Virus record (IMG/VR): IMGVR_UViG_3300027798_000135
Span: 1-33,068 of that record
Strand: one strand, 5' to 3'
Length of the DNA stretch: 33,068 nucleotides
From: a virus
Lineage: Duplodnaviria; Caudoviricetes
The notes beneath the pieces are model-generated. The model was not told the origin of the DNA, did not search any database, and saw nothing but the letters and a program-made list of their open reading frames with translations. Both the position numbers and the translations under genes were made by a program. Below are positions 1-33,068 of the stretch, one piece after another. Positions within the stretch are counted from its first letter, which is position 1, and every line of letters begins with the position of its first letter.

Positions 1-296
1 ACACCGCACCGAGCGAAGATGGTTTAACTGACGTAGTTAAAGTAGTGCATTGGCGTTACCAAGCAGAACAAGTAGACGGAGACAAAACTTACAATGCTGA
101 GGTTTACGGGGCAATGGGTTGCGCTACACCTTCGGAAACGGACTTTACCGCTTATGCTGATTTAACTTATGACCAAGTATGCGAGTGGTTAGTAGCCGGT
201 AATGATGTCGCTGCTTTGGATAGTAACTTAGTTTCTCAAATTGAGAACCAAAAGAACCCACCGATTGTAAACTTACCTTTGCCGTGGAATAATTAA
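1..296 (+). CDS. 3' part of a small conserved phage protein downstream of the tail fibre; the gene starts at ATG 33000 and crosses the circular junction
   Basis: The frame is open from the window start (TAPSEDGLTDVVKVVHWRY...LPLPWNN) and continues MATTYKWVISQLDTAPSED from 33000. The W...HW...LPW pattern is typical of small tail-associated proteins. Confidence 0.75.
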   Translation, partial: TAPSEDGLTDVVKVVHWRYQAEQVDGDKTYNAEVYGAMGCATPSETDFTAYADLTYDQVCEWLVAGNDVAALDSNLVSQIENQKNPPIVNLPLPWNN

Positions 297-325
297 AATC
301 TATATATCTTTACAAAAAAATCAAA

Positions 326-712
326 ATGAAACACAAACAATTATTACAATTAGTAAGCAGCATTAATGCCGTAATCGGTAACCAGGAAAGCAAAACCCAA
401 AAGAAGCTTTTTAAGTTATACGAGAAGGTTAAGAAGCATCACGAAGACTATCAAGCAGAAGTTGAAATTTTGCGTTTAGACAATGCTCAGACAGACGATA
501 AGGACTGCTTACTATTAGATGACAAAGGAAATTACAAGTATTCAAAAGACGGCATCAAGAAACTAACTAAGGACATTGAAGCTTTAAATGATAAAGAATT
601 TGACTTTGTAATAATTAACGTAGTCAATCCACAAGGTCTTGAGGACTTTACTTTTTTAGAAGATTGGACTAATGGTATAGAATTTAACAAACAAGAAGAA
701 GAAGAATTATAA
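326..712 (+). CDS. hypothetical protein (possible tail-fibre chaperone/assembly protein)
   Basis: 128-aa helical acidic ORF with an A-rich leader, lying between the fibre and lysis genes. Confidence 0.6.
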   Translation: MKHKQLLQLVSSINAVIGNQESKTQKKLFKLYEKVKKHHEDYQAEVEILRLDNAQTDDKDCLLLDDKGNYKYSKDGIKKLTKDIEALNDKEFDFVIINVVNPQGLEDFTFLEDWTNGIEFNKQEEEEL

Positions 713-882
713 TGGAAAATAACAACCAAGCAGACCAATCAACAATAGTATCATTAGTAAGTGCTACTCTTAGCATTACAAGTATTCAACCACTATTCAC
801 ATTGTTGGCGAGTTTGGTTGCTATTATTTCTGGCGGTATGGCTATTAGATACTATTGGAAAATGACTAAGAAACTAAAATGA
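712..882 (+). CDS. small membrane protein, holin/antiholin candidate (56 aa, not in ORF track)
   Basis: MENNNQADQSTIVSLVSATLSITSIQPLFTLLASLVAIISGGMAIRYYWKMTKKLK. TAATG and ATGA overlaps with both neighbours, hydrophobic segments and a basic C-terminus. Confidence 0.65.
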   Translation: MENNNQADQSTIVSLVSATLSITSIQPLFTLLASLVAIISGGMAIRYYWKMTKKLK

Positions 883-1316
883 GAATAATACTTTTAGCTT
901 TACTACTTACATCTTGCGCTTCTGTTAAGAAGTTTGAAAAGAGATACGATAGCACGGGAACTATTAAGATTGACTCCGTGCGTTTGACTTTTTACGATAG
1001 CGTTACCAAGATTATAGAGAAGGAGCAAATATTTACCAAGAGTATTACTATCTATGACACAATCCGTATTACAAAGGATAGTATTATAGTTATTCCCAAA
1101 ATCGTAACTAAATGGATTTACGAGATACGAGAGAAGGAAACAGACAATAGTCTTATTAAAAAAGACACAATAGCGTTTAATCGCACGGAAAGTACTCAAA
1201 TTTCGATTGCGGACAAAAGTAAGGTAAGTACACAGAATAACTTTTGGAAGGCTCTAATCGGTCTAATAATAGCCATTGTATTAATTTTAGCATATTGGAA
1301 TAAGTTATGGAAATAA
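879..1316 (+). CDS. lipoprotein with C-terminal TM helix; unimolecular spanin candidate
   Basis: Signal peptide with lipobox LTS-C (Cys13), beta-rich middle, C-terminal TM FWKALIGLIIAIVLILAYW; adjacent to the endolysin. Confidence 0.65.
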   Translation: MRIILLALLLTSCASVKKFEKRYDSTGTIKIDSVRLTFYDSVTKIIEKEQIFTKSITIYDTIRITKDSIIVIPKIVTKWIYEIREKETDNSLIKKDTIAFNRTESTQISIADKSKVSTQNNFWKALIGLIIAIVLILAYWNKLWK

Positions 1317-1753
1317 ATAAAGCAGGTAAAGATTTAGTAAAGCACTTCGAAGGGTGCAAGTTAAAGGCGTACAAATGTCCGGCTAATGTCTGGACTATTG
1401 GCTATGGCAATACATTCTACGAGGACGGAAGCAAAGTAAAGGAAGGCGATGTGATTACTCAGGAAAGGGCGAATGAATTATTTGACATAATTATTAATGA
1501 TTTTGCGAGAATGACAGATGCACTTGTAAAATCAGATGTTAGTGAAAACAATTTTTCTGCGATTGTTTCGTTTGCTTTTAATGTAGGCACGGGCAACTTA
1601 AAGAAAAGCACTTTACTAAAGAAGGTAAATGTCAATCCTAAAGACCCAACAATTAAGGCTGAGTTTATGAAATGGACGAAGGCAAATGGTGTGGTGCTAA
1701 AAGGGTTAGTGAGGCGAAGAGAAGCTGAGGCTAAACTATATGAGCAACTTTAG
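1307..1753 (+). CDS. endolysin, GH24 phage lysozyme
   Basis: Motifs FEGCKLKAYKCPANVWTIGYG, FAFNVG and GLVRRREAE. Confidence 0.93.
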   Translation: MEINKAGKDLVKHFEGCKLKAYKCPANVWTIGYGNTFYEDGSKVKEGDVITQERANELFDIIINDFARMTDALVKSDVSENNFSAIVSFAFNVGTGNLKKSTLLKKVNVNPKDPTIKAEFMKWTKANGVVLKGLVRRREAEAKLYEQL

Positions 1754-1964
1754 AACTATATTAGTTAATTTATTATCGGACGAAAGCAACAGTATAAGCC
1801 ATAAAAGAGTAGTGGCTATGCTTGGCAGCATTTGTCTTTTTATTTCTTTGTTCTTAAATATAATCTTAAAAATTAACCCAAGCGATAAGCTGGTAGATGC
1901 GGTCTTGTATCTTACGCTATTTGCTATGGGTTATACCACAATAGATAAATTCAGCAAAAAATAA
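1740..1964 (+). CDS. holin-like two-TM membrane protein
   Basis: Two hydrophobic helices, S-x-KR before TM1, basic C-terminus; overlaps the endolysin stop. Confidence 0.6.
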   Translation: MSNFRTILVNLLSDESNSISHKRVVAMLGSICLFISLFLNIILKINPSDKLVDAVLYLTLFAMGYTTIDKFSKK

Positions 1965-1967
1965 ATA

Positions 1968-2702
1968 ATGCTCAAAACCAAACGCAAACGACTATTCTTT
2001 GACATCGAAACAAGCCCGAACGTAGGCTTTTTCTGGACTGCTGGTTACAAGTTAAACATTACAACTGATAGCATTATCAAAGAACGTGCAGTAATTTGCA
2101 TCTGTTACAAGTGGGAAGACGAAAAAGAAGTTTATTATTTAGAATGGGATAGCAAACAGAATGACAAAAGAATGCTGCAAAAGTTTGTAGAGGTAGCTAA
2201 TACTGCATCGGAGTTAGTAGGACACAACGGAGATAAGTTCGACCTTGCTTGGATAAGAACCAGGTGCTTGTTTCATAAAATAGAGATGTTCCCTTCTTAT
2301 GTTACTATTGACACGCTAAAGGTAGCAAGGCAAAAGTTTAGATTTAATAGCAACAAGCTTAATTACATAGCTGACTATTTAGGTATTGGCACTAAAATCA
2401 AAACAGAATATAGTTTATGGAAAGACATAGTTCTGCATAAGGATAAGATTGCAATGGCTAAAATGATTAAGTACTGCCAGAAGGACGTAGTGTTATTAGA
2501 GCAAGTATTTAACGCATTAAAGCTGCACATAGAACCTAAAACACATTACGGAGTTATCTTCGGAGCAGACAGAGGTAGCTGCCCTGAGTGCGGAAGCGAT
2601 GACTTGATAATACAAATGAGGCGCACAACCGCAACAGGAGTTAAGAAGATATTATACAAGTGCAAAACTTGTTTTAAAATACATTCTAAAACAGAAAAAT
2701 AA
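1968..2702 (+). CDS. DnaQ/RNase H-like 3'-5' exonuclease with C-terminal zinc ribbon
   Basis: Exo motifs FFDIETS, GHNGDKFD and YCQKDV; CPECGS...CKTC. Confidence 0.85.
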   Translation: MLKTKRKRLFFDIETSPNVGFFWTAGYKLNITTDSIIKERAVICICYKWEDEKEVYYLEWDSKQNDKRMLQKFVEVANTASELVGHNGDKFDLAWIRTRCLFHKIEMFPSYVTIDTLKVARQKFRFNSNKLNYIADYLGIGTKIKTEYSLWKDIVLHKDKIAMAKMIKYCQKDVVLLEQVFNALKLHIEPKTHYGVIFGADRGSCPECGSDDLIIQMRRTTATGVKKILYKCKTCFKIHSKTEK

Positions 2703-2926
2703 TGGATAGTAAAATACTTAGCTTAGTAATTAAAGATATGCGTAGGCGTGAAAAAGTAGGCAAAGAAAAGTATAACTGCACAATGGATAGGCAAGACTTA
2801 TCTACTGGGCAATGGATAACACATTTGAAGCAGGAACTACAAGATGCCATTTTATACCTTACTAAACTCGAACAGATACACAATGCGCCTAAAGAAGATA
2901 TTCAGCTTCGGAAATATTTTAGATAA
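2702..2926 (+). CDS. small helical protein, possible all-alpha NTP pyrophosphohydrolase-like
   Basis: G-x-EKY...HLKQELQDAILY pattern; translationally coupled to the exonuclease. Confidence 0.45.
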   Translation: MDSKILSLVIKDMRRREKVGKEKYNCTMDRQDLSTGQWITHLKQELQDAILYLTKLEQIHNAPKEDIQLRKYFR

Positions 2927-3314
2927 AAAAGTTTACGAAGACCTAAAGCAATTAGATTACACAAACCCAAACTTTAAAGGTTGCGGAGATGAGTTCCAGT
3001 TCAATCGTGAGTGGTGGGTAATGCTTGACGATATGAGCCGTATCGTTGCATATTGCGGCTCAATTTATTCTAAGGGCATTTGTATATTTAACAGGGCTTG
3101 GGTTAAAAAAGAATATAGAGGACAGGGCATACAAAGACGAATGATTAGAACCAGGTTAAAGGCAGCATCTACTTTTTGCCACATAGCTATTACTTACACT
3201 ACTTTAGACAACTTCCCTTCGGCTAATAACCTTATAGATTGCCGGTTCAAGCTTTACTTACCGGAGTATTCATATGGGGGTTCTGACAAACTTTACTTTC
3301 AAAAGTTACTTTAG
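2883..3314 (+). CDS. GNAT-family acetyltransferase
   Basis: Acetyl-CoA motif A (VKKEYRGQGIQRRMI) and motif B (DNFPSANNL). Likely start is ATG 2883 rather than 2844. Confidence 0.8.
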   Translation: MRLKKIFSFGNILDKKVYEDLKQLDYTNPNFKGCGDEFQFNREWWVMLDDMSRIVAYCGSIYSKGICIFNRAWVKKEYRGQGIQRRMIRTRLKAASTFCHIAITYTTLDNFPSANNLIDCRFKLYLPEYSYGGSDKLYFQKLL

Positions 3315-3330
3315 ACCTTTAAAGTACAAT

Positions 3331-3354
3331 AAAGGTAGTAATTCTACTACTTTT
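3331..3354 (+). terminator. possible intrinsic terminator after the GNAT gene
   Basis: AAAGGTAGTA-attc-TACTACTTTT imperfect hairpin ending in a short T run. Confidence 0.4.
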
Positions 3355-3559
3355 GGCTGCATTTTACTACCGAATTTGTCAATCAATAAAGTTGTATTTA
3401 TCAATCAATAGATAAGTTTTACCCTTACTTTATGTCGGAATTTTACATCATTAGATACCTTTTTTTGACATAATGTGCGATAAAATGCACATTACTCGGT
3501 TTTTTGTCCTATACAAAACCCATTATTTGCAACAAGGTTACAAAAATAAATTTATTACT

Positions 3560-3593
3560 TTTGCACTTTGTATTGTGTAATGTGTTATCTTTG
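3560..3593 (+). promoter_or_regulatory. Bacteroidota housekeeping-sigma promoter (early operon)
   Basis: -7 element TATCTTTG at 3586-3593 with upstream TTTG copies (3560-3563, 3567-3570). Confidence 0.65.
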
Positions 3594-3610
3594 TTGAAAC
3601 AAAACACAAT

Positions 3611-3817
3611 ATGACACATTTAACCACCTACCAAATGTTCCAATATCAGCGATACGGGAACATCTTAATTGACGGGGATAGGAGTACTACAAACCCTTAT
3701 GACCCTGCTCTATTGCCTAAAAACTACGACTACGAAGATGACGATTATACGTTTACTCGTTGGGTAGAAAACAATGCAGAACTTGAACTTTTAAAAACCG
3801 AACAATATGAAGATTGA
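3611..3817 (+). CDS. hypothetical protein
   Basis: First ORF after the promoter, AAAACACAAT leader. Confidence 0.65.
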   Translation: MTHLTTYQMFQYQRYGNILIDGDRSTTNPYDPALLPKNYDYEDDDYTFTRWVENNAELELLKTEQYED

Positions 3818-4019
3818 ATTTATCAAAGAAACTAACCACAGAGGCGATGTTTACTATTATACAACAGTAGATAATCGCTACCAAAAGGACACTATATCTT
3901 TGGACTATTCACAAGCCTATGAAATATTTATAGGTATGAGAAAAAAACAAGAGCCGACTATCGAAGTATTAGAACATTATATTATTAAAGAAACAACAGA
4001 AACAAATGAGCCTAATTAA
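3807..4019 (+). CDS. hypothetical protein
   Basis: Short overlaps with both neighbours in the operon. Confidence 0.65.
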   Translation: MKIEFIKETNHRGDVYYYTTVDNRYQKDTISLDYSQAYEIFIGMRKKQEPTIEVLEHYIIKETTETNEPN

Positions 4020-4539
4020 AATACAACAGGAATTAAAAGCACCTAAAAATCAATTCAATGCTTTTGCTAAATACAAGTACCGAAGTGCAGAAGATATAAT
4101 CGAAGCTGCAAAACCTATCTGCCATAAATACGGCTACGCTTTAATGTTAAGCGATGAGGTCGTAGAAGTAGGCGGTCGGGTATATGTAAAGGCTACTGCT
4201 TGTCTAAGTAACTTAGAGGATAACATTACTTGCACGGGGTTAGCGCGTGAAGAGGAAAACAAAAAAGGTATGGACGCTTCACAGATTACCGGAGCAGCAA
4301 GTAGCTACGCCAGGAAGTACGCCCTTAACGGACTCTTTGCAATAGACGATACCAAAGATGCAGACGCTACTAACGAACATAAAGACGAAGTAAGCGAAGG
4401 ACAAAAGGCATTCTTAATTGAAGCACTTGATAAGACAAAGTTTACTGAAGACCAGAAGGTAAAGGCTGCTTTGAAAATCAATGCTATCAAGACCTTAGAA
4501 GAGTTTAACAAGATTAAAGAAACAATAAAGAAAAGCTAA
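4006..4539 (+). CDS. erf: ERF-family single-strand annealing protein
   Basis: LKAPKNQFNAFAKYKYRSAEDI and GAASSYARKYALNGLFAIDD-x-KDAD signatures. Confidence 0.88.
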   Translation: MSLIKIQQELKAPKNQFNAFAKYKYRSAEDIIEAAKPICHKYGYALMLSDEVVEVGGRVYVKATACLSNLEDNITCTGLAREEENKKGMDASQITGAASSYARKYALNGLFAIDDTKDADATNEHKDEVSEGQKAFLIEALDKTKFTEDQKVKAALKINAIKTLEEFNKIKETIKKS

Positions 4540-4778
4540 TGAGAGACTTGCTACCATTTGAAAGGCAGATGCTCCTGGCAGAAGTATACCACTACGCTTG
4601 GTATAACGAAGAGGCATACGCTGACTTATTAACATTCATAGAAAAGTATCAAACCATTTTAGACAAACCAGTATTTTTAACCCAAATCCCAAACAATGAC
4701 ACAGAAACAACGCATCTTGAACCACTTGCTTTCGGGCAAGACCTTGACACCAATCCAAGCATTGACGAAGTACAATAG
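4539..4778 (+). CDS. hypothetical protein
   Basis: TAATG coupling to erf; C-terminal tail overlaps the next gene by 83 nt. Confidence 0.55.
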   Translation: MRDLLPFERQMLLAEVYHYAWYNEEAYADLLTFIEKYQTILDKPVFLTQIPNNDTETTHLEPLAFGQDLDTNPSIDEVQ

Positions 4779-4905
4779 CTTAAGATTAGCAGCAGTAGTG
4801 TTTGAATTAAAACGCAAAGGCTACAAAGTACAAACGGAATTAATTAACGTAGGTACAAAAAAACAAAGTAAATTAGTAGCTAAATATTCAATTAAAACTA
4901 AATAA
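4696..4905 (+). CDS. winged helix-turn-helix DNA-binding protein
   Basis: TQKQRILNHL-x-SG-x-TLT-x-x-QAL...RLAAVVFELKRKGY-x-V pattern of small phage wHTH proteins. Confidence 0.8.
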   Translation: MTQKQRILNHLLSGKTLTPIQALTKYNSLRLAAVVFELKRKGYKVQTELINVGTKKQSKLVAKYSIKTK

Positions 4906-4906
4906 A

Positions 4907-5101
4907 ATGACAGAGAAAAAATGGAGTGCAGGTGCTTGGAAAAAGACAACTGCTAAAGGAGAAGTAATTAATTTTACTATTGAAAATGTTAAATACTCTA
5001 TGTGGGTTAATTCTTACAAGACAGAGGACAAACAACCAGACTTTAAGATTTATGTAAATGATTTTAAACCAAAAGAAGATACGGAAGGATTGCCGTTTTA
5101 A
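4907..5101 (+). CDS. small SSB-like protein
   Basis: Beta-rich 64 aa with GAWK and KQPDF motifs and an acidic C-terminal tail ending in LPF, as in SSBs. Confidence 0.5.
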   Translation: MTEKKWSAGAWKKTTAKGEVINFTIENVKYSMWVNSYKTEDKQPDFKIYVNDFKPKEDTEGLPF

Positions 5102-5103
5102 TT

Positions 5104-5532
5104 ATGCTAACTAAGAAAAAAGATGTATCAATCAAACAATTAAAAGATTTATATTATGCTCAAAGACTTACCCATATACGCCTACACGATATGATGCACC
5201 AGTTGGGACTATTAGGCATTGAAGATAATCAGCCTTTAGGCGCAGATATAGGAGCATTAAAAATTGTAAGTTTAGTAGATGAGACATTTGAATGCGATGT
5301 GTTAAAAAAAGATAGAAGTTTAAAAACTACTTTTGGTCGTAAGGCTGCTGCTTATTTATTAAGGCGATACACTAAGTTAAGCCTCAAAGATATAAGCATA
5401 TACTCAGGCACTAAGGACCACACAACCGCAATACATAACATAAAACAAGCAAACAACCTAATTGACACGGAAGATTGGTTTAAAGACAAATTAAAAAGAA
5501 TTTGTCAAAAGATTGAACTTATTGAAAATTAG
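5104..5532 (+). CDS. protein with DnaA C-terminal (domain IV) DNA-binding domain
   Basis: R-x-x-AAYLLRRYTKLSLKDI...KDHTTAIH matches the DnaA domain IV signature (SL-x-x-IG...RDHTTV-x-H). Confidence 0.75.
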   Translation: MLTKKKDVSIKQLKDLYYAQRLTHIRLHDMMHQLGLLGIEDNQPLGADIGALKIVSLVDETFECDVLKKDRSLKTTFGRKAAAYLLRRYTKLSLKDISIYSGTKDHTTAIHNIKQANNLIDTEDWFKDKLKRICQKIELIEN

Positions 5533-5542
5533 TGTATATTTG
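5513..5542 (+). promoter_or_regulatory. Bacteroidota promoter for the replication operon
   Basis: TTG (5513-5515) - 19 nt - TATATTTG (5535-5542), the consensus spacing. Confidence 0.75.
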
Positions 5543-5551
5543 CAGATATAA

Positions 5552-5643
5552 AAAGACATAGACGTACTACGAACCGACTATGTGTTTAGTGGTTAAATAA
5601 TAATAACCCTGGTAGTTCGTAGCTATCGGGGTTTATTTTTTTT
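5552..5643 (+). ncRNA. structured 5' leader: two hairpins with complementary loops, the second a terminator-like hairpin
   Basis: Stem ACATAG/CTATGT enclosing CTACGAAC (5567-5574); stem AACCCTGGTAG/CTATCGGGGTT containing GTTCGTAG (5615-5622); T tract up to the ATG. Confidence 0.6.
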
Positions 5644-6336
5644 ATGGCAAAAGACCCTGCATTCCTATTTTATAGCAGCGACTTTTTAAATGGAGTAGCT
5701 GATTTAACAATGGAAGAGAGAGGACAATTTATTACTCTCTTATGTTTACAACACCAGAAAGGTACACTTACAGACAAAACCATTAGGTTATCTTTAGGTT
5801 CGGTTTCGGTTGATGTTTTGAGCAAGTTTTCAAAAGACAAATTCGGAAATTTTTACAATAACCGACTAAGTAATGAGATTGAAAAACGCATTCAATTTAC
5901 TGAAAGCCGCAGAAACAATGGCTCTAAAGGTGGTAGACCTAAAAATAATACAAAACCATTAGGTTTACCTAAAGATAACCTTATGGAAGATGTAAATGAA
6001 AATGAAAATGAAGATATAAATATAAATAAAAGTAAGTGTACATTTGACCAGGTTTACGAATATATGGCAATCAGGATAGGAACAGAAGTAGCAAAGATTG
6101 AAGCCGAGAAGTTTGTAAATTACTACGAAAGCAATGGGTGGAAAGTAGGTAAGAACCCTATGAAAAGTTGGGGAGCAGCAGCAAATAATTGGATAACAAA
6201 CACTAAACAATATGCAAAAAGAACTACAAACAATCAACGAAAACTTACAAAAGGAGAACAATTTAACCTTGACGGCTACAACCTTATCAACGCTACTACC
6301 TTCGGAGCAGGAGATTATGACCGCCTTTTTGGGTGA
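5644..6336 (+). CDS. replication initiator / replisome organiser (DUF1376/YdaU-like N-terminus)
   Basis: PAFLFYSSDFL...LTMEERGQFITLLC N-domain; GSKGGRP linker; C-domain FVNYYESNGWKVGKNPMKSW-x-AA. Confidence 0.8.
   Translation: MAKDPAFLFYSSDFLNGVADLTMEERGQFITLLCLQHQKGTLTDKTIRLSLGSVSVDVLSKFSKDKFGNFYNNRLSNEIEKRIQFTESRRNNGSKGGRPKNNTKPLGLPKDNLMEDVNENENEDININKSKCTFDQVYEYMAIRIGTEVAKIEAEKFVNYYESNGWKVGKNPMKSWGAAANNWITNTKQYAKRTTNNQRKLTKGEQFNLDGYNLINATTFGAGDYDRLFG
5774..6033. repeat. iteron-like repeats and AT-rich tract: putative replication origin inside the initiator gene
   Basis: ACAAAACCATTAGGTT is identical at 5774-5789 and 5950-5965 in different reading frames; extra TAGGTT/ACCTAAA half-sites; A-rich tract at 5992-6033. 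Confidence 0.6.
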
Positions 6337-6973
6337 GAGGATAAGAAGCCTTAATCAAACAATGCTGCATCAGAACCTGATTTACATTATGCAGTTAGTA
6401 GGCATAAACGTAATACCAGACAAAGTTAAGTTAGCAGTTTTAGAGGATTGGATAAGGAGTGAGTACGGAGGCTTTACAATAAACGAGATTAAAGTAGCGT
6501 TTAAGCAAATGATAGCCAATGACTTTATAGACCACTACCAGAACTTTAGTCCTGCATACTTTAGTCAGGTAATGGATAGGTATAAGAAAAAAGCAAACGA
6601 AGTTAGAAAAATGATGCCACAAGAACGAGTAGAAGCAATCCCACACTTAACCGATTTAGAGATAATTGATTACTCTTACCAGGAATATAAGGTTCTTGAA
6701 AATAGAACTTTTGACAGGTTGTTTAACCCATTAAGCGTATTTACTAAGCTTAATAGTACAGGCATCAAGGTATGGACAAAAGAAGATGGCGCACTTGCCA
6801 AAAAGAAACTAATGGATATAATAACCTTTAAGGCAAGTAAAATGGACTTTGCAACCGCAAAGCAGTACCGGGACGAATGGACGGAAAGTTGGTTAAAGAA
6901 CCAAGCCAGAGCCGTAGCCGTATCTTTATTTTTTGAGGAGCAAATAAAAATTGGCAAAGTATCGTTTTCTTAA
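6212..6973 (+). CDS. hypothetical replication protein (helicase loader-like position)
   Basis: Directly follows and overlaps the initiator; helical protein with FTINEIKVAF...YQNFSPAYF. Confidence 0.5.
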   Translation: MQKELQTINENLQKENNLTLTATTLSTLLPSEQEIMTAFLGERIRSLNQTMLHQNLIYIMQLVGINVIPDKVKLAVLEDWIRSEYGGFTINEIKVAFKQMIANDFIDHYQNFSPAYFSQVMDRYKKKANEVRKMMPQERVEAIPHLTDLEIIDYSYQEYKVLENRTFDRLFNPLSVFTKLNSTGIKVWTKEDGALAKKKLMDIITFKASKMDFATAKQYRDEWTESWLKNQARAVAVSLFFEEQIKIGKVSFS

Positions 6974-6987
6974 TATAGTTTTGTAAT

Positions 6988-7293
6988 ATGACCGCAAACG
7001 AATTAACCAAAGAAGCTATCCAAACACTAAATAAAAACGGGTGCTTTGTATGGCGCAATAATAATCTTGCGGTTAGAGGTAGAACATTTATAGGACTTAA
7101 GGGAGTTCCAGATGTAGTAGGCTTTCACACGCAAAGCGGAGTAGCGGTTTACTGCGAAACAAAAGCAATAGGAGATAAGTTAAGCAGCTACCAAATAGCA
7201 TTCTTAAACTTAGCAAAGACGGCAAATTGTTTTTGTTACATAGCAACCGAAGATAACGGCAAACTAATCTTAAAGGACTATGAACAAGAATAG
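6988..7293 (+). CDS. VRR-NUC / PD-(D/E)XK nuclease (resolvase-like)
   Basis: KGVPDVVG...YCETK...LSSYQIAFL motif. Confidence 0.8.
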   Translation: MTANELTKEAIQTLNKNGCFVWRNNNLAVRGRTFIGLKGVPDVVGFHTQSGVAVYCETKAIGDKLSSYQIAFLNLAKTANCFCYIATEDNGKLILKDYEQE

Positions 7294-7756
7294 CATCATA
7301 TTAGAACTTTGGGAGAGCCGAGAACTAAAGGAAGCAATAGACAAAATGCAGCCTGAAGACCTGAGAGAAGATTTAAGAAGCGAAATATTTAAGGTGCTAT
7401 GCGAAATGGACGAGGAGCGATTAATTGATATGCGCACCCGTAATGTATTAAAGTTCTACTTAGTTAGAACTATGATTAATATGATGCAAAGTAATACAAG
7501 CCAATTTTACCGCACATACCGAAAACCTTTAGAGGTTGAATTAATAGTACACGACAGAGACGAAGATTTACTTAACAAAGTAGAAAACGAACTATCCAAG
7601 ATGCACTGGTACAAAGCAGAACTTTTAAGAGTGTATGCTATTAACCATAACTGCAACGCTAAAGAACTTAGCAGAGTTACAGGCATACCTTATATGTCAG
7701 TACACAGGGAACTTAAATTAACTAAACGAGAACTTAAAAAACAATTACGCAAATGA
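7280..7756 (+). CDS. sigma-70/ECF-like transcription factor (probable late-gene regulator)
   Basis: Region-2-like EDLRSEIFKVL...KFYLVRTMIN and C-terminal HTH AKELSRVTGIPYMSVHRELK. Confidence 0.65.
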   Translation: MNKNSIILELWESRELKEAIDKMQPEDLREDLRSEIFKVLCEMDEERLIDMRTRNVLKFYLVRTMINMMQSNTSQFYRTYRKPLEVELIVHDRDEDLLNKVENELSKMHWYKAELLRVYAINHNCNAKELSRVTGIPYMSVHRELKLTKRELKKQLRK

Positions 7757-7986
7757 TAATTATCGCAGCAGTATGCTTTGCAATATTCTTTGTAGAGATA
7801 CATCAGTTTCACAGAAAATGGTATTTAGATTACAAGCCTTTTAGTTGTACAAGTTGTTTAGCAGCTTGGGTAGGATTAATTTTATATTTACTTCCTGCAA
7901 TATGTACAGACGTATTTGCGTTTGTATTTATACCAGGAGTATTAGCACCTTTATTATCTAAACTAATGTGGAACTTATGGAAATAG
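7753..7986 (+). CDS. small membrane protein with CxxC
   Basis: Hydrophobic segments flanking KPFSCTSCLAAW. Confidence 0.6.
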   Translation: MIIIAAVCFAIFFVEIHQFHRKWYLDYKPFSCTSCLAAWVGLILYLLPAICTDVFAFVFIPGVLAPLLSKLMWNLWK

Positions 7987-8225
7987 AACACAGAAATTAT
8001 TTAGACCATTACAGAAGTAACTACGAAATGGTGCAGAACGGATATGTAAGGAATATAGATTTAGACATCTTAAAAATGTATGAGCATATTTATCGCAAGT
8101 ATATGAGTCCAGATTTTATCTTAACTGTATGGTGCAGCCATTGTATATTTGATATGATTAAAAGGCTTTACGAATGGTACGATTTACAACCAGAACCAAA
8201 GAAAAAGAATGCAAAGGGTAATTAA
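7977..8225 (+). CDS. hypothetical protein with CxxC
   Basis: WCSHC motif; start at 7968 or 7977. Confidence 0.6.
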   Translation: MEIEHRNYLDHYRSNYEMVQNGYVRNIDLDILKMYEHIYRKYMSPDFILTVWCSHCIFDMIKRLYEWYDLQPEPKKKNAKGN

Positions 8226-8913
8226 TTTTAGCGGTGGCAAAACTTCTGCTTATATGACTATCCAGGAATATAAGCCAGGAGACATAGTATTGTTTTGCGA
8301 TACTATGAGAGAACACCCTAAGACCTATAAATTTATTAATGACTTTGAAGCATTTGAAAATATACCTGTAACAAGAATAAGTTACGAAGGTGGCTTTGCC
8401 GGTATGTTAAAAAAGAACAAGGCTTTACCTAATCAGTTCAAAAGGTTCTGCACAATAGAACTAAAGATTAAAACGGCTAAAAGATATTTAAGAAGCATAG
8501 GCGTAAGAGAATTTGAAAACTTGGTAGGCTTTAGATATGACGAACCAATGCGAGTAAGCAGACGTACCCAAAGATTTAAGAAGGTACACGATAAGTTCCC
8601 TTTGTTTGAAAGCAAAGTTACTAAGCAAATAGTAAATGAGTATTGGAGCAAAAAGCCTTACAATTTAGAAATACCTTCTATATTAGGTAATTGCACTTTG
8701 TGTTTTATGAAAGGTAAAAACGCTATCTTAGCAATATTAAGGGAGTTCCCAGAACTTGCAGACGAATGGATAGAAGATGAGAAAAGAAGCAAGTACACTT
8801 ATCTTAACGGAGTAACAATAGAAACGCTTAAAAATATATCACAGAATAACTTGTTTAAGGAATTTGATTTAGAAAACATAAACCCTGCGTATGACTGCGC
8901 TTGTACTACTTAA
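8209..8913 (+). CDS. PAPS-reductase-like PP-loop protein with Cys cluster
   Basis: PP-loop NFSGGKTS, DT-x-REHP-x-TY, RFCT-x-ELK, GFRYDE, GNCTLCFMK and terminal CAC. Confidence 0.8.
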   Translation: MQRVINFSGGKTSAYMTIQEYKPGDIVLFCDTMREHPKTYKFINDFEAFENIPVTRISYEGGFAGMLKKNKALPNQFKRFCTIELKIKTAKRYLRSIGVREFENLVGFRYDEPMRVSRRTQRFKKVHDKFPLFESKVTKQIVNEYWSKKPYNLEIPSILGNCTLCFMKGKNAILAILREFPELADEWIEDEKRSKYTYLNGVTIETLKNISQNNLFKEFDLENINPAYDCACTT

Positions 8914-8915
8914 CT

Positions 8916-9395
8916 ATGGCAAACTTTATACACCCGACCGCTATCATTGGCGATAACGTAATTATTGGAGACGGAAACTACATTGGTGCTTATTGTATAA
9001 TCGGAGACCCTGCCGAACATAAGAAGTTCTGGAATAAAGAAAAGGGCAAAGTTTACATAGGCGATAACAATGTTATTACAGGACTTGTAACAATAGATGC
9101 AGGAACTGAGATTGATACCTTTATAGGAAATAATTGTTTTATAATGAAACACGCACACATCGGACACGATTGCACTATTTTAGACAATGTAACAATTAGC
9201 TGCGGAGCAAAAATAGGTGGGCATTCTATTGTAGATAAAGGTGCTAATATAGGACTTAACGCAGTTCTACACCAGTTTGCAAACATCGGAGAGAATTGTA
9301 TGGTGGGGGCAAGTGCCTTTGTAAAGGGAGATGCAAAACCAAATACTAAATATGCAGGAGTACCGGCAAGGGAAATAGGCTCAAACATAAGATAA
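8916..9395 (+). CDS. hexapeptide-repeat (left-handed beta-helix) acyltransferase, LpxA/NeuD/PglD-like
   Basis: IHPTAIIG, repeated IG-x-x-x-x units, HIGHDC, VLHQF, YAGVPAR. Confidence 0.88.
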   Translation: MANFIHPTAIIGDNVIIGDGNYIGAYCIIGDPAEHKKFWNKEKGKVYIGDNNVITGLVTIDAGTEIDTFIGNNCFIMKHAHIGHDCTILDNVTISCGAKIGGHSIVDKGANIGLNAVLHQFANIGENCMVGASAFVKGDAKPNTKYAGVPAREIGSNIR

Positions 9396-10072
9396 TGAAA
9401 GTAGCTATTTTATTACTTGCACAAAACAGACACGACTTAACTCAGCGTGTAATTAAGCAAAACTTTTTTAACTCTGGTTACAATGCCGATTGCTTCTTAA
9501 TAGATAACGGCAGCGACACACACGAAAACTTTAGCTACCCTTTTGCCGGTTATGACTTATCAAAAGAAAAGAGGGGCATAGCAGCCGGAGTAAACGCAGG
9601 ACTTAGGATAACTCAGAACTATGATGCAGTTTGTTTATTAGCTAATGATATTTTATTACCGCAAGATTGGTTAGCTAAGTTTGTTTTGTTTGCACAACGA
9701 ATAGAGAAGACAGGCATAATAGGAATACATTGCGTAGAAGATTTGCCGCCATTAATAGACGGGGTACATAAAACGCATACACCCTTTGGCGATAACTTTA
9801 TCACTCGTGAACTTATAGATGCAGTTGGCGGTTACAATACTGAGTATGACCCTTACGGAATGCAAGACAGAGATTATGCAGAACGAGCAACAATATCAGG
9901 CTTTATTAATTACTACCTTCCGGATATGAGGTCAGAACACATAGGACACGATGTAGGCAATGGAACAGATTACAGACGAATGAAAGACGAAAGTTTAGGA
10001 CGGGCGCAAAGTGTATGGGAAAAATACCAAGACATATACCACAACCAAAAGAATATAAGATGCGAATTTTAA
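9395..10072 (+). CDS. glycosyltransferase, GT2-like (GT-A fold)
   Basis: LIDNGSD, GIAAGVNAG, ANDI, VGGYNTEY-x-x-YGMQD-x-DY-x-x-R. Confidence 0.85.
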   Translation: MKVAILLLAQNRHDLTQRVIKQNFFNSGYNADCFLIDNGSDTHENFSYPFAGYDLSKEKRGIAAGVNAGLRITQNYDAVCLLANDILLPQDWLAKFVLFAQRIEKTGIIGIHCVEDLPPLIDGVHKTHTPFGDNFITRELIDAVGGYNTEYDPYGMQDRDYAERATISGFINYYLPDMRSEHIGHDVGNGTDYRRMKDESLGRAQSVWEKYQDIYHNQKNIRCEF

Positions 10073-10085
10073 TAAAAAATCAAAA

Positions 10086-10448
10086 ATGAAATATTCGTCA
10101 AGCTTTACACACGATTTAAATTTTGGAGAACTTGCAGAAGATTGGGTAAAAAATATTTTTTCTAATGGTAGCAAAGTAGAAGTTAAATGTGATACCAAAG
10201 CACATAGTACTGGTAATATATTTATAGAATTTGAGTCAAGGGGTAAGCCATCTGGTATAGCAACTACCGATGCTAATTATTGGGTATATAAAATAAATGA
10301 GATTAACTTTGCCATTATATTTGATGTTATAAGATTAAAAGAAAAGTTAAGGTATTATTATAAAAATAATATGTATATAAAAAATGGTGGCGATAATAAT
10401 ACTTCAAAAGGTTTTTTAATACCAATAACAGAACTACTAAAAAAATAA
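10086..10448 (+). CDS. PD-(D/E)XK-like nuclease, AT-rich apparent insertion
   Basis: GELAE...VEVK-x-D...TGNIFIE...SGI-x-TT-x-A-x-YW...SKGFLIP; flanked by ATGCGAAT direct repeats. Confidence 0.6.
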   Translation: MKYSSSFTHDLNFGELAEDWVKNIFSNGSKVEVKCDTKAHSTGNIFIEFESRGKPSGIATTDANYWVYKINEINFAIIFDVIRLKEKLRYYYKNNMYIKNGGDNNTSKGFLIPITELLKK

Positions 10449-10449
10449 A

Positions 10450-11445
10450 ATGCGAATACTTTGTATAACTTCTGCTAACTCAGGCGTAGGACTGCATAGA
10501 ATAATGATGCCGATAGTACACTTAGAAAAAGAGTACGCACTTATTACCGATGTATTGAATGACGAACTACTTGAGCAGGGTTGGGACATTGTGTTAATGA
10601 ATAGAATGCTTAACGAGATTGATGCAAAGCAAATGGACACCTGGCGAACTAAGTACGGCTTTAAGTTAGTAGTCGATAACGATGACCATTGGGAACTTAG
10701 CGAAAGCCATCTTCTATATTACCGATACAAATACAATAACATAGGCAAACAGATTACCGACTACTTAAAGATTGCAGACCTTTGCACCTGCACACACGAA
10801 AGGTTAGCAGGAGAGATAACCCCATTTAATAAGAACGTACACATCTTACCAAACGCTTTACCTTATGGGCAAGAGCAGTTCCAGGATAATAAGACAGAAG
10901 ATTACAAAGTAAGATTGTTTTGGTCAGGTAGCGGAACGCACGAACGAGATTTAGAAATACTAAGGCAGCCGTTTAAAAGGCTACAAGGTATGAATATAAG
11001 AACTGTAATAGCAGGTTACAACGATGCGGAGAAACCTATCTGGGATAAAATGATTGATGCCTTCACTTGCGGTTTAAAACTTAACCCTACGATTTATAAC
11101 TATGCAAGGGTTACGGAATATATGGGTGCTTATACGGATAGCGATATTTCAGTTATCCCTTTAGTAGATAATAAGTTTAACACTATGAAGTCAAACCTTA
11201 AGGTATTAGAAACGGCTGCAAAAAAGAACCCTGCCATAGTTAGCCACGTTAATCCTTACTTAGATATGCCCGTTCACTATGTAAGAAGCCAAAAGGATTG
11301 GAACATACATATAAGGAATTTGGTTAATGATGCGGATATGCGAAAGGAAAGCGGACAGAAGTTGTTTGAGTTCTGCCAAAAGAAGTATAACTTTGATGAG
11401 ATAAATTTAGATAGAAAGTATATTTATAGTAAACTATGCCAATAA
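10450..11445 (+). CDS. glycosyltransferase, GT-B (GT4-like) fold
   Basis: SGVGLHRI-x-x-P, VVDNDD-x-W, ILPNAL, WSGSGTH-x-x-D, PL-x-DNKFN-x-x-KSNLKVLE. Confidence 0.8.
   Translation: MRILCITSANSGVGLHRIMMPIVHLEKEYALITDVLNDELLEQGWDIVLMNRMLNEIDAKQMDTWRTKYGFKLVVDNDDHWELSESHLLYYRYKYNNIGKQITDYLKIADLCTCTHERLAGEITPFNKNVHILPNALPYGQEQFQDNKTEDYKVRLFWSGSGTHERDLEILRQPFKRLQGMNIRTVIAGYNDAEKPIWDKMIDAFTCGLKLNPTIYNYARVTEYMGAYTDSDISVIPLVDNKFNTMKSNLKVLETAAKKNPAIVSHVNPYLDMPVHYVRSQKDWNIHIRNLVNDADMRKESGQKLFEFCQKKYNFDEINLDRKYIYSKLCQ
11398..11426 (+). promoter_or_regulatory. putative phage late promoter (ATATTTA motif)
   Basis: GATAAA...TATATTTATAG; the same core precedes the genes at 17407, 23733, 24354 and 26579. 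Confidence 0.45.
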
Positions 11446-11999
11446 TAAAATGCTCAAACGGAAAATATAAGATAGGTAACGGAGGCTGCGTATTTGAAAC
11501 CGAAGAGAAAGCTATGCAAGTTTGGAAAGCTATTCTTGCAGGTGGCAAGTTTGCAGATAGCTATACCGACTACCCAGAGGGCGCAACTAATAACGCAAAG
11601 AGGGCAATAGAATGGGCAGATAAAAATGGTTGGGGTTCGTGCGGAGAAGCAACAGGAAAAGCAAGAGCAAGGCAGTTAGCAAACAAAGAACCAATAAGCA
11701 GAGATACGATTGCTCGTATGGCTTCCTTTAAAAGACATCAGCAACATAAAGATGTACCTTATAGTGAAGGTTGCGGTGGGTTAATGTGGGACGCTTGGGG
11801 TGGGACTTCTGGTGTAGAATGGGCGATTAACAAATTAAAAGAGATTGACAAAGACAAATTTAAGGTGGGAGTTCCGCATTATTTAGCAGACGGCACTTTA
11901 TACACCGGACCAACTCACAAAGATGCAAGTGGCAAATTAATGACAGGCGCAGTACATACAGAAGATAGTCAATACTTATACCATAAAGAAGAGTTATAA
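11436..11999 (+). CDS. modular conserved phage protein, possibly head-associated
   Basis: N-module MPIIKC..., central YTDYP...RARQLA...RMASF-x-RH...LMWDAWGG, C-module PHY...GPTHK...LMTGAVH. Confidence 0.6.
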   Translation: MPIIKCSNGKYKIGNGGCVFETEEKAMQVWKAILAGGKFADSYTDYPEGATNNAKRAIEWADKNGWGSCGEATGKARARQLANKEPISRDTIARMASFKRHQQHKDVPYSEGCGGLMWDAWGGTSGVEWAINKLKEIDKDKFKVGVPHYLADGTLYTGPTHKDASGKLMTGAVHTEDSQYLYHKEEL

Positions 12000-12058
12000 A
12001 AATATTCTCATAGTTAAATTTTTAATTATTAATCAACGAAAAAATTTAATGGGAAGCT

Positions 12059-12313
12059 ATGCAGAAACACACGCAAATTTACTTACAAGGAATGGGCTAT
12101 GACGCTACATCGTTTGTTCCTTGTGAGGTTTGTGGTGGTGTAGGAAAAGACATACATCACATAGAAGCGAGGGGAATGGGTGGCACAAAACAAAAAGATA
12201 CGATTAACAATTTGATGTGCCTTTGTAGAGATTGCCATTTAGAATACGGAGACAAAAAACAATATAAAGAGTTTCTAAAAGACATACACGCAAAGAATTA
12301 TGGCAAAGATTAA
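12059..12313 (+). CDS. HNH endonuclease (terminase-associated)
   Basis: CEVC...DIHHI-x-x-RGMGG...NLMCLCRDCH. Confidence 0.88.
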   Translation: MQKHTQIYLQGMGYDATSFVPCEVCGGVGKDIHHIEARGMGGTKQKDTINNLMCLCRDCHLEYGDKKQYKEFLKDIHAKNYGKD

Positions 12314-12422
12314 AGAGAACAATAACAAAGTTAGCTTTGGCAAACGCAAAAGAGGCTCTGCAAAGAAGTCCTTTAACAAGCACACGCCAAGAGAAAAAGC
12401 ATACAAAGGACAAGGCAGATGA
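12300..12422 (+). CDS. very basic 40-aa microprotein (not in ORF track)
   Basis: MAKIKENNNKVSFGKRKRGSAKKSFNKHTPREKAYKGQGR; fills the gap, overlapping both neighbours. Confidence 0.65.
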   Translation: MAKIKENNNKVSFGKRKRGSAKKSFNKHTPREKAYKGQGR

Positions 12423-12640
12423 GAAAACTAAACGCTATTTGGCTACTCCTAACGCACAAAGTTTACTTCCTTGCGGTATGTAAGACAGGTAAAGACGGAG
12501 ACGATATGACCACAATAGGACACTACACCTACTCAATGGCAGAAACTTTAATCAATAAGCACATAGCAGATGTAGATAGCTACTTAGACCAAGAGGACGC
12601 AATAGACGAAGCAAACGATATAATCAACGGCATACTATGA
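12419..12640 (+). CDS. hypothetical protein
   Basis: ATGA-coupled ORF with acidic C-terminus. Confidence 0.6.
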   Translation: MRKLNAIWLLLTHKVYFLAVCKTGKDGDDMTTIGHYTYSMAETLINKHIADVDSYLDQEDAIDEANDIINGIL

Positions 12641-12990
12641 TAATACTATCAAGCCAAATTGAAAGCATAGCATCACGCAAAGACAAAACTATAAAGCTTA
12701 CAATAGCAACCCAGGAACTAAGTCCTAAAGATGCTGCGGATATATTTCAGCTTAACCAACAGTTCTGCTACTTGGCAATTAAAGAAGAGCCGTTTAGTAA
12801 AGAAGAGCAAGACATAGTCGAAAACCTAAAGGCAGATGTAGACACATTCAAGACACCAAGCCAAAGATTAAGGGGCATCTTATACAGAAGATACGAACAA
12901 GACAACGAAGGGTATAAAGATTTTAACACATATTACCTATCCGTAATGGAAAGGATATGTATACACTATAAAAATAAAATAGATGGGTAG
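12637..12990 (+). CDS. conserved hypothetical protein
   Basis: ATGA-coupled; KTPSQRLRGILY motif. Confidence 0.65.
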   Translation: MIILSSQIESIASRKDKTIKLTIATQELSPKDAADIFQLNQQFCYLAIKEEPFSKEEQDIVENLKADVDTFKTPSQRLRGILYRRYEQDNEGYKDFNTYYLSVMERICIHYKNKIDG

Positions 12991-13393
12991 GTTTAAACTT
13001 ATAGAGACACCAGAGTTAATGCTTAAATACTTTACTGAGTACGCAGAACATTGTAAAAGCAATCCAATTAAAGTACACGACTTCGTAGGTAAAGACGGGG
13101 ACGAAGTTTACAGATTAAGAGAGCGACCTTTGACAATAGAAGGCTTTGAGAACTATTGTTATAATCAAGGAGTTATAGGAGATTTAAGTCATTACTTTGC
13201 TAATACAAATAATGCTTACGCAGATTTTTTAACTATCTGTTCGCGTATTAGGAAATCAATTAGGCAAGACCAAATCGAAGGTGGTATGGCAGGGGTTTAC
13301 AATCCAAGCATAACTCAGCGATTAAATAGCTTGGTAGAGAAGTCCGAGAACAAACACGAAGTAAGTGAGATTAAAATAACTTACGATAAGTAA
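12983..13393 (+). CDS. terS: terminase small subunit (P22 gp3-like)
   Basis: ETPE-x-M...RPLTIEGF...QIEGGMAG-x-YN-x-SITQRL; immediately upstream of TerL. Confidence 0.75.
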   Translation: MGRFKLIETPELMLKYFTEYAEHCKSNPIKVHDFVGKDGDEVYRLRERPLTIEGFENYCYNQGVIGDLSHYFANTNNAYADFLTICSRIRKSIRQDQIEGGMAGVYNPSITQRLNSLVEKSENKHEVSEIKITYDK

Positions 13394-14559
13394 TGCAGAC
13401 AGTAGGCTTAAAATTACATAACCCACACTCTGCGCAAAAGCAAGTAATTGACTGCGATAGTAGGTTTATTGTAATGATGGCAGGTAGAAGATTTGGCAAG
13501 TCTTTGATTAGCCAAACGATTAGCATAGACACGGCAGTAAATAAAAAGCGAGTAGCTTACATTACACCTACTTACCAATTAGGTAAAATATTTTTTAAAG
13601 ATATTATAGACCTATTGCCTTTAGAGATATACTCTAAGAATGAAAGCGACCTGGTTATAACTTTCATAACGGGTGGCAGCATACGTTTCTTTACAGGCGA
13701 AAGGTTAGATAATCTTCGTGGTTTAAAGTTTCACTTGGCAGTAATAGACGAAGCGTCTTACATACCTAACTTAGAAGACGGGTGGCTCAACTCAATAAGA
13801 CCTACCTTAACTGACTACAAAGGGAAAGCTATATTTCTTAGCACCCCTAAAGGTAAAAACTACTTCTTTAGTTTGTTTAGCAAAGCAGAGCCGGATTGGC
13901 AAAGCTTTAAGTTTACTACATACGATAACCCATACATAGACCCGAACGAAATAGACGATGCAAGGAAGCAACTGCCAGAGGTTGTATTCGAGCAGGAGTA
14001 TATGGCAAACCCTGCTGAAAACGCAGCAAACCCATTTGGTAGTCAACATATTCGTAAGTGCTTACACCCAGTTACGACTATGCCGGTAGTAGCTTATGGA
14101 ATTGACCTTGCCAAGTCGGTCGATTGGACTGTTATTGTAGGTTTAGACGAAGACGGGAATGTGGCTTATTTTGACCGCTTTCAAATGGATTGGCACAATA
14201 CTAAGCAAACTATACTTAGGCTGCCTAAATGCCCTATCCTTGTCGATAGTACGGGGGTTGGCGACCCTATCCTTGAGGACTTACAAAGAGAAGGGGTAAT
14301 GATACAAGGCTTAAAGTTCACAAGTTCAAGTAAGCAGCAGCTAATGGAAGGCTTACAAGCTGCTATCCATCAAGGCAAGATTGGCTATCCTGAAGGGATA
14401 ATCAGCCAGGAGTTAGAAGTGTTTGAGTATCAATACACCGCAACGGGGGTAAAGTATTCCGCACCTTCAGGATTTCACGATGATGCCGTAATGGCTTTGG
14501 CTTTGGCTTGGCAGAACTTTAGCCTTAAACGTGGCACGGGTAGGTATGCCTTCCTATAA
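13393..14559 (+). CDS. terL: terminase large subunit
   Basis: Walker A GRRFGKS, Walker B VIDEA, STPKG, FEQEYMA, nuclease GIDLA...HDDAVMALALA. Confidence 0.95.
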   Translation: MQTVGLKLHNPHSAQKQVIDCDSRFIVMMAGRRFGKSLISQTISIDTAVNKKRVAYITPTYQLGKIFFKDIIDLLPLEIYSKNESDLVITFITGGSIRFFTGERLDNLRGLKFHLAVIDEASYIPNLEDGWLNSIRPTLTDYKGKAIFLSTPKGKNYFFSLFSKAEPDWQSFKFTTYDNPYIDPNEIDDARKQLPEVVFEQEYMANPAENAANPFGSQHIRKCLHPVTTMPVVAYGIDLAKSVDWTVIVGLDEDGNVAYFDRFQMDWHNTKQTILRLPKCPILVDSTGVGDPILEDLQREGVMIQGLKFTSSSKQQLMEGLQAAIHQGKIGYPEGIISQELEVFEYQYTATGVKYSAPSGFHDDAVMALALAWQNFSLKRGTGRYAFL

Positions 14560-14592
14560 TTTACCGCTTATCCTTGATATTTACCGCTCATC
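14559..14592. repeat. tandem 14-bp direct repeat with 20-bp period
   Basis: ATTTACCGCTTATC (14559-14572) and ATTTACCGCTCATC (14579-14592). Confidence 0.7.
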
Positions 14593-14618
14593 ACAATTTT
14601 TAAAAAAAAGTTTGCTCA

Positions 14619-14652
14619 TTTGATTGTGGAATGTGAAAAGGTTGTATATTTG
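14619..14652 (+). promoter_or_regulatory. Bacteroidota promoter driving the microprotein cassette
   Basis: TTG (14624-14626) - 18 nt - TATATTTG (14645-14652). Confidence 0.7.
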
Positions 14653-14683
14653 ATATATCAATTAACCACAAAAACAAAATACA

Positions 14684-14839
14684 ATGAAACAAATTTTTAT
14701 TTTAGTATTCAAACACGAGGCAGCAGAACCGCAAAAAATAAACTCCTTTTTTGATAGAAAAGAAATGCAAATACACGAGGCGCAGAGATTAAACGATAGT
14801 TTACAAAATACTATTTGGATATTGACACCTAATTATTAA
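14684..14839 (+). CDS. 51-aa hypothetical protein (not in ORF track)
   Basis: MKQIFILVFKHEAAEPQK...WILTPNY; leader nearly identical to that of the gene at 14894. Confidence 0.65.
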   Translation: MKQIFILVFKHEAAEPQKINSFFDRKEMQIHEAQRLNDSLQNTIWILTPNY

Positions 14840-14846
14840 TTAAAAC

Positions 14847-14866
14847 GGGGCTTGAAATATAGCCCC
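14847..14866 (+). promoter_or_regulatory. hairpin with TGAAATAT loop (copy 1)
   Basis: GGGGCT-TGAAATAT-AGCCCC, intergenic. Confidence 0.6.
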
Positions 14867-14893
14867 ACCTTTTTAACCACAAAAACAAAAACA

Positions 14894-15106
14894 ATGAAAC
14901 CACAACACGAAATTTTATCAACAAAAGATGCTAACAATGTTTTGCAATTTCACAACGATAACTATTTTATGAACGAAGATGGTATACTAAAAAATAAATA
15001 TTATCAAGCAATACAACAACTGCATAAGGATAACATAATAGAACTAAACTCTAATTTTAATCATAACACTAATGAGTGGGAATTCTTTTGGACACTCATA
15101 GGGTAA
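14894..15106 (+). CDS. 70-aa hypothetical protein
   Basis: ATG 14894 follows the repeated leader; the track's upstream TTG start lies inside the hairpin. Confidence 0.65.
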   Translation: MKPQHEILSTKDANNVLQFHNDNYFMNEDGILKNKYYQAIQQLHKDNIIELNSNFNHNTNEWEFFWTLIG

Positions 15107-15161
15107 ATAAAAATAGGGGTGCGACTATTCAACGCACAATTTAACCCACTAAACATTATTT

Positions 15162-15353
15162 ATGCAATTTTATTTTAGAAACTCAAATCCATTACAAGAG
15201 TTAAATGCTTATAAAAAAGGAGGGCATATGAACTTATCACAATATAAAAAAGCATTATCATTTTTAAATAAAGGTTACAGTTATCAATTAATAGTAGATA
15301 GTCGAAATGAACCAATTAAAGTATTAAAAGTTTTAAAAGGAAATAAATTATAA
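15162..15353 (+). CDS. 63-aa hypothetical protein
   Basis: AT-rich ORF preceded by a GTGCG/CGCAC hairpin. Confidence 0.6.
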   Translation: MQFYFRNSNPLQELNAYKKGGHMNLSQYKKALSFLNKGYSYQLIVDSRNEPIKVLKVLKGNKL

Positions 15354-15372
15354 ACAATATTAACCAAACACA

Positions 15373-15459
15373 ATGAAAAAAGAAACCGCACAATTTTTAG
15401 CAGTATTAGTAGCAGCTTGTTACCTTATAGGGCAACTACAAGACATCTACTCAAAATGA
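15373..15459 (+). CDS. 28-aa hydrophobic microprotein
   Basis: MKKETAQFLAVLVAACYLIGQLQDIYSK; TTAACCAAACACA leader; ATGA overlap with the next ORF. Confidence 0.55.
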   Translation: MKKETAQFLAVLVAACYLIGQLQDIYSK

Positions 15460-15584
15460 TTTATGCTATTTGCCTTCTGCTAATTGCAACAGGCTTTGCA
15501 ATGGCAGCTACATTTGATTACCTTATAACCCTAAACAATGACACAAAGCACAAAAGAATACATCGACAAGTATTACGCAAGTGA
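15456..15584 (+). CDS. 42-aa single-TM microprotein
   Basis: MIYAICLLLIATGFAMAATFDYLITLNN...; ATGA-coupled. Confidence 0.55.
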   Translation: MIYAICLLLIATGFAMAATFDYLITLNNDTKHKRIHRQVLRK

Positions 15585-15750
15585 GCCTATTAGTATAATG
15601 ATGTCTAACATAGATGCTACCTATCTGGAGATACTTACCTACTGCCAGAGTAAAGGGTATGAACCTTCTAAGCGTAGAATGAGAAGTCCAAAACATAAGT
15701 CAGAAATCGGCTTTTTTGACATTGAGAATTACAAGCCTGAGACAATATGA
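15538..15750 (+). CDS. hypothetical protein (possible HTH-like)
   Basis: 70-aa ORF with CTAAACA-ATG leader. Confidence 0.6.
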   Translation: MTQSTKEYIDKYYASEPISIMMSNIDATYLEILTYCQSKGYEPSKRRMRSPKHKSEIGFFDIENYKPETI

Positions 15751-15833
15751 GTATCTTATTAATAATTGCAGTATGGGAAATACTAAAGAAGATAGTAAAG
15801 ACAATCGTTTACAAGCACTTAAATTCAAAATAG
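15747..15833 (+). CDS. 28-aa amphipathic microprotein
   Basis: MSILLIIAVWEILKKIVKTIVYKHLNSK; ATGA-coupled to the previous gene. Confidence 0.5.
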   Translation: MSILLIIAVWEILKKIVKTIVYKHLNSK

Positions 15834-15916
15834 CTTTTTTTACTATTGGCATCTTAGCTTATATTGGCTTATTAATAATGGCTATCATACAAAAACTAAA
15901 CATCTTTAAAAGATAA
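15773..15916 (+). CDS. 47-aa single-TM microprotein
   Basis: MGNTKED...IAFFTIGILAYIGLLIMAII; ends 4 nt before the next gene. Confidence 0.45.
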   Translation: MGNTKEDSKDNRLQALKFKIAFFTIGILAYIGLLIMAIIQKLNIFKR

Positions 15917-15920
15917 ACAA

Positions 15921-16385
15921 ATGGAACTACAACAAATCTTTGAAACAACAAAAGAACAAAGGGCTGAGTTTACCTATCAATTAATTGAACGCCTAAACGC
16001 AGGGGAACTTGACCCACTTAAAACACATCTCCAGGTTAAAGCCTTAGAAGATATGCTCGAAACCCTAAAGGCAAACAAGGACTACAAAGATGCCGTATTA
16101 CAAGCAGCCGTATTAAACGGCAAGGACTTTGAGTATATGAGTGCTAAGTTTAACATTCGTGAAGTAGGTGTTAAATACGATTATACCAAATGCGAAAGTC
16201 CTGCTTACGAGGAAATTATAGCTGACTTTAACGATGCCACTAAAGCTAAAAAGGATATGGAAGAGTTCCTTAAAAAAGTGCCACATCAAGGACTTGATAT
16301 TATTAACGGAGTTACTGGCGAGGTTACAAGGGTTTACCCACCTGCCAAAAGTAGCACAACAAGTGTAGCCGTATCTTTAAAATAA
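15921..16385 (+). CDS. conserved hypothetical phage protein
   Basis: 154 aa, helical N-half, KYDY-x-x-C and VTGEV motifs. Confidence 0.7.
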   Translation: MELQQIFETTKEQRAEFTYQLIERLNAGELDPLKTHLQVKALEDMLETLKANKDYKDAVLQAAVLNGKDFEYMSAKFNIREVGVKYDYTKCESPAYEEIIADFNDATKAKKDMEEFLKKVPHQGLDIINGVTGEVTRVYPPAKSSTTSVAVSLK

Positions 16386-16390
16386 AACAA

Positions 16391-16471
16391 ATGATTTTAA
16401 CAATAATCGGAGTTATTGTACTAATTTTAATGATTATAGAAATTAGAGACGTTTATAACCAAACCAAATGA
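16391..16471 (+). CDS. 26-aa single-TM microprotein
   Basis: MILTIIGVIVLILMIIEIRDVYNQTK; AAACAA leader. Confidence 0.55.
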   Translation: MILTIIGVIVLILMIIEIRDVYNQTK

Positions 16472-16584
16472 TAGTAGGAATTTTATGCTCTATATTCTTT
16501 GCAACCATAATTTCAATAGTATGGGTGCGCTTAATAGACCAAAGCAACAAGATGTTAGAACAAGATAAAAAAGATAAGCAATGA
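16468..16584 (+). CDS. 38-aa single-TM microprotein
   Basis: MIVGILCSIFFATIISIVWVRLIDQ...; ATGA overlaps at both ends. Confidence 0.6.
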   Translation: MIVGILCSIFFATIISIVWVRLIDQSNKMLEQDKKDKQ

Positions 16585-17255
16585 CCTGGAACGAATTAAC
16601 AGTATGGCAGTACCAACAGATTTATCCAATAGTAACTAAGCCTGAAAAGGATTGGACTAACCTTGATGTAGAAAGTAAGCTTGTAGGCATTTTATACAAC
16701 ATTACAGACACGCAAGTCGATAGCCTCAGCGTAGGGGAGTTTAATAAAATGAAGGCAACCTTGGGCTTCTTAGACGATAAAATTGAAGGTAAGCCTGTTA
16801 AGTACACAGAAGTAAACGGCAAACGTTATAGGTTTATCTATGATGTGCAGCAAATCAAAGCAGCCAGATACATTGAGACTAAAGTATTTAGCACGGACTT
16901 AGTAGGTAACCTACACAAGTTAGCAGCCTCAATGGTTATGCCTCAGCGCAAAAATTGGCACGGCAAATGGGTTGATGACAAGTATGACGCTTCTAAGCAT
17001 AGCCAATATGCAGAGGACTTACAAGGCGCAAAGTTTATGCACATATACCAATCGGTTGTTTTTTTTTATCAAGTTTACAGAAACTGGATAGAAGTTTCTC
17101 AGGGTTATTTGATACAAGAAATGATAGCGAAGGGGATGGATACGGAGACGGCACTAAAGGTGGTTCAAACTTTATGCGAGACTTTGGATGGCAGTATTGT
17201 ACCAAATCTGTTGCCGACCAAGAAAATATTACAGTTGACCAAGCTTATGAGTTAA
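16581..17255 (+). CDS. tail assembly chaperone-like protein (zero-frame product, 224 aa)
   Basis: W-x-ELTV-x-QYQ start; contains a T9 slippery run at 17059-17067. Confidence 0.6.
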   Translation: MTWNELTVWQYQQIYPIVTKPEKDWTNLDVESKLVGILYNITDTQVDSLSVGEFNKMKATLGFLDDKIEGKPVKYTEVNGKRYRFIYDVQQIKAARYIETKVFSTDLVGNLHKLAASMVMPQRKNWHGKWVDDKYDASKHSQYAEDLQGAKFMHIYQSVVFFYQVYRNWIEVSQGYLIQEMIAKGMDTETALKVVQTLCETLDGSIVPNLLPTKKILQLTKLMS

Positions 17256-17338
17256 GAACAATACACTACTTAAATACGCTATCTTATCTAAAGGCTAAAG
17301 CCGATTACGATAAAGAGCAACATAGGAAATTAAGATAG
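17060..17338 (+). CDS. -1 frameshift extension of the 16581 gene (fusion of about 252 aa)
   Basis: T-TTT-TTT heptamer; the -1 frame is open for 90 codons (LSSLQKLDRSFSGLF...FGWQY...YLNTLSYLKAK...RKLR) and ends just before a terminator. Confidence 0.7.
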   Translation, partial: FFLSSLQKLDRSFSGLFDTRNDSEGDGYGDGTKGGSNFMRDFGWQYCTKSVADQENITVDQAYELRTIHYLNTLSYLKAKADYDKEQHRKLR

Positions 17339-17349
17339 CCCCCCAGACA

Positions 17350-17383
17350 AGCCCTGCCAATTTTGGTGGGGTTAGTTATTTTT
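17350..17383 (+). terminator. intrinsic terminator
   Basis: AGCCCTGCCAA/TTGGTGGGGTT hairpin followed by a T-rich tract. Confidence 0.55.
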
Positions 17384-17393
17384 AGACCTTCCT

Positions 17394-17406
17394 TATATTT
17401 ATTAGC
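17394..17406 (+). promoter_or_regulatory. putative late promoter core, 5 nt before a GTG start
   Basis: TATATTTA-TTAGC-GTG, directly after a terminator. Confidence 0.55.
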
Positions 17407-18087
17407 GTGAGTATAGCAAAAGCACAAATAAGAGAACTTCAGTCAAGCTTTATACAAAGCATAGGAGATACAGAGTTTGGCAAGGTCAATCCAAAGGACT
17501 TACCTATATTGGAAAGGGTACTTGCTATTTATGGACAAGCCTTTAACACAAGGATTACCCAAATATTAGACGAGGAAAATATAACAAGTTCTGGTAAGTT
17601 AGCAAACCCGGCAGAACCTTTATTAACTAAATTCGGTACTGGCTATATTTTGAGCGTAGGTTATGAGAAGGGAAGTGAGCAAGACAAGTACTTTAGGTTT
17701 ATCAATAAAGGGGTTTTAGGTACAACAAACGAAAAGGCAGACCCTAATACACCCTATAAATTTGATAAGGCAAAGAAATACGTCAATATTGGTGCAGTTG
17801 AAAAATGGTTAGGTTATAATAAACTTAAGACAGTAGCGGTTAAAAAGTACACAAAACTTGGAGTAGAAACTAAAGCGATTGAAAGCAAAAGGTCTTTAGC
17901 TTTTGTTATAGCCAGAAGCATTCACAGAAAAGGTATTACCTCTACAAAGTATTTTGACAGAGCAGTAGCCCAAATATTTAATAAAGATTTTGTAGCAGAT
18001 GTTGCACTTGCAGTTGGTAGCGATGTTCAAATACAAATAAAACAAATAGTAAACGAAGTTAAAAATGGCAATAACAGTAACAAGTAG
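17407..18087 (+). CDS. putative neck/tail-completion protein
   Basis: SSGKL...Y-x-x-FINKGV-x-G...AFVIARSI-x-RKGI-x-x-T-x-YF basic pattern; first gene of the tail operon. Confidence 0.55.
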   Translation: MSIAKAQIRELQSSFIQSIGDTEFGKVNPKDLPILERVLAIYGQAFNTRITQILDEENITSSGKLANPAEPLLTKFGTGYILSVGYEKGSEQDKYFRFINKGVLGTTNEKADPNTPYKFDKAKKYVNIGAVEKWLGYNKLKTVAVKKYTKLGVETKAIESKRSLAFVIARSIHRKGITSTKYFDRAVAQIFNKDFVADVALAVGSDVQIQIKQIVNEVKNGNNSNK

Positions 18088-19279
18088 CCCTGCGCCCTAT
18101 TCGTCTATGCACGATAACCTTTGGTTCGTGTCAAGTTCTACTAATAGCGGAACTACAAACTTTAAGTTTGTGTACGATGTATATATAAACGGCAGCCAAG
18201 TAATTAGGTCAAAGGTATTCCCTTCGCCAAGTGCAGAGGGCAGCTATGGGGTGTTTAACGCATCGCCAATGGTTAGAAGTTTTGTAACTAATTACTTTGA
18301 GCCTTCTGGTAGTTCAATACTTGTAGCATCAAACGACAAGATTAAAGTAGATTACCAATTAAGAATAGGCGAAGAAGTTAGCGGTATTACAACTACCAAC
18401 TTAGCATCTGGCAGCTACTCAGCTTACAACTTCGTGCCGCCATTGTTTGCCGATGTGTTTCTGACAAAGAACAATACACCTTTAGTGCTATCCGACTATT
18501 ACGATAATTTACTATTAGAAAACTTTACCGATGACTTCTTAACGGAAAGGGACACGGACGATATAACGCTTGAGTATGGCGATAACTTTTACATCACGTT
18601 TCTACGCATAGCTTTAGGGGGTTACTCAGCTTTTGTAGAAGTGTTAGGGCAAGGCGATGTGGTTACAAGTACTGTATCGGGCAACATAACATTAGATGGC
18701 GAATTTAATATGTTTAACTTACAAGCAGGACACATAAACGCATTTGCTTCTGGAACTATAATTACCGAAGATACATACGGCTATAACTTCTATTTAAAAA
18801 GAGGCGCAGCACAAACAAGGGTAATTAAGATAAGACATAAGTGCTATCCTAAATACCAACAATTTAACTTGGAGTTCCTGAATAGGCTTGGCGGTTGGGA
18901 CACAAAGAAGTTTGCCCTCGTTAATAGAAGGTCAAGCGAATATCAAAGGGCATCATACAGGCGAAGCGACTATCAGCTTGTAGGTGGGCAAATGACAAAC
19001 ATTGATGGATATAACAGATATAACGAAACGACTTTTAACTATGCTATTCAGCATAAGGATAAATATAAGCTTATTAGCGATTGGGTTAGCGAACAAGATT
19101 ATTCGTGGCTATCTCAACTCGTATCAAGCCCTATTGTATATATGGAGGTTCTTGGTGCTTACTTCCCTGTTACAATAAGCACAAGCAATTACCAATATAA
19201 GTTAGATAGTGCAGACGGATTGTTTAACTTTGAGATTGAGGTCGAAGTGGGTAAATACTTAACAAGCCAATTCAGATAA
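18065..19279 (+). CDS. tail/baseplate structural protein
   Basis: Beta-rich, F-x-N-x-x-GGWD...L-x-x-SP-x-VY pattern; position in the tail operon. Confidence 0.6.
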   Translation: MAITVTSSPAPYSSMHDNLWFVSSSTNSGTTNFKFVYDVYINGSQVIRSKVFPSPSAEGSYGVFNASPMVRSFVTNYFEPSGSSILVASNDKIKVDYQLRIGEEVSGITTTNLASGSYSAYNFVPPLFADVFLTKNNTPLVLSDYYDNLLLENFTDDFLTERDTDDITLEYGDNFYITFLRIALGGYSAFVEVLGQGDVVTSTVSGNITLDGEFNMFNLQAGHINAFASGTIITEDTYGYNFYLKRGAAQTRVIKIRHKCYPKYQQFNLEFLNRLGGWDTKKFALVNRRSSEYQRASYRRSDYQLVGGQMTNIDGYNRYNETTFNYAIQHKDKYKLISDWVSEQDYSWLSQLVSSPIVYMEVLGAYFPVTISTSNYQYKLDSADGLFNFEIEVEVGKYLTSQFR

Positions 19280-21360
19280 TGATTAGCACAGAGATATACA
19301 TAGAAGACGAGAAGATTGATTTATTGCAGGATATATCTACCGAGTTTACTTATGCCATTGACGATGTAAGTGAGTTCGGTAGTCGCAATACTTCATTCAG
19401 CAAAACAATAAGCATACCAGGAACGGCAAATAATAACCTAATCTTTGGTTACATCTTTGAACTAAACAATGCCAACGTAACAGTTGATGCATTACCAAAC
19501 GTAGGGTATAACTACAACGTAACTAAACAAGCTAACTGCAAAATATTTATTGATAAGGTGCAGATATTTAAAGGCACTTTAAGAATATTAGAAATAGTTA
19601 TCGACAAAGAAACTATTGAATACCAGTGCAGCGTGTTTGGGGAACTTGGTGGTTTTATTAATCAGTTAGGTAATAGGCGTTTAGAAGATTTAGATTTTAG
19701 CGCATACGACCATACTTATAGTGTAGCCAATATTAGTGCGAGTTGGGATAATGCAGGGGGTTCTGGGTATTACTATCCGCTTATTGATTACGGAAGTGTT
19801 AGCACGGGTACAGGTTCAACAGGACCAGGAGCATACGGAGTAGCAAAAAAAGACTTTCAATATACAACGTTTAGACCTGCTTTGTATGTAAAGGAATATA
19901 TAGATAAGATATTTGCAGGTACAGATTATACATTTGATTGCTCGTTCTTTGACACGCCTTTATTTACAAGGCTTATTATACCGCATAACCAAACAACTAT
20001 TACTGCGTTAAATAATACCAGTATGAGTGCAAGTGCTATTAATAGAGATATGCTATTAACAAGCGACCCTTTCGTTCAATATACTTTAGTAACCGCAGGT
20101 AGCTTTGCTATTGACGGCACTAATACTTTGTTTACTTATTCAGGCGCAACGCTAACTACAAACATACAAATCACTTTGACAGGCTTTGTAAACTTCTTTA
20201 ATGCTGCGCAGCCTACCTATACTGTAATACTTAGAAAAAACGGAGTACAAATTGCCTCGCAAGATTTTGATGCGAGTGCTACAAGAATGCTTAATTGCAA
20301 CTTTACTGCTCAAGGCATTACGTTTAATAGTGCAGATACTATGCAAGTAGAAATACTTGGTACGTTAATGGAGATTGAAATATTTACGGGTAACATAGGT
20401 ATAACTACAAGCACCCCGACACAAGTACAAATTAACTTAGGCGAAACTATTAAGGTAAGCCAAACAATCCCAAAGGGTATATTCCAAAGGGACTTCTTTT
20501 TAAGCATTGTAAAGATGTTTAACCTATATGTATATGAGAATAAGTTTAACGACAAAGAACTGGTTATTAGTCCGTATGTGGATTTTTATCCTGAGAACGC
20601 GGCTGATGCTTTGGATTGGACTAACAAAGTAGATAGGGCAAAGCCTTTAAGTATTAAGCCAATGAGTGAAGTTAATGCTCGTTACTATAACTATAAGTTC
20701 AAACAAGACAATGACTTCTATAACGAAAACTATCGTAAGAAGTACACCGAAGGTTATGGCGATTTTATATACGATACTGAATTTGACTTTGTAAAAGAAA
20801 CCGATAATTTAGAAGTTATATTTGCGGCATCTGTATTATACCAAGCAACAGGACAAGACAAAGTGTTCCCTGCAATCTATAAGAAGTCAAACACAAATAG
20901 TGCTGAGGACAGAATGGATAGCATCATTCGTATAATGCAGACAAAGAAAATTACAAGCGTAACAAGTTGGAACATTTTAAATACAAGTACTGTATTAGGT
21001 AGCTTTACAAGTTATGGTTATGCAGGACATTTAAACGACCCAAATAATTCAACAAGCGATATTAACTTTGGCGCACCTAAAGAATTACAATTTGCACCCA
21101 CTAACTTTACTGAGTTTAATGTGTTTAACGAATTTCATAGCCCTTACCTTGCAGAGATTACAAACAAGGATAGTAAGCTATTAAGTTGCTTTGGTTTATT
21201 AGACATAGTAGACATTTTCAATTTAGATTTTAGCAAGTACGTTTATATAGACGGGGTATTGTTTAGACTTAATAAAGTTGAGAACTTTAACCCTATGGAA
21301 TACAACACTACTAAACTATCATTTTTAAAAGTGATTAACACAAAATACCCAACAATATAA
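19279..21360 (+). CDS. tail tip/hub structural protein
   Basis: SFSKTISIPGT-x-x-NN, YYYPLIDYG and KMFNL motifs; 693 aa. Confidence 0.65.
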   Translation: MISTEIYIEDEKIDLLQDISTEFTYAIDDVSEFGSRNTSFSKTISIPGTANNNLIFGYIFELNNANVTVDALPNVGYNYNVTKQANCKIFIDKVQIFKGTLRILEIVIDKETIEYQCSVFGELGGFINQLGNRRLEDLDFSAYDHTYSVANISASWDNAGGSGYYYPLIDYGSVSTGTGSTGPGAYGVAKKDFQYTTFRPALYVKEYIDKIFAGTDYTFDCSFFDTPLFTRLIIPHNQTTITALNNTSMSASAINRDMLLTSDPFVQYTLVTAGSFAIDGTNTLFTYSGATLTTNIQITLTGFVNFFNAAQPTYTVILRKNGVQIASQDFDASATRMLNCNFTAQGITFNSADTMQVEILGTLMEIEIFTGNIGITTSTPTQVQINLGETIKVSQTIPKGIFQRDFFLSIVKMFNLYVYENKFNDKELVISPYVDFYPENAADALDWTNKVDRAKPLSIKPMSEVNARYYNYKFKQDNDFYNENYRKKYTEGYGDFIYDTEFDFVKETDNLEVIFAASVLYQATGQDKVFPAIYKKSNTNSAEDRMDSIIRIMQTKKITSVTSWNILNTSTVLGSFTSYGYAGHLNDPNNSTSDINFGAPKELQFAPTNFTEFNVFNEFHSPYLAEITNKDSKLLSCFGLLDIVDIFNLDFSKYVYIDGVLFRLNKVENFNPMEYNTTKLSFLKVINTKYPTI

Positions 21361-21363
21361 GAT

Positions 21364-23697
21364 ATGGCAGAAAATCAACTATCGTTTGATATAAAAGTAG
21401 GCGGTAACCAAGAACAAGCATTAGGCTCTTTAAAATCTCAGTTAAAAGAAGCGCAACAAGAGGTACAAGCTTTATCCGATAAGTTTGGGGCAACTTCTAA
21501 AGAAGCTATTGAAGCTGCAAAAAGAGCAGGAGAATTAAAAGACAGAATAGGCGATGCAAAAGCTTTGACTGATGCCTTCAATCCAGATGCTAAGTTTAAA
21601 GCCTTAACCGCTTCGCTTAGTGGTGTAGCCGGTGGCTTTGCAGCAGCACAAGGGGCGATTGGTTTATTTGGTGTAGAGTCAGCAGAAGTAGAAAAAACTT
21701 TGTTAAAGGTACAATCTGCAATGGCTTTATCTCAAGGCTTACAAGCAGTAGGGGAAAGTGTAGATAGTTTTAAACAATTAGGTGCAGTTATAAAAAGTAC
21801 AAGCGCATTTCAAGCTGCCTATAATTTTGTAATTGGCGAAAAGGTTGCAATACAGAAGGCAGATGCGGTAACAACAGTAGCCGCAACAGTAGCAACTAAA
21901 GCACAAGCAGCGGCAACCAATAGTTCAACAGTAGCTACAACTGCTTCAAGTGTTGCTTTAAAAGTATTTAGAGGGGCTTTACTTGCAACAGGAATAGGAG
22001 CAATAATTATTGCCTTAGGTTTACTAATAGCAAACTTTGGTAAAATAAAAGCTGCAATCCTTAATGCAATACCAGGTCTTGGAAAATTTGCCTCTACTGT
22101 TGGAAATGTTATTAACTCGTTTACTGATTTAATAGGAGTAACAAATGCGGCTTCAAGGGCAGAGCAACAAAGACAAGCAATCTTTGCAAAATCTTCTGCT
22201 AATACTAAAGTAGTTAATGAAGGGATAGAAAGGCAGATTAAATTAATACAAGCACAAGGAGCGGAACAAGGTAAAGTAGACGTACTTAGAAAGCAACAAA
22301 TCAATAATGAATTAAATGATTTAAGAAAAGCCGTAGATAGTAAAGGTCTTTTGTATGGTGAACAATCTAAAAGATACAAAGACTTACAGAATGATTTGCA
22401 GGTAATTGATGCTGTTGCTCAAAAAACTAAAGAAGACAATGCTAAAAAAGCTAATGAGAAACAAACAAAAGCTGATAATAAATATGCAACATCTACAAAA
22501 AAATCAGCACAGGAAATTGCTAAAGAAAAAGCAGAAGCTGAAAAGGAAGCGCAATTAATATTAGCAGAAGCAAGTAAAAAATTAAAGACAGACCAAGAGC
22601 AAGAGTTATTAAATATAACAGAAGCTTATGCAGAAAAGCAAAAGAAATTATCTTTAGCAGGTATAAAAGATAATGGAGATTTAGCAGCAGCAGAACAAAA
22701 AGAAAAGAAAGCGGTATTAGATAAATTTGCAAAAGAAGAAAAAGATTTAAAAGATAAAAATGAAAAAGATGCAAAAGACAAAGAGGCTGCATTTCAAAAA
22801 GAATTAAATAAAATTACTCTTGAAACAAAGTTAGAAGGTATTGTAGACGAAAACGCAAAGGCAAGAGAACAATTACTTACAAGCTACGAACAACAAAGAA
22901 AAGATATAGATGCTAATGAAAATTTAACTGCTGAACAAAAGAGTGCGTTAAAGATAGCGTTAGCAACTAAAGAAACACAAGCTTTAGCTGCTTTAAAATT
23001 AACAGAAGATAAAAAGAATGCAGCACAAGAAATAAGTGATTTAGATAAAAAAATAGCTAAAAATACTGCTGATTTAGAAATAGAAAGAAATTTATTAAAA
23101 GAAAAAGATATACTTCTTAAAGATGCGTATGCTAAAAAATTAATAACAGAAGAGCAATTTACCGCAGGAATAGATGCTAATGCAAAGGCAAGAACTGAGA
23201 TAGATAAGCAAGAGACAGAAGCTAAAGTTAGAAACGCAGAAATCGCTTCTCAGTTATTAAACACTATTGCTGATGTACTTGGTAAAAATACTGCGGCAGG
23301 AAAAGTAGCAGCTATTGCTTCAACTACGATTGATACTTATTTAGGCGCACAAAAAGCATATACATCTCAGCTAATACCTGGAGACCCTTCGTCTCCTATT
23401 AGAGCGGCTATTGCTGCCGGTATTGCAGTTGTAGGTGGTCTTAAAAACGTTAAGTCAATATTAGCAGTAAAAACACCTGGCGGCGGTGGTGGTGGTGCAG
23501 CTAACATTTCTGCTCCAAATGTGTCAGCAACTGCACCAATAGCACCTGCACAACCACAAGCAGCTACTACAAATATTAGCGCACAATCAATAAATGCTTT
23601 AGGTAATCAAGCAACGAGAGCCTATGTTGTAGAAAGCGATGTAACCAATAGCCAACAACGTATGGCAGCTATTCAGCAAAGGGCAAGATTTGGTTAA
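21364..23697 (+). CDS. tape measure protein
   Basis: 777-aa Ala/Lys/Glu-rich coiled coil with hydrophobic stretches, C-terminal RAYVVESDV. Confidence 0.8.
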   Translation: MAENQLSFDIKVGGNQEQALGSLKSQLKEAQQEVQALSDKFGATSKEAIEAAKRAGELKDRIGDAKALTDAFNPDAKFKALTASLSGVAGGFAAAQGAIGLFGVESAEVEKTLLKVQSAMALSQGLQAVGESVDSFKQLGAVIKSTSAFQAAYNFVIGEKVAIQKADAVTTVAATVATKAQAAATNSSTVATTASSVALKVFRGALLATGIGAIIIALGLLIANFGKIKAAILNAIPGLGKFASTVGNVINSFTDLIGVTNAASRAEQQRQAIFAKSSANTKVVNEGIERQIKLIQAQGAEQGKVDVLRKQQINNELNDLRKAVDSKGLLYGEQSKRYKDLQNDLQVIDAVAQKTKEDNAKKANEKQTKADNKYATSTKKSAQEIAKEKAEAEKEAQLILAEASKKLKTDQEQELLNITEAYAEKQKKLSLAGIKDNGDLAAAEQKEKKAVLDKFAKEEKDLKDKNEKDAKDKEAAFQKELNKITLETKLEGIVDENAKAREQLLTSYEQQRKDIDANENLTAEQKSALKIALATKETQALAALKLTEDKKNAAQEISDLDKKIAKNTADLEIERNLLKEKDILLKDAYAKKLITEEQFTAGIDANAKARTEIDKQETEAKVRNAEIASQLLNTIADVLGKNTAAGKVAAIASTTIDTYLGAQKAYTSQLIPGDPSSPIRAAIAAGIAVVGGLKNVKSILAVKTPGGGGGGAANISAPNVSATAPIAPAQPQAATTNISAQSINALGNQATRAYVVESDVTNSQQRMAAIQQRARFG

Positions 23698-23732
23698 ATG
23701 ATAACAATTTAAAACACTTAATATTTAAAGAT
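23692..23732 (+). promoter_or_regulatory. putative late promoter
   Basis: GGTTAAATGATAA-N13-TTAATATTTAAA, same arrangement as 24308-24345. Confidence 0.6.
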
Positions 23733-24317
23733 ATGGACTTACCTGTTTATTTATTAGACATTAGCGAGGATATGAATGACGATGCCGAGGTCGATTATGT
23801 GGCACTCGTTGACAAACCTGCTATACAAAAGAACTGGAATGCATTTAAAAATCAACAACGCTTTCAAGTGGTTAGCGAAGATAAGCGTATTATTTCTGGA
23901 CCTCTTATGCTTGCTGACGTACCTATTTTTAGGAGCGATGCTACTTATGGCGATTACTATGTTGTCTTTTCTAAAGATACTATTTTCAAGATTGCGCAAA
24001 AGTTTTTCAAAAGAGGCTACCAATCAAACGTGAATTTGATGCACTCGCCTGACAAACAAGTCGAAGGTGTTACTATGTTTGAAAGCTTTATAACAGACAA
24101 AAGCAGAGGCATACAACCAATGAAAGGTTTTGAAGATGCACCAGACGGGTCGTGGTTTGGTAGCTTTAAAGTAGATAACGAAGGGGTGTGGAACGATGTT
24201 AAAGAGGGTAAATTCAAAGGCTTTAGTGTAGAGGGATTGTTTACTTACAAGACAAAGCCAAACAAAGAACAAGAACTTATGAATGCAATAAAGGAAATAT
24301 TGCAGAGGGTTAAATGA
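23733..24317 (+). CDS. prohead protease (XkdF-like serine peptidase)
   Basis: VALVDKPAI, GPLM-x-AD-x-x-I-x-R, NLMH, GSWF, KGFSVEG. Confidence 0.8.
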   Translation: MDLPVYLLDISEDMNDDAEVDYVALVDKPAIQKNWNAFKNQQRFQVVSEDKRIISGPLMLADVPIFRSDATYGDYYVVFSKDTIFKIAQKFFKRGYQSNVNLMHSPDKQVEGVTMFESFITDKSRGIQPMKGFEDAPDGSWFGSFKVDNEGVWNDVKEGKFKGFSVEGLFTYKTKPNKEQELMNAIKEILQRVK

Positions 24318-24345
24318 TAAACAAAATCTTTTATTAATATTTAAA
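24308..24345 (+). promoter_or_regulatory. putative late promoter
   Basis: GGTTAAATGATAA-N13-TTAATATTTAAA. Confidence 0.6.
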
Positions 24346-24353
24346 CAAAAAGA

Positions 24354-24941
24354 ATGATGAACGCAAAAGATGCAATTATGCAAATTAGGGCTTTGTTCGA
24401 AGATATGCCAATGGATGCTCCTGCACCTGTTGAAGCACCAATCGAAGAAGTACCTGTTACATTCGCTGAGTATAGCCTTATGGACGGAACGAAGGTTATG
24501 GTAAGCGAACTTGCTATTGGTGGCGAAGTTACTTTAGCAGACGGAAGTCCTGCTCCTGTTGGCGAACACCAATTAGCTGACGGCACTAAAATTGTTTTAG
24601 ACGAAGCCGCTAAAATCTTATCTATTGAAACCCCAGAAGCAGAAGCTAAAGAAGCTGACGAAAACCCTGCTGAAATGGGTAAAAAGTATGACGAGAAAAT
24701 GGCTGACGAAATTACAAACTTAGTAGCTGAAAACGAAAATCTTAAAACACAAGTAGCACAATTAGAGGCAAAAGTTAAGAATGGCTTTAGTCAAGTAGCT
24801 GAATTAATAGAGGCACTTACTAAGACACCTAACGCTGAACCTATTGCGCAACCAAAACAAACCTTCGGTTCTAACGTAACAACTCACAATATGAAGTACG
24901 ATAGAATTGAAAAATTTAGAAACGCTTTATTAAACAAATAA
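24354..24941 (+). CDS. capsid scaffolding protein
   Basis: Acidic, L-x-DGT repeats and PAP-x-GEH-x-L-x-DG, coiled coil; between the protease and capsid genes. Confidence 0.7.
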   Translation: MMNAKDAIMQIRALFEDMPMDAPAPVEAPIEEVPVTFAEYSLMDGTKVMVSELAIGGEVTLADGSPAPVGEHQLADGTKIVLDEAAKILSIETPEAEAKEADENPAEMGKKYDEKMADEITNLVAENENLKTQVAQLEAKVKNGFSQVAELIEALTKTPNAEPIAQPKQTFGSNVTTHNMKYDRIEKFRNALLNK

Positions 24942-24953
24942 AAATAAAATAAA

Positions 24954-25907
24954 ATGGGATTTGATGTATCTGCATTAGCAAACTATACAAAAGAAAACGA
25001 GGCTCTACTTGTAACATCTTCTGTATTAGGTTCAAAAACTGCGACTCTTATTAAGAGCGCTGGTGGAATTATGGTTGGAGTTAAGAGTTCTGAGAAGATA
25101 AATATAATGCAAACTGACGCTATCTTCCAAGATGGTGCTGCTTGTGGTTTTACTGCTTCTGGCTCTACAACTTTCACTCAAAGAACTGTAACTCCGGGTA
25201 AGATTAAAGTAAACGAAGCTTTATGTCCTAAAGACTTAGAAGCAAAGTATTTACAAAAGGCTTTACCAACAGGTTCAAGTTATGACTCAGTACCTTTTGA
25301 GCAAGAGTATAGCGAAAAGAAAGCTAAGACTATCGCTGCTCAATTAGAGACTGCGCTATGGACTGGCGATACCGCTTCTGTCAATGTTAATCTTAATAAA
25401 TTTGACGGGCTTGTAAAATTAATAGGTGCTGCAACAGGTGTTGTTGCTGCAAACGCTTCTACTTTTATTAGTGGTGCGCCTTTATCTACTATTACTGCTG
25501 CTAACGTAATATCTATCTTTGATGGTGTTTACGCTGCAATCCCTGCACAAGTTGTAGCTGCTGACGATATGACTATCTTCTGCGGTCAAGATTTATTCCG
25601 CACTTACACTATTGCTCTTAAGAATGCTAATAGCTTCTCTTATAACGTAGATGTAAAAGCTGATAGCGAATTTATCTTACCAGGTACTACAATCAAAGTT
25701 ATTGCAGTTGCAGGTCTTAACGGAACTAACAAGGTTTACGCTATGCGTTTATCTAATATGTTCTTAGGTACAGACTTATTGAACGAAGAGGAAAAATTTG
25801 AAATCTTCTACGCAAAGGAAGCTGACCAAGTACGTTTCGTATCTGAGTTCAAAATGGGTACTAACATCGCATTCCCTGACGAGACTGTGAAGTTTATCCT
25901 TGCATAA
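24954..25907 (+). CDS. major capsid protein
   Basis: 317 aa after protease and scaffold; LCPKDLE, LWTGD, FDGLVK; strongly biased codon use. Confidence 0.85.
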   Translation: MGFDVSALANYTKENEALLVTSSVLGSKTATLIKSAGGIMVGVKSSEKINIMQTDAIFQDGAACGFTASGSTTFTQRTVTPGKIKVNEALCPKDLEAKYLQKALPTGSSYDSVPFEQEYSEKKAKTIAAQLETALWTGDTASVNVNLNKFDGLVKLIGAATGVVAANASTFISGAPLSTITAANVISIFDGVYAAIPAQVVAADDMTIFCGQDLFRTYTIALKNANSFSYNVDVKADSEFILPGTTIKVIAVAGLNGTNKVYAMRLSNMFLGTDLLNEEEKFEIFYAKEADQVRFVSEFKMGTNIAFPDETVKFILA

Positions 25908-25913
25908 TTTATA

Positions 25914-25943
25914 GGGGGATTGAAATATATCCCCCATTTTTTT
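25914..25943 (+). terminator. hairpin with TGAAATAT loop (copy 2) followed by a T tract
   Basis: GGGGGAT-TGAAATAT-ATCCCCC-ATTTTTTT after the capsid gene. Confidence 0.7.
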
Positions 25944-25964
25944 AAACTAATTAATTTTTAAAAT

Positions 25965-26486
25965 ATGCCTTGCGCTTTAACTCAAAATTATAGCTTAGAT
26001 TGTAAAGACAGTTTAGGTGGTATTACTGAGGTTTATTTCATAGCAGCAGCAGATGTTACTTCTACAACAGAAGCAAGTGGTGTTATTACCGCACTTGTAA
26101 AAGCATCTGGTAAAAAGTTTTTCAAATACGAACTTGTAAAAGGCACTTCTCAATTAGTTGAGAATGTTAATGCAAGTGTAGAAAACGGAACTATTTTTTA
26201 TGCTCCTGAATTGACCATAGTATTAAACAAACTTCAAACTAACACAAGAAACGAAATCTTGTTGTTGGCTCAAAACACATTAGTAGCAGTTGCCAAAGAT
26301 AACAATGGCGCATTCTGGTACTTAGGCAAACAAAGAGGCTTAGACCTTACAGGCGGTAGCGCAGGTACAGGAACGGCGATTGGGGATAGAAGTGGTTACA
26401 CTTTAACCTTCACAGGTGCAGAAGCTGCCCTTGCTCCTTCAGTAAACTCTACTGTATCAGCAGCACTTACTACACCAGGTACTTAG
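25965..26486 (+). CDS. major tail (tube) protein
   Basis: C-x-L...CKDSLGGI-x-x-VYF, ENGT-x-FY, GD-x-SGYTLTF. Confidence 0.7.
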   Translation: MPCALTQNYSLDCKDSLGGITEVYFIAAADVTSTTEASGVITALVKASGKKFFKYELVKGTSQLVENVNASVENGTIFYAPELTIVLNKLQTNTRNEILLLAQNTLVAVAKDNNGAFWYLGKQRGLDLTGGSAGTGTAIGDRSGYTLTFTGAEAALAPSVNSTVSAALTTPGT

Positions 26487-26510
26487 GTTGTTTTGGTTTT
26501 GTATATAGAT

Positions 26511-26546
26511 GCCCTCGCCTTTAATTAGGTGGGGGTTTTTTATTTT
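26511..26546 (+). terminator. intrinsic terminator
   Basis: GCCCTCGCCT-ttaatt-AGGTGGGGGT followed by a T tract. Confidence 0.8.
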
Positions 26547-26578
26547 GCAAACATTCGCAGTTAATTATATTTATAGTT
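26545..26578 (+). promoter_or_regulatory. putative late promoter, 5 nt before a GTG start
   Basis: TTGCAAACA-N12-TATATTTA-TAGTT-GTG. Confidence 0.55.
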
Positions 26579-26953
26579 GTGATAAGACTTACAAAGGGAC
26601 AAACCGAAAATATTATACTTACCTTGACTGAGAAGCAGCTTTTAACAAGCCCGAACTATCTATTCATATTTGAGAATAGAAGCACAAATACGGAGATTAA
26701 ATTCGTAAGGCTAAACAATACGGATATAAGTGCTTACAAGGAACGTTACAATGAGTTTAGCATAGTAGTAAATAGCTTCTTTAATACGGCTTTAAACGGG
26801 CAATACACCTACACAATCTACGAACAAGCAAGTACTACCAACACAGACCCGACAGGCTTAAACCTGCTTGAAAGCGGCATTATGGAACTCGAGGGTACAA
26901 CTATATCATTCACAGAATACGAAACAACAAGCACATTCACAATAAGACAATAA
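26579..26953 (+). CDS. putative virion structural protein
   Basis: Beta-rich 124 aa, TAATG-coupled to the portal. Confidence 0.6.
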   Translation: MIRLTKGQTENIILTLTEKQLLTSPNYLFIFENRSTNTEIKFVRLNNTDISAYKERYNEFSIVVNSFFNTALNGQYTYTIYEQASTTNTDPTGLNLLESGIMELEGTTISFTEYETTSTFTIRQ

Positions 26954-29067
26954 TGGAAATACAAGTATTGACATTTGCGGAAGCAAAGCAACCGGAATAT
27001 AAAGAGAAAAAAGGCGAAGGGTATATGCAGTATGGTCAAAATAATGACTATCCGCAATACTTATTAGACCTATTTAACAAATCAGCAAAGCATAACGCAA
27101 TTATTCGTGGCAAGGTTAACTACATTGTCGGCAATGGTTGGGCAGGAGAAGAGGCTTTAGTTAAAAAAGTAAATAGAGAAGAGAGCCTTATAGACCTTAC
27201 TAAAAAGGTTGCTTTAGATTTAGAACTATTTGGCGGTGCTTACATCCAAGTTATTTGGAGTGTAATGGGCGAACAAGTAGCTGAGTTATGGCATTGTGAT
27301 TATACAAAGATTAGAACAAACAAAGACAACACACAGTTCTGGTATAAAGACGATTGGAAAGTTACACGCAATCAAGAGAAGGCAGAGATTTACAATGCAT
27401 TTAACCCTGCTAACCCACAAGGTGTGCAGATACTTTATGTAAAGGAGTACAGACCGGGTATGAATGTTTATAGCCTTCCTGGTTATTTCGGTGCGCTTAA
27501 CTACATTGAAAGTGATGTAGAAGTTAGTAAGCACGTTTTGGGTAATGCTCAAACAGGGTTTTCTGCCAGTAAACTTATTACTTTACCAAACGGAGAGCCA
27601 AGCCCTGACGAGAAGCGTAGCGTTAGTAAGCAGTTTGACAATATGTACACAGGTGCGGACGGCAAAAAGTATTTACTTGCTTTTGTAAACGATGTAAGTC
27701 GTAAGCCTATTGTTGACGATTTGGGTGCAAGTGATTTAACTAAAGAGGACTTCGGTAGAGTAGATGAGTTAATACAAACTAACATATTTAGCGGACACCA
27801 GATTACAAGTCCTGACTTATTCGGTATTGCAGTTCCAGGTCAATTAGGCAACCGCCAACAAATGCGTGATAGTTACGAGATATTTAACAATACCTATGTA
27901 CGCTATAAGCAAATGCAACTTGAAGGTGTATTTAATATGTTAGCTAAGTATGCAGGGTTAGAGGTTGAATTAAAGCTTATCCCTACTGACCCAATCGGTA
28001 TTGAGTTTACAGAGAATGTTCTTATTCAAAATATGACTAAGGACGAGATAAGAGAAATGCTTAACTTACCTCCTTTAGAAGTTGATGCAAGTAACGAAGC
28101 ACAAAGAGTCATTGATGGTATATCTAATCTAAGTCCATTAGTTGCTAACAAAGTATTGGAGTCAATGAAGCAAAATGAAATTAGAGCTTTAGTTGGTTTA
28201 AGTCCTATGACTGACAATAATGGTATGCCTATTGTAACCGAGCAACCAATGGCTGCAAGTCCTTTAAGTGTAAACGAACACATTAAAGGATTGAAAGGTC
28301 GTGAGTGGCAAAATATGCAGCGTATTATTAGAGACTTTAACAAGGGTAAGATAACCAGAGAACAAGCAAGTTCTATGCTTAAGGGCGGTTATGCGCTTAC
28401 AGACGAAGAGATATTTACTTGGTTAGGTGCAGAAGAAGAGCAATTTAGTGAGCAAGACTTTCAGGTTTTCTTTGAGTTCGGAGAAGATAGGAGTGGTTAC
28501 GAAGTATTTAAAAGCAAGACAAGATTTAGCGATGATGCGGACTTTGAAATGTTTGCAGATGTAACACAGTTACAATCTAATATCTTGGACTTGATTGTTA
28601 AGGATAAGCGTATTACTCCAGAGGTTATTGCTGACACACTTAAAGAAGATGTAGGTGCGGTAAAGCGTGTTATTGATACCTTAATTGAGAAGGGGTTTAT
28701 TAAGACAAATGATGTAAAGCAAGGCAAAGGAATTGATAGCAACGTTATTATCGAAAGACAATTAACTGCACCTATCGGACAGATTGTTGAAGCTATGAAG
28801 CCACAAACTACGCAGATATTAATTAGATATAGCTACGAGTGGAAAGCAGGTTTTAACGATGGCGATTTAGATACAAGCAGACCTTTTTGTAAGTACTTAG
28901 TAACTGCTAATAAGTTTTATACTCGTAGCGAAATAGAGACAATGAGTGCAAGGCTTGGTTATTCTGTATGGGACAGACGAGGCGGTTGGTACACTAAGCC
29001 GGGAACAAATACAGTATCGCCAAGTTGCAGACACGAGTGGAAGTCAAACATAGTTAAAAGAAAATAA
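26953..29067 (+). CDS. portal protein with long C-terminal extension (wHTH and MuF-like CRH-x-W domain)
   Basis: YG-x-x-NDYP-x-x-L-x-x-L-x-x-x-S-x-x-H-x-AII portal start, GH-x-ITSP-x-LFGI, EIRE motif; extension ends SRPFC...CRHEW. Confidence 0.8.
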   Translation: MEIQVLTFAEAKQPEYKEKKGEGYMQYGQNNDYPQYLLDLFNKSAKHNAIIRGKVNYIVGNGWAGEEALVKKVNREESLIDLTKKVALDLELFGGAYIQVIWSVMGEQVAELWHCDYTKIRTNKDNTQFWYKDDWKVTRNQEKAEIYNAFNPANPQGVQILYVKEYRPGMNVYSLPGYFGALNYIESDVEVSKHVLGNAQTGFSASKLITLPNGEPSPDEKRSVSKQFDNMYTGADGKKYLLAFVNDVSRKPIVDDLGASDLTKEDFGRVDELIQTNIFSGHQITSPDLFGIAVPGQLGNRQQMRDSYEIFNNTYVRYKQMQLEGVFNMLAKYAGLEVELKLIPTDPIGIEFTENVLIQNMTKDEIREMLNLPPLEVDASNEAQRVIDGISNLSPLVANKVLESMKQNEIRALVGLSPMTDNNGMPIVTEQPMAASPLSVNEHIKGLKGREWQNMQRIIRDFNKGKITREQASSMLKGGYALTDEEIFTWLGAEEEQFSEQDFQVFFEFGEDRSGYEVFKSKTRFSDDADFEMFADVTQLQSNILDLIVKDKRITPEVIADTLKEDVGAVKRVIDTLIEKGFIKTNDVKQGKGIDSNVIIERQLTAPIGQIVEAMKPQTTQILIRYSYEWKAGFNDGDLDTSRPFCKYLVTANKFYTRSEIETMSARLGYSVWDRRGGWYTKPGTNTVSPSCRHEWKSNIVKRK

Positions 29068-29070
29068 GAA

Positions 29071-29652
29071 ATGAGTTTAAACACATTATTCATAAGCGTA
29101 CAGAATATTAAAGACCGCTCTGGCTTACACGCAAACGTGGACGAGAAACTTGTATTGCCTGAGATAAAAACCGCCCAAGATATGTATATCCTACCGGCTT
29201 TAGGTAGTGCCTTATATAGTCGTTTACAAGCAGGTATTACGGCAAACAACTTGAACGGCAACGAGGTTATCTTGTTAGACCAATACATAGCAGATACTTT
29301 AGTACACTATGTACTTAGTGAGTTGCCAATGGGCTTGTCTTATCAGTTCTATAACAAAGGATTGTTAAGGAAGGGTGGAGAAAATACCGAGAACCCTTCG
29401 ATGCAAGATATGATTGACGTGGCTAATAGATACAAGACCCGTGCGGAGTTCTACAAGCAAAGAATGATTAAATACTTAAAAGAATATTCTACACTTTATC
29501 CTGAGTACCTTAATCCTGGTAGCGGCATTGATGCGATACACCCTGAGAACGATGCTTACACAACGAGCATTTGGTTAGGCGATTTTGATTGCTGCGCAGG
29601 TAAAAGCTTTGAGGAACTTTATCAAGGGGACAAAGGTTGTAGTAGCTGCTAA
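29071..29652 (+). CDS. head-tail adaptor/connector protein
   Basis: NVD-x-x-L...I-x-x-AQD-x-YI-x-x-x-LGS-x-LY...YPEY; follows the portal. Confidence 0.65.
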   Translation: MSLNTLFISVQNIKDRSGLHANVDEKLVLPEIKTAQDMYILPALGSALYSRLQAGITANNLNGNEVILLDQYIADTLVHYVLSELPMGLSYQFYNKGLLRKGGENTENPSMQDMIDVANRYKTRAEFYKQRMIKYLKEYSTLYPEYLNPGSGIDAIHPENDAYTTSIWLGDFDCCAGKSFEELYQGDKGCSSC

Positions 29653-29654
29653 TT

Positions 29655-29786
29655 ATGAGTAAAGTAACAACAATAAAGAACCAAAATAAACTGCGTGTTT
29701 ATTTAGAAAAAATTAAGAATGAGCCTAACGTTAAACCAAATAACAGAGCAAATAACGACACTCGGAAACGACCACGAACAAATTAA
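29655..29786 (+). CDS. 43-aa basic microprotein (not in ORF track)
   Basis: MSKVTTIKNQNKLRVYLEKIK...; fills the gap between the adaptor and the next gene and overlaps the latter. Confidence 0.45.
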   Translation: MSKVTTIKNQNKLRVYLEKIKNEPNVKPNNRANNDTRKRPRTN

Positions 29787-30162
29787 CTTTGTTTATTTTG
29801 GCGATGTGTGGGAACGTTTAAGCAATGGAGAGGTAACTTACCCTGCTATGTTCTTTACATTAACGGGTGCTAATATCTTAGCTAAGAATATAGAGTATCA
29901 ATTTAGCTTGTACTTTATGGACAGAATGCTAATGGAAGAAACCAACGAAACCGAAGTGCTTAGTGATATGACTTTAGTAGGTCAAGACATAGTGGCGCAG
30001 CTTAGATACCCTAAAGCTATTTGGGAGATAGGCGATAACGCAGCTATTACGTTCTTTACTGAAAACGACCCTGACTATCTTGCAGGAGTTAAGATAGATA
30101 TTACAATGCAATTACCTTACTTAAACGATAGATGTCAAGTTCCATCTATTTATACATACTAA
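29719..30162 (+). CDS. putative tail terminator protein
   Basis: Acidic 147 aa with YP-x-MF, EVLSD and D-x-LAGV. Confidence 0.55.
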   Translation: MSLTLNQITEQITTLGNDHEQINFVYFGDVWERLSNGEVTYPAMFFTLTGANILAKNIEYQFSLYFMDRMLMEETNETEVLSDMTLVGQDIVAQLRYPKAIWEIGDNAAITFFTENDPDYLAGVKIDITMQLPYLNDRCQVPSIYTY

Positions 30163-30163
30163 T

Positions 30164-32971
30164 ATGATAGGCAAAAAGATTAATCAATTAGCAACCGAGT
30201 TAGCGCCAGATAGTACAGATTTAACTATCATAGGAGACCCGATTAGTGGAGTAAGTAAAAAGATTACACTTGCGCAATTAGGGGCGATATTTAGCGGTGC
30301 GGTTTCGTTTTATACTAACCTTGCAGCGTTCCCAGTAACGGGCGATATAAACGTTATCTATTGTGCTAAAGACACGCAGAAACTTTACTTATGGAGTGGG
30401 TCTGCTTATGTAGAGGTGTTCCCTTCACAAGCTTTATTAAATACTTATCAGCTAAGAAGTGAAAAGGGAGTTAGTAATGGTTATGCTTCTTTGGATAGTG
30501 CAGGTAAAGTGCCTATCGCTCAGTTGCCGAGTTCTATTATGGAATATAAAGGAACTTGGAATGCAGCGACTAACACACCTACACTTGCAAACGGAACGGG
30601 AGACACGGGCGATGTATATATTTGTAACGTAGCCGGAACAGTAAACTTTGGAGCAGGTGCGATTACTTTTGCGGTTGGCGATTATGTTATTTATTCAGGA
30701 ACTATTTGGCAGCGTTCAAGCGGTGCGGTTGGTACAGTTACAAGTGTAGGCTTATCATCTGCAACAAGCGGAGTAACTATTGGCTCTACACCTATTACAA
30801 CAAGTGGAACTATTACTTTAGCTATTGCAACTGCAAGTGGTTCGGCTCAAGGTTTATTATCAAGCACGGATTGGACTACTTTTAATTCTAAGCAGAACGC
30901 TTTAACCAATCCAGTAACGGGGACGGGTGCAAGTGGGCAAGTAACATTTTTTAACGGAACGAGTACAGTAACGGGTTCAAACAATCATTTTTGGGACGCA
31001 ACAAATAATCGTTTAGGTATTGGCTTAGTAAACCCTCAAAGGTCTATTGAGATTTTTAATTCTACTGCTGATAATCATTTACGTTTAAGCGGTAATGCTC
31101 CGAGTGTATCAATGGGCGAGGCGGTAACGGGTTCTATCTACCAAGCTAAGTTCGGTCTTGTAACTGTCAATGGGCAGTTTGTAACGGCAGGTGTTGCAGG
31201 GGACTTTGTAATTATTTCACAAACGGGTGCTACTATTATTGGTACAAGTAGTACTGAGAAGATGAGGGTACAATCTTCTGGCAACGTTTCTATAAACAAT
31301 ACTAACGATACTTTTAAACTTGATGTAACAGGTACGGCAAGATTAACGGGTCAACTTAGATTAGAGTCAACTATTACGGACGGAACTAATACATATACGC
31401 TACCAAGTGCAACGGGAACTTTGGCTTTAACAAGTGCGTTAAGTGGTATGATTACGGGAACAGGTACTACTAACTACCTACCTAAGTTTACAGGTGCAAG
31501 TACAATAGGTAATAGTCAGGTGTTTGATAATGGAACTAATGTTGGTATAAATAATACAAGTCCTGCGGAAAGATTATCGGTTGCAGGTGCTATAATGTCT
31601 ACGGGTGGAATTACAGGACACGGAGCAAATAGAACTACTATTTCACAAGAAGGGGGAAGTGGTGCTTTTTGGCAATCTTATGGTGCAGATGCGTCAACAG
31701 TTGGAACTTTTACATTAAGACAAGCAAGTTCTGATTTTAGTATTGTAAGAAGTCCTTTGGTTATAGCCTCTACAGGAGCAGCTACATTTAGTTCAACAAT
31801 AAAAAGTTCCGATACTTATGGATTTGCAATAGGTTCAATAGCTAGTTTTAGAAGAATACAATATGGTTCTGATAATGCAACTTCTTTTACGCTTTTAACT
31901 GATGCAAATGGATATGCAGGGTTATATGCAGGAGCAGCTACATTCTCAAGTACTATTGCTGCTACAAGTGCTACATTCTCAAGTAGTGTAACGGCAACAT
32001 CATTTAACGGAACTACCAATAATATATTTAGTGTTTCTGGTACTGAGGGTATGCGTCTAACTTCCACAGGGTTGGGTATAGGTACTACCGCTCCTGCTTA
32101 TCCATTACAAGTAAGAAGAGCAGGTGGTGGAGGTTCTTTAGGAATTAGCATAGACGGAGTTGGTTCAACTGATAGAACAGTTCAATATTTTGCTATTCAA
32201 GATAGTGCATCAGGGGCAGGGGCAGGTCACGCTTTTTATTATAGACCACCAAGTAGTACAACTGACACTTTAGGTTTTATTTTAGATGAGAACGGCTCAA
32301 TAGGTATAGGTACTACATCGCCAAGTGTAGCTTTACAAGTAGATGCTTCAGGTGGTGGAATAATAAGAGCAACAAGATTAGGAGCAGGTTCTGCATATGT
32401 ACAATTAGAAGCAGACGGAACAAATGGAACTCTAACATCAAGTGCAGCATTAATAATGAACGCAGGTGGAAGTGAACGTATGCGCATAACAAGTGGCGGT
32501 AATGTAGGTATAGGTACTACCGCTCCCGGTTCATTATTTGAAATTAATAAAAGTTCTAATTCTGGTAGTGGTTCAACATTCCCAAGATTAGCAATTAAAA
32601 ACACATTAGCAACGCAAGGAGATGGTTCATCAACTTTTAACTTTGCTGATATTTTAATTTCATCAGGTAACGAATCGGTTAATATGTTTTTATCTACTAC
32701 CTATGCAGCAGGTACTTGGGCACCAGCGGGTATAATTAACGTTTCTACTAACCACGATTTACAATTTAAGACGAACAACACCGAACGTATGCGCATAACA
32801 AGTGGGGGTAACGTATTAATCGGAACTACAAGTGATACAGGACAAAAATTAATAGTGAGTGGTAATATAAACATAAATGGGTTAGCAACAACTACAGGGA
32901 AAACAGCAAATAGTTATTATATGCCTATCTATTTAGACAATAATTTATATTATTTACCGCTTTATGGTTAA
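30164..32971 (+). CDS. tail fibre / receptor-binding protein
   Basis: Gly/Ser/Thr-rich 935 aa; repeated ERMRITSGGNVGIGTT-x-P and GAATFSS modules; NGYASLD-x-x-GKVP, YKGTWNA. Confidence 0.85.
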   Translation: MIGKKINQLATELAPDSTDLTIIGDPISGVSKKITLAQLGAIFSGAVSFYTNLAAFPVTGDINVIYCAKDTQKLYLWSGSAYVEVFPSQALLNTYQLRSEKGVSNGYASLDSAGKVPIAQLPSSIMEYKGTWNAATNTPTLANGTGDTGDVYICNVAGTVNFGAGAITFAVGDYVIYSGTIWQRSSGAVGTVTSVGLSSATSGVTIGSTPITTSGTITLAIATASGSAQGLLSSTDWTTFNSKQNALTNPVTGTGASGQVTFFNGTSTVTGSNNHFWDATNNRLGIGLVNPQRSIEIFNSTADNHLRLSGNAPSVSMGEAVTGSIYQAKFGLVTVNGQFVTAGVAGDFVIISQTGATIIGTSSTEKMRVQSSGNVSINNTNDTFKLDVTGTARLTGQLRLESTITDGTNTYTLPSATGTLALTSALSGMITGTGTTNYLPKFTGASTIGNSQVFDNGTNVGINNTSPAERLSVAGAIMSTGGITGHGANRTTISQEGGSGAFWQSYGADASTVGTFTLRQASSDFSIVRSPLVIASTGAATFSSTIKSSDTYGFAIGSIASFRRIQYGSDNATSFTLLTDANGYAGLYAGAATFSSTIAATSATFSSSVTATSFNGTTNNIFSVSGTEGMRLTSTGLGIGTTAPAYPLQVRRAGGGGSLGISIDGVGSTDRTVQYFAIQDSASGAGAGHAFYYRPPSSTTDTLGFILDENGSIGIGTTSPSVALQVDASGGGIIRATRLGAGSAYVQLEADGTNGTLTSSAALIMNAGGSERMRITSGGNVGIGTTAPGSLFEINKSSNSGSGSTFPRLAIKNTLATQGDGSSTFNFADILISSGNESVNMFLSTTYAAGTWAPAGIINVSTNHDLQFKTNNTERMRITSGGNVLIGTTSDTGQKLIVSGNININGLATTTGKTANSYYMPIYLDNNLYYLPLYG

Positions 32972-32999
32972 AAAAAATAAACACTTTAAAAAATAAATA

Positions 33000-33068
33000 A
33001 TGGCAACAACTTACAAATGGGTGATATCCCAATTAGACACCGCACCGAGCGAAGACGCATTAACCGAT
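33000..33068 (+). CDS. 5' part of the junction-spanning gene (continues at position 1)
   Basis: ATG 33000, MATTYKWVISQLDTAPSEDALTD. Confidence 0.75.
   Translation, partial: MATTYKWVISQLDTAPSEDALTD
33037..33068 (+). repeat. terminal overlap with positions 1-32 (circularity)
   Basis: First 19 nt identical (ACACCGCACCGAGCGAAGA); 5 mismatches in the remaining 13 nt. Confidence 0.85.

Follow-up and report, generated by a model that had tools for sequence, protein, structure and literature searches.

We analyzed the window, by which we mean the whole of a 33,068-base phage record from freshwater (98% complete), and identified in it a leader of 97 bases (about 5547 to 5643) that contains two hairpins and lies 5′ of a likely DNA-replication gene (Table 1). 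The loops of the two hairpins match each other, and comparison with relatives indicates that this match is real and well beyond chance; since the relatives swap letters yet keep the match, the hairpin tips most likely pair as RNA. Our favored reading, to which we give a probability of roughly 0.55, is that the leader is a kissing-loop attenuator, in which the loop-loop pairing (the kiss) opposes a predicted terminator and sets read-through into likely replication genes. Covariation speaks to the pairing itself, and the direction of its effect is something that we infer. The attenuator reading has a parallel in the guanidine-IV riboswitch, where, according to the accessible text of PMC11611296, the kiss hinders the complete terminator and promotes read-through, and growth of the stem strains the kiss.

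Table 1. Features of the leader and its neighboring genes (window coordinates)
Feature	Position	Strand	Details
Upstream gene with Bac_DnaA_C helix-turn-helix	5104-5532	+	Pfam PF08299, E 5e-11; promoter overlaps gene end
Promoter, Bacteroidota-type	5513-5542	+	Weak -33 TTG, 5513-5515; -7 box TATATTTG, 5535-5542; predicted start near 5547
Hairpin 1	5552-5587	+	10-bp lower stem, 1x1 mismatch, 2-bp upper stem, 10-nt loop; RNAalifold
Loop-1 code CUACGAA, 5′ kiss partner	5567-5573	+	
Linker	5588-5610	+	Invariant at 5588-5598; candidate antiterminator helix with 5604-5610; conservation, constrained folds
Hairpin 2, intrinsic-terminator-like stem	5604-5634	+	-16.7 kcal/mol
Loop-2 code UUCGUAG, 3′ kiss partner	5616-5622	+	YUNR start, in 43/43 leaders
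U tract adjoining start codon (ATG 5644)	5632-5643	+	Sequence
Likely replication initiator, DUF1376/YdaU-like, 230 aa	5644-6336	+	Iteron-like repeats, 5774-5799 and 5950-5986

The window has PHROGs matches to terminase, portal, head protease, tail and endolysin. Among the 50 plus-strand open reading frames (ORFs) scanned against PHROGs, we found no integrase and no clear repressor, the sole repressor-like match being marginal (E 0.004 over 25 residues). A first-pass annotation of this DNA had described a phage with no recognizable integrase or repressor, which holds for the integrase and, that one marginal match apart, for the repressor. Promoter boxes of the form TANNTTTG point to a Bacteroidota host; the promoter consensus for Bacteroidota, along with a G at -5, is given in the accessible text of PMC6847099. 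The -7 box was found in 126 of 126 family contexts. The -33 element is weak, as it is reduced to a TTG 19 nt upstream of the -7 box. Folding of the window leader predicts both hairpins, and the consensus fold that RNAalifold builds from relatives has these two stems too, both loops being open, in agreement with the two-hairpin leader that had been annotated. All of the sequences quoted for that leader are in place, as is the T tract described as running into the initiator ATG. A further hairpin (5572-5594; -5.6 kcal/mol), which rivals hairpin 1 in the window, was not taken as conserved because its energy drops to 0 in some relatives.

A window-wide search with the family covariance model found no further copies of the leader; it returned the leader itself, its reverse-strand echo, and a 15.7-bit match at 26455. 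A generic scan of the window for kissing leaders gave one poor antisense match, and the other window copies of the kiss 7-mers lie in coding sequence only. At 26510-26550, after the 25965-26486 gene, there is a G+C-rich hairpin with a T tract, probably an ordinary terminator.

In the window alone, the loop match is only moderately unlikely (among 100,000 shuffles, an 8-mer match arose in 405 and a 7-mer match in 2,176), and it is therefore the covariation in relatives which is decisive. A protein search gave 80 loci, of which 4 were left out because the match lacked the N terminus or the locus lacked upstream DNA; among the 76 whose upstream DNA was inspected, 74 carry the leader and 2 carry a different one. 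A search with the linker pattern gave at least 120 loci of about 180, and the protein-found and pattern-found loci together yielded, among the matches listed, 43 distinct leader cores. Across these 43 leaders, both partners change in 5 of the 7 pairs of the kiss while 300 of 301 cells remain paired, as compared with 3 of 12 pairs changing on both sides in hairpin 1 and, among the 9 pairs counted in hairpin 2, 2 changing on both sides and 4 on one side. The kiss has a covariation score of 0.358, where shuffles give 0.153 and slid partners no more than 0.089; the covarying cells reduce to few events, with at least 8 pair replacements among six codes. The full 7/7 match is found in 120 of the 121 contigs with a full leader (drawn from 123 loci with distinct contig names, L161 to L200 being outside the count), which carry six different 7-letter codes, and a mismatch in the kiss is tolerated in one record (L044, which is the same as L125). 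Both the compensatory changes between the loops and the retention of their complementarity in homologues, each of which the first-pass annotation had put forward as a check, were thus found.

That annotation had also described an exact complement of 8 nt. Such a complement is present in the window, but what is conserved is 7 bp, the eighth pair, which involves the stem-closing G5615, being A.G in 5 and U-G in 2 of the 43 leaders. The pair flanking the kiss on the other side is A.C in 43 of 43. We accordingly take the kiss to be the 7 bp between 5567-5573 and 5616-5622, as the match ends exactly at the loop. Its two invariant pairs are accounted for by the YUNR with which loop 2 opens in every family leader. 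In hairpin 1, the arms 5552-5561 and 5578-5587 are joined by the extra pairs C5563-G5576 and G5564-C5575, which leave the 10-nt loop, and where the window has a G.G mismatch, 32 of the 43 leaders have C-G and 10 have U-G. Among the non-Watson-Crick cells of the stems, 115 are G-U, none is A-C and 9 are of other kinds; this abundance of G-U in the absence of A-C points to an RNA made from the plus strand. The G-U-rich stems also bear on a reading at the level of DNA, in which the two 7-mers would serve a dimeric protein as operator half-sites at a spacing of 49 bp. The kiss is purely Watson-Crick and a gene for a DNA-binding protein lies just upstream, as such an inverted repeat might lead one to expect. 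However, both 7-mers sit exactly in the loops of those stems and the code is unlinked from the upstream protein, identical copies of which carry different codes in 10 sets, and we regard this reading as extremely improbable.

The gene behind the leader (5644-6336) had been called the replication initiator, and we likewise consider it a likely one. A DUF1376 match was obtained in 40 of 108 homologues of its protein, and the protein itself matches the PHROGs entry "primosomal protein" (E 3e-7). The label stays at "likely" because the window's own protein has no match in Pfam and a fold search with the initiator model gave nothing at an E of 0.001 or below, the best being a DnaD-containing model at E 0.044. 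The label also draws support from repeats within the gene, where the segments 5774-5799 and 5950-5986 hold a 16-nt direct repeat that is perfect and palindromic at its core, along with an inverted repeat of 20 nt (95%); exact copies of the 12-nt repeat core occur in these two segments only, and together they may be an iteron-like origin.

The first-pass annotation had assigned the leader to the initiator. Relatives tie it instead to the head of the replication module, as six types of first gene, initiator-like and nuclease-like, follow it. Two of the six are DUF1376-like initiators; from their N termini, we take the other four to be two initiator-like types (one DUF4373-like), an HNH-like type and a GIY-YIG-like type. 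Any one code is found with between 2 and 5 first-gene types. When the code is mapped onto a tree of the upstream protein, whose rows were de-duplicated by protein and code (a choice that favors changes), it does not cluster: 33 changes are counted, and shuffling gives a mean of 33.2. Given the unclustered code and the many first-gene types, the leader behaves as an exchangeable module that heads replication genes. In a sizeable share of relatives (L082, L087, L093, L108, L116 and others), HNH-like and GIY-YIG-like genes stand directly behind the leader and ahead of the initiator. When window positions 5644-6973 are set beside L047, L088 and L101, four different initiator-like genes are seen to replace one another behind a leader and ahead of an overlapping downstream gene (6212-6973 in the window) that both stay the same, and two of the four have a C-terminal domain in common with the window protein.

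As an attenuator, the leader might work as follows. Hairpin 1 would fold first, displaying loop 1 for about 50 nt of transcription, and the linker would pair briefly with the base of the 5′ arm of the terminator. On leaving the polymerase near the U tract, loop 2 would kiss loop 1 and a fraction of the polymerases would read through; in the alternative outcome, the terminator would zip fully, transcription would stop, and an RNA of about 95 nt would be released. The leading candidate for tipping this balance would be a trans action of the released RNA. When both loops are kept open, the terminated fold has an advantage of 7.3 kcal/mol in the window, and of 6.9 to 12.9 kcal/mol in the 43 leaders, over a fold that lacks the lower terminator stem. 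Perfect 7-bp kiss helices are worth 6.8 to 9.6 kcal/mol, and the accessible text of PMC4138328 describes kisses of 6 to 7 bp as about as stable as a duplex. Because the kiss helix is thus worth about as much as the terminator gap, the two states appear to be near balance. The gap rises with kiss strength (rho 0.89, over six codes that amount to six non-independent points). Five RNA-labelled runs share 5 to 7% of words; four are contigs, mostly of relatives, and silent on ends, strand and level.

None of the 11 linker columns varies, which for the pattern-found loci is partly so by construction; the linker is also present in 74 of the 76 protein-found loci. Before the 3′ arm exists, linker positions 5588-5595 are predicted to pair with 5604-5610 (probability 0.88 to 1.0). 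The helix forms in 43 of 43 constrained folds as against 35 of 2,000 linker shuffles, a comparison which rests on an invariant strand, and it is family specific at best, since among distant leaders (see below) 0 of 14 beat 95% of shuffles. Hairpin 1, the 7 steps of the kiss and hairpin 2 add up to 31 to 36 bp in 15 of 15 compact leaders, the two hairpins contributing 4 to 15 and 12 to 23 steps and the linkers being 11 to 19 nt long; the lengths of the two hairpins trade off (rho -0.79, in essentially two lineages). Such linkers come close to, or fall short of, what a straight stack would require, and the maximal reach falls short of the stack in 7 of 14 distant leaders, although this geometry is a rough estimate that ignores bends. 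In the window leader, which was measured by hand (the script had counted weak extra pairs), the 16- to 17-nt linker could still span a 32-bp stack, and the kiss and the full terminator may therefore coexist.

Such coexistence is the basis of another reading, in which the kiss would help termination or protect the short RNA, so that the small RNA would be the product and read-through mere leakage. The match is confined to the loop and its flanking pairs are broken, so the stems need not open, and linker length in the family does not strictly exclude both structures. Yet the element always lies between the promoter and genes that need to be expressed, and distant leaders have complements of 9 to 12 nt that would be hard to fit into a closed loop; on balance, we think this reading rather unlikely. 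An orphan riboswitch or protein-binding leader, whose ligand would stabilize the kiss, would account for a topology like that of guanidine-IV and Gd4v and for the invariance of the linker and of the bases beside the kiss. It is harder to square with a kiss in which 5 of 7 positions vary, given that guanidine-IV conserves nucleotides in and around its pseudoknot (accessible text of PMC9788692), or with distant leaders that have a common geometry and not a common sequence, and we consider it quite unlikely. In an improbable further alternative, control would be translational, with structure near the start codon, or a 6-codon upstream ORF (5580-5600), gating initiation at the first gene. About 10 nt separate the end of the stem from the ATG, initiation in Flavobacterium is tuned by structure at -20 to +20, and 123 of 126 contexts have an intact upstream ORF; against this, the U tract is retained throughout, non-coding sequence follows one leader of the same type, and the ORF loses its stop in 3 of 126 contexts and is broken in L548, where the core of the linker is kept. 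For these last two reasons, we also rejected the ORF (MCLVVK) as an essential leader peptide. The rep pseudoknot of ColIb-P9 is a precedent for translational control of a replication leader. Mimicry of a tRNA anticodon by loop 2, many examples of which read YU-NNN-RN, was rejected because the purine at the sixth position is missing in three of the six codes; some of the anticodons implied by loop 2 are, to our knowledge, not normal bacterial ones.

One possible extension of the kissing-loop attenuator, of which we are less than half persuaded, is that the terminated 95-nt RNA accumulates and, through its free loop 2, pairs in trans with loop 1 of newly made transcripts, blocking the cis kiss and shutting down the replication genes by code; it might thereby act as a timer, in copy-number control or in superinfection exclusion. 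The YUNR of loop 2 fits such a role, this motif having been reported for antisense recognition loops (accessible text of PMC4485353), and loop 1 would be exposed ahead of the synthesis of its cis partner. Most pairs among the six codes pair poorly with each other, all 15 datasets that have at least two contigs contain more than one code, second leaders with a different code occur in 2 of 5 other phage records, P4 CI RNA offers a precedent, and no clear repressor was found. On the other side, some codes cross-pair at 6 to 7 of 7 positions, kiss pairs change more than stem pairs at p = 0.06 only, and YUNR is found in only 4 of 16 distant leaders (with U at its second position in 13 of 16). The tree of the upstream gene shows a random distribution of codes, though the genomes are mosaic throughout, and the small number of same-code contigs per dataset is explicable by assembly collapse. 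An apparent avoidance of the same code within a dataset (1 of 28 pairs, with 5.3 expected) was set aside as a possible assembly artifact. We would advance, with similar reserve, the broader speculation that control by RNA only is widespread in Bacteroidota phages, the cis kiss passing the first transcripts and terminated leader RNAs jamming those that come later as well as co-infecting phages of the same code.

Across the window, no Rfam family matched at its gathering score, in keeping with the earlier view that this is not a named RNA family. There were 11 weak matches near the leader; the trpB motif (RF04312) was rejected, as it reached 23.4 bits against a gathering threshold of 59. In 15 distant loci, the only match above the gathering score was DUF805b (L266:568-600), away from the leader. 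A close likeness is with guanidine-IV (mepA) and Gd4v, which also have two hairpins, a loop-loop pseudoknot, a 3′ hairpin that is a terminator (predicted, in our case) and a similar size. They differ, Gd4v being compared by description, in that here 5 of the 7 kiss pairs vary freely and there is no match in Rfam; they depend on a ligand and precede transporters or enzymes (guanidine-related and transaminase genes), whereas the leader is apparently ligand free and belongs to phage replication, with initiator-like and nuclease-like first genes. P1/P7 C4 is an immunity RNA akin to P4 CI, and the C4 models in Rfam gave no match to the leader. The plasmid antisense copy-number systems (ColE1 RNAI/RNAII, the pT181/pIP501 attenuators and the ColIb-P9 pseudoknot) resemble it in their short YUNR recognition loops, in exerting control on a replication leader and in their variable loop codes. 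However, they use a promoter on the opposite strand, while in the leader both partners are on one strand; no conserved opposite-strand promoter was found in the 126 contexts, nor any reverse -7 box in the leader, and reverse boxes further downstream are confined to two of the six gene types, with 10 of 42 contexts in the first and at most 5 of 16 in the second. In P4, transcription is terminated prematurely ahead of the replication genes by CI RNA, which comes from the leader (accessible text of PMC4825925). This RNA is like our leader in preceding replication genes, in its internal complementarity and in premature termination (here predicted), but it is a processed RNA with an antisense segment flanked by two targets, whereas here there is one 7-bp pairing, in a single copy per leader.

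In the accessible text of PMC10690425, Fremin, Bhatt and Kyrpides (2023) list DNAVirus_187, a 49-nt candidate with 122 sequences, mostly from freshwater phages, which lies directly upstream of DUF1376 (54) and DUF4373 (36) genes; it is listed there as not a terminator by RNIE, with no function proposed. Judged by habitat, family size and downstream domains, and not by sequence, it may be hairpin 2 of our leader; at 49 nt, it is too short for the 56-nt span of the kiss. For the fhsA motif, Narunsky (2024) proposed that a terminator loop pairs with a preceding hairpin and so prevents termination (accessible text of PMC11109978). That motif is a bacterial metabolic leader, its mechanism is speculative, and our leader has no Rfam match. 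We did not find the leader described in the literature that we searched, the accessible portions of PMC5737381 and of the Minerva preprint included.

Leaders of this kind extend beyond the family. We collected 150 distinct initiator or nuclease starts with a -7 box 60 to 190 nt upstream (165 starts without the box were left out); 56 of the 150 are outside the family and form 40 clusters, 31 of which have a terminator-like stem. A perfect complement of at least 7 nt between the 5′ part and the inner terminator was found in 17 of these 31 clusters, compared with 3.8% of 930 cross pairs, and six more complementary distant leaders, missed by the parser, are visible by eye. The distant leaders take two forms, a compact hairpin-hairpin form and one with an unpaired 5′ segment of 8 to 12 nt; in L266, L303, L320, L356, L362 and L564, which are of the latter form, the unpaired first 9 to 12 nt of the transcript match the top of a long terminator. 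Among 16 hand-picked hairpin leaders, the spacing is 45 to 56 nt in 14. The family covariance model, run on 89 loci, found L548 (89 bits) and, weakly, L485 and L468, and missed the other distant leaders, which thus appear to share geometry and not sequence. In the related leaders of L468 and L485 (600-700 in each), the kiss is 6 bp long and a small middle hairpin lies clear of the terminator. A strict detector gave 7 matches in 166 non-family upstream regions (shuffled mean, 1.0), several of them not true kisses. Judged from these comparisons, the leader belongs to a broad class of such elements in phages of the Bacteroidota type, for which Rfam has no family.

The scan of the five other phage records that gave two second leaders missed the long leader of G005. 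In G003, a second leader of the kissing type (L608, minus strand, 15635-15380) stands before a tRNA-like sequence that has the acceptor, D and T arms and, in place of the anticodon arm, a long insert; ARAGORN makes no call there. No ORF of at least 46 aa starts within about 570 nt after this leader, and its position before a tRNA-like, non-ORF sequence favors control of transcription.

The leader offers a compact handle on how replication is timed or limited in Bacteroidota phages that have no recognizable repressor. Six codes in one family, with more in distant ones, make up a natural allele series, so that the disrupt, rescue and swap tests of the kiss have in effect already been written by evolution. 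The leader would also extend the kissing-loop terminator design past the guanidine riboswitches to a form that is apparently ligand free and recodable. If the codes act in trans, they could supply a small orthogonal set of transcription controls for Bacteroidota. If the RNA-only reading is true, replication timing and immunity groups would both arise with neither a repressor protein nor an antisense promoter; the leader would be switch, signal and address at once, its code diversifying as the loops of plasmid incompatibility do. Elsewhere in the window, 8209-11445 holds PAPS-reductase-like and hexapeptide-repeat-like genes and two glycosyltransferase genes, which possibly serve the modification of DNA or of the virion.
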